From the IMG/VR virus record IMGVR_UViG_3300029711_000003, positions 32,001 to 96,000 of that record: a stretch of DNA of 64,000 nt. One strand, given 5' to 3'. Below the pieces are notes generated by a model. The model saw nothing but the letters and a program-made list of their open reading frames with translations, was not told the origin of the DNA and ran no database searches. The DNA comes from a virus. Of this stretch, positions 1-64,000 are shown piece by piece (the first letter of the stretch is position 1; each line of letters opens with the position of its first letter). Made by a program: the position numbers and the translations under genes.

Positions 1-1640
1 ATAGAGTTATTGACCGTTGGGAAGGAGAGAGAAACAAACGCTATGAAACCGCTGGTAGGCAGTATGATGACGATATTGCTGCCATTGAAGAAGAGCAAAC
101 TCAAAAAGAAGAAGAACTAAGCAGAACTATCGAAGAACTCACTGAAGAAATTCGTAGAAGTGGGGGAAATTTGAATCCCAATTCCTTTTTGAGTCAACTT
201 CGGGAACAACGTCAACAAGCTATCATTGACAGAGATACTGCTGAAGATGAGGAAACTGCCAGACAGGCAGCTGCAAGAGTTCGTGAGCTTGACCAACAAA
301 TAAGGGATATTGAAAGAGGTGATTCCAGTAGTAACGAGGATGAAGAAAAGAAAACCGATTGGGGTTTGAGGACAATACAAACCATGATGGGTTTTGACCA
401 ACTTGCCCGTGGCATAGCTGGCCGTGATTTAGGTTCCATCATTATGGGAGGTGCTCAAACCGTTACTTCTATGCTTGGCATGAGTGATAGAGGTGCCGCA
501 CGTTCACTTGCTTGGGTTAAGCCTCTTGCTACTATTGGTACATTACTTACTCAGGAAGCTCAAAAATCTGACCAAATGGCAGTACTTGCTGCATTGGTTC
601 AGAATGACCCTAACTTCGGTGGAGGTTCAATCGAAGCTACAAGAGAGGAAATGTACAGACGTCTTTGGGATTATTCTCCTAATTACGATTTAGCTGGAAT
701 AAACTCTATGGGTTTATCTTCTCCTGAATTTGCTCAATTTGCTTCAAGAAGAATAAGACAGCGTGGAATTGCATCAGATGGTATATCAGAAGCATATTAC
801 CAAGAAGCATTGGAAAGGGTTTTTTCTCTTGACCAAGGAGCTTTGGGTGCTGCAGGAAGATATGACCGTTATGGAACTAATGCTACAGATGCTATCAGCA
901 ACCTTGTAGAACGTCTTTCAAGAATACAAAACAGCGGAGTATCTCAAGGTAACTATGTCCGAGTTCAGGAATATCTGAATATGCAACAAGGAGTTATGCA
1001 ACAACTCATGCGTTTTCAGGATAGACCTAATATTGGCATAGCTAACAAAGAAATAGAGGCATTTGCTCAGCTGCAAAACTACACGGTGGATAGTAGGACT
1101 GGAAGTGACATTGCGGCTGTGCGCAACACCATTACCAATCCTCAGAATGACCGTATGAGAGCGTTGCTGTATGGTACGGTAGAAGAACTGCTGCCTGAAA
1201 CTGCTGGACGTTCAGACCTGATAGACCGAGCAATCAATGACCCTGCTAAACAAGGTGAGATTATCCGAGCTTATATGCAGAAGATACAAAATATGTATGG
1301 AGGCACGGATACACCCATGGGATATTGGGCAGGTAAAGCATTGCTTTCAAGCATAGAAAGTCCTGAACGTAGGGATGCTATTCTAAGGGGTATCACGAGC
1401 GGTAGAGCTGGACAAACTCTTGCTAATGGAGAGGTAATAAATACTTACAATACTCCAGTCAGAGATACCTATGCTAAGCAAGTTGAGGGATATGCTTCTG
1501 AATTGACGTCAACGCTTATAAAAGCATCTGATGGAATATACGCTGGTGTTAACATTATTGAAAATATTGCTAAGGATGTAAGGGATTTAGTCACTGGTAC
1601 TAAGTCACTTGCTGATATAGTTCAACAAAGAGTTTATTAA
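1..1640 (+). CDS. tail tape-measure-like protein, C-terminal part (5' end lies upstream of the window)
   Basis: Frame 3 is open from base 3 with no stop, so the listed TTG at 171 is internal. The N part is E/Q/R-rich and coiled-coil-like, followed by a Gly/Ala/Met-rich hydrophobic stretch (GIAGRDLGSIIMGGAQTVTSMLGM). It lies directly upstream of baseplate genes. Confidence 0.45.
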   Translation, partial: RVIDRWEGERNKRYETAGRQYDDDIAAIEEEQTQKEEELSRTIEELTEEIRRSGGNLNPNSFLSQLREQRQQAIIDRDTAEDEETARQAAARVRELDQQIRDIERGDSSSNEDEEKKTDWGLRTIQTMMGFDQLARGIAGRDLGSIIMGGAQTVTSMLGMSDRGAARSLAWVKPLATIGTLLTQEAQKSDQMAVLAALVQNDPNFGGGSIEATREEMYRRLWDYSPNYDLAGINSMGLSSPEFAQFASRRIRQRGIASDGISEAYYQEALERVFSLDQGALGAAGRYDRYGTNATDAISNLVERLSRIQNSGVSQGNYVRVQEYLNMQQGVMQQLMRFQDRPNIGIANKEIEAFAQLQNYTVDSRTGSDIAAVRNTITNPQNDRMRALLYGTVEELLPETAGRSDLIDRAINDPAKQGEIIRAYMQKIQNMYGGTDTPMGYWAGKALLSSIESPERRDAILRGITSGRAGQTLANGEVINTYNTPVRDTYAKQVEGYASELTSTLIKASDGIYAGVNIIENIAKDVRDLVTGTKSLADIVQQRVY

Positions 1641-1641
1641 C

Positions 1642-3138
1642 ATGGAATATCTAACTTTATATCATCATGACTCTTCTGTTAAAACATTAGCAGAATATAT
1701 GGAGGCAGAGCATATCCCAACCAGTGTCATTTCCGTTGATGAGCTGTTTGATTATAATAGGGATATGATTTTCAATCAGATGTCTTTGAACGAGAAAGCT
1801 GAATATGCTAAGCAGAAAGGTAAGGATTCAATTACATCTAATGACCTTACAAGCGATATGACTTTGCCTTGTCCTTGTACTCTTAAAATTCAGGCTAAGA
1901 ACGTAACTTATGAGCTTGCTATTTCTCAAACAAATTTTGAAGCTCAAACCGATAACATCTATGCTTTTGAAAATCAGCAGATACAAAACATACTTCAAAA
2001 CGAAGGATACAATATTGACCGTAGTACGAAGAAACTCAATCCAGAGTGTTCGGTTTGGGGTTGGTTCAAGTCCTTATATTATGTTGGCGCATTAGACAAT
2101 ATGAACGCTTTGGGCACTATTCGTAGTAATACCAATAAATTTGTAGATATATCGGACTTTATTGTAAATATGACTACAAATGTTTCATTGTCGGGTGGTT
2201 CTTTTTCTATTACATTGCCTATTATAAATTCCATTCAGCAATTGTTAAAGATAGAGCCTTATTCTGATACCAATAACTCATTGATGAAGATTTTCACATA
2301 TACGGATAGACGTGCTGAGCAAATAGACCTATACCAATATGGTAAACAATTCTTTCATAAAGGCGGTATTGTTGCCATGGAACATAATTACTTCAATTGG
2401 CTTATTCAGTCTAATGACCTTTTGTTCATTTCTTTTGAAAAATTAGAGCTTGAGAAGTCATTGGGTAGTAATGTCTTTGATATGATAGGTTTGGTTGATA
2501 ACGTCAGTGTTTATCAAGATGCTAATGGTAATGGTAATGTAACTGTAAGCGGACGGGATTTGATGAAGCTGTTAACAGATGATAGCTCATTATTTTTCAA
2601 TACTTCTACTGTTTGGGGAGAAAGTCAGATTTTTGCTAATACTGAGAGTATGGGTAAGCAAGGTGATATTCGCAATGCTGATATGAGCGGAAATAAATAT
2701 AACACTCCTATAAACAGACTTCGCAGATTGACAAACGAAATAGACGTTTTTGCTACTCCATTCAATCGTTCACTGGACTTCATTATGAAGGGTGTTATTT
2801 CTCAGCTTGCTAATATAGAGGTGGTTCCTGATTATGTGTTTGAAGATTGGGGAGATAGGCGAACAAGATTTTCTGAACTTTATCCTGACGTTTCTTCTAA
2901 TACTCAAGGAACGGCAAACGGAGCAAGTTCGGGTAGTGGACAATCAGATAGTAGTTCATCTGATGAAGTTCCTAATAACGATGCTTTCAGAACTAATATG
3001 CCTAATGTAAATGAGGATAAGTATGAGCCAATAACTGGCGGTGATAATGGAGCAAGAAATTCAGACACTCCGTCAGTTCCGAGATTGAACGAAGGAATGA
3101 CGTATTTGGGTGATGGTATGTATGTTAAAATAAAGTAA
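1642..3138 (+). CDS. virion structural protein (tail/baseplate module), function unknown
   Basis: 498-aa ORF starting 1 nt after the previous stop. Ser/Gly/Asn-rich low-complexity C-terminus. Functional call rests on position only. Confidence 0.55.
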   Translation: MEYLTLYHHDSSVKTLAEYMEAEHIPTSVISVDELFDYNRDMIFNQMSLNEKAEYAKQKGKDSITSNDLTSDMTLPCPCTLKIQAKNVTYELAISQTNFEAQTDNIYAFENQQIQNILQNEGYNIDRSTKKLNPECSVWGWFKSLYYVGALDNMNALGTIRSNTNKFVDISDFIVNMTTNVSLSGGSFSITLPIINSIQQLLKIEPYSDTNNSLMKIFTYTDRRAEQIDLYQYGKQFFHKGGIVAMEHNYFNWLIQSNDLLFISFEKLELEKSLGSNVFDMIGLVDNVSVYQDANGNGNVTVSGRDLMKLLTDDSSLFFNTSTVWGESQIFANTESMGKQGDIRNADMSGNKYNTPINRLRRLTNEIDVFATPFNRSLDFIMKGVISQLANIEVVPDYVFEDWGDRRTRFSELYPDVSSNTQGTANGASSGSGQSDSSSSDEVPNNDAFRTNMPNVNEDKYEPITGGDNGARNSDTPSVPRLNEGMTYLGDGMYVKIK

Positions 3139-3142
3139 TATT

Positions 3143-4702
3143 ATGATACCAATTTTCAAAAAAGGCTGGCTTGGGAATAAGACTTCTTTGACAATATCTT
3201 CTCCAATGGGTATGCGTAATGGCAGACGGCATAATGGAGTTGATATTGCTGTACCAGTAAATACTAAGATATTAGCTCCAACGGCTGGGCAAATTATACA
3301 GATAGCAACTCAAGCTAATGGAGCAGGACTTTACATGAAATTGAGATTCAGAGCTACGGCATCAATATATTATGATGTTATCTTTATGCACCTTCATCAA
3401 ACTGTCGCTTCAAGAGGACAAACTGTTGCTGAAGGTGATTTGTTAGCTTATAGCGGTGGCGCCCCAAGTGACACTCCAAGGTGCGGAAGAAGTACTGGAC
3501 CACATGTTCATCTTGAGATAAGAAAGGGTGGCGTGGCGGTCAATCCTTTGCCATTTCTTTCCGAGCGTTGCACTTGGAAAGGTAAGGTTTTGAATGAAGG
3601 CAGAAATACGGCAATGCTATCCGAGAATATTGATGATTCAGTATCTAATCACATGAACATTGATATTACAACTGATTCAGATGCTAATGCTATTGAACAA
3701 GACGTTGTTACTAAAACTACCACTAAGGTTGGAGCCGTAGGGGAAAGGTTGGCACCTGGTATATGGCAAATAACGAAGTTGCTTATGGATTCATCTGTTA
3801 GTCACAGACAGATATTTGATAGCAGCATAGCCTTACAAACTGGGCCATTGGGTAATTTTTTCAATAAAGTCTGTCAGCAACCTTTGGTAGAGCTTTCGGG
3901 AGATACGTTTGGTGACCAATATTATTTCATGGTTCGCAAGCCACCATTTGATAAGGAAGGAATGAATAAGATGCAAGACCTGACGTCATTCTTAATCGAA
4001 GAGCAAGAAATAATTTCTACAAACATAGGATGGACAAATACAGGCATCTACTCATGGTATCAACTCATACCTTACGCAGAGTATGGAGGATTGGACCAAA
4101 CCATGCTATACATGCCCGCAATCTTCTTTCCTGAATATGCCGCTATATGGGGAAGTAAAGATTTGACCGTTCAGAGTCAGTATGTGAATTTCTACATGAG
4201 TGGATATTGGAATCAAACAACGGATGAACAGAAAAAGAAGAACGGAGAAAACATAATCAAGAATGCTGTAAGAGATTTGAAATACCTTATTGAAAGCAAC
4301 GCATATATACCATTCACTCGCAGTGGTACAATAACTCTGAACGGAGATAGACGCATAAAGAGAGGAACGCTCATTATCATGCCTAACAATGAGCAATTCT
4401 ATGTGGATGCAGTTAGTAACAGTATTTCTTTCGGCGGTAGTTCAGTTGATCGCACTACGACTTTGAATGTTTCAAGAGGCATGTTCCAAGAATACATAGA
4501 CGGTAAAGAAGTCAACGGAGATTTGATGAGTTATTTCAACATCATTGATTTTGGAGAAGATTTTGATGTTAATAATATAACAGTTGAAAACTGGAAGAAA
4601 GTATTTTCATCTTGGAAAGTAAACATAAACGTATTTGCTTACTTTCTGAAAAGGTCACAAATACTTTCTACTTATGTAAACAAACTAACATCTGAAAAGT
4701 AG
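3143..4702 (+). CDS. tail-associated peptidoglycan hydrolase with N-terminal M23 peptidase domain
   Basis: M23 metallopeptidase motifs HxxxD (RRHNGVDIAVP) and HxH (GPHVHLEIR) lie in the first ~130 aa. A ~380-aa C-terminal structural part follows. The gene sits in the baseplate module. Confidence 0.8.
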   Translation: MIPIFKKGWLGNKTSLTISSPMGMRNGRRHNGVDIAVPVNTKILAPTAGQIIQIATQANGAGLYMKLRFRATASIYYDVIFMHLHQTVASRGQTVAEGDLLAYSGGAPSDTPRCGRSTGPHVHLEIRKGGVAVNPLPFLSERCTWKGKVLNEGRNTAMLSENIDDSVSNHMNIDITTDSDANAIEQDVVTKTTTKVGAVGERLAPGIWQITKLLMDSSVSHRQIFDSSIALQTGPLGNFFNKVCQQPLVELSGDTFGDQYYFMVRKPPFDKEGMNKMQDLTSFLIEEQEIISTNIGWTNTGIYSWYQLIPYAEYGGLDQTMLYMPAIFFPEYAAIWGSKDLTVQSQYVNFYMSGYWNQTTDEQKKKNGENIIKNAVRDLKYLIESNAYIPFTRSGTITLNGDRRIKRGTLIIMPNNEQFYVDAVSNSISFGGSSVDRTTTLNVSRGMFQEYIDGKEVNGDLMSYFNIIDFGEDFDVNNITVENWKKVFSSWKVNINVFAYFLKRSQILSTYVNKLTSEK

Positions 4703-4703
4703 T

Positions 4704-5594
4704 ATGGAAGGAAAGTTTGAAATAAACAGGGGTGGTAACAACGCCATAGGACAGTCAGGTATCGGTTTTATCGTAGTTCCTGACGATAATACAAGGCAAC
4801 AATATATTGATGATTGCTATCGTACATCTACGGTAACAATCAATGGAGGTTTTGGTTATGGTTACATAAGTGCTGTTAAGATTTTGCCTGACGTTCTTCA
4901 AAAAATACGCTTTCCGCTAAAAAGCACGGAGAGAGGAACGCCAGTGTTATGGTTGAGGGAAAATTTCTCAAACCGTCCCATTGTTATTGGTATAATAAGT
5001 GAAGAAGGTTACACAAACCTTTTGAAAGAAAATCAAAACCGATTTGTTCAGGAAATAGACGGAAAAACGGTTGAGATTTTTCAAGATGCTAATTCGGCTA
5101 CACTAAACATAAATGTTGTAGGAAAATCTGATACTCCAGCTAATATCAATATCAAGGTTGCTTCTGGTTCAGAAGATAGCGTTGTTAACATAGATAGCGA
5201 TGGCAAGGTAAATGTTTCCGCTAATGATTTCACAGCAACAGCAAGAAATACTTTTAATATATTTTTGAAGGACGGAAAGAATGATGAGCTAATTTCTTTG
5301 ATTGGCGATTCAGAAAAGATGGAATTCAAAGATAAATTTGGTAATGTAATAACTTCTAATGAAGAAAATGTTAACATTACCGTTGCTGGAAAGTTCAATG
5401 TAAACAGCGGTAAAGAGCCGATGGTGCTTGGACAAACTCTTGTAGATTTGTTGAGCGAAATATTGGATGCTATTAAGCAGATAACGGTAGTCACGCCTGT
5501 CGGTACTTCTTCTGTTCCTGTTAATATAGCATCATTTACTTCTGCTCAGCAAAAATTGAAAAATATATTAAGTACAATTTCTAATTTAGATTGA
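4704..5594 (+). CDS. baseplate central spike / hub protein (gpV / Mu gp45-like)
   Basis: The N-terminal segment GTPVLWLRENFSNRPIVIGII resembles the Phage_base_V OB-fold motif. A repetitive beta-helix-like stretch follows (NINVVGKSD..NINIKVASG..VVNIDSDGKVNVSAND). Confidence 0.5.
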   Translation: MEGKFEINRGGNNAIGQSGIGFIVVPDDNTRQQYIDDCYRTSTVTINGGFGYGYISAVKILPDVLQKIRFPLKSTERGTPVLWLRENFSNRPIVIGIISEEGYTNLLKENQNRFVQEIDGKTVEIFQDANSATLNINVVGKSDTPANINIKVASGSEDSVVNIDSDGKVNVSANDFTATARNTFNIFLKDGKNDELISLIGDSEKMEFKDKFGNVITSNEENVNITVAGKFNVNSGKEPMVLGQTLVDLLSEILDAIKQITVVTPVGTSSVPVNIASFTSAQQKLKNILSTISNLD

Positions 5595-5595
5595 T

Positions 5596-5862
5596 ATGCC
5601 AATAGCAACTGAAGCATTAAGAGCGTTTTTGACTCAGGGAATAAAAAATGCGCTTGACCAACCAATTGATGAAACTTCTAATTCAGACGAAGTTAAACAA
5701 AGATTTGCACAAAACATTGCTAATGCAATAGCAGATGGAGTTGACGCTTGGATTAAGACCGCTACTGTTACTGTACAGCCAGGAATACCAGTATCAACAG
5801 CAGGTGGGCCATCAGCTCAAACTGGAGCTACAACTGGTCAGGGAACTGGTACAATATCGTGA
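5596..5862 (+). CDS. small baseplate-module protein, unknown function
   Basis: 88-aa ORF starting 1 nt after the previous stop. Gly/Thr/Ala-rich C-terminus. Confidence 0.5.
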   Translation: MPIATEALRAFLTQGIKNALDQPIDETSNSDEVKQRFAQNIANAIADGVDAWIKTATVTVQPGIPVSTAGGPSAQTGATTGQGTGTIS

Positions 5863-5894
5863 ACAAACAGTTATAATTCATAGAAAAGAATAAT

Positions 5895-6629
5895 ATGAGC
5901 GCAATTACATCTGTTATAGAAAATACGTTGAATGCTGCAATGACCGTAGGTAAGGCGGCACTTCACGCTATGGCTCCTGATAACTACGAGTATTACATGT
6001 GTTCTCTTGAACTCATTGATTGCTCAGGTAATCAGGTAGGCTTTATTTCATTCGTTGTAATGCCCAATAATATAACTGAAAGCACAACTCCTATACAGAC
6101 CCAAACAAAGACGAAGAACGGCATGGTGACATTATTCAATGATTCATTTGCTCCTGTTAATATATCTTTGCAGGGTACATTTGGAAGAAAGTTCAAGATT
6201 GTTACCGATATGGTTGACCCAAGTGAAAAGGGTAATAATTTCTTCAATGGCAATATTGGTAAAATTGCTGGCGTTGAAATAGCGATTAAAAGTGGTTATG
6301 GGCTTACAAGAGTGTTACAATACATATTGAAAAAGACTAATGAATTGGACACGCAAGGCAGACCTTACATTCTGTTGTTCAATAATTATTCTTTCAATTC
6401 TTCTTATGTCGTTGACGTCATGAGCTATTCTTTCAATCAGAGTATTGAGAATAACATGCTTTGGTTCTACGAGCTTCAATTGAAGGCAATAGCACCTGGC
6501 TCAGCGGTAAGGAGTAGTAAACAGAACAATGCTCAACTTTTGAAAGTAGTTGCTTCCAATGCCATAGCTCAAGGATTGACTAATGTAATTAATGATGTAA
6601 AACGTAACAACACATTAAAGTATGTTTAG
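5895..6629 (+). CDS. baseplate-module structural protein, unknown function
   Basis: 244-aa ORF that overlaps the next gene by 8 nt. Functional call rests on position only. Confidence 0.55.
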   Translation: MSAITSVIENTLNAAMTVGKAALHAMAPDNYEYYMCSLELIDCSGNQVGFISFVVMPNNITESTTPIQTQTKTKNGMVTLFNDSFAPVNISLQGTFGRKFKIVTDMVDPSEKGNNFFNGNIGKIAGVEIAIKSGYGLTRVLQYILKKTNELDTQGRPYILLFNNYSFNSSYVVDVMSYSFNQSIENNMLWFYELQLKAIAPGSAVRSSKQNNAQLLKVVASNAIAQGLTNVINDVKRNNTLKYV

Positions 6630-7530
6630 TGATATTGTAAGTGACTTTGAAAATATAACCAAGTTTGCCTTGTTAGACTACTTGGAACAATATAGGGATT
6701 TCATGCAAAATGATTTCTCCTATATTTCTTCATATTACAACGGAGATACGGCAAGTGTTGATTCATCTTATATTTCCAATTTCAATTCTTTGAGGACTAA
6801 GAGCAAAACACTGATGCAGCAGTTCATAAACTTTTCTCACCGATTATCGAATTGCGGTTTTTGGGAGCTTCAGGAGTATTGTCAAGACCTTAATGATACT
6901 TTGGAAAAGATAACCAAATTGCCTAAGTATTACAGAACATCTAAGACGGTAAGAGGTTATCAGCCGTATATACAAGTCAAGGGAAACATTGGCGGTATGA
7001 AAACCGTTAAGGATTTAGCCGAAGAAATAAGTTCCAATGGTGTTAGCGAAATAAGTCTTATCATTGATAATGACCTTCAGGAGAAAGATTGGGAAATTGA
7101 CCAATTGTCTGCCGTTACTGCCTTTGTAAATAATCAGGTGGACGTAGTAGTTGAAACAATTCTTGAACAGCCTGTAGGCAATCAAATTTATGGTAAGGAT
7201 ATTGCTCGCAAGATAACACTGGAAGACAATGATATTGCCGTTAAGAAATATGAAGACAACGTTGAACAAAAATGTGATATTCTATTAGAGCTTGAGCGTG
7301 GTAACATTCCTGAAATGCCTGCGTTTGGTAAAAATCCGCTTCAAGGTACCAATATGGCTAATTACAATTATGCTGAATTGGTAAAGGACTTGCAGAGCGT
7401 ATTTCTTCAGGATGATTTGTTTGAATCAATAGAAGTTACAAACGTTGAATTCAAAGATGGCGACTTGTATGTCACTTGTTCTATTCAAACCAAGTATTCG
7501 TATTCAACTGTAAAAACATTAAGATTATGA
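6622..7530 (+). CDS. baseplate wedge protein with C-terminal gp25/GPW-like domain
   Basis: The C-terminal ~90 aa (IPEMPAFGKNPLQG...LFESIEVTNVEFKDGDLYVTCSIQTKYS) fits the gp25/W family pattern. It lies directly upstream of the baseplate-J-like gene, which is the canonical W-J order. Confidence 0.5.
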   Translation: MFSDIVSDFENITKFALLDYLEQYRDFMQNDFSYISSYYNGDTASVDSSYISNFNSLRTKSKTLMQQFINFSHRLSNCGFWELQEYCQDLNDTLEKITKLPKYYRTSKTVRGYQPYIQVKGNIGGMKTVKDLAEEISSNGVSEISLIIDNDLQEKDWEIDQLSAVTAFVNNQVDVVVETILEQPVGNQIYGKDIARKITLEDNDIAVKKYEDNVEQKCDILLELERGNIPEMPAFGKNPLQGTNMANYNYAELVKDLQSVFLQDDLFESIEVTNVEFKDGDLYVTCSIQTKYSYSTVKTLRL

Positions 7531-8723
7531 TAACGAAAATAACATCAGTAGATGAATTGAAGCAAATATGGTTGGAGATATTTCTCAACAAAACCGATAA
7601 GGTGAGTGACGTTTCGGATGAGTCAGTTTTGAACGGTATTGCATACGGATGCGGAAAACTTGCTCAAAGAACATTGGCTAATCAAGCTATCATTGAAGGT
7701 CATATCTTTCCTGATACTGCTTATGGAGATTATCTTGACCAGTTAGCTGCTATTCGTGGCGTAGCTCCGAGATTTGGTGCAACGGCAAGCTCAACTTATG
7801 TTAGAGTGATTGCTGATGCTGGAACGTCTTATTTAGCAGGAACACATCAGTTTACTTCTACTTCGGGAATTGTATTTGTACCCGAAAAGAGCGTGACGGT
7901 TGGTGAAAATGGATATGCTTATGTTAAGGTAAGAAGTTTGCAGAGCGGATTGTCTGCTAATGTAGATGCACTTTCCATAAACCAAGTGTCTCCAATTCCT
8001 GAGGGTCATATAAATTGTACAAATGAGTATGCTGCAACTGGAGGTCGTGACCAAGAAGATGATGAACTGTTCCGACAGAGGATAAAAGAAAGTATAAATC
8101 AATTGTCAAGAACAACGCTGTCTTATCTTGAGCAAGTTTTCATGAAAATCAATAACAATGTTTTAAGGCTGTTCAAAGGTAGTACGGACGAAAGCGGACG
8201 TTTGAATTTGATTGTAGTTTCAGTAAACGGACAAGATTTCACGGAAGATGAGTTCAATGAAATTCTCAGCCGTTCTGAAGAATATCTTTCTTTGTCCGAG
8301 CTTTTGAGAACTTCTACAGATTATGCTTTGAAGCTCAATAATGTTGACTGGCTTACAGTTGACGTTGAGTTCCGAGTAGATTTTGACCCTGCTTATGACC
8401 AAGACGAAATTCGCAAGAACATACAGATTCAAATGTCAAAACTTTTTGACTATCGTTTTTGGCAATATGGTGATAAGGTAGAATGGGAAAATTTGTTGTA
8501 TGCCGCTAAGAATGTTGAGGGTGTTAGATACGTGCCTGATACACACTTTTCTCCGCACGCTGATATAAATGTACCGAAATATCAATTGCCACGCATTAGA
8601 GGATTTGTATTGAGAGATTTGGATGGCAATATCATAGAAGACAATGGCGGCGTATTGAGTGAGTTCTATTATCCCAATGAGCCTGATGATTCATTTTCAA
8701 GTTCTGTTTTAATGACTATTTGA
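7527..8723 (+). CDS. baseplate J-like protein (P2 gpJ / T4 gp6 family)
   Basis: Start chosen at ATG 7527, which forms an ATGA overlap with the upstream stop. The listed 7476 start is an alternative-codon extension. The stretch ESVLNGIAYGCGKLAQR...GDYLDQLAAIRGVAPRFGATASSTYVRV matches the Baseplate_J pattern. Confidence 0.72.
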   Translation: MITKITSVDELKQIWLEIFLNKTDKVSDVSDESVLNGIAYGCGKLAQRTLANQAIIEGHIFPDTAYGDYLDQLAAIRGVAPRFGATASSTYVRVIADAGTSYLAGTHQFTSTSGIVFVPEKSVTVGENGYAYVKVRSLQSGLSANVDALSINQVSPIPEGHINCTNEYAATGGRDQEDDELFRQRIKESINQLSRTTLSYLEQVFMKINNNVLRLFKGSTDESGRLNLIVVSVNGQDFTEDEFNEILSRSEEYLSLSELLRTSTDYALKLNNVDWLTVDVEFRVDFDPAYDQDEIRKNIQIQMSKLFDYRFWQYGDKVEWENLLYAAKNVEGVRYVPDTHFSPHADINVPKYQLPRIRGFVLRDLDGNIIEDNGGVLSEFYYPNEPDDSFSSSVLMTI

Positions 8724-8724
8724 T

Positions 8725-9030
8725 ATGAGAACGGAAGTAAGTGTAAAAACGACAACCGAAGTTGACACCAAAACTGGCGATTTTCTTATAAGTTGTTTTG
8801 CTGATATGAACGAAGATGGGTCAAAAACTCCTTCTATTTACAAGTCAGATGTTTTAGACAGTACTAAGATAATTGACAATGTTTCGGGAAAAGAGGGAGA
8901 ATTGATGTTGACCTATTCGGGAGATACGGTTGGTGAAATCAACGATGACGGTGAACTGGTAATAAATCCTGACGGTGATGACGTCAATAAGTACAATAAA
9001 CAAGATGAAAACTTGATATATGAAGGATAG
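8725..9030 (+). CDS. small acidic baseplate-module protein
   Basis: 101-aa ORF starting 1 nt after the previous stop. It overlaps the next gene by 11 nt. Confidence 0.5.
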   Translation: MRTEVSVKTTTEVDTKTGDFLISCFADMNEDGSKTPSIYKSDVLDSTKIIDNVSGKEGELMLTYSGDTVGEINDDGELVINPDGDDVNKYNKQDENLIYEG

Positions 9031-10705
9031 TATATTACAAGCAATAGGTGATGTTCTTATCATTGATGTTGTTCCTAAGATAAACGGACGTATCCAATTC
9101 ACGGAGTATTCGGACGTATGGGAAGGAATAACAGATGAAAGGACGGTGAACAAAGAGTTCCGTGTTTCAGCAGACGGAGTTTTTTGGAGTAATTGGTTGG
9201 CTTTAACAAATGAAAATCTTGCCAACGGTCAATTCGTTGCCAACGGTCAATTCACCATCCAACTCCGATTTACCCGTACTGGTACAGATGAAACTGGAGT
9301 AATAGAGTTCAAAACAATAGACTTCTATGGGTCAAGGGAGGAAATTCAATTTGTCGCTCCTACCTTGTCTTCCAGTATATTCGCTGATATTGTTGGTACA
9401 GACGGTTTACGTCAATTGGAAGAAAATTTATTCAAGAAGCTGTATTACAGAGGCATTTTGCCCGATTACATAATCAGAGCTGCTAATTCAGATGCTGAAG
9501 AAGATGCTGACTTTATTGATGTGTTTTATAGCGTGGCACGTTTCTTCGCTATAATGATACGTTTCTTCACGAGATTTGAAAATTTCAAAGACGATTTTGA
9601 TTTGATGCGTGAAAACGTAAGACAATATGGCTTGTACTTTGATGAATCAAATATCACTCTGGAAGAGCTTCAATTTCTTTCTCAGCATCTGTTCGATGAG
9701 ATACGAAAGAGAGGAACAGTGATGATATTTAAGCGTCAGGGTGACGTTGTAAATGGTCAACCGCTGCCCATAGATGGAGAATTTATAAGACTTCTAAGAA
9801 GTAAGCCGAGCGATGAGTTGTTGTATGAGAATGTTCCGTTGTATAAGGTAGGTTGGTGTCTTGGACAATGTTCTCCTATGTATCGTGGCACTTCTCAAGC
9901 CTACTATTTGAACAAGACTAAGGAAAACACAGAAGATTTTGTTGATATCAATAACTTCATTATAACTAATAGCGGCAGAGGAAATTATGAGTTGCAGACA
10001 TTCAACAATAAAAAGGTTTTGCGACTTTTCCAAACAACTACTTCAAACACCACTGTCGGTTTAGGTCGTGTGAACGAAGATACGGAGGTATCAATTGATG
10101 ATTTAATTGTAGTTGATTCACGTTTAGATTATGAAATAACATTCGCTTTCCAAGTAGTTGGTAGTGGTTCTTCAAATAACAAATTACTGTTTGGAGTAGA
10201 AGGATTTGACATTTTAGGCAATAGGTTGAACGATGCTTTCATAACTCCTAATGGTGACCAAATATCGGAAACTTTTGTTTTGGAAAGTTTGTCTAAATGG
10301 AAAAGGAACAATTGGTATTATGCCAGAGGAATTTTGCACGCTTATTCATCTGTTAACATGGATGAAAATCTTACAAATTTAGGATTTGGCACCAATTTGT
10401 ATTTCAACAATTCATTTGTTAAATACATTCTGCCCAAGATACAGATAAGCGGAACAGCTACATTTGACGTGAAGATTTGGGACTACAAAGTAAGACCGCT
10501 GGTAAGAGGAACGAACATATTGCCGTTAAAAAGCGGTGAGGAAAATTCTCATAGTCTTGGTTTCATACAAAGCCAAAGGATATTCTACAGCTATGTTAGA
10601 AACAACAATAATAGTCAAAGCAAGGATGAAATAACAGATATTATAGAAAAGTATTTGTTACCATATAACACAACAGATATATTTGTTTTCATGAGTAATT
10701 ATTAA
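9020..10705 (+). CDS. baseplate / tail-fibre-associated structural protein
   Basis: 561-aa ORF downstream of the J-like gene. It contains an 18-bp tandem duplication that encodes ANGQFVANGQF. Confidence 0.55.
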   Translation: MKDSILQAIGDVLIIDVVPKINGRIQFTEYSDVWEGITDERTVNKEFRVSADGVFWSNWLALTNENLANGQFVANGQFTIQLRFTRTGTDETGVIEFKTIDFYGSREEIQFVAPTLSSSIFADIVGTDGLRQLEENLFKKLYYRGILPDYIIRAANSDAEEDADFIDVFYSVARFFAIMIRFFTRFENFKDDFDLMRENVRQYGLYFDESNITLEELQFLSQHLFDEIRKRGTVMIFKRQGDVVNGQPLPIDGEFIRLLRSKPSDELLYENVPLYKVGWCLGQCSPMYRGTSQAYYLNKTKENTEDFVDINNFIITNSGRGNYELQTFNNKKVLRLFQTTTSNTTVGLGRVNEDTEVSIDDLIVVDSRLDYEITFAFQVVGSGSSNNKLLFGVEGFDILGNRLNDAFITPNGDQISETFVLESLSKWKRNNWYYARGILHAYSSVNMDENLTNLGFGTNLYFNNSFVKYILPKIQISGTATFDVKIWDYKVRPLVRGTNILPLKSGEENSHSLGFIQSQRIFYSYVRNNNNSQSKDEITDIIEKYLLPYNTTDIFVFMSNY

Positions 10706-10717
10706 AAGCGTAAAAAT

Positions 10718-12166
10718 ATGTCAAGATTGAAATTTAGTTCCAATCTTTTTCTTGAGGTTAATGAGCTGCAACGGTTCAACAAATTCTTGGAAGAAGATGG
10801 ATGGAAAAGAGCAATGAAGGCAATATCAAAGAACTTCGGTATTGTTGAAAATGCGTCAAATTCCTACTTCAAAGTAACCGCACGTTCAGGTAGCAATTCG
10901 GTGATTGTAATCAATGCAGGTATTGCCTTTGATAGCAATATGGATGCTATCGTAATGACGGATGACTTGGAATTGTCGGTAGGAAATACTGGTTCAAACC
11001 GTTGGGTCATCTTATCAAGAGCCGTAACCAATGAAGAACAAGGAACTGTTAGCATCAATTCGGACGGTTCACTTTCAGGCATTGGAACTGAATTCACTAA
11101 GGTATTGAGAGGCCAACCCAATTTTCCTGTTAAGGTTAAATTCAACTCAACGAGCAATAACGGAGAATATGAAGTTGTTTCAGTTACTTCTGATACTTCG
11201 GCACTACTTTCGGGGTCATTCGTAAATCAAAGCAATATAAAGTATTCGGTTGTTGGAACATTCACACCTGGCTTCCAACCTACTGAAGATAACAAAATGA
11301 TTTATGAATATGACTCTTATAACATAGAGGTTGTTGATTCAGAGGATAGACCAGCTGTATCGGAAGATGAATTCATTCTTGCTATGATATCATTTGACGT
11401 CAGTGGTTCAATGAATGTTTCGGATGAAAGAATAAGATATATGTTTAACAATCCTTACACTCAATCCGATGAATCAGACAATTCTACTGACCCATTGGTA
11501 AGTTTATTGAGTACTGGGGTTGTTGGAGGTATTCATGCTGTAGGTAGTGCCGCCGCAGAATTTGAATTGATTATGGAACACGGATATACGGTAACAAGAC
11601 ATGAGTTGATTACCACTTCCACTTCCAATACTTTCAACATCATTAGTGGACAAAGTAATTTCTTGGGCACTGGTAACATTCCTGACGGTATGTTCAGAGG
11701 ATGGCTGCTTGTAAACCGAGCTAATATGAAGTATGCTTTGATTGATGACAATAGCAATAAGTCTTTGTACATTTCCAATCTTGATACTTCTATTATATTG
11801 GATAGCGTAAATGATTTCATCATTGTTCCTAATTGCAATGAAATTGAATATGAAGTTACAGTATCTAACAATGTTGACCATCCAAACATACCTTTCTATT
11901 TCAGAAGTTCTATTTGGAATTTATACACAAGAGCTAAGGTACATGCTTTTTATCCGAGCAATGACGTAGATAATTTTGACAATCAAGTCACTATAACCAT
12001 CAAATACCGTCTTATGGACAATAGCGGTAATCAACAGCCTTTTAGCAATCTTGCTATTGCTCAATTTGAAAACGTCAACGGACAGACAGAAACTCTTTCC
12101 GAAAGCTCATTTGTCGTTGACCTTACTACCATTGAACCTGAAGCTAAACAACGTAATTATTCTTGA
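10718..12166 (+). CDS. tail fibre / receptor-binding-module protein (by position)
   Basis: 482-aa Ser/Asn/Thr-rich ORF within the fibre region. Confidence 0.5.
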   Translation: MSRLKFSSNLFLEVNELQRFNKFLEEDGWKRAMKAISKNFGIVENASNSYFKVTARSGSNSVIVINAGIAFDSNMDAIVMTDDLELSVGNTGSNRWVILSRAVTNEEQGTVSINSDGSLSGIGTEFTKVLRGQPNFPVKVKFNSTSNNGEYEVVSVTSDTSALLSGSFVNQSNIKYSVVGTFTPGFQPTEDNKMIYEYDSYNIEVVDSEDRPAVSEDEFILAMISFDVSGSMNVSDERIRYMFNNPYTQSDESDNSTDPLVSLLSTGVVGGIHAVGSAAAEFELIMEHGYTVTRHELITTSTSNTFNIISGQSNFLGTGNIPDGMFRGWLLVNRANMKYALIDDNSNKSLYISNLDTSIILDSVNDFIIVPNCNEIEYEVTVSNNVDHPNIPFYFRSSIWNLYTRAKVHAFYPSNDVDNFDNQVTITIKYRLMDNSGNQQPFSNLAIAQFENVNGQTETLSESSFVVDLTTIEPEAKQRNYS

Positions 12167-12167
12167 T

Positions 12168-13022
12168 ATGTTACTATATTTAACAGGTGCAAGCACCTCA
12201 TTAGTTAAAAGTGAGGACAATCCTCAAACAGATGCAAGTAAGAGCTTGGGTGGATATATTTCTTCCACTCCAGCTCCCAACGCTGCTTTGAATAGTTTGT
12301 TTGATATGATTTCTTCTTATACTTTGGAGAAGAAGCAAAAAGAAACTATTGCGCTTGGTTTGATTAACCAATTAGAAACAGCCGTAAAGAACGTTGAATT
12401 GAAAATAGTAACGGACGTTGATAACGTAGCTACATTCAAAGTAGCAGCCGTTGCTGTTAGTTCAGACAACTATCGGATGGAAAGTATTTCAAGCCGTTAT
12501 CAGGAGCCTATGGCGGCTGAATTTCATGATGCTTCATTTTACAGAGCTTGCGTTGATTTAGAGGTTACTCAATACGCTGGTAAGGATGAAGAAATAGCAC
12601 TTTATCCATTTGGCATTTCTTTCGTTGTTCAGGAAGAAGGATGGGAAGGAACATGGAAGGCTTTTGAAGAGGCATTTTCCAATGACGAAACATACGAGAT
12701 AAGGCGAATATCTAAAAAGAAATATAGGATTGGCAGGCGTGACGAAAAATTATTGGAAAAACCACTTAAATGTTTTTACATAACCACTGAAGGTTTTAAG
12801 GCAGAATTTTTAGGCGAATTATCCAATGAATCTGACAATACGGTATTGATTTCTGAAAGACTGGAGCCGAAAGAAGCAATTGGATTATGGATTCAAAGAG
12901 ATATAAAAGACTCATCAATTTCCAGTAATGAACAATTACTTGAAGATTACAAACATCATGTCATTAAGGAAACTGTTGAGGATGTAGAAATTGTTGTAAG
13001 CTACGATTTAGGAGAGCCGTGA
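12168..13022 (+). CDS. tail-fibre-module protein, unknown function
   Basis: Start chosen at ATG 12168, 1 nt after the upstream TGA. The listed 12051 start lies inside the previous gene. Confidence 0.5.
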   Translation: MLLYLTGASTSLVKSEDNPQTDASKSLGGYISSTPAPNAALNSLFDMISSYTLEKKQKETIALGLINQLETAVKNVELKIVTDVDNVATFKVAAVAVSSDNYRMESISSRYQEPMAAEFHDASFYRACVDLEVTQYAGKDEEIALYPFGISFVVQEEGWEGTWKAFEEAFSNDETYEIRRISKKKYRIGRRDEKLLEKPLKCFYITTEGFKAEFLGELSNESDNTVLISERLEPKEAIGLWIQRDIKDSSISSNEQLLEDYKHHVIKETVEDVEIVVSYDLGEP

Positions 13023-13106
13023 AATAAAACTCCAGATATAGACATAATTGAATGAGGTAAAACTTATTCAAAGCAAATTAAATGTTAAACTTAAATTATT
13101 AAAATT

Positions 13107-13316
13107 ATGGACGAAAATGTCGGTAAGATTTATTGCTTGGACAGAGGCAATGATGATGCGTTAGCAGCTGCTATTTTAGCAAATGGTAATAGACGTGATT
13201 ATGACCCGATGACTGCGGCGGCTCTGCTGAAGCAGACTCAGAGACTTCTGAACGCTTATCGTAATGGTTGCGGCTGTGGATGTAACGATGGTTGCGGAAA
13301 CGGCTGCGGTTGCTAA
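13107..13316 (+). CDS. 69-aa Cys/Gly-rich peptide (leader-like N part, C-terminal CGCGCNDGCGNGCGC)
   Basis: ATG-initiated ORF preceded by an 84-bp AT-rich spacer. It is visibly more GC-rich than the flanks. Six Cys occur in the last 15 residues as Cys-X-Cys repeats. Confidence 0.55.
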   Translation: MDENVGKIYCLDRGNDDALAAAILANGNRRDYDPMTAAALLKQTQRLLNAYRNGCGCGCNDGCGNGCGC

Positions 13317-13334
13317 TTAAAGGAGGGCACTACT

Positions 13335-13760
13335 ATGGCAGTATATTTATCACCCGTGGGATTATCATCTGCGCCAGTAGCAAACCAAGTTTCTTTGTCA
13401 GCAACTTTCAAAGAACGTCTTTGTCGTAGAATTTGCGAAAATTCAACAAATCAACCTGAAGCATTCGTAACTTATAAGACTGGTACTCCAATCTTTAATG
13501 GAACGACTGTTTTCGTACCTGTTATTGCTACTGTAACAATAGTAACGCCAGGATGCGGTTGTAAAGCTACAACTCAGGTTATTGTTGAAGAGTTTATGGC
13601 TACATTTCAAGGACAAACTGGATTGCCTACAAATGTTTCACTATCAGCTGAGGGACAAACTCAACGGTTGGCTAATGTTTCTTGCGGCAGTTCTAACTGT
13701 TTGGCGATTTACAGCTCATTGACTGTAACTATTACACCTGCTACAACGGCAGCTGCTTGA
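13335..13760 (+). CDS. 141-aa beta-rich, Cys-containing protein of unknown function
   Basis: A strong SD-like AAGGAGG lies 8 nt upstream of the ATG. Cys motifs are CRRIC, PGCGCK and SCGSSNC. A strong terminator follows immediately. Confidence 0.6.
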   Translation: MAVYLSPVGLSSAPVANQVSLSATFKERLCRRICENSTNQPEAFVTYKTGTPIFNGTTVFVPVIATVTIVTPGCGCKATTQVIVEEFMATFQGQTGLPTNVSLSAEGQTQRLANVSCGSSNCLAIYSSLTVTITPATTAAA

Positions 13761-13773
13761 GTTAGTTAATTTG

Positions 13774-13815
13774 GGGCAGAAGGTAGATTTTTACAGTTTA
13801 TCTTCTGCCCTTTTG
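13774..13815 (+). terminator. intrinsic terminator
   Basis: GGGCAGAAG (13774-13782) pairs with CTTCTGCCC (13802-13810), followed by TTTTG. Confidence 0.8.
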
Positions 13816-13842
13816 TATAAACAATTAAATAAATGAATCGTT

Positions 13843-14349
13843 ATGTTACAGTTCAAAGACATTAAGCAAAACTCAAATGTTTACATTCTTGATAAGAATA
13901 CAGTTGAGATAACGACAGGAAAGATAAGCTCAGCTTCATTTCCAAAGCTGGAATACAATCCGCAAACTGGTCAACAACAGATGATGATAACATTCGGTAT
14001 CGAAGCCGATGGTAAATCACCCACTTATTCGATACCTGAATCAGCGTCAGTAGTTACGGCTGGCGATTTGATAATTGCTACAGAAAAGTCAGGTTTGTTG
14101 CATGATATTGAAATACTCAATAACACATCAGACCAATTCTTGACTAATGTTGACAATCTCATCGAACACCACAAAATGGTTAAGGAGAAAGCAACGGCAT
14201 TACTGTCTGACCTCAATCCAGTTTACAAAGAGAAACAGGAAACGGAAAAGAGGTTCAATAGCATTGAAGACAGATTCAATAAGTTTGAGAAGAAAGTGGA
14301 CGGCATGAGCCAAATGCTTGAGAATTTCATTAAAAAGATGGAGAGCTAA
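13843..14349 (+). CDS. coiled-coil protein, possible fibre assembly / accessory protein
   Basis: 168-aa ORF. The C-terminal half is heptad-like and K/E-rich. Confidence 0.45.
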   Translation: MLQFKDIKQNSNVYILDKNTVEITTGKISSASFPKLEYNPQTGQQQMMITFGIEADGKSPTYSIPESASVVTAGDLIIATEKSGLLHDIEILNNTSDQFLTNVDNLIEHHKMVKEKATALLSDLNPVYKEKQETEKRFNSIEDRFNKFEKKVDGMSQMLENFIKKMES

Positions 14350-14352
14350 GTT

Positions 14353-14886
14353 ATGGGAAAGAAAAGATTTATCATATTCCAGTGCTCTCAACACACTGAA
14401 GATAAGGTAGGAAACGAGCCAGTTCACGTTCACGGAGAAGTAACCTCATCAGGCAAAACTCACGATATTGAATTTACACTACCATATGAACAATCGGCAA
14501 ATGCCCTGATGTCCGCAAAGGGATATGTCGAATATGTTAAGAAACATGGATACCATTTTACTGAAAAACTTGCGGAACACGTCAGTAAGATGCTGTATAA
14601 TAAGATACCGCAGCTCCAATACATACCCGAAAGTCAAATATCGGATTTGATTGAAGCTAATAAAATCAATCTAAATAAAAAGGCAACATTAGGCGACATG
14701 ATATATGCTACTAATGTTGCTTATTCTACTTTCTATCCAGACCTGTTAAAAGATATGAAGGCATGCCTTATTCATGCCCACAAGATGGTTAATTCAGTGA
14801 ATGGATACGATGGTTCAGTATTTTGTCGCTGGACTGCTGACGCTATTGGTAAAGCGATAAAGATTGATTGGGAAAAATTTATATAA
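14353..14886 (+). CDS. hypothetical protein
   Basis: 177-aa ORF starting 3 nt after the previous stop. No motif recognised. Confidence 0.5.
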   Translation: MGKKRFIIFQCSQHTEDKVGNEPVHVHGEVTSSGKTHDIEFTLPYEQSANALMSAKGYVEYVKKHGYHFTEKLAEHVSKMLYNKIPQLQYIPESQISDLIEANKINLNKKATLGDMIYATNVAYSTFYPDLLKDMKACLIHAHKMVNSVNGYDGSVFCRWTADAIGKAIKIDWEKFI

Positions 14887-14898
14887 AAGAGGTGAGTT

Positions 14899-15585
14899 AT
14901 GGCAGGATATGATGATACATATAATATGATAATAAGCACGCTGATGGGGCGTCCAAACGGTACGGAGATTCAACCTGAAAACCATCAAGCGTTTGCTCTC
15001 AATATGCTGGAATATATACGGAGCTTGGAATTGCTTGCTAACGCACCTTTCATTGGCGTGGCTACACCTACTACACAACCCGTACAGCCCGATGATTCCC
15101 GTGCTTGCTATATAGCAGGAGTTGCCCAAGACCGCACAACTACCTTTCAGAACTTTCGTGATATGAACGGCAACCCCATTTCTATTACTAATGGGGAAAT
15201 GGAAGCGTGTTTAGTTATATTTGTTTGGAATGCTCAATATTGGAGTGCTGAAACAGTACCTACGAACATTATAAGTTCCGCTGACCAAGCGTACTTCTTC
15301 TACAACTTGACTATCCGAAAGACTTATGACAGCGTGTCGGATATGAATGCTGACGTATCAGCTCCAGTAGGTAATGACGGAAAATACATTAAGGTAGGAG
15401 AGATTGTTTCAGTTCATAATGAAGATGACCCGACTGAGGACGCTATATACAGTTGGGAAGAAGGTCCAAGATGGCAATTACAAATGAAATTATCTGCACT
15501 TGATAGCCGAGTATTTGACGGAGGTCGTGCGGATAGTAAGTATGGAGGAGCAAGAAACATCGATTGCGGCACAGCTCAGGTATAA
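14899..15585 (+). CDS. hypothetical protein (fibre module)
   Basis: 228-aa ORF with an SD-like GAGGTGA upstream and a terminator downstream. Confidence 0.5.
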   Translation: MAGYDDTYNMIISTLMGRPNGTEIQPENHQAFALNMLEYIRSLELLANAPFIGVATPTTQPVQPDDSRACYIAGVAQDRTTTFQNFRDMNGNPISITNGEMEACLVIFVWNAQYWSAETVPTNIISSADQAYFFYNLTIRKTYDSVSDMNADVSAPVGNDGKYIKVGEIVSVHNEDDPTEDAIYSWEEGPRWQLQMKLSALDSRVFDGGRADSKYGGARNIDCGTAQV

Positions 15586-15615
15586 GCTGAGACAGGGCTT
15601 ATTCAAGGTTGGGAA

Positions 15616-15664
15616 GAAGGAAATGATGTCAAAATGTATTGATGTTCATTTCCTTCTTTTTTTT
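15616..15664 (+). terminator. intrinsic terminator
   Basis: An 11-bp perfect stem, GAAGGAAATGA (15616-15626) with TCATTTCCTTC (15646-15656), followed by a T8 run. Confidence 0.85.
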
Positions 15665-15706
15665 ACTTATCAGTTATTATAAAACAAAACATTTAATATT
15701 AACATT

Positions 15707-18493
15707 ATGGCAGACAGAATTCAACAAAGGCGGGACACCGCCGCAAGATGGAAGCAATACAATCCCATATTGCTTGAAGGTGAGGTAGGGTATGTGACCG
15801 ATAACCCTAACCAGTATAAAATTGGCGATGGTGTTCATACTTGGAATGAACTACCGCTACGTGGATTTGACGGAATACTTGTTCATGAGCTTGGAAACAG
15901 TCAGACAGCAGCAATGAGTCAACAAGGAGTTAGTTATTCATTGCTTTTTCTTTTAAGAAGGGACGTATATTTTTCAGAATATTTTATTAATTCAAACCCT
16001 TCTTGGTTTTTAAACATAGGAGAAAAAATTGAAAAGTTTTCTCCATCATTATTTACAAAATTGTCTGATTATAAATCAAGCGAAGAACCACCTTTGGTTA
16101 ATTATACAACATATGTAATAAAGAATGACACTACAGACATTTTTTATGTGTATGTTAATTTTCGTTCTGATGCAAGATATTCTGACAACTTTAAATATTT
16201 AAAAGTTGCAATTTTTGATGAAAATGATAATAATACTGCAAATTCTTATGAAGATGGGAGTTTATTGCTTGGAGTTTATCCTAAAAATACTCTTGTTATA
16301 TCTGGCAATACTTGGGTATCGGAGCCAAGAAGAATATTATTACAAAACCTGATTTATGATTACTCTTATGATTCATATATTGAAAAAAATAAGAATAGCA
16401 TTGGTAATTATGTAGAATCATATGAAAAAGTTAACCTATTAAGTAATTATTTGATAACACAAAAAGAGGCAAACTGTTTTACAGAAGGTCATAGACTAAA
16501 GGTATTGGTAAAATGGGATGCTAATGTGGACATTGGAAATTATGCCTACATTACACAAGATATTGCTCCAAATTTTGATTTTAATTATAACTATCACTGG
16601 GAAATATATAATAAGGGGGATTATCCTATAACTATTAACATAGGGTTAACAAAAGGTGTTCATGATTGGAGTGAAGGGTACATCTTTAAAAAAGAATCGG
16701 TGGTAATAAACCCAGGAGAGAAATTCTCATTTACAGCGAATAAATATGATATTGTTAAGAGTTATTATGACCTTAATGGTAGAGATAGAGGAAACATTTA
16801 TGACCTTAATTTGCAATATACTTATATGCACACAGTATTGTATGGAGATACTGGAGCAAATACTGATATTTTTTCTCATTCTGGCAATATAGAAGTATCA
16901 ATGTATTATACAATAAACAATGATATATATGAGACAAATACTGAAAATTCAAGAAATTCAGGTTGGTTAGTAGGTGGATTGCCTAAAAATGCAATATTTA
17001 GGGATGAAAATCCGAACAATAAAGATTCATTTACTAAGGATGCTATGTCTGTAATACAGATTGATTACAGAACAATAAAACTTATAACTAATATAACTTC
17101 AAGTGTTATGGGTTCTGTTTATAGGGGAATTTATTGGAGAATTTATTATAACAATCTTGAAGATTTGAAAGGAATATGGAGGCTTACAAGTAAGTATAAC
17201 AAATATGACAATTGTCATATTCATTGGAATATATGTGATTGGAGTCCTAATGAACATGACGTTATAGATATAGATAACCCAGAAGGAGCATATAAAGATT
17301 ATGATTTATATTCTTTAATTACAAATTATAAGAGTGTGCATTCAGAAGATGGAAAGTGGACAGGAATACTTGAGAATCAGGGATTTTTATATATATCATT
17401 TCTGAATTATAATAAAGATGGATATTTTTCAGAATTTGAAGATATATTAACATTAGATTTCTTACCAAATGATTCAAAGGTTATTGCTTCAGAGTTCACT
17501 CCGCAAGCAGAAGAAAGAATTTTACAAATATCTCAAGATGGAACTGCTAACAAAACATTGATTACAAATTGGGGTGATAGTCTAACAGCTGGAGCAGGTT
17601 CATCAAATCATGATAACCAATCAATAGTATTATCAGCAATTAGAGATAAAGGTTATCCTGATTTAAGTCTATCAGATACCCAAGATATTACATATAGTAT
17701 AATGATGCAAGCACTTCTTGGTGATGACTATAATGTTATGAATTGTGGCGTAGGAGGAGAAAATATCAATACTATTGCGGCAAGACAAGGAGCAACCTAT
17801 TTGATTACTACAAATGACTTTACTCTTCCATCTGATACAACTCCCATACAAATAGGAGATTACACAACAAGATTAATGACTCCATGGGGAAGACAGGCAT
17901 CCCCTTTACTACAGGGGGATGGAAACTCTGTCAATCCATGTTATGTAGAGGGAATAGAATGTACACTTAAATGGACTGGAACATCTTGGTCAGATAGTAA
18001 TGGAACATATACTATTCAAAGGGTTGCTACTGGCGATAGAGAAATAAAATTTTCAAATAAAACGCCAATTATATTATACGGTTCTCAATTAAGTTCAAAT
18101 GCAAAAATAGCAGTATTATGGTGCTGGCAGAATGGAGGGTATAATGATGATAATGACTTGATTGAAAAGTTAGATAAAATGATTTCTACTTTACAAACAA
18201 ATAAATATCTCATAATAGGACTTCATTCAGGAGATACCTCAACAAGAGAAACGCAAGAAAATGCTTTATCTTCTAAATATGGCGGAAAGTTCTTTAATTG
18301 GAGGCAATATATTTCAACAAATGGAATGTATGATTTTGGCTTAACTCCTACTGAAGAAGATTTAACTGCAATGTCTAAAGGTGAATGTCCTAAATCTTTA
18401 CTGAAAGATAATGTTCATCTTAAAGCAGCTGGATATGCAATACTTGGATTCAAGATAATTGAGAGGTTCAAGGCTTTGGGATATGTTTCTTGA
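15707..18493 (+). CDS. tail fibre with conserved N-terminal fibre motif and C-terminal SGNH/GDSL hydrolase (putative receptor-modifying esterase)
   Basis: The N-terminus (IQQRRDTAARWKQYNPILLEGEVGYVTD..YKIGDGVHTWNELP) matches the widespread prophage tail-fibre / Mtd_N-type motif. The C-terminal ~330 aa carry SGNH blocks: GDSLTAG (I), GVGGENI (II), GGYND (III) and DNVHL (V). Confidence 0.8.
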   Translation: MADRIQQRRDTAARWKQYNPILLEGEVGYVTDNPNQYKIGDGVHTWNELPLRGFDGILVHELGNSQTAAMSQQGVSYSLLFLLRRDVYFSEYFINSNPSWFLNIGEKIEKFSPSLFTKLSDYKSSEEPPLVNYTTYVIKNDTTDIFYVYVNFRSDARYSDNFKYLKVAIFDENDNNTANSYEDGSLLLGVYPKNTLVISGNTWVSEPRRILLQNLIYDYSYDSYIEKNKNSIGNYVESYEKVNLLSNYLITQKEANCFTEGHRLKVLVKWDANVDIGNYAYITQDIAPNFDFNYNYHWEIYNKGDYPITINIGLTKGVHDWSEGYIFKKESVVINPGEKFSFTANKYDIVKSYYDLNGRDRGNIYDLNLQYTYMHTVLYGDTGANTDIFSHSGNIEVSMYYTINNDIYETNTENSRNSGWLVGGLPKNAIFRDENPNNKDSFTKDAMSVIQIDYRTIKLITNITSSVMGSVYRGIYWRIYYNNLEDLKGIWRLTSKYNKYDNCHIHWNICDWSPNEHDVIDIDNPEGAYKDYDLYSLITNYKSVHSEDGKWTGILENQGFLYISFLNYNKDGYFSEFEDILTLDFLPNDSKVIASEFTPQAEERILQISQDGTANKTLITNWGDSLTAGAGSSNHDNQSIVLSAIRDKGYPDLSLSDTQDITYSIMMQALLGDDYNVMNCGVGGENINTIAARQGATYLITTNDFTLPSDTTPIQIGDYTTRLMTPWGRQASPLLQGDGNSVNPCYVEGIECTLKWTGTSWSDSNGTYTIQRVATGDREIKFSNKTPIILYGSQLSSNAKIAVLWCWQNGGYNDDNDLIEKLDKMISTLQTNKYLIIGLHSGDTSTRETQENALSSKYGGKFFNWRQYISTNGMYDFGLTPTEEDLTAMSKGECPKSLLKDNVHLKAAGYAILGFKIIERFKALGYVS

Positions 18494-18519
18494 AACATCA
18501 GATAACTAATAAATACACA

Positions 18520-18546
18520 GGGGATGATTTTTTCATCCCCCTTTTT
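18520..18546 (+). terminator. intrinsic terminator
   Basis: GGGGATGA (18520-18527) pairs with TCATCCCC (18533-18540), followed by CTTTTT. Confidence 0.8.
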
Positions 18547-18755
18547 ATAATAAAATCAAAGTTATAAGTAATGCGTGAACGTCTTTACCAGTAACGCACG
18601 AGAGGCAGCAATGTCCTGGATAATTGAGGGGTAAACTTCTGACAACTGCCGACTATCATACCCAAGTAATTAAAACAATATTGTCAAACATAGGGGATTT
18701 AGGGGTTAAACTTTCACTTTATATCCTAATCACCCCAAGTAATTAAAGAAAAAAA

Positions 18756-19101
18756 ATGGACAAACAAAAAACCGTTTGGGAAGCATTTATGGAATTTGTT
18801 AATTCCAAAGAAATTGGTACTATTATAACACGCCAAGAAATTATACAATATATAAACCGAGAAAACTGGCATGTGTCCATACGGAGGTACTACCAGTGAT
18901 ATTGAAGGATATTGGAATAATATCAATTTTTGTCATAAGCATTATTCTGTAAGCACTCTTGACTATATGCGCAACCTTGCTGAAAAGGTGTATTATTTAG
19001 ACAAAACACGTTGCTCTGGTATGTATGTTGTTAACAAACACTTTCCTTCAGGCTACACCGTTTCTCAGTTAAGAAAAGATTATGATAGTAGAACATGGTA
19101 G
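18756..19101 (+). pseudogene. small gene split between two overlapping frames (frameshifted or indel-containing)
   Basis: ATG 18756 opens a 47-codon frame that ends at TGA 18897-18899. The +1 frame is open from 18856 and runs to 19101 (listed ORF 18871..19101). Removing one A from the AAAA run at 18862-18865 would fuse them into a ~114-aa ORF. Confidence 0.35.
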
Positions 19102-20600
19102 ATATAAACATTACAAGGATAAACAATTTTGAATACAGTTTCAAACTGTCCAGTCGTGATGGCATACGTCATGTAGCAAAGGCTTTGACCTTTCGCAATC
19201 CTGACCCTTTTGCTTATTCTCATAAAATAGAAAAATTTGACAAGCGCAGGTTGACATTCCGTATAGGTATGTTGCCTACGCTTCAAGCGTATATTAAGGA
19301 ACATGGTTTGTCGTTTCAAATATCTGATTATGATTACCACTTACCCGATGGAGTGGAAATAGACAGCCGTATGTCTGGGCGGTATGTTCATCAGCGTCAT
19401 GCGGTTGAGGCTTTCTTTCGCCGTCGCTTTGGAATCATAGTTGTCCCGACACGTGGAGGAAAGACGTTTATTGCCTCAGAGATATTGCGTATATTTCTTG
19501 ATACAGATGAAGGCAATTTTCTTTTCCTTACTGATAACACAACGTTGTTCACTCAGGCAGTGAATGATATACGGACGTATTTTGAACCGTATGGCGGTAT
19601 AGAAGTTGGAGAAATACGGGCAGGTCGTATTGATATCAGCCATAGAGCTACTGTTGGTATGATACAGACTATACAGAGTACATTAAGCGGTCGTTGTCGG
19701 GATAAGAAGAAAAAGAAGGATTTGGAGAAATATATTCGTGAGTTGAAATTCCTATGCGTAGATGAGGTTCATGAAAATTGTTCGGACGCTAAACTGAAAA
19801 CCTATAAAAAGGCAAGAAATTTGGAATATCAGCTTTGTTTGTCCGCAACTCCATATCGTGCCGGCGCGTTGGTTCAAAATTTGAAACTCAAGGAATGGAG
19901 CGGTGACGTTGTTTATACAATAACAGAGAAAAGATTGAGGAAACGTCATGTACTTTCAGACTATCGGGTGTTCATGCTTTTAATAGACCACAATGAAATA
20001 TCATATGATGTAGCCGTAGAGGATTATGCGGGTTATCGGACGGCTTTGATTTTCAACTCCGAGATAAGAAACCGAGTGTTGATGATGATGATGAAGGTAC
20101 TTCGGGAGCTCAATTTGAAAACGCTTGTGTTATTCCAAAGTATAGAGCATGTTAGCAAGATGGCAGAACTTTCGGGCGAAAGATTTATCAGCGGACAGAC
20201 TAAAAGCGCAGAGCGTGAGCGAGCAAAAGCTGAATTTCTTTCGGGTGAGGGAGGTTTTTTGCTTGCATCTGATATTTTCAAGAAAGGTGTGACGCTGCCG
20301 CAAGTTGAGGTATTGATAAACGTAGATGGCGGATTGGAGGATGCTAACACTATTCAGAAAAAAGGACGTGTACTGGGAGCAACCGAAACTAAGAGCCGAA
20401 GCCTGATTATTGATTTCTTTGATTTGTATGATGCGTATTTTTCAGCTCACTCTGAAACACGGTTAAACACTTATGTAGAAGCAATCGGAGAAAAACGTGT
20501 TGGCATTCTTGATACTTCTGTTGATGATTGGTTAGAAACTTTTAGAAGATGGACAATAAAGTGGTTCGCCGCAGACAAAGGCTATTCCGTTACGCAGTAG
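19095..20600 (+). CDS. superfamily 2 DNA helicase (DEAD/DEAH-box, UvsW/ResIII-like)
   Basis: Motif I VVPTRGGKTF, motif II DEVHE, motif III SATP, motif VI QKKGRVLG. Confidence 0.85.
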   Translation: MVDINITRINNFEYSFKLSSRDGIRHVAKALTFRNPDPFAYSHKIEKFDKRRLTFRIGMLPTLQAYIKEHGLSFQISDYDYHLPDGVEIDSRMSGRYVHQRHAVEAFFRRRFGIIVVPTRGGKTFIASEILRIFLDTDEGNFLFLTDNTTLFTQAVNDIRTYFEPYGGIEVGEIRAGRIDISHRATVGMIQTIQSTLSGRCRDKKKKKDLEKYIRELKFLCVDEVHENCSDAKLKTYKKARNLEYQLCLSATPYRAGALVQNLKLKEWSGDVVYTITEKRLRKRHVLSDYRVFMLLIDHNEISYDVAVEDYAGYRTALIFNSEIRNRVLMMMMKVLRELNLKTLVLFQSIEHVSKMAELSGERFISGQTKSAERERAKAEFLSGEGGFLLASDIFKKGVTLPQVEVLINVDGGLEDANTIQKKGRVLGATETKSRSLIIDFFDLYDAYFSAHSETRLNTYVEAIGEKRVGILDTSVDDWLETFRRWTIKWFAADKGYSVTQ

Positions 20601-21154
20601 ATTTGTTCATTGAATTATTGGAACAAGTAACTAAACGTAAACGGATAAAATACACGTGTAATGACGCTGATACGGTTTGTTGGAATAATTTCATGGATAC
20701 ATTCTCAGACCGTATCGGTGAGGATTTTATAAGGAAGTTTTGCGAGTATGGTATTCAGAGCTGGTTTAATGACGGTACAGAAAGAGATTATTCACGTTCA
20801 GTCCGTTTCAATTGGATTTTTGGTAAGTCAGCAATAGAGCGTTGGAAAAAGTATGATATTGAAACCAACGTGTATATAACACGTATTGGCATTAAAAAAG
20901 ACCATAAAATCAACGTTATTCGTAAACATACGGAAATTCCTAAAATAGTAGGTACATTAAGACATACGGAGGAAAAATTCAAGGCTGAATTTCATAATAC
21001 ACGCAAAGGCTTACTGTGGTGTATTGCTAATACTACTTTGTATTTTCATAAGAGTTCTTTATGTGCTACTTGTAATTATAAAAATGAATGTAAAAAATTA
21101 CTCAAACAAGAGTATCCAAAAATATATTTGAAAAGGGGATATGGCGAAAGATAA
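20549..21154 (+). CDS. hypothetical replication-module protein
   Basis: 201-aa ORF. The start is uncertain: the ATG at 20549 overlaps the helicase by 52 nt, and an in-frame TTG at 20603 is an alternative. C-terminal CATCNYKNEC motif. Confidence 0.45.
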   Translation: MDNKVVRRRQRLFRYAVDLFIELLEQVTKRKRIKYTCNDADTVCWNNFMDTFSDRIGEDFIRKFCEYGIQSWFNDGTERDYSRSVRFNWIFGKSAIERWKKYDIETNVYITRIGIKKDHKINVIRKHTEIPKIVGTLRHTEEKFKAEFHNTRKGLLWCIANTTLYFHKSSLCATCNYKNECKKLLKQEYPKIYLKRGYGER

Positions 21155-22529
21155 TATGTTAGCAACAAATTTTGTTGTTGAGCTTATTGCTGCTGCGTTG
21201 GAACGTAGGACAGTTTTTGAAATTGTAAAACAATATCTTAAATTTTCCTATCTTCAAGAAGAAGCAGAAAAGAAACTCTGGCAGTGGGTCACCAAGCGTT
21301 ATGACCTTACTGGTAAAGTTCCTACGATTGGTCAGATACAACAACAATTTGTAGATGATGAACGGGTGCTTGAAAAACTTGAAGAGATAGGCGATGTTGA
21401 GATTGATGAAAATGGCGGTTATGAATTGATAATAGATAGCTTTGAGAAGTTCATCAAAAAGATGAAATTTCTTGAGGTTAATGATAAGATTGCTGACACT
21501 TACAATCGTGGTGATAAAGAGGGAGCTTGGGAGTTATTTGTTAAGTCCGCTGAAGATTTCAGTAAGTTCTCCATTCAGGACGCTAAGTTTGAAACTGTAT
21601 TTGGTGACTTTGCCGAACGTCAGGCGAAACGTAAGAGTGAAGATTGGAATTTTCGTTTTAAGATACCTACTGGAATTGATGAACTTGATTATAGGCTTGG
21701 AGGAGAAAGCGGTGGCCCTGAAACTGGTGAATGTGTTCTTTGGTTAGGCGATTCAGGAGCTGGTAAGAGTCAATGTTTGGTATCAGTAGGTATAGCTGCT
21801 GCAAGACAAGGATTCAGAGTTGCCCACTTTCAGTTAGAAGGCACGAAAGAGCAGTGTTTGAACCGTTATGACGCTGCTTGGACAGGTACGCTTTATCAAG
21901 ATGTGAAGCTTGGTAACATAACCGCTAAGAAAATGGAAGTGACCAAGCGTATCATCAAGAAGCTCCGAAAGACCGATATTATTGTAAGTTCAGAGGAAAC
22001 TTTCAACGCCAAGACGCTTGTTGATATTCGTAGGGAGTTGAAAGAAATGGAGAAGAAGTATGGCAAGATTGATGTCATAATTATAGACTATTTGGAGTTG
22101 TTAGAGCTGGGCGATGGGCACCGTTACACTCCAAGTGAAGAGCGTTTCCGTCAAGCTAAGTTAGCGAAAGGGATGAAGATGCTTGCTATGGAATTCAATG
22201 CCGTAGTTCATACTGCAACTCAAAGTAGTAATATCCCAGAGGAACAGAAGAATGACCCTGAGTTTGTCATAACAAGAGCGCAGTTGAATGAAGATAAAGG
22301 AAAGTGCAGACCTATGGACGTGTTTGTTACTATAAATCAAACAAGGGATGAAAGGAAAGAAGAAATAATGAGGTTGTATATAGATAAAGCACGTGAATAT
22401 AAAAGCGGAGATATTATATATATATGCAATAATTTTGCTTATGCACGTTTTTATGACCGCAAACGTACTATCGAATTAAATATGGATGACGGTTGGGGTG
22501 AGTTTTATGATAAGGATGAAGAAGAATGA
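21141..22529 (+). CDS. dnaB: DnaB-like replicative DNA helicase
   Basis: IPTGIDELDYRLGG is followed by Walker A GDSGAGKSQ and Walker B VIIIDYLELL. Size and architecture fit the DnaB family. Confidence 0.8.
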   Translation: MAKDNMLATNFVVELIAAALERRTVFEIVKQYLKFSYLQEEAEKKLWQWVTKRYDLTGKVPTIGQIQQQFVDDERVLEKLEEIGDVEIDENGGYELIIDSFEKFIKKMKFLEVNDKIADTYNRGDKEGAWELFVKSAEDFSKFSIQDAKFETVFGDFAERQAKRKSEDWNFRFKIPTGIDELDYRLGGESGGPETGECVLWLGDSGAGKSQCLVSVGIAAARQGFRVAHFQLEGTKEQCLNRYDAAWTGTLYQDVKLGNITAKKMEVTKRIIKKLRKTDIIVSSEETFNAKTLVDIRRELKEMEKKYGKIDVIIIDYLELLELGDGHRYTPSEERFRQAKLAKGMKMLAMEFNAVVHTATQSSNIPEEQKNDPEFVITRAQLNEDKGKCRPMDVFVTINQTRDERKEEIMRLYIDKAREYKSGDIIYICNNFAYARFYDRKRTIELNMDDGWGEFYDKDEEE

Positions 22530-22807
22530 AGTTGATTGTTGCTAATAAGATAAAGGAAACCGAAAAAGCGGTTGACTATTGTATAACATTTTGGATAGAT
22601 AGTTGTGACTATTATATCTACAAATGGTTACCAAAGAAATTAGTCATTCCAGTAGATGACCGACATATTAAGGTAGGAGATATTGGATTGAAAATGATAA
22701 TTGATGAGATTGCCCGCAAACATACTTTTAACAGAGCAAGCTACACCGCAAGGTTTTATCCTGAGAATATAATATGGAATAAAGAAGATGAAGCTGATTT
22801 CAGATGA
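22526..22807 (+). CDS. hypothetical protein
   Basis: 93-aa ORF with an ATGA overlap to the helicase gene. Confidence 0.45.
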   Translation: MKLIVANKIKETEKAVDYCITFWIDSCDYYIYKWLPKKLVIPVDDRHIKVGDIGLKMIIDEIARKHTFNRASYTARFYPENIIWNKEDEADFR

Positions 22808-23747
22808 TGATTTGAAGGATTTGTTAATCAATCCTAAACCAACACGGAGCGGACAATACATTTCAGATTGCCCGCTTTGTGGTAAAGAACAACACTTTTA
22901 TATTTCACGTAAAACTCAAATGTGGGATTGTAAGAAGTGTCATTCTTATGGCAGTATTTATAAGCTCCTACGATTGCTTGATAAAACATATCTGCTTGCT
23001 GGTAGTACCATAGAAAATAAGGAACGCATTGAGAGTATTCGGGAAATGACTCAGGAGCTTATTAGCAATGATGATATAGAACTTTCGGAGCTGCCTGTTA
23101 AGAAGATGCCTGTTGGATGGAAAGTGTCTGCTAAGAGCACGAAATACTTGTTAAGCCGTGGCATAACTCCTGAAGATTGTAAGCGTTACAATATCGGAGC
23201 TACTGATATGTTTCGTAAGTACGAAAATTATGTACTGATTCCAATTTACGATGATGGTAAAATAAGAGGATTTTTGGGCAGATACGGAGACAAAAAAGTT
23301 CCTGAAGATAAATTACGCTATAATAATAGTATAGGAACGGAGTTTGCCGAATTATTGTTTGGATATGATGAAATAACAGGCAATACCAGTACAGTCGTAT
23401 TAGTCGAAGGAGTGTTTGATAAAATTGCCGTTGATAAAGTCCTTCATCTTTGGGATGGAGAAGAAGTAAAATGTGTTTGTACTTTTGGTAAAAAGATAAG
23501 TGACAAACAAATAAAGAAACTGATGTTGAAAGGAGTTACAAATGTAATATTGTTATATGATTTTGACGCTATTAAGGAAATCAAAAAGTATGGTTTGGAG
23601 CTTGAAAAATACTTTGTTACAAGTATTACTTATACCAATAAAAAAGATATAGATGAATGCTCAGAAGATGAAGCGTTGGAAGTTTTCACCCATTTGATGA
23701 AACCAAAAGATTTTAATGAGGGTGTAATCGGTAAATTAAAGAAGTAA
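22788..23747 (+). CDS. dnaG: DNA primase (zinc-ribbon + TOPRIM)
   Basis: Zinc ribbon CPLCGKEQHF...CKKCHSYGS. TOPRIM Glu in VVLVEGVFDKIA and a DxD-like LLYDFDA. Confidence 0.8.
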   Translation: MKLISDDDLKDLLINPKPTRSGQYISDCPLCGKEQHFYISRKTQMWDCKKCHSYGSIYKLLRLLDKTYLLAGSTIENKERIESIREMTQELISNDDIELSELPVKKMPVGWKVSAKSTKYLLSRGITPEDCKRYNIGATDMFRKYENYVLIPIYDDGKIRGFLGRYGDKKVPEDKLRYNNSIGTEFAELLFGYDEITGNTSTVVLVEGVFDKIAVDKVLHLWDGEEVKCVCTFGKKISDKQIKKLMLKGVTNVILLYDFDAIKEIKKYGLELEKYFVTSITYTNKKDIDECSEDEALEVFTHLMKPKDFNEGVIGKLKK

Positions 23748-23750
23748 GGT

Positions 23751-24188
23751 ATGGAAACAAAAAAGAAGACAAGAAATTTATCCGTTGCTGAATACTTTCT
23801 TGTTATTCAGAAAGAATACTTGATTGCTGAATTTAGAAAGAAAATCTATTTTAGCAAGAATGACAAGAATTATTATCAGCGAGTAATGAACGGTAAGCGT
23901 GAAAAAATTGAAATGATTTCCAAGCGCAACCGTTTAGACAACATATTTAACAATGCTGCTAAGATGGAAGAAATGAGAAACGAGCTTTTTGACCGTCTTG
24001 GTAAACCAAAGTTTGAAATGTCTCAAACGGACATTGATAACTATTATTCCGTTGGCAATGAATTTTCTTTCCGTGGTGATATTTGGATTTTAGACCAAGT
24101 AAACAGCGATGGTACGCTCACGCTGTATTCTGCTAAATTACAACAATACGAAACGGCTGATAAATCTGAAGTTTGTAGGATTTTATAA
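23751..24188 (+). CDS. hypothetical protein
   Basis: 145-aa ORF starting 3 nt after the primase stop. Confidence 0.45.
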   Translation: METKKKTRNLSVAEYFLVIQKEYLIAEFRKKIYFSKNDKNYYQRVMNGKREKIEMISKRNRLDNIFNNAAKMEEMRNELFDRLGKPKFEMSQTDIDNYYSVGNEFSFRGDIWILDQVNSDGTLTLYSAKLQQYETADKSEVCRIL

Positions 24189-24234
24189 GATTCAATAATT
24201 CATTATTTTCTGTGGGTTTGTCCTGGTTTTTGCT

Positions 24235-24320
24235 AAACAAAAGTTAAAATTTTGGGCAAACCCAAATTTTTTCCAAAAATTATTTTGCCGTTTGTAAAAT
24301 TCTCCGTACCTTCGCTTCAG
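24235..24320 (+). promoter_or_regulatory. conserved promoter cassette, copy 1 of 3
   Basis: Shares the blocks AGTTAAAA..TTT, ATTTTGCCGTTT and CCGTACCTTCG with the copies at 47891 and 52327. TTTG is followed 19 nt later by TACCTTCG (24307-24314), which resembles the Bacteroidota -33 TTTG / -7 TAnnTTTG layout. It lies ~30-40 nt upstream of the next start codon. Confidence 0.6.
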
Positions 24321-24341
24321 AATTGTAAATGAAATCGTAAA

Positions 24342-24995
24342 TTGAATTGTATGAATGCTAAAATAAAAATGTCCGAAAGGCTTTATCGTCGCTATGAGTA
24401 TCTTGCTCCGAGATACGCCAGTAGGATATTCTCATACGAGCAATTGTCTTATGAATATGAAGATTTGGTACAAGAGTTCCGTATCAAGATTTTCACTTCC
24501 ATTAAGGCTTATGGACGTAGATGGCTAAGGTATCGGAGAGGTGAAGCACCCAAGCCAGTTCCTTTGAAATACTATTTGGAAGCAGCATGTTCTAATAAGA
24601 TGCGTGATTTCACTAAGTATATTACAAGAGAGAACAATAAAACGAGTATTGATGAAATCCATTATGATTATGGAGTTAATGACGATACAACAATTTCTCC
24701 TGAACGCAATATCTTTATAGTAAATGGCGTGAATTTATTGGAGGGATTGACTGGTAAGGAAAGAGCCGTTTTTTCTCTTTATTTGCGAGGTTGCAATAAA
24801 ATTTTGCTTAACAAAGTTTATTTTAGCAATAAAGAAGAAAAACGGTTGAGAAAAGAAGTTTTGGAAACTGGCGATGAGCCGTTTGGCGTAGCAGATATAA
24901 TAGATTTACAAAAGAGCTATTTGATTCGCAAGTACGGAAATGACTTACTCCAGCAAAACCGAGTTTTTTCAACTTACAACTTCGATGAAGAATAA
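24342..24995 (+). CDS. sigma-70 family (ECF-like) transcription factor
   Basis: Region-2-like YEDLVQEFRIKIFTSIKAY...LKYYLEAACSNKMRDFTKYITRE. Region-4-like LTGKERAVFSLYLRG. The start is uncertain (TTG 24342, ATG 24351). Confidence 0.55.
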   Translation: MNCMNAKIKMSERLYRRYEYLAPRYASRIFSYEQLSYEYEDLVQEFRIKIFTSIKAYGRRWLRYRRGEAPKPVPLKYYLEAACSNKMRDFTKYITRENNKTSIDEIHYDYGVNDDTTISPERNIFIVNGVNLLEGLTGKERAVFSLYLRGCNKILLNKVYFSNKEEKRLRKEVLETGDEPFGVADIIDLQKSYLIRKYGNDLLQQNRVFSTYNFDEE

Positions 24996-25033
24996 CTTTT
25001 TAACATAGTAATAACTTAAAAATTGTAAAGAAA

Positions 25034-26233
25034 ATGGCAACAAAATTGAATCCAGCAACTGCTAAGAAAGTGAAGGCATTGGGTATTAATGCTAAATCAG
25101 AAGAAGATGCACGTGAGAAACTGCTTGAAATCCTGAAGGACAACGGCATTGACGGCATGGAAGAGGAAGACACCGAAACTCTTATTGACATTGCCGAGAG
25201 CTATGTTGAGGAAGGCGGTGAAAATGAATCAGAAGAGCAAGAGGCAGAAGAGCTTGCTAATGAAGCTGAGGAAGAGGAAACTGAAGAAGAAAAGCCGAAG
25301 GCAAAGGTCAAGAAAGCTCCTGCTAAGGATGACGATGAAGAAGAGGAAGAAGAAACTGAAGAAGAGCCTGAAGAGGAAGAAACTGAAGAAGGTGATGAGT
25401 TTGACGAAATGGACAGAACGGAGTTGAAATCCTATATCAAGAAGAATGGGCTGGAAATTACTGTCAAGAAGTCTATGACTGATGACGACATCCGTGACCT
25501 CATTCGTGAAGCAGTAAATGATGAAGAGGAAGAAACGGAGGAAGCAGAAGAGGAAGCTCCAGCATCGAAAGAAAAGGCTGCTAAGAAAGCTGAAACGAAA
25601 GCTCCTGAGAAGCCTGCGAAGAAGAAAGAGGAAAAGAAAGAAACTAAGTCAAAACCTGCCGGCAAGCGTGGTACTAAACTTGACCCGAAGAACAACGAAG
25701 ATGACCGCAAGGCATTTGCTCCTTTGAAAAAGCTGTTCCCTGAAGATGAGTTCAACTATGCTTGGGTAGCAAGCGCAGGAGTTACAATCAAACATAAGGG
25801 TACAAACTCCAACCGTTCTATGGTTCTGATTGAGAACTGTTCTCAGATGCCCGATGGTTCTATCAAGTGTAACTTGTATCTGCTTACTTTCAACAAGCAG
25901 CTTGAAGTTCTTGATGAAGCAGGTATTGAGTACGAAAAGTGCTGGAGCGGTGCACCGCTTATCAAGGGCATAACTCTTGATGAGGCAATCGAAATCATCA
26001 AAGGCTTGCTTGACAACATTCTGTCTTCTGTAAAGAAAATCGACAAGAAGCTGGGAGAAAACCGCAAAAAGATGGAGGAAAATCTGAACAAGAAAGCTCC
26101 GAAGAAAGCGGCAAAGCCTGCTAAGGATGATGACGATGAAGAAGAGGAAGAAACTGAGGAAGAAGAAACGCCGAAGGCAAAACCTGCCTCAAAGAAGGCT
26201 GTAGCAACAAAGAAAACTACAAAGAAAAAGTAA
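25034..26233 (+). CDS. highly charged protein: poly-Glu tracts, HeH/SAP-like motif, globular C-domain, Lys-rich tail
   Basis: 399-aa ORF with long E/D runs and the motif DRTELKSYIKKNGLEITVKKSMTDDDIRDLI. The C-terminus KKAVATKKTTKKK is H1-like. The gene has its own terminator. Confidence 0.6.
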   Translation: MATKLNPATAKKVKALGINAKSEEDAREKLLEILKDNGIDGMEEEDTETLIDIAESYVEEGGENESEEQEAEELANEAEEEETEEEKPKAKVKKAPAKDDDEEEEEETEEEPEEEETEEGDEFDEMDRTELKSYIKKNGLEITVKKSMTDDDIRDLIREAVNDEEEETEEAEEEAPASKEKAAKKAETKAPEKPAKKKEEKKETKSKPAGKRGTKLDPKNNEDDRKAFAPLKKLFPEDEFNYAWVASAGVTIKHKGTNSNRSMVLIENCSQMPDGSIKCNLYLLTFNKQLEVLDEAGIEYEKCWSGAPLIKGITLDEAIEIIKGLLDNILSSVKKIDKKLGENRKKMEENLNKKAPKKAAKPAKDDDDEEEEETEEEETPKAKPASKKAVATKKTTKKK

Positions 26234-26268
26234 TTTGCGTAACTGCATAAATGATAGATAGAGATTGG

Positions 26269-26305
26269 AAGGAGCTGCTTGAGAAAGTGGCTCCTTTTTC
26301 TTTTT
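26269..26305 (+). terminator. intrinsic terminator (homologous to the one at 42527)
   Basis: AAGGAGC (26269-26275) pairs with GCTCCTT (26290-26296). The loop contains GCTTGAGAAAGT, and TTTTTCTTTTT follows. Confidence 0.75.
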
Positions 26306-26353
26306 ACAACGTTACTTACATAGTTAGAAATAATAAGTTAAACAAATTGAAAT

Positions 26354-27553
26354 ATGGAAAATATTGATTTCAAAAATGTGTTTATTCCGCCACTTGGCGT
26401 AATTTCAACTTCACAATTCAGTGAGATGTATCCTGTGGTTAATGACTATATTCTCAATGAAATGAAGTTTGAGGATAGCAGGGATGGAAAGGTAAAGGAA
26501 ATGCTTGATATTAAAACAATGTTAAGCAATCCGTATCGTAGATGCGTAGGCGGTTATCGAAGAAACATAAATGTGTTCTTTTTGCTTGCTGAAGCTATGT
26601 GGATTGTTTTAGGCAGGAAAGATGTTGAGACATTAGTCAATTTCAATAACAATATGAAAAACTTTTCCGATGATGGTGAAACATTTCACGCTCCTTATGG
26701 TTTTCGTTTGCGCCATTGGGGTATAAGGACAGAGGATAAGTTTGAGGAAGGAGTTAATACTGCTCAAGGTTCAGACCAAGTTTTGAATGCTATCAAACTT
26801 TTGACGGAAAATCCTAACACCCGTCAAGTTGTTATGTCTATTTGGAATCCAAACTTTGATTTAGGATTCAAAACAAAAGACATACCTTGTAATGATATGG
26901 TGATGTTAAAGATAAGGAACGGAAAGCTGATAACAACGGTTCAAAATCGTAGCAACGACTTGCATTGGGGTTTGCCTACGAACATATTCCAGTTCTCATT
27001 CCTCACCGAAGTTATGGCGGCTTGTTTAGGTATAGAGCTTGGCACTCAAACTCATAATTCTCAGAGCCTACATATATATGAGTGGAATGATGTTGCTAAT
27101 GTTATGGATGAAGAATATAAGAAAATCGGAAACGGTTTTGATTTGTATCATTGGGCTCATGAGAAGCATATGGATTTCAACTTCAATCACGAAGTTCCTG
27201 CTAACCGTTTCCGTGAGATTGAATACAATTTTTCGGTTATTATCGAAAATCTGAATAAAGTTGCTAAGGGAGAGAGTGAGAACAACGATGAAATCCAAGC
27301 ATTAGCAATGTTTTCTAATTATCTGTATAACTCTTATCTGTTATTGAAGATTTATTTGGATTACAAGCATGATATTAAGTCTGCTAAGACGGATGAGGAA
27401 AAGGATGTTGCCCGTTTGAAGGCAATTTCAGATATTGAATTGATAGAAATTGAGAACAAGTTACAAGGATGGGACATTTCAGTTCTTGCTAAGAATTTCT
27501 TTGCCGCAAGGTTACACAATAAGGTAGAACATGAATACATTGGTAAGTTATGA
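26354..27553 (+). CDS. thymidylate synthase (ThyA)-fold enzyme, candidate deoxypyrimidine (dUMP) hydroxymethylase or divergent TS, with ~110-aa C-terminal extension
   Basis: ThyA-family blocks: HAPYGFRLRHWG, NPNTRQVVMSIWNP, catalytic Cys in IPCNDMV, NRSNDLHWGLPTNIFQF, and SLHIY. Confidence 0.7.
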   Translation: MENIDFKNVFIPPLGVISTSQFSEMYPVVNDYILNEMKFEDSRDGKVKEMLDIKTMLSNPYRRCVGGYRRNINVFFLLAEAMWIVLGRKDVETLVNFNNNMKNFSDDGETFHAPYGFRLRHWGIRTEDKFEEGVNTAQGSDQVLNAIKLLTENPNTRQVVMSIWNPNFDLGFKTKDIPCNDMVMLKIRNGKLITTVQNRSNDLHWGLPTNIFQFSFLTEVMAACLGIELGTQTHNSQSLHIYEWNDVANVMDEEYKKIGNGFDLYHWAHEKHMDFNFNHEVPANRFREIEYNFSVIIENLNKVAKGESENNDEIQALAMFSNYLYNSYLLLKIYLDYKHDIKSAKTDEEKDVARLKAISDIELIEIENKLQGWDISVLAKNFFAARLHNKVEHEYIGKL

Positions 27554-30500
27554 CAAAAAGTCTATCTGAATGGATTGAAAACAACAAACTTTCGGTATCG
27601 GAGTCAAAAATCAATGACTCCGATATTGTAAGTATTGAAGGTGTTGGAACATTCCTTTATGTACATCCGTTTGACGGTAAGATAATTGATGAAGATTTTG
27701 CTTTCATATTATCGGATGAAGAGTTTGATTTGCTTGATGAAAAGAAAGTAGATTACATATTGTTTGAGTTCGGTAAGAAATTCTATTATTCCAGTCCTAA
27801 ACAATCGAAGAACAGATACAACGAAATCATTTACAAACCTGAGTTCAATGATTTCAAGTATTTGGGTACAACGAAAGAAACAACAGAAGATATATTTCCA
27901 TTTGTTCACCTTGGAGTTCATTCCGAGTATGAAATGTTGAATGGTTCGGGAGCCTGTGAGTTGTGGGCTAAGAAAGCTGCCTTTATGAAAGTTAAGGCTT
28001 TGGGCATATGTGATAAAAATACTATGGCTGGAGTTCTTTCATTTCAGACCGCTTGTGAAAAGAAAGGGGTGAAGTCAATAATAGGTGAAACCGTAACTGT
28101 AGCAATAGATTATTCCGAAGAAAAACAAAACCAAGAAACATTTGAATTAAAGCTATATGTTTTGAATTATGAGGGGTGGAAAAATCTGTTGCTTATCAAT
28201 AAAGCTATAAATGTTGACTATGATGGTTTTATTCCTGATACGTTACTTTATACGCTGGGAAAGGGCTTATGCTGCGTAGTGCCCAAAGAGAGTGAATTCA
28301 ACTACATTAAGGATGATAAGGTGAAAGTGTTAAAACTTATAGCCAAATACAAAAAGACGTTTGACCAAGTCTATTATCAAATTGATACGGTTGAATATAC
28401 TTCTCAACAATTATTCCGTAAGCACTTGGAAAACATTGATACTTATATAATGAAATACAAAAGGTTCATCAAGCCTATCTTAATCAATGATTCATATTAT
28501 CTTGATGCCGAAGAAGGTGGATTGAAATCTTTGTTGAATAAGGTATCGGGAAAGGCTGCGCCTGAATCAAACAATCAATTCTTCAAGAGCTTTATGGATA
28601 CCTTGGAATCATATAAGGAATGGGGAGAGGTATCGGAGCTATGGGACATTATTTTATCAGGAAGACATTATGCTGAAAAGCTCACAGATAAAATTGATTT
28701 CCGCATAAATACTGGAGAACGTAAGTTGCCTCATTTTGAGGTTAAGGATGTTGAAGGACTGTTCTTTCAGGAGCTTGAACGTGGAATAAACGAGCGTTTG
28801 GGAGATTTGCCTCCAAAGAAGATGAAAGAATATCTCAAGCAGATAGAAACCGAGTGCGCTGTTATAGTTCCTAATGGTTTGTGCGATTATTTTATGATAC
28901 TTTGGGACATCATAAAGTGGTGTCATGATAATGATATAAACACTGGTCCAGGACGTGGTTCAGTTTGCGGTAGTCTTATAGCGTACTGTTTACATATAAC
29001 AGACGTTGACCCATTGAAGTATGGATTGATGTTTGAGCGTTTCTTGAATGAAACACGTGTATCGGGAGAGCGAGCGAAAAGTGCGGACAGTATGCCTGAT
29101 ATAGATGTTGATTTTCCAACAGAGTTCCGTGATGCTGTTAAAGAGTACATCAAAGAAAAGTATGGTTATGCTTACACTTGTAGTATTGGTACATATACGA
29201 GAATGAAGCTCAAAACTTGTATCAAGGACTTCGGAAAGGTTAAGGGATTGTCATTTGATTTGACAAATAAATTGACTAAGGATATAGATGACCAAATAGA
29301 ATACACTTGGGGAGATTTGATTGAATATGCAAGCAAGTCGAAACTTCTTTTCAAGTTTGTTCAGGAAAATCCTGAATTGGTTCATATGACCAAATATGCA
29401 CTTCTTCAGCCGAAAGCTGAAAGCGTACACCCGTCAGCCGTTATTATCGTACCTAAACATGCTGTGGACGGTACGAACAGAGAAATGGACTTGTGGGAGT
29501 GGATGCCTGTAAAGAAAATTGATGGTGTATTGGTATCTGAATGGGAAGGAAAGTACATTGATAAGTCAGGTTTTTTGAAAGAGGATATTCTTGGACTTTC
29601 TCAGCTTGATAAGTTTAAGAGTATTTTGAAACTTATTGAAAATAATTGTCACAAGAAAATAGATGTTAACAAGATACCGCTGGACGATGAAGCGACATTC
29701 CGATATTTCAAACGTGGTTGGAATGAAGATGTATTTCAGTTCGGTACGACTGGGTTGATGAATTATTGTCGTCAAGTTAAGCCTGATAGTTTGGAAAACC
29801 TTATAGCCATGACTGCTTTGTTCAGACCTGGACCCATGGAGCTTAATGCGCATCAAGACTTTGCTGATATTAAGAACGGAAAGAAGAAACCTGTGTATGA
29901 CTTTGGTATGGAAGATATAACCAAAGAAACTTATGGACTTTATGTGTATCAAGAGCAGGTTATGCAAGCCGTAGTTGTCGGAGGTTTGACGAAGGTTGAA
30001 TCAGACGTTCTCCGTACTACGATTAAGAAGAAGGATGTGAAAACACTGGCTTCATTTGGCGATAAGTTTAAGGATGGATATGCTAAACTTTTGTCAAAGA
30101 ATGGTATCAAAAATCCTGAAGAGTATGCTAATCACGTATGGTATAAGCTGCTTGCCTTTTCAGGGTATGGTTTTAACAAATCACACGCTGCCGCTTATTC
30201 TATAATGTCTTATTGGAGCCAATGGTTTAAGGTTAATTATCCGTTGGAATTTTGGACAACTGCTCTTCAATTCTCCAAAGAGGGAGAAGTGCCATACCGT
30301 TTAGCTGAGTTGAAAAAGACAGGAGCTGAAATTGAGATACGTCCACCTGATGTTAATTTCTCCGATATAAATTTCACTTGCGATGCGAAAGAACAGCGCA
30401 TCTTCTTCAGCCTGACGAAAATTAAGGGAGTAGGAGAAGTGGCGGTGAAGAATATAATGGATACAAGGCACGCAGGTGGGCAGTTCTATTCGTTGGAAGA

Positions 30501-31101
30501 GTTCCTCAGCCGAGTACCCAGTAAGGTAAACAAAACTGTTGTAAAATGCTTAATAGTAGCTGGAGCGTTTGACCTGATAGAAGGTGTTAACAATCCGAGA
30601 GATAGAAAGAAGCTGCTGGAGAAGTATTTGGAAAGCAAGAATGAAAGTTTACCAGAAGAATACTCAGGAGCGGATAGCAATTCCAACGCATTTTGGATTT
30701 TGGAACAAAAACGTCTTACTGGGTTTGGAGAAGTAGATTATGAAACCATGATACGTGATGCCATTCCTAACAAGCGTTTGTCTAAGTTGTATGTCAATGA
30801 TAGCGAGTTCCTTGATACTAAGGAAAAAACGGAAGTTGTTATTGCCGGCAAACTTATATTCTATCGTGAGCGTGATATTAAGAACGGAAAGGTGTGTACT
30901 ATTCAGATAGACTGTAATAATACTATTTTGAACGCCATTCTTTGGCCAGACGCATACGAGAAGATTGATGAGGATATAGCTAATTTGAAGGGTTGTATCG
31001 TAGCTTTGAGCGGTACGGTTGAAAAAGACCGATATAGGAATGAAAAAAACTTGTATAGTAACAATAAAACAAAGTTATATGTTATATCAGAATCAAAATA
31101 A
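27550..31101 (+). CDS. dnaE: DNA polymerase III alpha subunit (DnaE-type, C-family replicase)
   Basis: PHP motif VHLGVHSEYEMLNGS. Other family blocks: GPGRGSVCGSLIAYCLHITDVDP, MPDIDVDF, FRPGPM and FNKSHAAAYS. C-terminal OB-fold-like segment. The first ~115 aa precede the PHP domain. Confidence 0.95.
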   Translation: MTKSLSEWIENNKLSVSESKINDSDIVSIEGVGTFLYVHPFDGKIIDEDFAFILSDEEFDLLDEKKVDYILFEFGKKFYYSSPKQSKNRYNEIIYKPEFNDFKYLGTTKETTEDIFPFVHLGVHSEYEMLNGSGACELWAKKAAFMKVKALGICDKNTMAGVLSFQTACEKKGVKSIIGETVTVAIDYSEEKQNQETFELKLYVLNYEGWKNLLLINKAINVDYDGFIPDTLLYTLGKGLCCVVPKESEFNYIKDDKVKVLKLIAKYKKTFDQVYYQIDTVEYTSQQLFRKHLENIDTYIMKYKRFIKPILINDSYYLDAEEGGLKSLLNKVSGKAAPESNNQFFKSFMDTLESYKEWGEVSELWDIILSGRHYAEKLTDKIDFRINTGERKLPHFEVKDVEGLFFQELERGINERLGDLPPKKMKEYLKQIETECAVIVPNGLCDYFMILWDIIKWCHDNDINTGPGRGSVCGSLIAYCLHITDVDPLKYGLMFERFLNETRVSGERAKSADSMPDIDVDFPTEFRDAVKEYIKEKYGYAYTCSIGTYTRMKLKTCIKDFGKVKGLSFDLTNKLTKDIDDQIEYTWGDLIEYASKSKLLFKFVQENPELVHMTKYALLQPKAESVHPSAVIIVPKHAVDGTNREMDLWEWMPVKKIDGVLVSEWEGKYIDKSGFLKEDILGLSQLDKFKSILKLIENNCHKKIDVNKIPLDDEATFRYFKRGWNEDVFQFGTTGLMNYCRQVKPDSLENLIAMTALFRPGPMELNAHQDFADIKNGKKKPVYDFGMEDITKETYGLYVYQEQVMQAVVVGGLTKVESDVLRTTIKKKDVKTLASFGDKFKDGYAKLLSKNGIKNPEEYANHVWYKLLAFSGYGFNKSHAAAYSIMSYWSQWFKVNYPLEFWTTALQFSKEGEVPYRLAELKKTGAEIEIRPPDVNFSDINFTCDAKEQRIFFSLTKIKGVGEVAVKNIMDTRHAGGQFYSLEEFLSRVPSKVNKTVVKCLIVAGAFDLIEGVNNPRDRKKLLEKYLESKNESLPEEYSGADSNSNAFWILEQKRLTGFGEVDYETMIRDAIPNKRLSKLYVNDSEFLDTKEKTEVVIAGKLIFYRERDIKNGKVCTIQIDCNNTILNAILWPDAYEKIDEDIANLKGCIVALSGTVEKDRYRNEKNLYSNNKTKLYVISESK

Positions 31102-31151
31102 TATGAAACAGGAAGAAGAAATAATTGTTGTTTTCCCTTGGACAATTTTTA

Positions 31152-31766
31152 ATGTTAAAAGTCATGATAAAGGAATTTGTTAATAAAATTGTATCTTTGG
31201 ACAACGTTCATCAATGGGCAGAACGTGATAGCGTTATCAAAGAAACCGTATCGCAACATTCATTTAAGGTTGCATCATTTGCCATCTTCATTCTTGATAG
31301 ATTGGAAAATGAAAATTGTAATGTAATTGGTAAAGGAAATCAAGATTGGATTGAGTTCCGAAAGAATTGCGTTGAGTATGCTGTTTTACACGACTTTGAT
31401 GAAGCAATACTTGGACGTGATATCAGTCATGTCGTTAAGTATAATAAACATAATGGCGACAAAATCAGAAAGGATATTGATGACTATGTCAATTATGAAA
31501 TTGAACGTCTTGGATTAAATCTGATTAAGGATGAAATAAATCCTAATGTTAAGACGTTTGTGAAATTCTGCGATTGGCTTGCTATGATGTCTTTTATTTA
31601 TCGTAACAAATCAATGGGAGTGCGAACATTCGGTAATGAGAGAATGTATTGCCAAGATAAAGCAACAGAAAGCAGTGTGGTAGTTCAATCTATGTTGAAC
31701 AAAGTTTTCCATATTGAAAGTTTCAAATGTTTGGTAGAAATACTTAATGACTATATTTATGAATGA
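31152..31766 (+). CDS. HD-domain phosphohydrolase (YfbR-like 5'-deoxynucleotidase)
   Basis: ETVSQHSFKVA followed by AVLHDFDEAILGRDISH, which is the H...HD...D metal-binding pattern. Start chosen at the first ATG, at 31152. The listed 31125 start uses an alternative codon. Confidence 0.6.
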   Translation: MLKVMIKEFVNKIVSLDNVHQWAERDSVIKETVSQHSFKVASFAIFILDRLENENCNVIGKGNQDWIEFRKNCVEYAVLHDFDEAILGRDISHVVKYNKHNGDKIRKDIDDYVNYEIERLGLNLIKDEINPNVKTFVKFCDWLAMMSFIYRNKSMGVRTFGNERMYCQDKATESSVVVQSMLNKVFHIESFKCLVEILNDYIYE

Positions 31767-32103
31767 ACAGATAGTTGAAGACCTGAAAATAATTCAGGAA
31801 AAGGAGCCTGATGCGTATAAGGCGGTAGAAATGGTGATTCACCATATAGCAGGCACTTACAGCGATAAGTACGAAGTGAAAGAAGATACGGTCATTGATA
31901 CAAAGAAAATGCTGTACAATGCTAAAATGGGCAAGTACATCAATATATATCAAGTCAACCGTTATCTTCAAAGAGTTCTTTCGGAGGGTAAAAAGAAGTC
32001 TGATTTGCTGAATGATATTTTCAAAGCTATACATTATTTGGTGTTTGAAATAACAAGGCGAATTAAACAAGGCGAAATAGATAACACTGAATATAAGGTA
32101 TAA
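31747..32103 (+). CDS. hypothetical protein
   Basis: 118-aa ORF. ATG 31759 is an alternative start and gives an ATGAATGA overlap. Confidence 0.45.
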   Translation: MTIFMNEQIVEDLKIIQEKEPDAYKAVEMVIHHIAGTYSDKYEVKEDTVIDTKKMLYNAKMGKYINIYQVNRYLQRVLSEGKKKSDLLNDIFKAIHYLVFEITRRIKQGEIDNTEYKV

Positions 32104-32104
32104 C

Positions 32105-32626
32105 ATGGAAAAACGTGTAATACAAATTAGTGGCAATACCTATAAACTCATATTTGACAATTTTGATGAGGACGTAGATATTGATTCATTGTTGAAGATT
32201 GACTACTCAAACCTCATTGGAGAGCTTGTTACGTTTCCAGTGATATTGAATAGGTTTGGCATATTACTTGCTGAAGCTGAATCGCAAGTTGCCGAAACTA
32301 AACTCAATATGGATGTGTATGAAGCTAAAACCAAAGAAAGGTTGAGGATTGAACTTGCTGAACAGAATAATGGAAAAACTCCTACGGTTGAAGCTCTGAA
32401 TAATGCCGTTGTGTCTAACAAGGCATATCAAGCTATGAAACGTAAGTATATCGAAGTTGTGAAAACACGTGATTACATCAATTCTATATTTTGGGCGGTC
32501 AAGGATAAGTCCGAGAAGTTGAACAAGCTATCCTTGTCTATACAGCCAGGCGATTTGTCTGACTCTGTTATAGAAGGTAGAGTGAACAACGTTTTAGTTA
32601 AAAAGATAAAGAAAGTTATTGAATAA
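32105..32626 (+). CDS. hypothetical coiled-coil protein (recombination/replication module)
   Basis: 173-aa ORF starting 1 nt after the previous stop. It lies between the nucleotidase and the SSB-like gene. Confidence 0.45.
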   Translation: MEKRVIQISGNTYKLIFDNFDEDVDIDSLLKIDYSNLIGELVTFPVILNRFGILLAEAESQVAETKLNMDVYEAKTKERLRIELAEQNNGKTPTVEALNNAVVSNKAYQAMKRKYIEVVKTRDYINSIFWAVKDKSEKLNKLSLSIQPGDLSDSVIEGRVNNVLVKKIKKVIE

Positions 32627-32643
32627 ATTGTTAATTAAAAAGA

Positions 32644-33930
32644 ATGGCAACAAAAAATTCAGCTGCGAGCTTGCGTTCACAATTGAAAGCAACTCCGATT
32701 AAGAGCCTGAAAAAACAGGTTGACGAAGACAACGAAATGATTGGCGCATATGCTGCTAATGAGTATTTGAACTTGGAAGATGGTAAGACAATTAAAATCC
32801 GTATCTTTCCAGCTCATCCAGGTGTTGAAAACTTCTATTTACCTAAGAAATGTTATTGGCTATCCATTGCCGGCAATGACGGCGATATGCGACGTGCTCA
32901 AGTACTGGATAGCCGTGCTCATGGCGGTACGAAGTACGATTTGGTTGATGAGTACGTTAAGTGGGCTAAGAAGAAGTGGGCTAAGGATAGCGACAGATTG
33001 GACGCTTTGACTGGTACTGGACCAAACTCTAATAGCCTCAATCCTCAATACTCTTGGCTGTGCTATGCTGACCGTGTAACCGCTGATGACCCATTGAAGG
33101 CAAAAGTTTGGGAATTCAAGAAAATGGTTCGGGATGCTCTGAACAAGCTGGCGTTCTCCGAAGATGAGGATGAGGTTATTGAGATTGACCCGTTCACTGA
33201 CCCAGATGAAGGTCTGCCTATTCTTGTTAAGTATATGAAAAATCCTAACAAGAAAAAGGGTGAAACTTATTATGAAGTATCATTTCCGAAGAAGGTGACG
33301 GCAAGACCGCTTACTGACGAAGAAATTGAGTATTTCATGACTTTGAAACCGCTCACAGAGCTGTTACCGAAGTATGGTATCAGAGATTTTGAAAGAGCTT
33401 TGGAAGGCTTGCAAAACTTTGATGAGGAAAATGAAATGGGCTTGTTTGACGATGACGATTGGTTGGAACATGTTGAGGAAATCAAGGCTCAATATGACGG
33501 TGAAGAGGATGAAGACGACAAACCAGCTAAGAAGAAAACCTCAAAGAAAGTCACCAAAAAGTCCGTAGAGGATGAAGACGATGACGAAGAAGAAACGGAG
33601 GAAGAAGAAAAGCCGAAAGCAAAGGGAAAGACAAACAAGAGAAAGCCTGAGCCCGAAGATGAAGAGGATGATGAAGAAGAAACTGAGGAGCCTGAAGAGG
33701 AAGAAGCAGACGACAACGAAGAAGATGATGGGCTTGATGATTTGGATAGAGCAGGATTGAAGAAGTATATCCGAGAAAATGAACTTGATATTTCAATCAA
33801 GAAGTCCATGTCTGACGATGACGACAACGAAGAAGAGCCTGAAGAAGAGGAAGAAGATGATGAGGAAGAAAAGCCGAAGGCAAAAGTATCACTTGCTGAC
33901 ATCAAAAAGAAACTCGCAGGCAAGAAATAA
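32644..33930 (+). CDS. putative gp32-like ssDNA-binding protein with very long acidic C-terminal tail
   Basis: GKTIKIRIFPAHPG and KVWEFKKMVRDALNKL resemble, from my memory of the sequence, T4 gp32 segments (AVIRFLPS, KVFKYRFGKKIWDKI). It has an acidic tail like gp32 and lies adjacent to the recombinase gene. Confidence 0.45.
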   Translation: MATKNSAASLRSQLKATPIKSLKKQVDEDNEMIGAYAANEYLNLEDGKTIKIRIFPAHPGVENFYLPKKCYWLSIAGNDGDMRRAQVLDSRAHGGTKYDLVDEYVKWAKKKWAKDSDRLDALTGTGPNSNSLNPQYSWLCYADRVTADDPLKAKVWEFKKMVRDALNKLAFSEDEDEVIEIDPFTDPDEGLPILVKYMKNPNKKKGETYYEVSFPKKVTARPLTDEEIEYFMTLKPLTELLPKYGIRDFERALEGLQNFDEENEMGLFDDDDWLEHVEEIKAQYDGEEDEDDKPAKKKTSKKVTKKSVEDEDDDEEETEEEEKPKAKGKTNKRKPEPEDEEDDEEETEEPEEEEADDNEEDDGLDDLDRAGLKKYIRENELDISIKKSMSDDDDNEEEPEEEEEDDEEEKPKAKVSLADIKKKLAGKK

Positions 33931-33959
33931 TTAAGATAGAGAATTTACTGTTTTTTGAG

Positions 33960-33999
33960 CCACCCGTGTCTGTGATAGATGTGGGTGGTTTTCTTTTTA
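33960..33999 (+). terminator. intrinsic terminator
   Basis: CCACCC (33960-33965) pairs with GGGTGG (33983-33988), followed by TTTTCTTTTT. Confidence 0.7.
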
Positions 34000-34034
34000 T
34001 CAGCGTTATTATAAATATCTAAAAGTAATGTATT

Positions 34035-35171
34035 ATGACAAAAAGTATCATTGATAAAATTGTTCAAAAATTTAATTCTGAAGACGTTATTAAGTTTTCT
34101 GATAAAAATGGGTTTGCAGAAGTAGAAAGTTGGGCTCACACAGGAAGTCCTACACTTGATTACAATCTTCATACTTTCGGATTGCCTACTGGTATAGTGG
34201 AGATTGCAGGAGCAAGCCGTTCAGGCAAGACAACCATTGGTTTAATGGCTATGAAATACTTTCTACTGGAAAATGTAGATAATGGCATAGCAGTCATTCT
34301 TTCAAGCGAAAATAGAGATAATAAAGATTATGCCTTACAGCTTGGATTGCCTGTAAATAGAATTATCATTGTTAAAATTAAGTATGTAGAGGCTATGTTC
34401 ATGCAGGTTAAAAAACTCATCATGGATACAGATGAGATAATGAAACCAATGAAACTCAAACCCAAGTTTTTCTTTCTTTGGGATAGTCTTGGAGCAACGC
34501 TTTCAAAATCTGAACTTGATACTATGGAAGAGAATACAAAACGTATGGAGAAAGAACTTCAGAGGGGAAGCGAGGTTGATGAAATAGAGTTGAAGAGTGA
34601 GAAGATGATGGCATTTGCCAAAGAAGCTAAGAAGTTTGCTAAGAGTTTAATGGCAGAAATGTACACTCATACTATGCACTTTGTTATGTTAAATCATCAA
34701 TATGATAATACAGCACCAGGAAGTTTCATAACTACCAAAAAATCAACTGGAGGCGAATGGGTTGCTTTGTTTTCTTGTTTACGATTATCTACCAGCATTG
34801 TAAAACATGAGAAAATAGATGATGAAGAAGTAGCTCAGATAACAAGAGTAAAAGTTGTTAAAAATGACTACGGAAGCCGTAAGTACACCGATATAAGGAT
34901 ATTGCTTGGTTATGGCATAATACTTTCTCAAGAGGATATTGATTATGCTTTGGAAAATGGTATATTGCAAAAAGAAGGAGCAAAGAAAATAAGTTTTATG
35001 AAAGGCAAGTTGTCGTGGAGTTCTCCGAGAGAACTTTTCAATAATTATAGACAACATAATAAGTTCCTCAAGGTTTTGGAAAATAAGATAAGAAAGTCAA
35101 TGCAGAAAGACCTTATTGATTTGAAAGAAAATCTTGCTAAGAATATAGAAATTGAGGAAGATGAAGAATAA
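34035..35171 (+). CDS. RecA/UvsX-family recombinase
   Basis: LDYNLHTFGLPTGIVEIAGASRSGKTT matches the RecA N-terminal motif plus Walker A. Walker-B-like FFFLWDSLG. 378 aa. Confidence 0.75.
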   Translation: MTKSIIDKIVQKFNSEDVIKFSDKNGFAEVESWAHTGSPTLDYNLHTFGLPTGIVEIAGASRSGKTTIGLMAMKYFLLENVDNGIAVILSSENRDNKDYALQLGLPVNRIIIVKIKYVEAMFMQVKKLIMDTDEIMKPMKLKPKFFFLWDSLGATLSKSELDTMEENTKRMEKELQRGSEVDEIELKSEKMMAFAKEAKKFAKSLMAEMYTHTMHFVMLNHQYDNTAPGSFITTKKSTGGEWVALFSCLRLSTSIVKHEKIDDEEVAQITRVKVVKNDYGSRKYTDIRILLGYGIILSQEDIDYALENGILQKEGAKKISFMKGKLSWSSPRELFNNYRQHNKFLKVLENKIRKSMQKDLIDLKENLAKNIEIEEDEE

Positions 35172-36255
35172 GTATGCAGTAGGTGTATTGATAAATGATA
35201 TACATCTTGATAAGAGCAATGGAAGTTTAGTCAAAGACATCTTCCAACAGCTTATGAAAGTTTGCAAAGAGTACAACACCCATCGTATATTCTGCGGTGG
35301 GGATGTATTCACTAACAGGTCTGGTCAGCCTTTACAATGCTTAACAGATTGGAAAGAAATATTAGAAAAATTAAAAGAAAAGGGCTATGAATTTTATGTT
35401 ATTCCAGGAAATCATGACAAAACTGATAGCAATAGCGAAAAAAGCTATCTTGACATTTTTGGGGGAAATCATGTTCATTTGTTTCGTAATGCTGGCCGTG
35501 TTTTGCTTGATGGTTGTGTTATCGGTTTCATTCCTTATTTCCAAGATGAAAAATGGTTGGAAGAATTTCAAAGATTGGAGGATGAGATTAATGACAACTT
35601 GATAGAAGAAGATATATATATTGATGACGCTACGATACTGATAACTCATATGGGGTTTGATGGTGTTGTTAATAATGACGGTAGTCGTGTTAGTTCTATT
35701 ATTAAGCCGTCTATGTTTAAGAATTGGACTAAGGTTTTGATTGGTCATTATCATAACGCATCTGAATTAGCAGACAATGTTATTTACACAGGTTCAGCTT
35801 ATCAAAACAACTATGGAGAGAATATAACAGACAAAGGTTTTACAGTCATTTTTAATGACGGTTCAATTAAACACGTTCAATCTGATTTTCCGAAATATAT
35901 CAAAGAAGTTATTGACGCTAATGATAAGGAAACTTTAATGAATTTGTTGGAAAAGTACGGAGGTGAAGAACGTGATTACATACGGTTTGTTTTTGTAGGA
36001 AAGAAAACCGATTGTCAAAAGATAAACATTGCTGAAATACAAGTAAAATATGGCATCGACTGCAAGTTTGTCAGTAACGAAGAAAAAGAAGCTATTGAGT
36101 TATCGGAAGATGACGCTGTTCTTGAATACGACAAGAAAACTCTTACAAAGGACTTTATGAAGTTCTGTTCAGATAACGACATAAAGGGTAAACAATTCAA
36201 GTATGGTTTTGATTTGATAAAAGGTGTAAAGTATGTGGAATCCAGTAAAAATTGA
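35152..36255 (+). CDS. sbcD: Mre11/SbcD-like nuclease (T4 gp47-like)
   Basis: Calcineurin-like phosphoesterase motifs in canonical order: NDIHLD, GGDVF, GNHD, THMG and GHYH. Confidence 0.85.
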   Translation: MRKMKNKYAVGVLINDIHLDKSNGSLVKDIFQQLMKVCKEYNTHRIFCGGDVFTNRSGQPLQCLTDWKEILEKLKEKGYEFYVIPGNHDKTDSNSEKSYLDIFGGNHVHLFRNAGRVLLDGCVIGFIPYFQDEKWLEEFQRLEDEINDNLIEEDIYIDDATILITHMGFDGVVNNDGSRVSSIIKPSMFKNWTKVLIGHYHNASELADNVIYTGSAYQNNYGENITDKGFTVIFNDGSIKHVQSDFPKYIKEVIDANDKETLMNLLEKYGGEERDYIRFVFVGKKTDCQKINIAEIQVKYGIDCKFVSNEEKEAIELSEDDAVLEYDKKTLTKDFMKFCSDNDIKGKQFKYGFDLIKGVKYVESSKN

Positions 36256-38089
36256 GTTTTGTAATCTTTTTTCTCATAAGCATTCTCAATATGAGTTTAA
36301 GAACGGAAAGTGTGTTGTTATTTTTGGAGATAACAAAGATGATAAGTCACTTCAAAACAATGGTTCGGGAAAGACAACTTTGTTTGAAGCCGTTTGTATA
36401 GCATTGACTAATGAGAGCCTAAGAGGTTTGAAAAAAGAGAGTTTTATCAATCGGGAAGCGGATAATTGTAAGATTGTCTTTTGTCTTGAAAATTCTGCTA
36501 TGAAGATGAAACTGAGAATTGAGCGTCAGTTCTTTCGTGGTAGTAAGCCCGCCAAGATAGCGATATATGAAAACGGTGAGTTAAACTCTCAGATTGTATC
36601 GGTAAATGAAGCAAACAAAAGAGTTCTTGAACTCATTGGAATAAGCCGAGAGGATTTGTTGAGGTATTTCATAATCAGCCAAGATAATCATTATACTTTC
36701 TTCACCGCAAGCGACAGCGAGAAAAAAGAGATAATGAACCGCATCACTTCGGCTGATATGGTCAATCCAGTCATTGAGCAATTAGATTTGAAGTTCAAGG
36801 AGAAGGATGCCGAGTACAAACAGATTAATGATGAGATAGGTAAGTTATCTGATAAAAGAGAATTATTGGAAGAGCAAAAGAAAGAAGTGCTTGCTAATGA
36901 TAATACTGTCTATGAGATAAAGAGGATAACGGAAAGTAAGGAAACGGCTGAGGAAGTGATACGAGATAAGAATAATGATATTGCTAATTACAAAAAACGT
37001 ATTGCTGAATTAGATAAGGAATTGTCTGATATTGTATTGACCGATGTTACGGAGCTTGTAAAGAAAAAGAAGAAAATTCAATCCGAGTGTGATGATTTGG
37101 AGAGCGAATTGCTCAATAACAAAAAGTTGTTGAAGAAATTGAAAAATGAATTAGGTCTGACCATAACTTGTCCTCATTGTCAAAAGGAGTTTATACCAGA
37201 GAGCCAGTTGAATCTTTCACCTGAAGAAATACGTGAAGCAATTGGTCAATTGAACAAAGAAACTTCTGATTTATCTTCCAAATTAGAGAAACGTGAAAAG
37301 AGTTTGGAAAAGGTCAAGAAAGATATATTGAGAGCCGAAGAACAAAAAGAGGAAATGGACAATTTATCCTACGAAAAGAATAAGCAACAAAGACGGATAA
37401 ATAATGCTCAAGAAACTATAAAAGAAATGCAAGACAGCATTGATATATATGATAAACAGATTGCTGAATTAAAGAGAAAGAAGAAAGATAACAAATTGCT
37501 GAACAGCTTAAATGAACGCATAGCCGATTGTGGTAAACAGATTGATGAATTAGTCAATCGTTTACAGCCCATAGCTGACGAAATAGACATGATTAAGTTT
37601 TGGCAATTCAATATGGGTAAAAACGGTTTTTCTACCTATCTTGCTAATAAATCAATAAAGATTATCGAAGGAATAACAAACAGCTTTTTGAGGAAGTTTG
37701 GTGTTGATATATCGGTATTGATTAATGGTTTCAAAATCCTACGTTCGGGAGAAGTAAGAGAGAAGATTGATGTGTTTGTTTTGAACGATGGTATCACCGC
37801 CGAACAATTTATGTCTAAGAGCGGAGGTGAAAGAGGTCGTGTTACACTTGCCGGCATACTTGGCATTCAGCATCTTATAAATCTATCTACAAACGGCAGA
37901 GGATTGAATTTGTTACTGTTAGATGAGGTTTTTCCTGGGATTGATGCTATGGGTCAGGAGAAAATTATCAAAGTACTGGAAACTCTTGGCGTAACTATTA
38001 TGTTGATAACTCAGAATGTTAGTGAGTCATTTAATAACGAGAATACATTGTATGTAGTTAAGTCAGGAGGCGAAAGCCGATATTTATAA
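36233..38089 (+). CDS. sbcC: Rad50/SbcC-like ATPase (T4 gp46-like)
   Basis: Walker A NGSGKTTL, long coiled coil with zinc hook CPHCQ, signature SGGERGRVTLA, and Walker B LLLLDEVF. Confidence 0.9.
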   Translation: MWNPVKIEFCNLFSHKHSQYEFKNGKCVVIFGDNKDDKSLQNNGSGKTTLFEAVCIALTNESLRGLKKESFINREADNCKIVFCLENSAMKMKLRIERQFFRGSKPAKIAIYENGELNSQIVSVNEANKRVLELIGISREDLLRYFIISQDNHYTFFTASDSEKKEIMNRITSADMVNPVIEQLDLKFKEKDAEYKQINDEIGKLSDKRELLEEQKKEVLANDNTVYEIKRITESKETAEEVIRDKNNDIANYKKRIAELDKELSDIVLTDVTELVKKKKKIQSECDDLESELLNNKKLLKKLKNELGLTITCPHCQKEFIPESQLNLSPEEIREAIGQLNKETSDLSSKLEKREKSLEKVKKDILRAEEQKEEMDNLSYEKNKQQRRINNAQETIKEMQDSIDIYDKQIAELKRKKKDNKLLNSLNERIADCGKQIDELVNRLQPIADEIDMIKFWQFNMGKNGFSTYLANKSIKIIEGITNSFLRKFGVDISVLINGFKILRSGEVREKIDVFVLNDGITAEQFMSKSGGERGRVTLAGILGIQHLINLSTNGRGLNLLLLDEVFPGIDAMGQEKIIKVLETLGVTIMLITQNVSESFNNENTLYVVKSGGESRYL

Positions 38090-38117
38090 AAATCTCAAAG
38101 TTTATATAAGATATGAA

Positions 38118-38630
38118 ATGTGTAAACTTATATTATATATGGAAAACAGAATATGGATAAAACATGTTAAAGACAGAAAGTTAATAGCAATAGACCCAGG
38201 AAAAAACGGAGGAATTGCGGTGTATTCGGTAGATAAAGACAAGCTGTTAGAAGTTGTTAAAATGCCAGATACACCGCAAGACTTGCTTTCATTCTTGTCT
38301 AAGTATCAAGTAAACAGCAAATGTTATCTTGAGAAAGTAGGAGGAATGCCTGGCCAAGGAGGTATGGCGATGTTCAATTTTGGTAAGGGATTTGGGCATT
38401 TGGAAATGGCTTTATTATGTCGTAAAATACCGACTATGGAGGTGACGCCTCAGAAGTGGCAGAAGGCATTGCAATTAGGCACTAAGGGTAATAAAAGTAA
38501 CACCGAGTGGAAGAATAAGCTGAAAGCACGTGCTCAACAGCTTTTTCCAAATGTTCCTATGACACTTGCCGTAGCCGATGCACTTTTAATTCTTGAATAT
38601 TCAAAAATAACAGAAAGGGCTTCAAAATGA
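38118..38630 (+). CDS. RuvC-like Holliday junction resolvase
   Basis: LIAIDPGKNGGIAVY matches the first catalytic Asp motif of phage RuvC-like resolvases. It has a small basic C-terminal part. The start is uncertain (ATG 38118 or 38148). Confidence 0.55.
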   Translation: MCKLILYMENRIWIKHVKDRKLIAIDPGKNGGIAVYSVDKDKLLEVVKMPDTPQDLLSFLSKYQVNSKCYLEKVGGMPGQGGMAMFNFGKGFGHLEMALLCRKIPTMEVTPQKWQKALQLGTKGNKSNTEWKNKLKARAQQLFPNVPMTLAVADALLILEYSKITERASK

Positions 38631-38962
38631 AATTTGTTTGTAGAAATAAGGATTGTAAAAAGTATGGGATTGAGGATGATTATTCTTCAGTCACATACAA
38701 GTTTATAGGCGGTGAGCTTATGGCTGAATGCGCTCCTTGTCCTTGTTGCGGACAACTAAGAGAGGAAATCAACCCAAACAGGGAAATTCCTTTGTCGGAG
38801 AAGAATGTGTCTATTGGTATGTACACCAGCGCATCGCCTGAGCAACGTAGAGAAATGTTGAAAAAGCGTTCTCACGAGCATTATGAGAAAGAGATTAAAC
38901 CATATAAGGAACATAAAGTTCATGAAATGGTGAAAAGGTTTAAGGACGCAAGCAAAGGTTGA
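38627..38962 (+). CDS. zinc-ribbon protein
   Basis: CRNKDCKKYG ... CPCCGQ. ATGA overlap with the upstream gene. Confidence 0.5.
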   Translation: MKFVCRNKDCKKYGIEDDYSSVTYKFIGGELMAECAPCPCCGQLREEINPNREIPLSEKNVSIGMYTSASPEQRREMLKKRSHEHYEKEIKPYKEHKVHEMVKRFKDASKG

Positions 38963-38967
38963 CCATT

Positions 38968-39594
38968 ATGAGTTTGGAGAGCGTATATTTCAAAAGAGAT
39001 TATCACTACAAGGCTAAATTTGTCAACAAGTGTATTGCGATAATCAGATTCACGAAGAGTGAGAAAAGACGGAAAGCATATCACAATCTTGTATTCAAGA
39101 TGATGAAAGATATTGTGAAGAAGAATATTGCTAATTATTTGAATCTTCTTTCGTCTATTGACATGAAAGATACGATGCCGAGCCGTGATGAGTTGATTGC
39201 TGATTGTTACATAATTTTTGCTAAATGCGTTGAGAAGTATAAGCTGGGCAAAGGTTACAATTTTTATTTCTATTTCAACAAGTCTTTATCAAGAAACTTT
39301 TTCAGAGATTATCAAAAGGAAGTCCAACGCAATAATTCTGTGGAAATAACTGAAGCACTTATTACTGTAAATTCAGGCTTTCATGATTATCGTCAATTAG
39401 ATACAACAGAGTTGCTGATGACGCATTTAGGTTTGACTGAATTAGAAATAAGAATTTGTCGTTCAAGGATGTTAGGGCAAAAAACATCTGAATTTTTATC
39501 CGAAAATGAAGATGTTACTAATGCTCAATATTCTAAGTGTTTGAAAAGAGTTAAAGAGGTTTTGATTGAATTTCAAGAAGAAGGAGAAATATAA
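38968..39594 (+). CDS. second sigma-70-like / transcription factor
   Basis: Region-2-like ELIADCYIIFAKCVEKY...YFYFNKSLSRNFFRDYQKE. Region-4-like GLTELEIRICRSRMLGQKTSEF. The first ATG is at 38968, with an in-frame TTG at 38959. Confidence 0.45.
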   Translation: MSLESVYFKRDYHYKAKFVNKCIAIIRFTKSEKRRKAYHNLVFKMMKDIVKKNIANYLNLLSSIDMKDTMPSRDELIADCYIIFAKCVEKYKLGKGYNFYFYFNKSLSRNFFRDYQKEVQRNNSVEITEALITVNSGFHDYRQLDTTELLMTHLGLTELEIRICRSRMLGQKTSEFLSENEDVTNAQYSKCLKRVKEVLIEFQEEGEI

Positions 39595-39595
39595 C

Positions 39596-39934
39596 ATGGA
39601 ATATAACATTTTTCAAAAAGCTATTGAACAACTTGTAATGGAAGGTAATGTAATTCTGCAAGTTGTTATGCCCGATGGCGAAAGTTTGTATTTTGCCGTA
39701 TATAAGTGGCAAGAGGGTTATTTTAACACCGCTCAGTCTATTGACTTCAACACTGTAGAAGGGGTTAATATAACAGACTTTCTTTACAAGAATTCAGCAC
39801 AGTACAATAATCGTACAACATTTATGTCTTTGTTCAACAAAGTAATGGACGAAGGCGTTTTGATACGTTGTGAGTTTACCAAAGGTTCAACGTGGTATAA
39901 ATGGAGCTCACCAATGGCTGTAACTAAGAGGTAA
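39596..39934 (+). CDS. hypothetical protein
   Basis: Start at ATG 39596, 1 nt after the upstream TAA. The listed 39566 start is an alternative-codon extension. Confidence 0.45.
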   Translation: MEYNIFQKAIEQLVMEGNVILQVVMPDGESLYFAVYKWQEGYFNTAQSIDFNTVEGVNITDFLYKNSAQYNNRTTFMSLFNKVMDEGVLIRCEFTKGSTWYKWSSPMAVTKR

Positions 39935-39961
39935 CATAGTTTACTTTGAAAAAGAATAATT

Positions 39962-41446
39962 ATGACACCTTCAAAGTATCAAACAGCTATTTATAAAGCA
40001 TTTCAATTAACAAAAAGAGATATAAACATTTCAGCAGTAGCGGGAAGCGGAAAAACTACAACGCTGTTAGAATTGTTAAAGTTCGTACCGAGAGGAATGA
40101 AAACATTGTTTCTTGCTTTCAACAAAAGTATTGTTGAGGAATTGAAGAGCAGAAACGAAAATAAAGAAGCTGCTATAATGACAATTCATTCTTGCGGTTG
40201 GCGAGCTATTATGATACGATATGGTTCAAGAGCTAAGATGAATCCAAATAAAACAATTGCTAAGACTGAAATTGTATTGGAGCAAAATAAAATTCCTGCT
40301 AAAAGATATAGTTATTTTTTCTATGTAATTCCGAAGCTGTTAGACCTTATGCGTTGTAACATGACGGAAAACACTTTGGAGGCAATTCGTGAGCTTGCTA
40401 TGTATTATGACGTAGATATAGATGATGAGGATATTCCGTTGGTTCAGCGTGCCTTCAAATTGGTAGTAGGAGATAAGAGTCAGTTTGACTTTATGGACAT
40501 GATATATGTTCCAGTTACTGACCCGTCAGTTAGGCTGAAAAAGTATGACTATGTTTTCTGCGATGAAAGTCAGGACTTTTCAATTTGTCAACATGAGTTC
40601 ATTAAGCGTTGTATAAATCGTAGGGGCAGGCTGATAACGGTGGGGGATGGCAACCAAGCAATCTATGGATTTGCGGGGGCAGATGCTAATAGCTATGATA
40701 AATTAGCATCCATAAATGGTCAGGCAATACGTTTGCCGCTTTCGGTATCGTACCGTTGTGCAAAAGCAATCGTTCTGGAAGCTCAGAGATATGTTCCATC
40801 AATATCATATGCTCCCAACGCTGAAGAAGGGAAAGTTGATATAAATAGTTTGACCACTATTCGGGAAGGCGATTGGATACTGTGTAGAAACTTGAAGCCT
40901 TTGATTCAAGCGTATCTTTGGTTGATAAAGAATAAGATAAAATGTAAGATAAGGGGTAAGGATATTGCCGAAAACATTGTAAATCTTATAAGAAAGACTG
41001 GAGCAAAAACTCTTGATGGGCTTATGAATGCGTTGGAAATAGAGCGAAATAAATTGCTTGATAAGCTGACGAAAAAAGGAATAAGGAAACCGAGCCTACA
41101 CCCGAAGATGGAAGTGCTGGAGCAAAAGCAGGAAGTGATTGCTTTTCTGTCCGATGAAGTTACGAGCGTAGATGGATTGATAAAGTTACTTGAAGGCATA
41201 TTCAGTGATGATACAGACGGTATATTGCTAAGTACAATCCATAAAGCAAAGGGATTGGAAAATGAGCGTATATTCTTCATTTGTCCAGAGTTGATACCGA
41301 GTAAGTATGCTACGCAAGATTGGCAGATAGAGCAAGAATGGCACTTAAAGTATGTAGCGGTGACCAGAGCTAAAAGAGAATTGATATATGTTCCTCAAAG
41401 TGTATTTGATAATGATTTGATGAGCAACGTTACTATTGACAAATAA
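39962..41446 (+). CDS. UvrD/Rep/PcrA-like superfamily 1 DNA helicase
   Basis: Motifs AVAGSGKTT (I), FCDESQD (II), TIHKAKGLE (V) and YVAVTRAKREL (VI). Confidence 0.9.
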   Translation: MTPSKYQTAIYKAFQLTKRDINISAVAGSGKTTTLLELLKFVPRGMKTLFLAFNKSIVEELKSRNENKEAAIMTIHSCGWRAIMIRYGSRAKMNPNKTIAKTEIVLEQNKIPAKRYSYFFYVIPKLLDLMRCNMTENTLEAIRELAMYYDVDIDDEDIPLVQRAFKLVVGDKSQFDFMDMIYVPVTDPSVRLKKYDYVFCDESQDFSICQHEFIKRCINRRGRLITVGDGNQAIYGFAGADANSYDKLASINGQAIRLPLSVSYRCAKAIVLEAQRYVPSISYAPNAEEGKVDINSLTTIREGDWILCRNLKPLIQAYLWLIKNKIKCKIRGKDIAENIVNLIRKTGAKTLDGLMNALEIERNKLLDKLTKKGIRKPSLHPKMEVLEQKQEVIAFLSDEVTSVDGLIKLLEGIFSDDTDGILLSTIHKAKGLENERIFFICPELIPSKYATQDWQIEQEWHLKYVAVTRAKRELIYVPQSVFDNDLMSNVTIDK

Positions 41447-41476
41447 TCGTAAAATAAATTGTAAATATAAATTGTT

Positions 41477-41716
41477 ATGGAAGAAACTAAGAAATGTCCA
41501 CGCTGCGGACGTGAACTACCAAAGAGTGAGTTTTTCGGAGGTTATTGCAAGGAATGTAAGAGAGCTATGAACCGAGAATATACTCAGCGCAAGGCTAAGC
41601 TGCGCCGTGTAGGCAATCCGAAACTTGCTGAGTTTACGCCACGTGAGCTCATGGAAGAGTTACGTTTCAGAGGATACAGAGGTGAACTAACATTTGAACA
41701 GAAAATAAAGATATGA
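41477..41716 (+). CDS. zinc-ribbon protein
   Basis: CPRCGRELPKSEFFGGYCKECK. Confidence 0.5.
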   Translation: MEETKKCPRCGRELPKSEFFGGYCKECKRAMNREYTQRKAKLRRVGNPKLAEFTPRELMEELRFRGYRGELTFEQKIKI

Positions 41717-41719
41717 GAT

Positions 41720-41914
41720 ATGGAAGACATTAGAAGAAAGGCTCACTTTGATGAGCTTAACAAAAGCAAAGATGAGATTGGTTCATCGCCAAGAAAGTAT
41801 ATTGGAGTTCCACGTCCAGTACGTTGTATGGAATGCGGTCGTTTGGTTGACGCTAATGAAGATAAGGGTCATATGACTCGTAATGGATATATTTGTAAAC
41901 AATGTTTAAGATAA
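41720..41914 (+). CDS. zinc-ribbon protein
   Basis: CMECGR ... CKQC. 64 aa. Confidence 0.45.
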   Translation: MEDIRRKAHFDELNKSKDEIGSSPRKYIGVPRPVRCMECGRLVDANEDKGHMTRNGYICKQCLR

Positions 41915-41920
41915 CGAGAT

Positions 41921-42496
41921 ATGATACAGATTGACAAACATTATTACTACAAAGGCAATGAATACGTTGTAACAGGCTTTTGTAAAGTTAAGACAACGAG
42001 CGATGAATGGGTAGATGGAGTGTCTTACAAGAAGGCTTCAGAAGAAAGCACCGAAATTTATGTGAGAGATAAGGAAGCGTTTGAGTATTATTTCATACCT
42101 ACAACGCTGGAAGTAGGCGATATAATTATTGCCGTATCTATGGGCAAAGTTGTCGCTGAATACGAAGTTACCAGTATTGATTCGGAGAGTTCTCAAGCAA
42201 CCGCTAAGAGCCCATCAGGCATTGATTTGATAGTTAATACAGCCGTTGATTCGGATGCCGTTGTTACCAAAGTTGAAGGTGGAGTGCCTTACACAGCGGA
42301 TTATTACTATCAACTTGCTAACATGAGAGAGCGCATGAAAAATTCGACAATTATAGATAAGATGGTAAGTGCGCTTTCAACTGCTGCGACAAGGGTTCAG
42401 GATATTCCTGCTTCCAATACGACTTACAGATTGGAAGAGTCACTGAAATCAATCCAACAGACCTTGGATGTAATTTATAACAAATTCGGGGTTTGA
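41921..42496 (+). CDS. hypothetical protein
   Basis: 191-aa ORF followed by a terminator. Confidence 0.5.
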   Translation: MIQIDKHYYYKGNEYVVTGFCKVKTTSDEWVDGVSYKKASEESTEIYVRDKEAFEYYFIPTTLEVGDIIIAVSMGKVVAEYEVTSIDSESSQATAKSPSGIDLIVNTAVDSDAVVTKVEGGVPYTADYYYQLANMRERMKNSTIIDKMVSALSTAATRVQDIPASNTTYRLEESLKSIQQTLDVIYNKFGV

Positions 42497-42526
42497 CATA
42501 AGCAACACACTTCTACAAATGACGAA

Positions 42527-42563
42527 AAGGAGAGCTTGAGAAAGTTCTCCTTTTTCTTTTTTT
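42527..42563 (+). terminator. intrinsic terminator (homologous to the one at 26269)
   Basis: AAGGAGA (42527-42533) pairs with TCTCCTT (42546-42552). The loop is GCTTGAGAAAGT, and TTTTTCTTTTTTT follows. Confidence 0.8.
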
Positions 42564-42608
42564 ACAAAGTTACTGTAAACAGAGAAACTGTTAAAAATAA
42601 ACAATATT

Positions 42609-43037
42609 ATGGACGGAAAAAGAAAATTTACGCCTGAGATAATAGATGAGTTGAAGGCAAACGAAGTATTTGTATTTGGTTCCAACCGTAATGGAAATCA
42701 TTACGGAGGTGCAGCGAAAGTAGCATATGAAAAGTTCGGTGCTGAATGGGGAGTAGGAGAAGGTCACACTGGGCAGTCCTATGCCTTGCCTACGCTGGAC
42801 GAGAATATGGAAAAGGTAACGGAGGATGAGCTGGAAGATAGCTTTGCTAAACTCATCGGATATGCTGACGACAATCGGCAGCTGACGTTCTATGTTACTA
42901 AGGTAGGATGCGGCATAGCAGGTTGGGACATTGAAACGGTTAAGCGTTGCTTTTGGAAAGGAGCAGCCGAAGTTAGCCCTGACCCTGAATGGAAGTCAAT
43001 TCCGAGCAATGTGATTATCCCAGAGGAATTTGTATGA
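42609..43037 (+). CDS. conserved phage/bacterial protein of unknown function
   Basis: I recognise the motif FVFGSNRNGNHYGGAAKVAYEKFGAEWGVGEGHTGQSYALPT as a recurrent uncharacterised family, but I cannot name it with confidence. Confidence 0.5.
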   Translation: MDGKRKFTPEIIDELKANEVFVFGSNRNGNHYGGAAKVAYEKFGAEWGVGEGHTGQSYALPTLDENMEKVTEDELEDSFAKLIGYADDNRQLTFYVTKVGCGIAGWDIETVKRCFWKGAAEVSPDPEWKSIPSNVIIPEEFV

Positions 43038-43348
43038 ATAAAGACATATCATATGGTCATTGGTATCCAGTTAAACCAGGCGGTATGCCCGAAGATTTGC
43101 TTGGATACAAAACTTTTGATAAGTTTGATATAACTGAAGCAGTGTTAATTCCACACTTTTGGGGAAATGAAAAAGGAGGTGGAGAATACTATCCTGCTTG
43201 CCGTATGAGAAAGAAAGGAAATAAGGAGTGGAAATGGTATCCTTGTAACTCAGCAAAACCATTGTTTTGGATGCCCATACCGCATATCCCAACCAAAGCA
43301 GGCGTAGCCGTTTATAAAAAGTATTACAATGAAGAAAAGAAGTCCTGA
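43034..43348 (+). CDS. DUF551-like protein
   Basis: Start at ATG 43034 (ATGA overlap). The C-terminal PLFWMPIPHIP resembles the DUF551 signature (HWMPLPxPP). Confidence 0.45.
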   Translation: MNKDISYGHWYPVKPGGMPEDLLGYKTFDKFDITEAVLIPHFWGNEKGGGEYYPACRMRKKGNKEWKWYPCNSAKPLFWMPIPHIPTKAGVAVYKKYYNEEKKS

Positions 43349-43619
43349 AGAGATAGAGAAAGAAGCTATGCAGTATCAGCTTGCGATGCTTAAAAATGAA
43401 CGTAGGAATTGTGACCAATTACAAAGTATTCGTAAGATAGTAGGACATATGAATAGCTTTAATGCTGTTGTTGCTGATGCTAAAAGTCGTTTAGAGTATG
43501 ATTTGTATCGTCAGCGTTTGCGACAAGCTATGCATGATTTGAAAATAAAGGATGAGGATGCTTGGGCGGTTGCAGACCGATACGTGCAAGATAATTTAGA
43601 TGTTTTATCAATTTGGTAA
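43329..43619 (+). CDS. hypothetical protein
   Basis: 96-aa ORF with a 20-nt overlap upstream. Confidence 0.45.
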   Translation: MKKRSPEEIEKEAMQYQLAMLKNERRNCDQLQSIRKIVGHMNSFNAVVADAKSRLEYDLYRQRLRQAMHDLKIKDEDAWAVADRYVQDNLDVLSIW

Positions 43620-43620
43620 T

Positions 43621-43908
43621 ATGAAATACATTATTTTCAAGAAAGGAGAAATTGTAATGCCTGTTATCTTTCATGAGTATATAAATCATTGCGATGTTAA
43701 GATAGGTGATGACTGGATTACAGTTTCAGCAGGTTTTTGTAATATAGTGCAAGGACGTTTGAAGGTAGATTATGAAAGTAGTTCTGTAAGTCTTTCTTTG
43801 AAACCTAATAAAACTGACGGAGCGGTAATGACTATGCTTGCTAATAATTATAGTGTAGCATTTTTCATGGACCAAAATGATATGTATTATCCTAAAATTG
43901 ACAAATAA
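43621..43908 (+). CDS. hypothetical protein
   Basis: Start at ATG 43621, 1 nt after the upstream TAA. Confidence 0.45.
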   Translation: MKYIIFKKGEIVMPVIFHEYINHCDVKIGDDWITVSAGFCNIVQGRLKVDYESSSVSLSLKPNKTDGAVMTMLANNYSVAFFMDQNDMYYPKIDK

Positions 43909-44424
43909 ATGGAAAATAAACAATCTATGATAGAGGAATGGGCAAAGAAAGTAGAACATTCCAAGAAACAAGAGTTGTCCAAAGAAGCAGCAAAGCATTT
44001 TATGATAGTATGCTTGAATGCAAAGAAGATAGATGAGGATAAGGAGCTGATTGCTGATTTAGAAAATAAGCGTCACGGAGTAGGTTCAGCGTTTTGGCTA
44101 CGAGTCAAGCGCCTTCATACATATTCCGTAACACCGTCACTGGCTTTGTTCCTTGCTTCAGATGTATTAGACAATTTCGGTAAGAGCACTATGATGGCAG
44201 CGTATCTGCAATACATAGCCGTGAAGAGAGGTATTAAGACCATTGGAATAAGTGAATGGGCGCAATGGGCGTTTCCATGGGGATTGCCTACCGAAGATGA
44301 ATGGGAAAGACTTTGGAACGCTCAGAAGATACCTTTGGAAGAGAGGTTTGACGCCATGACCGACAACATGCTGGATTGTCCGAACATGTTTGGTAAAAGT
44401 ATTTGGGAAATTAAAGAGAAATAA
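43909..44424 (+). CDS. hypothetical protein
   Basis: 171-aa ORF that abuts the previous stop. Confidence 0.5.
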   Translation: MENKQSMIEEWAKKVEHSKKQELSKEAAKHFMIVCLNAKKIDEDKELIADLENKRHGVGSAFWLRVKRLHTYSVTPSLALFLASDVLDNFGKSTMMAAYLQYIAVKRGIKTIGISEWAQWAFPWGLPTEDEWERLWNAQKIPLEERFDAMTDNMLDCPNMFGKSIWEIKEK

Positions 44425-44427
44425 GAT

Positions 44428-44691
44428 ATGGGAGAAGGAATGTCAAGAGAACAAGCAATAATATGTTTGCAAAAATTGAATTTTTATTTCAACGTCATAT
44501 GTATATCTTTGAGAGACACCAAAGAAAAGATTGTTGAAATAAGAAAATTCAAGAATACAGATGGAACGGAGCTATATGAGAAGCGTCATTTTGTCAGGCA
44601 AAAGACATATATTCATGATTATGAATCCATGATACGCTGGTTAGAGCTTGTTTCATTAAGAGTAGCAAAAGTAACGTATCTAAAAAAGTAG
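44428..44691 (+). CDS. hypothetical protein
   Basis: 87-aa ORF. Confidence 0.4.
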   Translation: MGEGMSREQAIICLQKLNFYFNVICISLRDTKEKIVEIRKFKNTDGTELYEKRHFVRQKTYIHDYESMIRWLELVSLRVAKVTYLKK

Positions 44692-44693
44692 CA

Positions 44694-44999
44694 ATGAATT
44701 ATAGCATGGAATGGAAGATAGGAGAAATAAAGCAGATAAACGGTGAGTGGTATCAGTGCATTAAGTCCATTACCTGTAATGGTTGCGGGTTCAACGACAA
44801 AGGATGTACTGCCGATAGACGCTTAACAGGAGATTGTTCAGGCAGATTGGATGGCACATCGGTCATCTTCAAGAAACTTGAAAAGATTGGAAAACCTTAT
44901 ATGTATAAGGGTAGATTTGTGCAACCTTATAAGAGGGGTGATGATTTCATTTTATTTGAGCATGGAAGTAATAACATTATTGATTATAAACATGAATAA
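44694..44999 (+). CDS. small Cys-rich protein
   Basis: NGEWYQCIKSITCNGCGFNDKGCTADRRLTGDCSGR, with six Cys in 35 aa. Confidence 0.45.
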   Translation: MNYSMEWKIGEIKQINGEWYQCIKSITCNGCGFNDKGCTADRRLTGDCSGRLDGTSVIFKKLEKIGKPYMYKGRFVQPYKRGDDFILFEHGSNNIIDYKHE

Positions 45000-45002
45000 G
45001 AT

Positions 45003-45491
45003 ATGGTAAGAAAAGTAAAAATGAGTCATGAAGATATAGATTATCTATTAGATAGATTGTCTGAAATACTACGTGATAATAACTATGAGGGAAATGAAGA
45101 TGAAATCTGCAATTCCTTATTAAAGTATATCGAAGAAGAAAGACATGATAGTATGAAACCATTTGACCTTGAAGCAGCCAAGGCAGGAAAGCCTGTTTAT
45201 ACAAGGGATGGTCGCAAAGCAAGAATTATTTGTTTTGACAAAAATAAAGATATATATCCACTTGTAGTTTTAGTATGCGATGGAGAAGGATATGAAATGA
45301 TTGCTCAATATAAGGCAGATGGACTTCATCCAACAATACCACAAAATGACCTTATGATGCTTTCAGAAAAGAAAGAGGGATGGATTAAAGTTAAGAAAGA
45401 TGTCAATCTTTACGCTACAAAAGAAGAAGCTGATAGAAAAATGATTGGTAATACTGATTATGTAAGTGCTAAAGTTGAATGGGAGGAATAA
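45003..45491 (+). CDS. hypothetical protein
   Basis: 162-aa ORF. Confidence 0.5.
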   Translation: MVRKVKMSHEDIDYLLDRLSEILRDNNYEGNEDEICNSLLKYIEEERHDSMKPFDLEAAKAGKPVYTRDGRKARIICFDKNKDIYPLVVLVCDGEGYEMIAQYKADGLHPTIPQNDLMMLSEKKEGWIKVKKDVNLYATKEEADRKMIGNTDYVSAKVEWEE

Positions 45492-45542
45492 AGTATGGCA
45501 TGAGTAGCAGTAAGTAAGGCTGGAACAGAACTGATTTCACCA

Positions 45543-45713
45543 GTGAAGCCTATAAAAGATGGAGCTTGGTGGAGTTGCGTTGAGGAAATTTCAATAGAAG
45601 GCGAATATGGTGATGTAGAAATGTCTATTGAATTACCAAAAGGTAGTATCAAGAAACTTATTGGTAGAGATTTGACTTGGGAAGATGAACCTGTTGAATT
45701 AAAAGAAGAATAA
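45543..45713 (+). CDS. small ORF lacking a canonical start (possible nonsense-interrupted gene starting at ATG 45495)
   Basis: The frame is open from 45504 to 45713 and reads like a protein (VAVSKAGTELISPVKPIKDGAWWSCVEEISIEGEYGD...). Its TAA lies 1 nt before the next ATG. The only upstream in-frame ATG, at 45495, has an SD-like GGAGGA but is followed by GCA TGA. Confidence 0.3.
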   Translation: MKPIKDGAWWSCVEEISIEGEYGDVEMSIELPKGSIKKLIGRDLTWEDEPVELKEE

Positions 45714-45714
45714 T

Positions 45715-46161
45715 ATGGAAGAAAATTATCAAGTAATCATTGACAAAAAGCATTTTGACCGATTAAATGAGCAAACTAATTTATCCCAAAAAGCTGCTTA
45801 TGATAGAGCAAAGGAAATTTGGGATAAAGAAGGAAAGGTTGATTTGACAATAAGGCTTTATTTGAAATCCTCAAGAAAAGATATTGAAGGATATGACGAA
45901 TATAGGTTTGATAATTATTGTTATTTGTCCGAAAGAGGAAAATTCATAATACCAAAGAAGATGAAAGAACGGTTGGCGGATATTATCAAAGCGAATACAG
46001 ACCAGCTTATGGAGGAAAGTTTTGGTAGAAATTTAGTTCATATTAACAAAATCATATGTCTTGAACGTACCTATGAAAGGTTGATAAAAAGATATAAGGT
46101 AATTACGATAACAGGTTGGTTGTTAGCCTTGCTTATTGTAATAATGAATGCTATTTTGTAG
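45715..46161 (+). CDS. hypothetical protein with C-terminal transmembrane helix
   Basis: 148 aa. The C-terminus is ITITGWLLALLIVIMNAIL. Confidence 0.5.
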   Translation: MEENYQVIIDKKHFDRLNEQTNLSQKAAYDRAKEIWDKEGKVDLTIRLYLKSSRKDIEGYDEYRFDNYCYLSERGKFIIPKKMKERLADIIKANTDQLMEESFGRNLVHINKIICLERTYERLIKRYKVITITGWLLALLIVIMNAIL

Positions 46162-46179
46162 AAATATAAAATAAAGACT

Positions 46180-46245
46180 ATTGCGCTTCAATGAAGAAGC
46201 AGGCTAAAATAAAAGTTTAGCAATAAATCTTTGTCGAAGCGCAAT
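46180..46245 (+). other. long imperfect stem-loop (nested hairpins), function unknown
   Basis: The outer stem is a 10-bp perfect pairing of ATTGCGCTTC (46180-46189) with GAAGCGCAAT (46236-46245). The apical stem is GCTAAA/TTTAGC with a 7-nt loop. No T-run follows. Confidence 0.5.
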
Positions 46246-46286
46246 TATAGTATAGCAAGGAAATATTGTAAAACAAAATAGTGAGT

Positions 46287-47552
46287 ATGGATAATAGCAA
46301 AATGATTGAAATCCCAGAGGGAGTTGTGGATGTTAAAGAATACAAGAAAATGCTTGCCTTGTCAAAACACCCAATTCTCAAGAATACAATTTACATTGCC
46401 TCAGATGGTAGTGAAATAAACATTGGGATGTTGCCGCATAGGTTGAAGAAGTACGTTGAGCATTTGTCACTCAAAGAGCAAGAGGACATATATGAGCTCA
46501 AGCGTAGGTATAATGTTTTGCGTGGAAAGATAAGTGCGGCAAAGGCAAAAGCCTATGGACACGCTGGTATGTATGGAGGCAAGAATAAGGATGAAGCCCA
46601 AGCAAACAAATTAAGTCCGTTTGAGGAAGATATAATTGAATTGCTTGGGCGTATGTTCACTATTGCCGAAGTTGTAAAGATAATGGGAGAAGACAACGGC
46701 ATAATTGTTTCAGAGGATGAAGTCAAAGAAGTTCTCAAAAAACATATCGTGGAGGTTGAGCGAAAGCGTGAAGAGTTCCGCAACAAAGTAACCGATGTCC
46801 GATTGTATAACAAACGCCCAAGACTTGAAGAGCTTGCTTGGATGTATTCTAAGATGAAAGCACGATACGTTGCGCTGAACGGCATTGATGCTTACAATTC
46901 TATGTTACGCACTCTTGAGCAAATTCGTAAGGAAGCGGAGGGTGACGTGATAAACATTAATGGCGCTTTGGATGTTAACATAGAAATACAAATACAAAAC
47001 CATATACAAAAAGAGATTTTGCGTACTATAAACCTCAAAGAGATTATCTTGGGGCGTGTAGCGGCAAGAATGAACTATGACCCTAAAAAGCTGATTGCTG
47101 GTTTACATAATTCGTACTATGCGAAGTTTGTAGATATATCAGGAGAATTTGACCCCAATGCTGAAATGGATTATCCGTCCAGCTCTGCTTACGACTTCAC
47201 TGCTATTGAGCGGCAAAGCAATCATGACGTAGTAGATGTTACCCCAGAGCCTATCACGGAAGAGCAAAAGAGCAGTGCCCAAAACATCAAAGATTTGTTC
47301 TTGGCTAAGATACGGAAGCAACGTCAGGCGATGGAGGCACGCAATGCTGGATTTGATGCTGATGCGGAAAGAAAGCGTCCAACCGCTACGGAAGAAGAAC
47401 GACCGATTGACCGCAAGCAATTTGGACCAGGACATTACAAAGATAGCATACCGCCATCGCAAAGGAAGTGGAACAAGGGTTTGGGGTATGATTACAAAAC
47501 TCCACGTTACAAGGGTGAGCAACCGAAAAGAAAGAATAACAAAAAAGAATAA
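46287..47552 (+). CDS. hypothetical protein with basic C-terminal tail
   Basis: ~421 aa from the first ATG (the listed 46281 start is GTG). A possible HTH-like segment is FTIAEVVKIMGEDNGIIVSEDEVKEVL. The C-terminus is K/R-rich. Confidence 0.5.
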   Translation: MDNSKMIEIPEGVVDVKEYKKMLALSKHPILKNTIYIASDGSEINIGMLPHRLKKYVEHLSLKEQEDIYELKRRYNVLRGKISAAKAKAYGHAGMYGGKNKDEAQANKLSPFEEDIIELLGRMFTIAEVVKIMGEDNGIIVSEDEVKEVLKKHIVEVERKREEFRNKVTDVRLYNKRPRLEELAWMYSKMKARYVALNGIDAYNSMLRTLEQIRKEAEGDVININGALDVNIEIQIQNHIQKEILRTINLKEIILGRVAARMNYDPKKLIAGLHNSYYAKFVDISGEFDPNAEMDYPSSSAYDFTAIERQSNHDVVDVTPEPITEEQKSSAQNIKDLFLAKIRKQRQAMEARNAGFDADAERKRPTATEEERPIDRKQFGPGHYKDSIPPSQRKWNKGLGYDYKTPRYKGEQPKRKNNKKE

Positions 47553-47557
47553 AGAGT

Positions 47558-47794
47558 ATGAACGTACAAGAGTTTATTGAAAAGAATTTGTCAAATGCTA
47601 AGTTTGACCGAGATTTCAACCGATACCTTTATTTGAAAGAACGGTTGGAGAAGCAACAGCAAATTATGTCTTCTGAGGAAGGCGGTGAGATATTTAATGA
47701 GTTCCTTGCTTTGAAAGATAAGCTGTTTGACCTTGCTATGTACCGTTTCTTGCGACACAGAGAAATAGAGGATAGCGGGAATATAGATAAGTAG
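47558..47794 (+). CDS. hypothetical protein
   Basis: 78-aa ORF followed by a terminator. Confidence 0.45.
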   Translation: MNVQEFIEKNLSNAKFDRDFNRYLYLKERLEKQQQIMSSEEGGEIFNEFLALKDKLFDLAMYRFLRHREIEDSGNIDK

Positions 47795-47816
47795 CACTTT
47801 GTACTTTGCATTGATG

Positions 47817-47851
47817 AAGCTCTGGGCTGTGAAGTTCGGAGCTTTATTTTT
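47817..47851 (+). terminator. intrinsic terminator
   Basis: AAGCTCTG (47817-47824) pairs with CGGAGCTT (47837-47844), including one G-U pair, followed by TATTTTTG. Confidence 0.65.
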
Positions 47852-47890
47852 GTTCATTCTTCACAGTTTTCCACAACCTTTTGCTTAACA

Positions 47891-47977
47891 AGAGTTAAAA
47901 ATTGCCCAAAATTAAACTTTTTGGTAAAATTTCTTGCTAAAAATTTTGCCGTTTCGCAAAAGTCCGTACCTTCGTAG
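47891..47977 (+). promoter_or_regulatory. conserved promoter cassette, copy 2 of 3
   Basis: AGAGTTAAAAATTGCCCAAAAT ... AAATTTCTTGCT ... ATTTTGCCGTTTCGCAAAAGTCCGTACCTTCG. TACCTTCG is at 47967-47974, 42 nt upstream of ATG 48016. Confidence 0.65.
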
Positions 47978-48015
47978 TGTAATTAAAACGATAACGATTA
48001 AAAAACAACAAAGAT

Positions 48016-48288
48016 ATGGCAACAAAAGAAGTTACATTAAAAGTAGAAAACAGATGGATGGATAGTTTGGAATATGTTTGCTTACATATTACGTCACCGT
48101 CAGGTAAAACTATCGTAATTTCCAAGAATGACATTTTTGATATGAGATTGGATAAGAAATTGACTGATAAAGTCGATGCCACGCTCAGGAGAGTTGTCAA
48201 AGGAACGGTGCTTTGGAAAACAGTTGATTTTGTTTCTAATGTTGAGGAAATGAAAGATTTATTATCAATAGCCAGTAGAATGTACTAA
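48016..48288 (+). CDS. hypothetical early protein
   Basis: 90-aa ORF and the first gene after promoter cassette 2. Confidence 0.5.
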   Translation: MATKEVTLKVENRWMDSLEYVCLHITSPSGKTIVISKNDIFDMRLDKKLTDKVDATLRRVVKGTVLWKTVDFVSNVEEMKDLLSIASRMY

Positions 48289-48312
48289 TTTATAAAACAA
48301 ACAATTGAACAT

Positions 48313-49449
48313 ATGGAAACTGTAAAACTTACAAATAACGAAAAGAGCGTACTGGTAGCAATCGTAGCAAATGCTAAACAAGTAGGAGATAACGGAGTTG
48401 AGTTCATTCTTGAAGATGTAGCAAAGACTACTGGTAAATCAATCAGAAGCATCTCAGCAACCGCTGGAAGTCTTGCTAAGAAAGGAATGCTGTTGACCGC
48501 TAATGGCGAAAGCTATTTTGACGGAGTAGTAACCGAAGCTGGACTTCATGAAGTAGAAGAAAGCGACAAAGTTAATCAAGAAGTAAACAATAACAAAAAT
48601 CAAGACAATATGGAAGATAAGAATTTTGATGCTCCAGCAATGGACGAAAGAATTGTAAAGCTCAACGAGCTGAAGAGTGTTAAGATGGCAGCTTTGTCGA
48701 AGTCTAAAAGACCTGCTGCGAAGGCAAACAAAAACGCTGCTCAATTCGTACTTGAGCGTTGGGACGATGAAGAAGAGCTGAAGAGATTTATCAGCGATGA
48801 ATCAATGAAAGTAGAGTGCTATGAAGTTTGGTGCATTGCTGATAGCCGATATAAGCAGCTCAGTTACCGTCCAGAGGAAGCTCCGAAAGAAGATGCTCAG
48901 CCCAAGGCAAAGAAGACAACGAGCAAGAAAGAAACTAAGAAAGCTGATAAGACGGAGCAGCCGAAAGAAAAGGCAGCTAAAACTGCCCGCAAAGTGGGTG
49001 ACGTTCACCCGAAGCACCCGACATGGGTATGGACGGAGTATGCGCCAGGAAAGTTTGATTGGCGTACCAATCCGAAAGATAAGAAGCAGGGTCAGCGTAC
49101 CGATATGGCGGACAAAAAGGAGAAGCAGCCGAAGTCCAAATCAGCCGAAAAGAAGTCTGCTAAGGGCAAGGAAGCAAAGCAGGAAGCTCCGAAGAAAGCA
49201 GAGAAACCTATTTATACAATTGACGAGTGGGTTGCTTTGCCTACCAAACCTACAAGCGCCAAAAGCAAAATGTCGGAAGCTCAGAAAGAAGCGTTCAAGC
49301 TCATCAACAAGGGTTATCGGATAACGGCTGATAAGAAGTTCTTTCAGAATGTGGAAGGTGATAATAAGTCATGTAATTGGGCATCCGTTGAGGCTATGCT
49401 GAAGCGTTATGGTATTGATTATGTTCCTATGGGTTTGATTAAAGAATAA
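48313..49449 (+). CDS. winged-helix-like N-domain protein with Lys/Ala/Pro/Glu-rich linker
   Basis: The N-terminus (EKSVLVAIVANAKQVGDNGVEFILEDVAKTTGKSIRSISATAGSLAKKGMLLT) looks like a MarR-type wHTH. The central region is a K/E/A/P-rich low-complexity stretch. Confidence 0.5.
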   Translation: METVKLTNNEKSVLVAIVANAKQVGDNGVEFILEDVAKTTGKSIRSISATAGSLAKKGMLLTANGESYFDGVVTEAGLHEVEESDKVNQEVNNNKNQDNMEDKNFDAPAMDERIVKLNELKSVKMAALSKSKRPAAKANKNAAQFVLERWDDEEELKRFISDESMKVECYEVWCIADSRYKQLSYRPEEAPKEDAQPKAKKTTSKKETKKADKTEQPKEKAAKTARKVGDVHPKHPTWVWTEYAPGKFDWRTNPKDKKQGQRTDMADKKEKQPKSKSAEKKSAKGKEAKQEAPKKAEKPIYTIDEWVALPTKPTSAKSKMSEAQKEAFKLINKGYRITADKKFFQNVEGDNKSCNWASVEAMLKRYGIDYVPMGLIKE

Positions 49450-49453
49450 GAAT

Positions 49454-49696
49454 ATGAAAGAACTTACACAGAAAGAAGCAAAGCAAAAGTCTTTGGCTAT
49501 GGACGTAGCTTGGGAGATTGTTTTGGGTTGCGATAGACTTGACCGTACAGACCTAAGAGCGATTGTTGACCAAGAAGGTTTTGACGTAGAAGAAATGAAA
49601 AAACAAACACGTCATTATATCGAAAATAATTATCACGGAAGTTCAGATGATTTTGTTGAAGAACAATTAGCATATTGGTACGAACCATGGAAGTAA
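49454..49696 (+). CDS. hypothetical protein
   Basis: 80-aa ORF. Confidence 0.45.
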   Translation: MKELTQKEAKQKSLAMDVAWEIVLGCDRLDRTDLRAIVDQEGFDVEEMKKQTRHYIENNYHGSSDDFVEEQLAYWYEPWK

Positions 49697-50172
49697 ACAA
49701 AAGCAAAATAATCAAGGAGTTGTGTCAGTTAGCAGAAATTATGAACGGCAGAGCAAAGAAATACTATGAGAGTATGATAGCTGACGCAACACCTGTTCGG
49801 ATAACTCCTTTGTCAGAATTATTCAATGAATATGAGATAGATATGATAAAGCGAGTAATTAAGCCCGAAGCTAAACAATGTTACAAGAATGCCTCAGACC
49901 TTTGCGTGCTGTTTCCTGACCGTGTTAAATACGTTGAAGGTAGATTTACCGTATGCGGACTTTTCAGCACGGAGCATGCTTGGAATAAAGTTGTAGATAA
50001 GTACGTTGATATTACTGCTGAATTAGCGTTGAACAATAATATCAACGAAGAAGAATATGTTGCTTTGGGAGAATATGAGTACGAAGAAACATTATCATAT
50101 TTGTACAAAAGCAAGGTTTACGGAGGTATATATGAACAAAGATTTTTAGAAAACTATGGCAAAAATTTATAG
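49687..50172 (+). CDS. hypothetical protein, possible transglutaminase-like/cysteine-peptidase fold
   Basis: Start at ATG 49687. The pattern C..NA (QCYKNASDLC), then EHAWNKV, then DKYVDIT is reminiscent of a Cys-His-Asp transglutaminase-like core. Confidence 0.3.
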   Translation: MEVNKSKIIKELCQLAEIMNGRAKKYYESMIADATPVRITPLSELFNEYEIDMIKRVIKPEAKQCYKNASDLCVLFPDRVKYVEGRFTVCGLFSTEHAWNKVVDKYVDITAELALNNNINEEEYVALGEYEYEETLSYLYKSKVYGGIYEQRFLENYGKNL

Positions 50173-50425
50173 AGCAAACGGTGATGTGGAAAATGTAGAG
50201 CCGAAGAATGGTACAGACTTTCAGTTGGAAGAGTTACAAAAAATCGTAGGAGGCTACATTGAGTGCTTGAATTTTACGGATGGAACTTTATTGGTTTGTA
50301 ACGAAGAGGGCAAACTAATGAACCTGCCTTACAATGAGAAAGCTACAAACTTGGTAAGAAAGAACGGATATGATGACTATATTGTAGGCGATGTATTACT
50401 TTGTAATAATGAGGAGGTGCATTGA
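50156..50425 (+). CDS. DUF3846-like protein
   Basis: LQKIVGGYIECLNFTDGTLLVCNEEGKLMNLPYNEKATNL...IVGDVLLC fits my recollection of the DUF3846 pattern. Confidence 0.5.
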   Translation: MAKIYRANGDVENVEPKNGTDFQLEELQKIVGGYIECLNFTDGTLLVCNEEGKLMNLPYNEKATNLVRKNGYDDYIVGDVLLCNNEEVH

Positions 50426-50709
50426 TGCAAGATGAGAAATATAAAGCAAAGGATGGAACTATTTATGTACGCATAAATAAGTTACGAGCAAGAAACTATT
50501 ATGGTTCAGGAAAGACCATTTTGCTTGTTCCCGATGGAATGAGATTAGAGCTTGCTTGGGATAGTCTTAAACTTATTAGTTTGTATGACAACCCAGAGGA
50601 TAAGCGTAATTTTGACCGTAGGGTTGATGATTATGTCTATTATAGGAATTTGAGCAAAGGCAGAAACACTAAGACACTTAAATACTTTATCAAACAAAAG
50701 GACTTATGA
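50422..50709 (+). CDS. hypothetical protein
   Basis: 95-aa ORF with an ATGA overlap upstream. Confidence 0.45.
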   Translation: MMQDEKYKAKDGTIYVRINKLRARNYYGSGKTILLVPDGMRLELAWDSLKLISLYDNPEDKRNFDRRVDDYVYYRNLSKGRNTKTLKYFIKQKDL

Positions 50710-50885
50710 AAACAGTTTATCTTGACATAATGGTAGGCAATATGTTCGTAGCTCAATTGCCTTACAAAGTCAATCCGATATTCCCAGCAACCGATAAGGA
50801 GCTGCGTGAGTATGTCGTTTCCAAACGCCCAACGCTACGAAACAAAAAGTTTGTTATATCATTTTCTAACAATCGTGTAATATGA
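50706..50885 (+). CDS. hypothetical 59-aa protein (below the ORF-track size cutoff)
   Basis: I translated this by hand (MKTVYLDIMVGNMFVAQLPYKVNPIFPATDKELREYVVSKRPTLRNKKFVISFSNNRVI). ATGA overlaps at both ends fill what would otherwise be an unexplained 170-nt gap. Confidence 0.5.
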   Translation: MKTVYLDIMVGNMFVAQLPYKVNPIFPATDKELREYVVSKRPTLRNKKFVISFSNNRVI

Positions 50886-51112
50886 GCAAAAAGATTACTA
50901 ACAAATACCGAGTAGCAAGAATTTGTAACGCTATCTTATGCCTTGCTTTGCTAATCATAATAATGAGAGCAGCGTACAACACTTGGAGTATGTACGGTCA
51001 ATATACTTTGTTTAGTTTTCTTGTATCCTTATTTATTCACGGTACGTTCAGCGGTATGATTTATCTTGGTATTGATTATCTGCTTCGTAAATTCACGAAA
51101 GAAGATGTTTGA
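50882..51112 (+). CDS. small membrane protein (two predicted TM helices)
   Basis: Hydrophobic segments ICNAILCLALLIIIM and YTLFSFLVSLFIHGTFSGMIYLGI. Confidence 0.5.
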   Translation: MSKKITNKYRVARICNAILCLALLIIIMRAAYNTWSMYGQYTLFSFLVSLFIHGTFSGMIYLGIDYLLRKFTKEDV

Positions 51113-51320
51113 CTTTAATGAGCAATTCCGTTTCTCAGAAGCTGACCGTGATATGACGGATGCTTTGTTTGGTATATTTTTCATGAACCAACAAGCAAGA
51201 AAGCGTAATGAGGCTTGGGTTCAGACGAAACCTAATCAAAGAAGTGAACAAGGACAAAAACGTATAAATCTGTTAAAAGAACAAGCAGAAGACATAGAAT
51301 ATGAAGAGCTTTGTGATTGA
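51105..51320 (+). CDS. hypothetical protein
   Basis: Start at ATG 51105, with an 8-nt overlap. Confidence 0.4.
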   Translation: MFDFNEQFRFSEADRDMTDALFGIFFMNQQARKRNEAWVQTKPNQRSEQGQKRINLLKEQAEDIEYEELCD

Positions 51321-51642
51321 TATAACAGCAGCTAGTTATAATGGTTTAGGAATAGTTGGGAGAAGGATAATCACTGAACAATTCCCAAACCGAAAGGAAG
51401 CAATGAAATATTTGTGCAAAAATTACTATCATATCAAAATAAACAAAATAACGGAAATGAAAAATTACATTGTTAAATTCTTTGGAAGTAAGAATAGACG
51501 TGAACAAATCAAACAAGTTAAAAACATGATTGTACAAGCCTCAAGAGCTACGGAAGTTGAAGACATCTTGAGACACAAGTATGGATATGAAGTTATCAAC
51601 GGTTTGAAAATAAGAGAATGTGAGCAAAATGAGAATGAATGA
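51301..51642 (+). CDS. hypothetical protein
   Basis: 113-aa ORF. Confidence 0.45.
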   Translation: MKSFVIDITAASYNGLGIVGRRIITEQFPNRKEAMKYLCKNYYHIKINKITEMKNYIVKFFGSKNRREQIKQVKNMIVQASRATEVEDILRHKYGYEVINGLKIRECEQNENE

Positions 51643-51892
51643 TTTTTTTAAGATTACACTTGCTGCCTTGTTTAGCATAGTAATACTGGGTTGTGTAATT
51701 ATGGGAATAATTCAGGAGTGTAGCAGAAGCAGAATTTACAGCACTCCTAAGAGAATTATAAAACGTGAACGAATATCTGAAAGCTCCGATAACGAAATAT
51801 GGCGTACAAGCACGTATCATCTTGTTACGGTGGAATATGATACGATACCTAAGAAAACCAGCTGGGATACAGCGCATGAATTACCAAGATGA
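51620..51892 (+). CDS. small membrane-anchored protein
   Basis: N-terminal TM segment ITLAALFSIVILGCVIMGII. The start is uncertain (in-frame ATGs at 51620, 51629 and 51635). Confidence 0.45.
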   Translation: MSKMRMNDFFKITLAALFSIVILGCVIMGIIQECSRSRIYSTPKRIIKRERISESSDNEIWRTSTYHLVTVEYDTIPKKTSWDTAHELPR

Positions 51893-52323
51893 AGAAAATT
51901 ATATTGATATTTGTATTATCGGCATTTGCTATGATTGCCGTAGGTCAGGAGCCTTTGTTTAAGAAGTCAAGCAACAAAGTATCATCAAAATGTATAAAAG
52001 GAAAGATTTATACAACTTATGAATACTTTGATTATTACTTTTATTCGGGCAAGACCATCATCAAAAGTATTAAGTTTAAGAAAGCTGACCTGAACGACTA
52101 CTTCAACCCAGAGGAAGCGGATTGGAACGCTACGGAGTTGTATGATGAGGATATTGAGTATTTGCGTAGTAAGAATGTAGAGCATTGCGATACTGTTGTG
52201 CAAGGAAAGCGGTTTGTTGGTTGGTATGTTGTTATCCGAGATACCAAGACGGAGAAGAATTCAATCACTACCAAACCTAAGAAGAAAGCACCGCAAACAA
52301 GTTCTTATATGCGTAAAATTTAG
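51889..52323 (+). CDS. secreted protein (N-terminal signal peptide)
   Basis: MKKIILIFVLSAFAMIAVGQE is signal-peptide-like. ATGA overlap upstream. Confidence 0.5.
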   Translation: MKKIILIFVLSAFAMIAVGQEPLFKKSSNKVSSKCIKGKIYTTYEYFDYYFYSGKTIIKSIKFKKADLNDYFNPEEADWNATELYDEDIEYLRSKNVEHCDTVVQGKRFVGWYVVIRDTKTEKNSITTKPKKKAPQTSSYMRKI

Positions 52324-52326
52324 CAA

Positions 52327-52427
52327 CAAAAGTTAAAAATTTGCCCAAAATAGTTAAAAGCAGGAGATTTACCAAAAATTTCTTGCTTTTTATTTTGCTA
52401 TTTCCGCAAAAGTTCGTACCTTCGCTA
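52327..52427 (+). promoter_or_regulatory. conserved promoter cassette, copy 3 of 3
   Basis: CAAAAGTTAAAAATTTGCCCAAAAT ... AAATTTCTTGCT ... ATTTTGCTATTTCCGCAAAAGTTCGTACCTTCG. TACCTTCG is at 52417-52424, 39 nt upstream of ATG 52463. Confidence 0.65.
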
Positions 52428-52462
52428 ACAGAAACAATAACAAATTAAACATTATCAAACAT

Positions 52463-52765
52463 ATGAAAGTAGTAAACTTGAGCAAACAGGAAATAAGGGA
52501 TTTGTTAGCATTGATAAACAACTCCGATAACGAGTGCTATGATAGCATTGCAAAGAAGCTGAACCGTGAGACTTTGTATTTGACCGTACTAAAAGCCGTT
52601 GACGGTCGTTTCGGCAAGCGAGTATTGAAACCTCAGTACCGTAGATGTTGGAGAGTGATGACCTATGGAGCGTTGGCGTTTCTGTTCTTCAGATTTGTCG
52701 TTTGTCCGTTCTTCGCTTGGTGGGATAAGGTAGTGACATTCTTGAACTATGTAATTTGGGGATGA
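52463..52765 (+). CDS. hypothetical early protein with C-terminal TM helix
   Basis: 100 aa, with the segment YGALAFLFFRFVVCPFFAWW. It is the first gene after promoter cassette 3. Confidence 0.5.
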   Translation: MKVVNLSKQEIRDLLALINNSDNECYDSIAKKLNRETLYLTVLKAVDGRFGKRVLKPQYRRCWRVMTYGALAFLFFRFVVCPFFAWWDKVVTFLNYVIWG

Positions 52766-53004
52766 AGAAAGAAACAGCATACAAAGTATTGGCTAAGATA
52801 CGATGGCAGATACACATACAAGAAATGTTCTTGATGAAAGCAGGCAGGATACAGAGCCTGAAGTCCAAAGATAGGGAAATGATAATAAAAGACGTTTGCT
52901 GGGTTGATGGTACTCTTTCAGGGCAAGTACAATATGCCCAACGAAGAAGGGAGAAGCTGATGAGAGCCTACGAGCGTATAATGAATAAGCATATTAGAAA
53001 GTGA
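52756..53004 (+). CDS. hypothetical basic protein
   Basis: 82-aa ORF with a 10-nt overlap upstream. Confidence 0.45.
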   Translation: MGMKKETAYKVLAKIRWQIHIQEMFLMKAGRIQSLKSKDREMIIKDVCWVDGTLSGQVQYAQRRREKLMRAYERIMNKHIRK

Positions 53005-53023
53005 CGAGCAACACAATTACCAA

Positions 53024-53093
53024 ATTGCTCCTGTGTTCCAAGCTAAGAAGCAGTAAAAGACTTCGGATGAATAGCGATGGGCACAGGAGCAAT
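53024..53093 (+). other. 12-bp perfect inverted repeat (large-loop hairpin, possible terminator or protein-binding site)
   Basis: ATTGCTCCTGTG (53024-53035) pairs with CACAGGAGCAAT (53082-53093) across a 46-nt loop. Only a weak T-rich tract (CATTATTTTATT) follows. Confidence 0.5.
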
Positions 53094-53395
53094 CATTATT
53101 TTATTGGGTCAATTCCTTGCTAATAGGGGGATTGGTTTACAGGGGGTTTATAGTGCGCGTGAGCGTACCCGTATATGCGTGCGTATATACATGACAAATT
53201 CAACAAATATAAACTGATGTACTTTGTAAGGAAAGGGGTGCGGGGGAAACCATTACTTTGGTACATAAGGGGTATGCCATCAAAGTTATACATTCCAGTA
53301 ATCAAAAAATTTCAAACATCAAGATTATTTCTGACGATGTATTCGATATGATTTTCAGAGTTTATTGTAGCATAACGAAATGTTTTAACAGAATT

Positions 53396-53761
53396 ATGAT
53401 GAAACTAAAAATTAACAAAGAGGCAAAGAATTTTGCCGTTGAGCTTGAAAAAGAATATCCGAGCTTGAAGAGTTATCATGAATTGATTTCTAAGGAAGTC
53501 GGTTGTCCTTGGGAAGAAGTAGTTTGTTTAGATGTTCATCCAGACAATGCTATTGGCGATGAAGAAGGATGGCAGATTGAGGCTTTCTTTCCACGTGGCG
53601 TTGACCCTGAAACAAGCATGATTAATGATGACTATAAGACCAAAGATTTTTTTGTTGGTTCGGTAGTACGTTTGAAACAGGACGGAGCTACATTTGTTGC
53701 CGAGACAAATACAAGTCCTTGGACCATTTATGCTAATCCAAAGACAATCGAAGTATGGTAA
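53396..53761 (+). CDS. hypothetical protein
   Basis: Start taken at ATG 53396 (MMKLKINKE...). The listed 53258 start is an alternative-codon extension into the non-coding region. Confidence 0.45.
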   Translation: MMKLKINKEAKNFAVELEKEYPSLKSYHELISKEVGCPWEEVVCLDVHPDNAIGDEEGWQIEAFFPRGVDPETSMINDDYKTKDFFVGSVVRLKQDGATFVAETNTSPWTIYANPKTIEVW

Positions 53762-54108
53762 AGGTAAGAGAAAGTCAGATACCTGAGGACAGCGGAAAGA
53801 AGCAAGACGCTATCCCAGCGGATGATGAGCACAAACGTCTTAAAAAGACCGTCATCAGTTTCCAAGAAGAAGGCATTGTAATATCGGCATATGACCTACA
53901 CACCATTGAGAAAGATATGAGGTTTGTGGAAAAACCGAAAGCTCATTTTGAATGGGGTATTGCTATAAACAAAGGACTTGAATCAGGTCAATTTGTGAAA
54001 AAATCCGATGTTTATATGTGGTATAACAGTGAAGAAGTACGTGACGAGAAATACGAGAGGTTGTTGAAATTACTGGAATCAGAGGGTTTGAACATCATAG
54101 AAGTTTAG
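53755..54108 (+). CDS. hypothetical protein
   Basis: 117-aa ORF with a 7-nt overlap upstream. Confidence 0.45.
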   Translation: MVKVRESQIPEDSGKKQDAIPADDEHKRLKKTVISFQEEGIVISAYDLHTIEKDMRFVEKPKAHFEWGIAINKGLESGQFVKKSDVYMWYNSEEVRDEKYERLLKLLESEGLNIIEV

Positions 54109-54160
54109 AAAGCAAGTATAATACTGTCATAAATTGTTAAATTTTTAATTGTAAACAAAA

Positions 54161-54469
54161 ATGAATAAGTATGATTTAGTGTCAGCAGTAGCCGAAAAGA
54201 CTGGGCTGACGAAGAACGATGTTAACAAAGTGATTGATGCTATCCAGCCTGTAATCATTGAAGAGTGCGTTGATAAAGGTGGAGAGGTAAATTTGCCGCA
54301 GCTTGGTAAGTTCAAGCAGAAGGTTAATCCTGCCCGCAAAGGTATCAATCCGTTGACTAAGAAGCCTATGGATGTGCCCGAAAGCCATACTTTGCGCTTT
54401 CAGCCGTCATCTTCACTCAGGAAAGTTGTTGAGCCGAAGAAAGCAGCTGCCAAGAAAGGTAAGGAATAA
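54161..54469 (+). CDS. HU/IHF-family DNA-binding protein
   Basis: MNKYDLVSAVAEKTGLTKNDVNKVIDAI...ARKGINPLTKKPMDVPESHTLRFQPSSSLRKVV fits the HU fold signature, including the arm motif R-x-G-x-NP-x-T. K/A-rich C-terminal tail. Confidence 0.9.
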   Translation: MNKYDLVSAVAEKTGLTKNDVNKVIDAIQPVIIEECVDKGGEVNLPQLGKFKQKVNPARKGINPLTKKPMDVPESHTLRFQPSSSLRKVVEPKKAAAKKGKE

Positions 54470-54495
54470 CCACATTTCTCCATGATGAAAATGAA

Positions 54496-54531
54496 AACGG
54501 AACTTGTCGTTTGATAGTTCCGTTTCTTTTT
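54496..54531 (+). terminator. intrinsic terminator
   Basis: AACGGAACT (54496-54504) pairs with AGTTCCGTT (54516-54524), followed by TCTTTTTTC. Confidence 0.85.
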
Positions 54532-54566
54532 TCTACAAAGTTTACAATAAAAAATTTGACAATGAT

Positions 54567-54881
54567 ATGAAAGCGATAACGAACAAAGAAAGGTTACCAA
54601 AGTTTCTTATGGTGAACGATATTCCTGAGAAGCGTTCTTGGAACAAACATCTTCTCAAGCCCTACAAAAAAGGAGAGATTGTGAAAGTAGCTCCTTTTGA
54701 AGAGCAAAAAAGGAATGAGGCGTATGATGAACAATTTAGATTTGTTAAACCGAACAATGACCCATTATGGTTTAGACAAAGATACGTGGTTATATATCGC
54801 AAGGATGACAACGGAAAGTTCACTTTGAAATATACCGAAGATTGGGAAAGTTTTGATTTATTAACAAAAATAAAAAAGTAA
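54567..54881 (+). CDS. hypothetical protein
   Basis: Start moved to ATG 54567 (MKAITNKERL...). The listed 54504 start lies inside the HU terminator hairpin. Confidence 0.5.
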   Translation: MKAITNKERLPKFLMVNDIPEKRSWNKHLLKPYKKGEIVKVAPFEEQKRNEAYDEQFRFVKPNNDPLWFRQRYVVIYRKDDNGKFTLKYTEDWESFDLLTKIKK

Positions 54882-54885
54882 CAAA

Positions 54886-55353
54886 ATGAAAAAAGCTAAG
54901 ATTGAAAAGAAACTCGCAAAGGCTTTGTTTAATGACAAAGAGCGTGCCGTGATTATGAACTCATTGTACTATTCGGTACATAAGTACAAACAACACGGAG
55001 ATACCGACAATGCGGTATTTGTTCAGGCGGTTGCTAACCGTGTAGCCGAAGTGTTTGATATTCAAAATCAGAAGTACACCAAGGCAGAGGTTGACGCCAT
55101 TGTTGAAAATGCTCTCAAAGAAGCAAAAGAGCGGTTTGTTAAAATTCTTGATAATGAGTCTTACTCGCAGTTCAAGAGAGGTTATCAGAAAGCTATGGAG
55201 CAGTTCAACAATGGAGTTTGCGTGGCGGTATTACATCATCACGATGAAGAAGCAAAAGATGATGGTGAGCAAAAACCTGATGCACCGAGCAATGATGAGA
55301 AGCCCGAAGGTGGGGAGAATAAAGACAACACTGAGCATACCGAAGGCAAATGA
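54886..55353 (+). CDS. hypothetical protein with acidic C-terminus
   Basis: 155-aa ORF. Confidence 0.5.
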   Translation: MKKAKIEKKLAKALFNDKERAVIMNSLYYSVHKYKQHGDTDNAVFVQAVANRVAEVFDIQNQKYTKAEVDAIVENALKEAKERFVKILDNESYSQFKRGYQKAMEQFNNGVCVAVLHHHDEEAKDDGEQKPDAPSNDEKPEGGENKDNTEHTEGK

Positions 55354-55646
55354 TTTTTCTCACAACGGTAATACTGATAATTGCGTTCCTTGTTCGTGGT
55401 GCCTATAACATGAAGAATGGTTAGCCTTTAAGCAATCATAGCACTTCTGTTTCAGAGGTTGATAGCGATGAGAAACATTGTCGTGAAGCGGATTATCAGC
55501 AACCCGATATTTTAGATGTTAACAAGGCATTCATCTGCGACCAGTTGATGCTACATTTGTATGCTTTGTATTAGATGTTCAAAAGTTTTATTGAACAATA
55601 GGCGATAGAGAATTTACATATATTTTTAGACAAACATTTTATCCTT

Positions 55647-55695
55647 GCCCCTAATGAAGCTGATGCATAAGTGGATTTAGGGGCAATTCTTTTTG
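55647..55695 (+). terminator. intrinsic terminator-like hairpin at the end of a ~300-nt ORF-free region
   Basis: GCCCCTAA (55647-55654) pairs with TTAGGGGC (55677-55684), followed by AATTCTTTTTG. Confidence 0.65.
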
Positions 55696-55730
55696 AACAA
55701 AGTTCTATAAATAGAGAAAAATCAACATAT

Positions 55731-56399
55731 ATGATAAAGAGTAATTACATAGTATTTGATACAGAAACTGGCGGTTTAGACGAAACGAAAAATCCAATCA
55801 CTCAGTATGCTGCTGTAGTTCTTGAAGGACGTACTTTGAAAGAAATAGACCGTTGGGAAACATTCGTTAAGCCGTATGGAGATTTAGTGATTGAAAAAGA
55901 TGCGCTTGACCATACGATGGTTTCAATGTCCGATATAAACAAGGGATTGAAAGTAAAGGATTTTGTTGCTACGGTCAAAGAGTTTTGGGAAACTCATAGG
56001 GCAAAATCAAAACGTAAGGAAATGGGACGGTTAGTTCCAGTAGGTCATAATATACCGTTTGATAACCGTTTCTTGAATTTTGCTTTGAACTTTTGCGGAG
56101 AAAGCTACGATATTACTGAGTGGATGTATCCTAACTTTATTGATACATTTCCTATTGCTAAATTAGCTTTTGGAGTATCGGGTGATGAAAAGATAAATTT
56201 GGGAGCTTGTTGTGAACGTGCTAAGATTAAACTCACCGATGCTCACGGTGCTATGAATGACGTAGAAGCTACAGCAGACCTTTTGCGTTGGTTTATGAAG
56301 AAGTTAAGAGCTAAGAAGGGAGAAGGAACTGCGGATGACGTTTCTTCAGGTCGTGCGAGAGGTAACGAGTTCTTTGAATTCAAATGTGCAGCAAAATGA
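55731..56399 (+). CDS. DnaQ-like DEDDh 3'-5' exonuclease
   Basis: Start at ATG 55731. Exo I IVFDTETGGLD, Exo II VGHNIPFDNRFL, Exo III HGAMNDVEATADL. Confidence 0.85.
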   Translation: MIKSNYIVFDTETGGLDETKNPITQYAAVVLEGRTLKEIDRWETFVKPYGDLVIEKDALDHTMVSMSDINKGLKVKDFVATVKEFWETHRAKSKRKEMGRLVPVGHNIPFDNRFLNFALNFCGESYDITEWMYPNFIDTFPIAKLAFGVSGDEKINLGACCERAKIKLTDAHGAMNDVEATADLLRWFMKKLRAKKGEGTADDVSSGRARGNEFFEFKCAAK

Positions 56400-56716
56400 G
56401 TTATCAAACATTTCAATTAGCGCAGCAATTAGAGGAAGCGTTCAACAGTGTTGGTTCTTCTATGATGTCCGTGAACTTTGCCGCTAAGTTACTTGCTTAT
56501 GTATATGTTCGTGGTGGAGGCAATGAAGCTGTGACGATGCACGAAGGGTTGAATGCCGGCATAGCCATAGCTCAACAGAAATTCAATATCAAAGGCGGTG
56601 AACGTCCAGACTATAAAGGAATTGCTTGTATAAGAGCTTTTATCAATGAGCTTGAACGTAAGGGCGATGATACGCCTTGGTTGAAAGACATATATCGTAG
56701 ATACAACTTGAAATAA
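56396..56716 (+). CDS. hypothetical protein
   Basis: Start at ATG 56396 (ATGA overlap). Confidence 0.45.
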   Translation: MSYQTFQLAQQLEEAFNSVGSSMMSVNFAAKLLAYVYVRGGGNEAVTMHEGLNAGIAIAQQKFNIKGGERPDYKGIACIRAFINELERKGDDTPWLKDIYRRYNLK

Positions 56717-56753
56717 ACAGTTATTATAAACATAAATTGAAAATTTGAATCGT

Positions 56754-57524
56754 ATGACTGAACAATTGAACAATGAAGCTCCGAAACGTAAACGGAGAAC
56801 GAAAGCAGAAATGGAAGCTGCCCGTGCCGCAGGTGAGGCTCCTGCTAAGAGAGTGAAGAAAGATACTGGCGAAACTAAGAAAGGTGATGAGCAAGCACCT
56901 AAAGCACCTAAAGCACCTGAAACTTATGCTGCTAAGCCTAAGCTGAAGCCCGAACAATCCGTACTTATTATGGCATGTCTTGAGCCTCAGGTTGCTAAAA
57001 AGGCAATGGATGCTGCTAAGGAAAGAGGTGTTGAAGTAGTTATTCTTGAAGATAAGGTTATTCATGACTATTTGGACATGAAGACTAAGAAGCCTGAGAG
57101 TTTGGGTGAGTTCTTGAGTAATACTTCTAACCGTCTTCAAGCAGAACAAAACCGTACCAAACTTTGGATGATAGTTACAGGCGGTGCTCCAGTAGAACAA
57201 GCATCAACGAGAATTATCACCGAAACGGAGGTTGTGAAGAAGACAACGTTGTCTCATGGACAAGCAAAGGCTATGTTCAATCTTTTGAGAGCTTTCGGAT
57301 TGTTGAGATTCACGAAAGGAACGCATGAGTTTGTTTTGAACTTCGACAAGAACGATTGTCATAACACTATCGAAACGGAAGTATTGAGTATGGCGGAAGT
57401 TATGAACAATGACATCTTGCGTTTCAAGAACAGTATTGAATCAGATACCAGTTTATCAGAAGAACAAAAGAAACAGAAATATGATGAATTCAAGAACAGC
57501 GTTTGTGAGTCGCTGCGCTTTTAG
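56754..57524 (+). CDS. hypothetical protein with basic N-terminus, possible small terminase subunit (position only)
   Basis: The first ATG is at 56754. The N-terminal ~65 aa are K/R/A/P-rich. It lies immediately upstream of the large terminase, but a terminator separates them. Confidence 0.3.
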   Translation: MTEQLNNEAPKRKRRTKAEMEAARAAGEAPAKRVKKDTGETKKGDEQAPKAPKAPETYAAKPKLKPEQSVLIMACLEPQVAKKAMDAAKERGVEVVILEDKVIHDYLDMKTKKPESLGEFLSNTSNRLQAEQNRTKLWMIVTGGAPVEQASTRIITETEVVKKTTLSHGQAKAMFNLLRAFGLLRFTKGTHEFVLNFDKNDCHNTIETEVLSMAEVMNNDILRFKNSIESDTSLSEEQKKQKYDEFKNSVCESLRF

Positions 57525-57549
57525 TAGTTTTGTTTTTATTTAGCTTGAG

Positions 57550-57576
57550 GCTGACGGAGCAATCCGTCAGCTTTTG
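57550..57576 (+). terminator. intrinsic terminator
   Basis: GCTGACGGA (57550-57558) pairs with TCCGTCAGC (57563-57571) across a GCAA loop, followed by TTTTG. Confidence 0.85.
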
Positions 57577-57593
57577 TTGCATATAGGAGGATT

Positions 57594-60377
57594 ATGTTTG
57601 ATTTAGATACAATAGAACAAAAAGATAAGAAGCTGGTAAGCATTCTTCAGTCGCCAACTCATCAATTGGAATGTCTTTCAATAGTTGACGAGATAATTGA
57701 TAGCATGGATGACAAAGGCATACTTGAACTAATGTCTGGTTCGGACGGAGATTTGGACTATATTTTAGATTGTATGTTGAAGGATACATTCCAAGTAATG
57801 TACACTGGCAATCCTCATATTGATTTTGCTCCGAGATATACTGATAGGTTATCTCAAGCAGTAGAAGAAATATTGAGGTGCAAGAATTTGACATACTTCA
57901 TTACTTCGGTAATGCCCGATTTTCAGTTGTCTTGGCATCATTTGGAATGGGGAGATTTGGTTCACCGATATAAAAAGTTGTGCATAGAAGCTGCCCGTGA
58001 CCACGGCAAGTGCGAAGCAGTTGGAACAAAGGTAAGAATGTATGACGGCTCCATTAAGAAAGTTGAAGATTTGATAATTGGAGATTTGCTAATGGGAGTT
58101 GATTCAAAGCCAAGAAAGATTATTCATCTTCATAGAGGCGTTGATGACAATATGTTTAGAATTGACCAAAGTAAAGGTGATAGTTATACAGTCAATTCTA
58201 AACATATTTGTACCGTCATTAAAATAGGTAAGAGAGGAAAGAATTTGACAGAACACGAAAAGAATATTGTTGATATTGACATTCCAACTCTTTTATCTTA
58301 TTCAAAGAACTTTCTTTCAGAACGCATACGTGGTTTTAAGGTCGCTTGGGAAGCTCCTGAAAGAAAAGTATTGATTGAACCTTATTTCTTGGGGTATTGG
58401 TTAGGCGATGGAAATTCAAATAATCAAAAAATAACTATTGAAGATGTAGAGGTTGTTCGGTATTTAGAAGAATATGCTGAAAGACTTGGTATGACAACTT
58501 CAAGAAAAGGATTGTTGTCTAACATTAGGAGAAAAATAATATCTTGTAAAACCAAAAACAAGTTAAACATGTTTTTGAAAGCATATAACTTGATATATAA
58601 CAAACATATTCCTAATGTTTACATACATAATTCAAGAAAAGTTCGTTTGGAATTGTTAGCTGGACTTTTAGATTCAGATGGAGATTTATGGTGCAATGGT
58701 TATCATTTTGGCAATATAAATAAAAGATTGGTTGAGGATGTAAAAAATCTTGCTGATAGTTTGGGTTTCAGAACTTATATGTCAGGCGGTAGAAAGTACC
58801 ATAAACAACTGAAGAGAATGTATGATTGGTGGGGAGTTTCTATTTCAGGAAAGATTGATGAAATACCTGTAAAAATACCAAGAAAAAAGATTGAATATAA
58901 TTGGGGAAATAAGGCTTCAAATAAAGATTGGGGAGTCATAGATGGAATAGCACCAAGTGTCGTGTCTTCTATAAAAATAACAAATGTTGGTAAAGGAGAA
59001 TATGTTTCAATTACCACTGATGGAGACCATAGATTTTTGCTTGCTGATGGTACAGTTACTCATAATTCTTACTATTTCTCCAATGCTTATGCCGCTTGGC
59101 AATTGTATAAGTATGCTAAGCCGAAGGGTACTCAATTTTCAGCAAGACCTACAAAGTCAAATTCAAACCGTGGATATTTGTTCAGTTTCTCTTTGCAACA
59201 ATCCGTTGACCTTATGGAGATATTGAAAAACACGATTGAAAGTAATGATATATTGAAAGAACGTCTGTACCCTGATTCCAAAGATAAGAGCGGAGCGTGG
59301 GCAAGTACGAATATAGTATGTAAGAACGGAGCGAGATTGACGTGTAAGGGATTTGGGTCATCAGTACGTGGTGCTCACCCATATTGGATAGTAGTAGATG
59401 ATGGATTGAAAGATAACGTCATCTACAGTCAATTACAGAGGCAGAAAAGCATTGATTATTTCCATTCGGTAATTATGAACATGCTTGTACCAGGTGGTCA
59501 AATAATTGTAGTTGGCACTCCTTTCCATGCTTCAGACTTATACGGAGATTTGAAAAGCAAAAGCATACATGCTACTGGTAATAAGAAAGGATGGTTTGTA
59601 ATTGAATATCCTGCTATCTTTCCTGACGGTCGCATTCTTTGGCCACAACGTTGGAGTTTCTTTGACCTTATGGACAAGAAAGCTACGCAAGGAAACATCA
59701 TTTTCAGTAGGGAAAATCTTTGTCGTCCAATCACCAATGAAAGTTCTATCTTTCCGCTCAAGGTTTTGGAGCGTTCTTTGGTACGTATGGAGAATTATGT
59801 TCTTGTTCGCAATAGGGATGACTTTCCGATTAAGTTCAACAAAGTTGTCGTTGGATGTGACTTTGCTATTTCTGCAAATGTTGGTACAGACTACACTGTG
59901 TTTACGGTTTGGGGAGTTGACGATGAAACTGGAGAGCGTTGGTTGTTGCATTTCTATCGGGATAAAGGAAAGACGTTTCACGAGCAGATGCAAGTATTGA
60001 AAGGCATAAATGTGAGATTCAGACCTGATACAATGATTTTGGAACAAAACACGTTCCAACAGATATTCGTACAAGAAAGTGATAAACAGGGGCTGCCAGT
60101 TATAGGACATACCACTGGTATAGATAAGTATGATTTGAAGACAGGCTGGCCTGGACTTGCCATAGATTTTGAACGTGGCAAAATACATATACCGATTGGA
60201 GATAAGTATTCACAAGACGTGAAAGACCTTATTTTCTCAGACCTTGGTTCGGTAGCATTTACCGATAAGGGATTGGAGAGCGTAGGAGAACACGATGATA
60301 TCAGTTCTTCTTTCTGGCTTGCTAAGTTAGGAGCTAACTTGATTACCACAGGATTCAAGTACACTTTCCTGGGTTAA
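57594..60377 (+). CDS. terL: terminase large subunit, interrupted by an intein in the Walker A P-loop
   Basis: The exteins join as AARDHGK|SYYFSNAY, which restores a Walker A. Walker B is YWIVVDDGL. The C-terminal part is RNase-H-like nuclease (VVGCDFAIS...). An SD-like AGGAGG lies upstream. Confidence 0.9.
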   Translation: MFDLDTIEQKDKKLVSILQSPTHQLECLSIVDEIIDSMDDKGILELMSGSDGDLDYILDCMLKDTFQVMYTGNPHIDFAPRYTDRLSQAVEEILRCKNLTYFITSVMPDFQLSWHHLEWGDLVHRYKKLCIEAARDHGKCEAVGTKVRMYDGSIKKVEDLIIGDLLMGVDSKPRKIIHLHRGVDDNMFRIDQSKGDSYTVNSKHICTVIKIGKRGKNLTEHEKNIVDIDIPTLLSYSKNFLSERIRGFKVAWEAPERKVLIEPYFLGYWLGDGNSNNQKITIEDVEVVRYLEEYAERLGMTTSRKGLLSNIRRKIISCKTKNKLNMFLKAYNLIYNKHIPNVYIHNSRKVRLELLAGLLDSDGDLWCNGYHFGNINKRLVEDVKNLADSLGFRTYMSGGRKYHKQLKRMYDWWGVSISGKIDEIPVKIPRKKIEYNWGNKASNKDWGVIDGIAPSVVSSIKITNVGKGEYVSITTDGDHRFLLADGTVTHNSYYFSNAYAAWQLYKYAKPKGTQFSARPTKSNSNRGYLFSFSLQQSVDLMEILKNTIESNDILKERLYPDSKDKSGAWASTNIVCKNGARLTCKGFGSSVRGAHPYWIVVDDGLKDNVIYSQLQRQKSIDYFHSVIMNMLVPGGQIIVVGTPFHASDLYGDLKSKSIHATGNKKGWFVIEYPAIFPDGRILWPQRWSFFDLMDKKATQGNIIFSRENLCRPITNESSIFPLKVLERSLVRMENYVLVRNRDDFPIKFNKVVVGCDFAISANVGTDYTVFTVWGVDDETGERWLLHFYRDKGKTFHEQMQVLKGINVRFRPDTMILEQNTFQQIFVQESDKQGLPVIGHTTGIDKYDLKTGWPGLAIDFERGKIHIPIGDKYSQDVKDLIFSDLGSVAFTDKGLESVGEHDDISSSFWLAKLGANLITTGFKYTFLG
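58011..59066 (+). mobile_element. intein (352 aa) with LAGLIDADG homing endonuclease domain
   Basis: It starts with Cys (CEAVGTKVRMYDG...) and ends with THN, followed by Ser (+1 residue). Block B is NSKH. The two LAGLIDADG motifs are YFLGYWLGDGNS and LLAGLLDSDGDL. The length is a multiple of 3. Confidence 0.9.
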
Positions 60378-60418
60378 GACAGAGTTAAGTTAAAAGTAAC
60401 ATAAATTCATTTTAACGT

Positions 60419-60868
60419 ATGAAAAAAAGACAAGTAAACATTATCCTGAAAGGATATGGAAAATTGCCCGTATATGCTACGGAGCATTCAGCAGGAGCAG
60501 ACTTGTATTCTGCTAATGCTGTTAACATTATCATTTATCCCAATGAGCGCAAACTCATTCCTACTGGCGTTTATATAGAATTGCCTGAAGATGCTGAAGG
60601 ATGTATAAGACCGAGAAGCGGATTGAGTTTGAAAAAAGGACTTGTAGCAATAATTGGAACAATTGATGCTGATTATCAAGGAGAAGTTGGTATCATTCTA
60701 CATAACACAAGCGATACGACTTGGACTATTGAACGTGGAGAACGTCTTGCTCAGATAGTATTTAATGGCGATGGCGGTCTGTTCCAAGCAGAATGGAATA
60801 GAGTTTCAGAATTCACCCGAAGTAGCGAGAGAGCTGATGGTGGTTTTGGTCACACAGGAGTAAAGTGA
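60419..60868 (+). CDS. dut: dUTP diphosphatase (trimeric dUTPase)
   Basis: All five dUTPase motifs are present: AGADLYS, RSGLSLKKG, GTIDADYQGEVG, RLAQIV and GGFGHTG. Confidence 0.95.
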   Translation: MKKRQVNIILKGYGKLPVYATEHSAGADLYSANAVNIIIYPNERKLIPTGVYIELPEDAEGCIRPRSGLSLKKGLVAIIGTIDADYQGEVGIILHNTSDTTWTIERGERLAQIVFNGDGGLFQAEWNRVSEFTRSSERADGGFGHTGVK

Positions 60869-60869
60869 T

Positions 60870-61433
60870 ATGAAAAGTTTTGCACTTAAAAAGCCTTTGA
60901 CCAAAAATCAGGTAGATGATTTGACAGAAGCGTTGGTGAATACTATGCGCTATTCTGACCCAAATGTTGAATATCCGAGTTTTGACGAGGCTAAAAGTGA
61001 TGATGGGGTAATAGCTGAATGGTTTTACCCCATTTTCAATGGTACAAATGATTTCTCCGAGCTTACTGCTATACATATGTACATTACTCAGGAAGCTACG
61101 TTTGAGGAAGTTGGAGAGTTGTTATTGGGCATTGCTATGACTGAAATGAAACATTATGATAAGTTGGCTGATTTTATTCGTAAGATAGGAGGAAAGATTG
61201 ACCAGCGTTTCAACAATTCAGGTGTAACAATAGGTAAGAATTCAGAAGAAGCTATCAAAATTGCTATCGGAGCAGAAGAGAAAACAATTGACTTCTATGA
61301 AAAATTACAAGAGAAGCTGATAAAACTTGATGAGACACCTACTATCCGCATAGCATTACAATTACTTGCTAAGTTGATAGCTGATGAAGTGGTTCATTTG
61401 AAATTATTAAAAGAACGAATAAAGAAAGATTGA
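60870..61433 (+). CDS. ferritin-like di-metal carboxylate protein (Mn-catalase/CotJC-like fold)
   Basis: Two E...ExxH pairs: QEATFEE..MTEMKHYDKL and GAEEKT..ADEVVHLKLL. The N-terminal SELTAIHMYITQ resembles the Mn-catalase/CotJC family. Confidence 0.6.
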   Translation: MKSFALKKPLTKNQVDDLTEALVNTMRYSDPNVEYPSFDEAKSDDGVIAEWFYPIFNGTNDFSELTAIHMYITQEATFEEVGELLLGIAMTEMKHYDKLADFIRKIGGKIDQRFNNSGVTIGKNSEEAIKIAIGAEEKTIDFYEKLQEKLIKLDETPTIRIALQLLAKLIADEVVHLKLLKERIKKD

Positions 61434-61435
61434 CA

Positions 61436-63358
61436 ATGAAAAAAGACGGTATTGATTTGTTAGCTGATTATGTATTTCTTTCAAAGTATTCTCAGCGAAA
61501 TTCAGAAGGAAGGCTGGAGCATTGGCATGAAACAATTGAACGTATTTATGCGATGCACGAAGTTAAGTTGAACAAACTTGGACTTTGTAATATCGGTGTA
61601 CAAGAAATGATACATAAGGCTATGGCGATGGAGAATGATAAGAAAATTCTTTCATCGCAGCGTGGAAGACAATTTGCATCACCAGTAGAAACAAGCGGTA
61701 TTTTGAAGCATGAAGCAAAACTTTACAATTGTTGTTCTACTTATATAGACCGTATCGAAGTATTCAGCGAAATAATGTATCTTTTGCTTTGCGGTTGCGG
61801 TGTCGGATATTCCTTGCATAAGGAGTATATTGATAAACTGCCTGTGGTTAAGAAGCAAATTGGTGAATTTGTTACTTATAAAATAGAAGATAGCATTGAA
61901 GGTTGGGGTGATTCCATAAAATGGCTCATGGAAAATATGTTTGAAGGCAGAGACACACGTATGGACTTCACCGCTATCCGTCCAGAGGGAGCTTTGATTG
62001 ATGGAAAGTTTGTAGCACCTGGCCCTGAGCCTTTGATAAAAGCTCATGAAAATATCAAGAAAGTAATGCTTGGAGCTCAAGGACGCAAGCTCACCAGTAT
62101 TGAAATTCACGACATTATTTGTTTTATAGCTAATAGCGTTGTGAGCGGTGGTGTAAGACGTTCTGCTATGATTGCTTTATTTGATAAGGATGATGACTTG
62201 ATGCTCCGAGCTAAGACAGGAAGCTGGTGGACAGAAAATCCTCAAAGAGCTATGGCAAACAATTCTATTCTTACAAGTGACAAAGACCGTTTGTCATACA
62301 AAGAAATGAAAGAGAAGCTGCAAGTGATACGGCAATTCGGAGAGCCAGGAGTTGTAAATGCAGCTGATTATAGTTACACTGTCAATCCTTGCGGTGAAAT
62401 AGTAATGAAACCGAGTATTGATGGTCGTACAGGTTTTGCTTTTTGTAATCTTGTTGAAATAAATGCAGAGAGAGTAAGGACAGAAAAGGAATTTTATGAA
62501 GCATGCGAGGTTGCTTCATTCGTTGCTACACTTCAATCACTTTATACTGACTTCAAATATCTATCCGCTGCATCACGAGAGATAGCTGAGCGTGATAGAG
62601 CTATTGGAGTAAGCATTACAGGCATATATGCCAATCCTATTCTTCAGGGTGAAGTCCTTAAAGCAGGTGCTAAGATAGTGGCAGAAACAAACTCCAAATG
62701 GGCAGAAGCATTTGGAATAAATCGAAGTCGTACTTGCACTACAATTAAACCGAGCGGAAATGCTTCATCAATTCTTGGCTTGTATTGCAGCGGCATTCAT
62801 CCAGCTCATGCTATGAAGTATTTGCGCCGTGTGCGTATTAAGACTTACAGTCCAGAGTTCATTGCTTTGAAGGACACTCCTATGGTTAAAGTACTGAGAG
62901 GCGATGAGGCTGTTATCAGCTTTCCTATCGAAGTTAAGAGCGGATGGATTGTTTGCAAGGATAGTGTATCAGCCGTTGAGCATTTGAAGTTCATTGGTAT
63001 GGTTAAGCACTATTGGATTAACAAGGGTAGCATTGAGAAGAAAGCAATATCAAACAATATATCCGCTACAGTAGAAGTTCGTGATGATGAATGGGACGAA
63101 GTAGCAGCAGTATTGTTTACTAATGACTATTTGTTCACTGGAGTAAGTTTGTTGCCTAAATTGGGTGACCAAATATACGACAATGCACCGTTCCAACGTT
63201 TATCTTCAAAAGAGGTTAAAAAAGAATTCAATGATATCAAAAAGTATCTTGAAGACAATGAAGTAGATTTCAACGTTATTATGAGTAACCGAGATAACAT
63301 TTATTCAGGCGATATGGTTGCCGTTGGATGTTCAGGAGGTTCATGTGAATTGAAATAA
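61436..63358 (+). CDS. ribonucleotide reductase catalytic (alpha-type) subunit, probably class II (B12-dependent)
   Basis: RNR blocks: GCGVGYSL, FTAIRPEGALI, GGVRRSAMIALF, active-site NPCGEI, TIKPSGNASS, and a C-terminal redox Cys pair GCSGGSCELK. No ATP cone. At 640 aa it is too short for a typical class I alpha subunit. Confidence 0.85.
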   Translation: MKKDGIDLLADYVFLSKYSQRNSEGRLEHWHETIERIYAMHEVKLNKLGLCNIGVQEMIHKAMAMENDKKILSSQRGRQFASPVETSGILKHEAKLYNCCSTYIDRIEVFSEIMYLLLCGCGVGYSLHKEYIDKLPVVKKQIGEFVTYKIEDSIEGWGDSIKWLMENMFEGRDTRMDFTAIRPEGALIDGKFVAPGPEPLIKAHENIKKVMLGAQGRKLTSIEIHDIICFIANSVVSGGVRRSAMIALFDKDDDLMLRAKTGSWWTENPQRAMANNSILTSDKDRLSYKEMKEKLQVIRQFGEPGVVNAADYSYTVNPCGEIVMKPSIDGRTGFAFCNLVEINAERVRTEKEFYEACEVASFVATLQSLYTDFKYLSAASREIAERDRAIGVSITGIYANPILQGEVLKAGAKIVAETNSKWAEAFGINRSRTCTTIKPSGNASSILGLYCSGIHPAHAMKYLRRVRIKTYSPEFIALKDTPMVKVLRGDEAVISFPIEVKSGWIVCKDSVSAVEHLKFIGMVKHYWINKGSIEKKAISNNISATVEVRDDEWDEVAAVLFTNDYLFTGVSLLPKLGDQIYDNAPFQRLSSKEVKKEFNDIKKYLEDNEVDFNVIMSNRDNIYSGDMVAVGCSGGSCELK

Positions 63359-63654
63359 TGGAATCAGAAAAATTCATATTAAGTATTCTCAAGAAAATCG
63401 AAAGTTTGAAAGATGGCGTTATTGCTTATGCTTATAAAACAGGCAATGCTACGATGACGCATACTTGGTGGGAAGTCTCTGTCTCAGACTTCGACTTGTA
63501 TATGAACGACAAGCGTTTCAAAAATCTGTCTAACGCATGGCATAAAGCCACAATCGTCCATAATGTTTCGCTTGTGTTCGTATGCGGTTGGGTACCTACT
63601 GAGGAACGGCTTTCAAAACTTGCTGATGAGAATAATTTGATATTGAATATCTGA
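63358..63654 (+). CDS. hypothetical protein
   Basis: 98-aa ORF with a TAATG overlap to the RNR stop. Confidence 0.45.
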   Translation: MESEKFILSILKKIESLKDGVIAYAYKTGNATMTHTWWEVSVSDFDLYMNDKRFKNLSNAWHKATIVHNVSLVFVCGWVPTEERLSKLADENNLILNI

Positions 63655-63681
63655 TTCCTTTTTTTTCTTATAAAATAGTAA

Positions 63682-63710
63682 AAATACGCTTTGCGGCGTA
63701 TTTTTTTTTT
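63682..63710 (+). terminator. intrinsic terminator
   Basis: AAATACGC (63682-63689) pairs with GCGTATTT (63696-63703). The right arm runs into a T10 run ending at 63710. Confidence 0.8.
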
Positions 63711-63741
63711 GTCCAAATATGATATATGAAAAAATGAAGAT

Positions 63742-64000
63742 ATGAAAAATTTGTATGTTGATAAAAATTCAAGAGCAGTTCAATGTTCTATCATTGGATA
63801 TGGCAAGAATTTTTCAGTTGGCGAAATTACTGATAGTGAAGTTCACGGATTCATAAGAGTGAAAAATATTGGAGAAGATATGGCGATATTCAGATATTCT
63901 AATTATAAGGATAGCGATGGAATTTATTTGTCGCCAGGTGAAACTGAATATTTCTTTGTTGATGATGACCATTCAATAGAAATAGTTCAAGGTACACTCA
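63742..64000 (+). CDS. hypothetical protein, N-terminal part (continues past the window end)
   Basis: ATG 63742 opens a frame with no stop up to base 64000 (MKNLYVDKNSRAVQCSIIGYGKNFSVGEITDSEVHGFIRVKNIGEDMAIF...). Confidence 0.45.
   Translation, partial: MKNLYVDKNSRAVQCSIIGYGKNFSVGEITDSEVHGFIRVKNIGEDMAIFRYSNYKDSDGIYLSPGETEYFFVDDDHSIEIVQGTL

What the first reader, a model, noticed from the sequence alone, without database searches (positions are those of the whole stretch)
26354..27553. Thymidylate-synthase-fold enzyme with hydroxymethylase-like features: candidate dUMP hydroxymethylase (thymine replacement or hypermodification)
The protein has the ThyA-fold core (catalytic Cys in IPCND, SIWNP, YGFRLRHW). 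It departs from canonical ThyA in several places:
- There is no His after the catalytic Cys (PCH becomes PCN).
- It has NRSND where ThyA has QRSCD.
- It has SLHIY where ThyA has GDTHLY.
- It has a ~110-aa C-terminal extension.

As I recall the T4 gp42 dCMP hydroxymethylase sequence, it has MRSND and GSLHVY at these positions. That places this protein nearer the hydroxymethylase clade. The base-specificity position reads PTNIFQF, with Asn as in dUMP-specific enzymes rather than the Asp of dCMP hydroxymethylase. That would point to 5-hydroxymethyl-dUMP.

The gene is translationally coupled (ATGA) to the DnaE-type polymerase gene.
Basis: partly seen in the sequence, partly recalled or inferred. 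Interest (0 to 1): 0.65.

Follow-up and report, generated by a model that had tools for sequence, protein, structure and literature searches.

The report
Phage dUMP hydroxymethylase, not thymidylate synthase
This gene in an uncultured 100-kb phage almost certainly makes 5-hydroxymethyl-dUMP rather than thymidylate, so the phage and its many relatives probably build their DNA with hydroxymethyluracil (or a derivative) in place of thymine.

Summary
It is the only ThyA-family gene in a complete 100.5-kb phage genome.

Several results place it with dUMP hydroxymethylases rather than thymidylate synthases:
- Its nearest named relatives are SPO1 gp29, SP-10 and SP8 (about 40% identity), then M6.
- A profile of seven proteins from phages with known 5-hmdU-derived DNA scores 242 bits. 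A profile of nine canonical synthases scores 90 bits.
- All NCBIfam thymidylate-synthase equivalog models fall far below their cut-offs.
- It carries the published hydroxymethylase signature, an Asp three residues before the catalytic Cys (D176; Leu in synthases).
- It keeps Asn210 (uracil-specific) and Ser200 (deoxyribose-specific).
- It lacks the synthase Trp80/Trp83 pair and C-terminal tail. In their place it has a five-helix C-terminal domain like that of MilA, its best structural match.

Context agrees. The gene overlaps a DnaE polymerase gene (ATGA). It sits near a YfbR-like HD nucleotidase (as in M6) and a dUTPase. The genome has no ThyX, DHFR or dCMP deaminase. All 23 near-complete relatives carry the HD protein and a PF18723 protein, and none has a detectable 5-hmdU DNA kinase.

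Verdict: first reading supported; a new member of a known enzyme kind. Enzyme activity and virion DNA chemistry remain untested.

The parts
26267..26298 (+). Terminator-like hairpin with T tail. It closes the upstream gene and marks the start of the hydroxymethylase-polymerase transcription unit.
   Evidence: (14-pair stem, 5 GC pairs, T-rich tail). No + strand terminator-like site was found between 26354 and 32200.
26354..27553 (+). Predicted dUMP hydroxymethylase (ThyA-fold, 399 aa).
   Evidence: (phrog_5131, 2.5e-72).
26663..26677 (+). FSDDG motif (residues 104-108). It replaces the ThyA segment W80-D-E-W83-A-D. It is shared with all seven reference dUMP hydroxymethylases, and MilA has a related form (YSADG).
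26879..26893 (+). DIPCN. D176 is the hydroxymethylase-signature Asp at Cys-3 (Leu143 in E. coli ThyA, D145 in T4 dCMP hydroxymethylase). C179 is the catalytic nucleophile. N180 stands in place of ThyA His147.
   Evidence: signature defined in PMC6400193.
26945..26986 (+). NRSNDLHWGLPTNI. R199, S200 and D202 correspond to ThyA R166, S167 and D169. S200 indicates a deoxyribose substrate. N210 corresponds to ThyA N177 and indicates uracil specificity.
   Evidence: PMC5175136.
27092..27550 (+). C-terminal all-helical domain (residues about 247-399; helices 247-258, 282-304, 311-320, 322-343, 347-368, 374-384). It stands in place of the ThyA C-terminal tail.
   Evidence: pLDDT 94.8, pTM 0.93. (alignment to MilA spans 343-368 columns, against about 280 for synthases). 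(MilA has a five-helix C-terminal domain).
27550..31101 (+). DnaE-type DNA polymerase III alpha (1183 aa), start overlapping the hydroxymethylase stop (ATGA).
31125..31766 (+). YfbR-like HD-domain 5'-deoxynucleotidase homologue (213 aa). Candidate thymidine-nucleotide-depleting enzyme. It belongs to the same Pfam family as M6 gp59, which sits next to the M6 hydroxymethylase.
   Evidence: PF12917, 3.2e-11; phrog_7076; M6 gp59, PF12917, 1.1e-8; present in 23 of 23 relatives. The substrate is inferred, not shown.
60419..60868 (+). Trimeric-type dUTPase (149 aa). It would supply dUMP and remove dUTP.
   Evidence: phrog_135, 2e-48; PF00692, 1e-27.

Best explanation
**What the enzyme does**
- The gene encodes a dUMP hydroxymethylase (deoxyuridylate hydroxymethyltransferase).
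- Like thymidylate synthase, it would attack C6 of dUMP with Cys179, take the one-carbon unit from 5,10-methylene-tetrahydrofolate, and form the exocyclic C5-methylene intermediate.
- The active site has Asp176 where synthases have Leu143. It also lacks the Trp80/Trp83 shield and the C-terminal tail that seal the synthase active site.
- As a result, a water molecule rather than a hydride from the folate would add to the methylene carbon. The products would be 5-hydroxymethyl-dUMP and tetrahydrofolate.
- Asn210 and Ser200 set the substrate as a uracil deoxyribonucleotide.

**Inferred pathway**
- The phage dUTPase supplies dUMP.
- Host kinases take 5-hmdUMP to the triphosphate.
- The co-transcribed DnaE polymerase incorporates it opposite A.
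- The YfbR-like HD hydrolase plausibly depletes thymidine nucleotides.
- After replication, the PF18723 protein (genome 941-2053, outside the window), with the FkbM methyltransferase next to it, may process 5-hmdU further by an unknown, apparently kinase-independent route.

**Shown and inferred**
- Shown here: homology, residue signatures, predicted fold, gene context, and co-occurrence across relatives.
- Inferred: enzyme activity, nucleotide-pool remodelling, and the final DNA base.
For: **Nearest relatives**
- tblastn against 50,697 phage records puts SPO1 gp29, SP8, SP-10 ('dUMP hydroxymethylase'), Goe9/10 ('deoxyuridylate hydroxymethyltransferase') and M6 on top (37-45% identity, E 1e-33 to 1e-45).
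- In the phage's own six-frame translation this is the only ThyA-family ORF. phmmer E-values are SPO1 gp29 3e-49, E. coli ThyA 9e-12 and T4 gp42 3e-4.

**Profiles that exclude the query's own subclade**
- Seven reference hydroxymethylases score 241.8 bits over query residues 16-342.
- Nine canonical synthases score 90.1 bits over residues 76-251 only.

**Curated models**
- All eight NCBIfam thymidylate-synthase equivalogs score far below their cut-offs (best 76 against 174.6 bits).

**Trees**
- The canonical synthases form one group.
- A 66-row clade holds the query and all seven references (SH-aLRT 97, stem 1.2-1.8 substitutions per site).
- ViI and PhiW-14 branch first. The SPO1/SP10 plus M6/PaMx11 group is then sister to the query's 33-row metagenomic subclade.

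**Signature residues**
- Asp at Cys-3 is present in the query, in all seven references, in T4 gp42, in MilA and in 110 of 116 metagenomic representatives; 105 of the 116 carry the full D..C-N pattern. Canonical synthases have Leu, Ile or Arg there.
- In T4 dCMP hydroxymethylase this Asp activates the substrate water, and the D145N mutant is dead (PMC6400193).
- N210 and S200 are conserved.

**Structure**
- The AlphaFold model is confident (pLDDT 94.8).
- Its best PDB matches are the MilA CMP hydroxymethylase chains (E about 4e-17 to 2e-16, TMq 0.62-0.66). These rank ahead of all thymidylate synthases (TMq 0.46-0.54).

**Context**
- The gene lies directly upstream of the polymerase, as in SPO1, SP10 and M6.
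- The same HD family is the hydroxymethylase's neighbour in M6.
- A dUTPase is present.
- ThyX, DHFR and dCMP deaminase are absent.
- PF18723 is present in the genome and in 23 of 23 near-complete relatives.
- PF18723 occurs in all six tested thymidine-hypermodifying phages but not in SPO1 or T4.
Against: - No activity or DNA-composition data exist for this phage.
- Of the reference proteins, direct enzymology is cited only for SPO1 (Wilhelm and Ruger 1992, cited in PMC6400193). SH-Ab 15599 is supported by co-expression (PMC13458397). The other references are inferred from their phages' DNA chemistry.
- The Ser two residues before the catalytic-base Tyr, part of the T4 signature, is Ala113 here. 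It is Ala or Gly in all dUMP hydroxymethylases.
- No dCMP deaminase was found, and no dTTPase of the kind found in SH-Ab 15599. A Walker A motif scan of the ORFs turned up no small P-loop kinase that could serve as a dNMP kinase. Complete exclusion of thymine is therefore not assured.
- The root of the hydroxymethylase clade is not firmly fixed. A tree that forces the synthases next to the query pair costs 51 log-likelihood units but is not rejected at 0.05 (p-AU 0.07-0.09; treekit gave 0.55).
- GATC and CTAG are almost absent from the genome. This shows that the phage also relies on site avoidance, even at T-containing sites.
Confidence: 0.85

Rival explanations
1. It is a divergent but genuine thymidylate synthase that makes dTMP to boost thymidine supply during replication.
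For: - Pfam PF00303 and four PHROG families labelled 'thymidylate synthase' match.
- All residues needed for the shared first half of the reaction are present.
- JGI annotates relatives as thymidylate synthase.
- Strong GATC/CTAG avoidance is what a phage with ordinary T might need.
Against: - It scores below every NCBIfam equivalog cut-off.
- It has Asp, not Leu, at Cys-3. It has no Trp80, Trp83 or His147 and no C-terminal tail.
- It scores 152 bits better against the hydroxymethylase profile.
- It falls in a clade with all known dUMP hydroxymethylases.
- The 'thymidylate synthase' labels also cover SPO1 gp29 itself.
- The genome has no DHFR.
- It co-occurs in every relative with PF18723, a family tied to 5-hmdU chemistry.
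Confidence: 0.07
2. The enzyme is a dUMP hydroxymethylase, but 5-hmdU is only a transient replication intermediate. It is converted back to thymine or to another base before packaging, so virion DNA carries little or no 5-hmdU.
For: - In SP10, PhiW-14, M6 and ViI, virion DNA contains no 5-hmdU. It is converted to a hypermodified base or to thymine (PMC8989533).
- PF18723 is in all six such phages and absent from SPO1, which keeps 5-hmdU.
- PF18723 is in this genome and in 23 of 23 relatives.
- An FkbM methyltransferase gene overlaps the PF18723 gene.
Against: - No 5-hmdU DNA kinase (PF18748) or amino-acid:DNA transferase (PF18724) was found here or in 23 relatives. The only characterised activation route is therefore missing.
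- PF18748 does miss the known PhiW-14 kinase, so a divergent kinase cannot be excluded.
- The function of PF18723 proteins is unknown, and M6 gp55 was dispensable in vitro.
Confidence: 0.45
3. It hydroxymethylates a different nucleotide: dCMP as in T4 gp42, or CMP/UMP as in MilA.
For: - It shares the Asp at Cys-3 and the lack of a synthase tail with gp42 and MilA.
- MilA is the best structural match.
Against: - The base-specificity residue is Asn210, as in dUMP enzymes. gp42 and MilA have Asp.
- Ser200 is kept, whereas ribose-preferring MilA has Ala.
- phmmer to gp42 gives only 3e-4.
- The tree puts gp42 outside the clade.
Confidence: 0.03

Closest known systems
Bacillus phage SPO1 gp29 and SP-10 gp188, dUMP hydroxymethylases (Herelleviridae)
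   Same: - About 40% identity over residues 16-297 and similar length (383 and 382 aa).
- Shared motifs: FSDDG, APYG, KD.PCN, NRSND and SLH.Y.
- A helical C-terminal domain.
- The gene lies just upstream of the replicative polymerase.
   Different: - The query belongs to a separate, wholly metagenomic subclade (33 of 76 tree rows).
- The host phage is a 100-kb DnaE-encoding phage, not a Herelleviridae myovirus.
- SPO1 lacks PF18723 and keeps 5-hmdU, whereas this genome has PF18723.
Pseudomonas phage M6 gp58 (with gp59 HD hydrolase and gp55 PF18723 protein), from the 5-NedU thymidine hypermodification system
   Same: - The same triad is present in both genomes: ThyA-like hydroxymethylase, YfbR-like HD protein (PF12917) and PF18723 protein.
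- 36.7% identity.
   Different: - M6 also has the 5-hmdU DNA kinase gp54 (PF18748), the glycine:DNA transferase gp51 (PF18724), and PLP and radical-SAM enzymes. None was found here.
- In M6 the genes are clustered. Here the PF18723 gene lies about 43 kb away around the circle.
- Pairwise BLAST of the two HD proteins is not significant.
MilA, CMP 5-hydroxymethylase of Streptomyces rimofaciens (PDB 5B6D, 5JNH)
   Same: - Best structural match (TMq 0.62-0.66).
- Asp at Cys-3, a YSADG/FSDDG-type motif, and a five-helix C-terminal domain.
   Different: - MilA has Asp at the base-specificity site (cytosine) and Ala in place of Ser167 (ribose preference). The query has Asn210 and Ser200.
- 21% identity.
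T4 gp42, dCMP hydroxymethylase (PDB 1B5E and the ternary complex of PMC6400193)
   Same: - Asp at Cys-3 (D145, the water activator), MRSND/NRSND and SLHVY/SLHIY.
- No synthase C-terminal tail.
   Different: - gp42 has Asp179 (cytosine), is 246 aa with no C-terminal helical domain, and has Ser94, which the query lacks.
- Only a remote sequence match.
Canonical thymidylate synthase ThyA (E. coli, T4 td)
   Same: - Same fold and dimer-type core.
- Shared residues: E58, W61, Y94, R126/127, C146, R166, S167, D169, N177, H207 and Y209 equivalents are all present.
   Different: - Leu143 becomes Asp, His147 becomes Asn, Trp80 becomes Met and Trp83 becomes Phe.
- The C-terminal tail is replaced by a helical domain.
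- About 20% identity, and below all equivalog cut-offs.

Membership tests
dUMP hydroxymethylase (SPO1 gp29 type) | ThyA fold with the catalytic Cys and the nucleotide- and folate-binding residues | tested here: met
   PF00303 at 4.4e-26. E80, W83, Y115, R157, C179, R199, S200, D202, H240 and Y242 are invariant in alignment A1. Model pLDDT is 94.8.
dUMP hydroxymethylase (SPO1 gp29 type) | Acidic residue three positions before the catalytic Cys (the water activator; Leu in synthases) | tested here: met
   D176 in DIPCN. The signature is defined in PMC6400193. It is present in all seven reference proteins and in MilA.
dUMP hydroxymethylase (SPO1 gp29 type) | Asn at the pyrimidine-specificity position (E. 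coli N177), indicating uracil rather than cytosine | tested here: met
   N210. T4 gp42 and MilA have Asp there.
dUMP hydroxymethylase (SPO1 gp29 type) | Ser at the E. coli S167 position, indicating a deoxyribonucleotide substrate | tested here: met
   S200 is invariant in 66 relatives. MilA has Ala (PMC5175136).
dUMP hydroxymethylase (SPO1 gp29 type) | Synthase C-terminal tail absent and helical C-terminal domain present | tested here: met
dUMP hydroxymethylase (SPO1 gp29 type) | Closer in sequence and phylogeny to known hydroxymethylases than to synthases | tested here: met
   242 against 90 bits. 3e-49 against 9e-12. Clade with SH-aLRT 97, with the same topology in a thorough ML search. The root position within the clade is not firmly resolved (p-AU 0.07-0.09).
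dUMP hydroxymethylase (SPO1 gp29 type) | Catalyses dUMP + CH2-THF + H2O to 5-hmdUMP + THF | not testable with these tools
   Needs an enzyme assay.
dUMP hydroxymethylase (SPO1 gp29 type) | Phage DNA contains 5-hmdU or a derivative | not testable with these tools
No isolate or nucleoside data were found in the literature.
Canonical thymidylate synthase ThyA (EC 2.1.1.45) | Reaches the curated equivalog score | tested here: not met
   Eight NCBIfam equivalogs all fall below their cut-offs: 76.3 against 174.6, 70.9 against 327, and 61.4 against 108.4 for the best three.
Canonical thymidylate synthase ThyA (EC 2.1.1.45) | Hydrophobic sealing of the active site for hydride transfer (Leu143, Trp80, Trp83, C-terminal tail) | tested here: not met
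   The query has D176, M101 and F104, and a helical domain instead of the tail.
dCMP hydroxymethylase (T4 gp42) | Asp at the specificity position (D179), plus Ser two residues before the catalytic-base Tyr | tested here: not met
   The query has N210 and A113.
SPO1-type full thymine-replacement pathway | Accessory enzymes: dCMP deaminase, dTTPase or dTMPase, dNMP kinase | tested here: inconclusive
   dUTPase is present. An HD YfbR-like hydrolase is present, but its substrate is unknown. There is no dCMP deaminase. A Walker A motif scan of the ORFs turned up no small P-loop kinase. Host kinases are considered sufficient in SH-Ab 15599 (PMC13458397).
Thymidine hypermodification system (M6, ViI, SP10 type) | 5-hmdU DNA kinase (PF18748) plus amino-acid:DNA transferase (PF18724) | tested here: not met
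   Neither was found in the complete genome. The kinase is in 0 of 23 relatives. The positive control found PF18748 in ViI, SP10, M6, Sonora and weakly PaMx11, but missed PhiW-14.
Thymidine hypermodification system (M6, ViI, SP10 type) | PF18723 (clade-1 aGPT-Pplase / HMUDK_hel) protein | tested here: met
   Genome 941-2053, 1.6e-47. Present in 23 of 23 relatives and in 6 of 6 hypermodifying phages. Absent from SPO1 and T4.

The most novel reading that the evidence does not exclude
A whole lineage of abundant, uncultured phages of about 100 kb replaces thymine via this hydroxymethylase. Earlier notes of this scan call them gut Bacteroidales phages; I did not test that. In this reading, the lineage then converts 5-hmdU in DNA by a route that needs no 5-hmdU DNA kinase. 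It would use the uncharacterised PF18723 protein, and in this genome an FkbM methyltransferase as well. The product would be a thymine derivative not yet described, such as a methylated hydroxymethyl group, or the reaction would be the still-unassigned 5-hmdU-to-thymine conversion.
Probability: 0.3. Interest if true: 0.8.

Novelty: new member of a known kind. Interest (0 to 1): 0.55.

Why it matters
- **Abundance.** If the call is right, modified thymine is a lineage-wide trait of a very common uncultured phage group. The protein search found 758 relatives, the best 120 at 61-99% identity, many on contigs of 94-103 kb.
- **Practical consequences.** A modified base would bias restriction-, ligation- and nanopore-based virome methods. 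It would also affect host-range and defence studies.
- **Annotation.** Public pipelines label these genes 'thymidylate synthase'. The residue set D-x-x-C-N, FSDDG, Asn210 and a helical C-terminus gives a simple rule to re-annotate them.
- **A test case.** The lineage combines hydroxymethylase, HD hydrolase and a PF18723 protein without a recognisable kinase. That makes it a clean natural system for finding out what PF18723 proteins do.

Tried and rejected
- **Near-identical DNA search.** A search of 20 kb of the window against 50,697 phage records found no match, so no cultured close relative was available.
- **HD proteins.** Pairwise BLAST of the HD protein against M6 gp59 was not significant (E 0.68). 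The link rests only on the shared Pfam family.
- **Topology tests.**
  - treekit's one-clade test for 'synthases plus query pair' gave p-AU 0.55, with the constrained tree slightly better.
  - My fast IQ-TREE searches rejected the constraint (p 0.02 and 0.002).
  - Thorough searches gave a difference of 51 log-likelihood units, p-AU 0.09 and 0.07.
  - The constrained tree meets the constraint by moving the whole synthase clade onto the query's stem with a zero-length branch.
  - The test therefore measures uncertainty in the root, not membership. I do not use phylogenetic bracketing alone as proof.
- **Other ORFs.** Pfam and PHROG scans of some 45 other ORFs found no dCMP deaminase, dNMP kinase, DHFR, ThyX, PF18748, PF18724 or Nmad5-type partner.
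- **Glycosyltransferase lead.** A weak GT4-like hit (genome 14442-15893, E 9e-4, below cut-off) was not pursued as a base glycosyltransferase.
- **Literature.** A search for modified DNA in gut Bacteroides phages of this type found nothing relevant.
- **Model coordinates.** They were not available in the Python box, so active-site distances were not measured.
Full report
**Observation**

The window is bases 32001-96000 of a single 100,537-bp contig. The contig has a 99-bp terminal overlap, 37.6% G+C, and essentially all long ORFs on one strand. The genome tool classes it as a virus record with direct terminal repeats, 100% complete.

The ORF at 26354-27553 (+) starts with ATG and encodes 399 aa.
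- DIPCN at residues 176-180
- SIWNP at 162-166
- YGFRLRHW at 115-122
- NRSND at 198-202
- SLHIY at 238-242
- PTNIFQF at 208-214

These were checked.

The stop codon overlaps the start of the next gene as ATGA. That gene is a DnaE-type Pol III alpha, with PHP, NTPase, finger and HhH domains. A terminator-like hairpin at 26267-26298 precedes the ORF, and no + strand terminator-like site follows before about 32200. The ORF therefore probably heads an operon with the polymerase and the next gene.

**Family placement by sequence**

- Pfam sees only the thymidylate-synthase core (PF00303, 4.4e-26, residues 74-243).
- All eight NCBIfam thymidylate-synthase equivalog models match but fall far below their curated cut-offs.
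- The best PHROG is phrog_5131 (2.5e-72), labelled 'thymidylate synthase'. That label also covers SPO1 gp29.
- tblastn against the phage collection puts the hydroxymethyluracil phages on top: SPO1 gp29, SP8, SP-10 (annotated dUMP hydroxymethylase) and Goe9/10 (deoxyuridylate hydroxymethyltransferase). M6 and its relative Sonora follow. Identities are 34-45%.
- In the phage's own six-frame translation this is the only ThyA-family ORF. It scores 3e-49 to SPO1 gp29, 9e-12 to E. coli ThyA and 3e-4 to T4 gp42.
- I built two profiles that exclude the query's own subclade:
  - Seven proteins from phages with known 5-hmdU-derived DNA (SPO1, SP10, M6, Sonora, PaMx11, ViI, PhiW-14) score the query at 241.8 bits over residues 16-342.
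  - Nine canonical synthases score it at 90.1 bits over residues 76-251.

**Phylogeny**

I built a 76-row tree containing the seven references, T4 gp42, nine canonical synthases and 58 metagenomic representatives.
- The synthases fall on one side and gp42 stands alone.
- A 66-row clade holds the query and all seven references (SH-aLRT 97, long stem).
- A thorough LG+G4 search reproduced this topology.
- Inside the clade, ViI and PhiW-14 branch first. The SPO1/SP10 plus M6/PaMx11/Sonora group is then sister to a 33-row, purely metagenomic subclade that contains the query.

The root is not firmly fixed:
- Forcing the synthases next to the query pair costs 51 log-likelihood units but is not rejected at 0.05 (p-AU 0.09 and 0.07).
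- Fast searches gave 0.02 and 0.002, and treekit gave 0.55.
- The constrained tree satisfies the constraint with a zero-length branch, by moving the whole synthase clade.
- The query is thus never inside the synthases, but strict bracketing by known hydroxymethylases is not proven.
- Every characterised member outside the synthases (gp42, MilA, SPO1 gp29) is a hydroxymethylase.

**Mechanistic residues**

The ternary-complex study of T4 dCMP hydroxymethylase identifies an Asp three residues before the catalytic Cys (D145) as the activator of the substrate water.
- The D145N mutant is inactive.
- Synthases have Leu143 at this position, which props up Trp83 and keeps water out.
- The authors propose this Asp as the signature of hydroxymethylases (PMC6400193).

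The query has D176 at that position. So do all seven references, gp42, MilA and 110 of 116 representatives; 105 of the 116 carry the full D..C-N pattern. The canonical synthases I fetched have Leu, Ile or Arg.

Other differences from the synthases:
- The synthase Trp80 and Trp83 are Met101 and Phe104 here, within the clade-wide FSDDG motif.
- His147 is Asn180.
- The synthase C-terminal tail, which closes over the folate, is absent.

Substrate determinants:
- Asn210 matches E. coli N177 (uracil), where gp42 and MilA have Asp.
- Ser200 matches S167 (deoxyribose), where ribose-preferring MilA has Ala (PMC5175136).

One element of the T4 signature is not shared. The Ser two residues before the catalytic-base Tyr is Ala113 here, and it is Ala or Gly in all dUMP hydroxymethylases.

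**Structure**

- An AlphaFold2 model from a 66-sequence alignment is confident throughout (pLDDT 94.8, pTM 0.93). The exception is a surface insert at residues 132-136.
- The last 150 residues form helices packed on the core.
- Foldseek against the PDB ranks the seven MilA CMP-hydroxymethylase chains first (E about 4e-17 to 2e-16, TMq 0.62-0.66, 343-368 aligned columns).
- Thymidylate synthases rank lower (TMq 0.46-0.54, about 280 columns).
- MilA is described as having an extra five-helix C-terminal domain away from the active site.
- The 'extension' is therefore a shared trait of this hydroxymethylase branch. SPO1 gp29, SP10_188, M6 gp58, and the ViI and PhiW-14 proteins have it too.

**Context in the genome**

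- Downstream of the polymerase lies a YfbR-like HD 5'-deoxynucleotidase homologue (31125-31766; PF12917, 3.2e-11).
- M6 gp59, the gene next to the M6 hydroxymethylase, belongs to the same Pfam family.
- A trimeric dUTPase sits at 60419-60868.
- The complete genome has no ThyX, DHFR or dCMP deaminase.
- Outside the window, genome 941-2053 encodes a PF18723 'HMUDK_hel' protein (1.6e-47). Its end overlaps the start of an FkbM-type methyltransferase gene (2050-3078).
- No P-loop 5-hmdU DNA kinase (PF18748) or amino-acid:DNA transferase (PF18724) was found.

**Context in relatives**

The protein has hundreds of relatives at 61-99% identity, many on contigs of 94-103 kb. It also has full-length relatives at 40-50% identity.

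In 23 near-complete IMG/VR relatives (hydroxymethylase 51-72% identical):

| Family | Present in |
|---|---|
| PF18723 | 23 of 23 |
| YfbR-like HD protein (PF12917) | 23 of 23 |
| PF18748 (5-hmdU DNA kinase) | 0 of 23 |

Controls on named phages:
- PF18748 is found in ViI, SP10, M6 and Sonora, and weakly in PaMx11. It is not found in SPO1, as expected, and it misses the known PhiW-14 kinase.
- PF18723 is in all six thymidine-hypermodifying phages and absent from SPO1 and T4.
- M6 gp55, the PF18723 protein, was not needed for the in-vitro reconstitution, and its role is unknown (PMC8989533).

**Interpretation**

- The enzyme call (dUMP hydroxymethylase) is well supported; I put it at 0.85.
- The fate of 5-hmdU is open.
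- The SPO1-like reading, in which 5-hmdU stays, fits the missing kinase.
- The universal PF18723 partner fits the hypermodifying phages, which convert all 5-hmdU to a modified base or to thymine before packaging.
- Host kinases are thought sufficient to make 5-hmdUTP in another such phage (PMC13458397). The lack of a phage dNMP kinase is therefore not an objection.
- The HD protein's role as a thymidine-nucleotide hydrolase is an inference from family and synteny only.

**Limits**

- There is no biochemical or DNA-composition evidence.
- The host assignment (gut Bacteroidales) comes only from earlier notes of this scan, and I did not test it.

Noticed in passing
whole genome (window 1-64000 included): There is extreme avoidance of short palindromes. 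Observed against expected counts are GATC 1/270, CTAG 2/146, CCGG 8/159, CGCG 5/72 and GGCC 17/109 (second-order Markov expectation). T-containing sites are among the most avoided, so any T modification does not replace site avoidance.
   Followed up: partly
homologues P0158 (685 aa), P0175 (716 aa), P0225 (751 aa): Some metagenomic homologues carry an insert of about 300 aa between KD.P and the catalytic Cys. The insert begins with Cys and ends in HN, and the catalytic Cys is the +1 residue. This is the layout of an intein sitting exactly at the active-site nucleophile.
   Followed up: partly
window 57594-60377 (+): A 927-aa ORF combines Hint and LAGLIDADG homing-endonuclease domains with a terminase RNaseH-like domain. 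It looks like an intein-interrupted terminase large subunit.
   Followed up: no
genome 941-3078 (outside the window, 29-31 kb before its start): A PF18723 'HMUDK_hel' protein (370 aa) has a gene whose end overlaps the start of an FkbM-type SAM methyltransferase gene (342 aa). No kinase partner is found anywhere in the genome.
   Followed up: partly
window 60870-63358 (+): A ferritin/rubrerythrin-like 187-aa protein is followed by a 642-aa protein with a weak match to the class II ribonucleotide reductase insertion domain. They lie directly after the dUTPase and may form a nucleotide-supply block.
   Followed up: no
genome 14442-15893 (outside the window): A 483-aa protein has a weak, below-cut-off match to glycosyltransferase family 4 at its N-terminus (E 9e-4). 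I did not establish whether it acts on DNA, the capsid or the host envelope.
   Followed up: no
window 25034-26233 (+): The gene just upstream encodes a 399-aa protein dominated by long Glu/Lys-rich acidic tracts, with no convincing family match. Its function is unknown.
   Followed up: no
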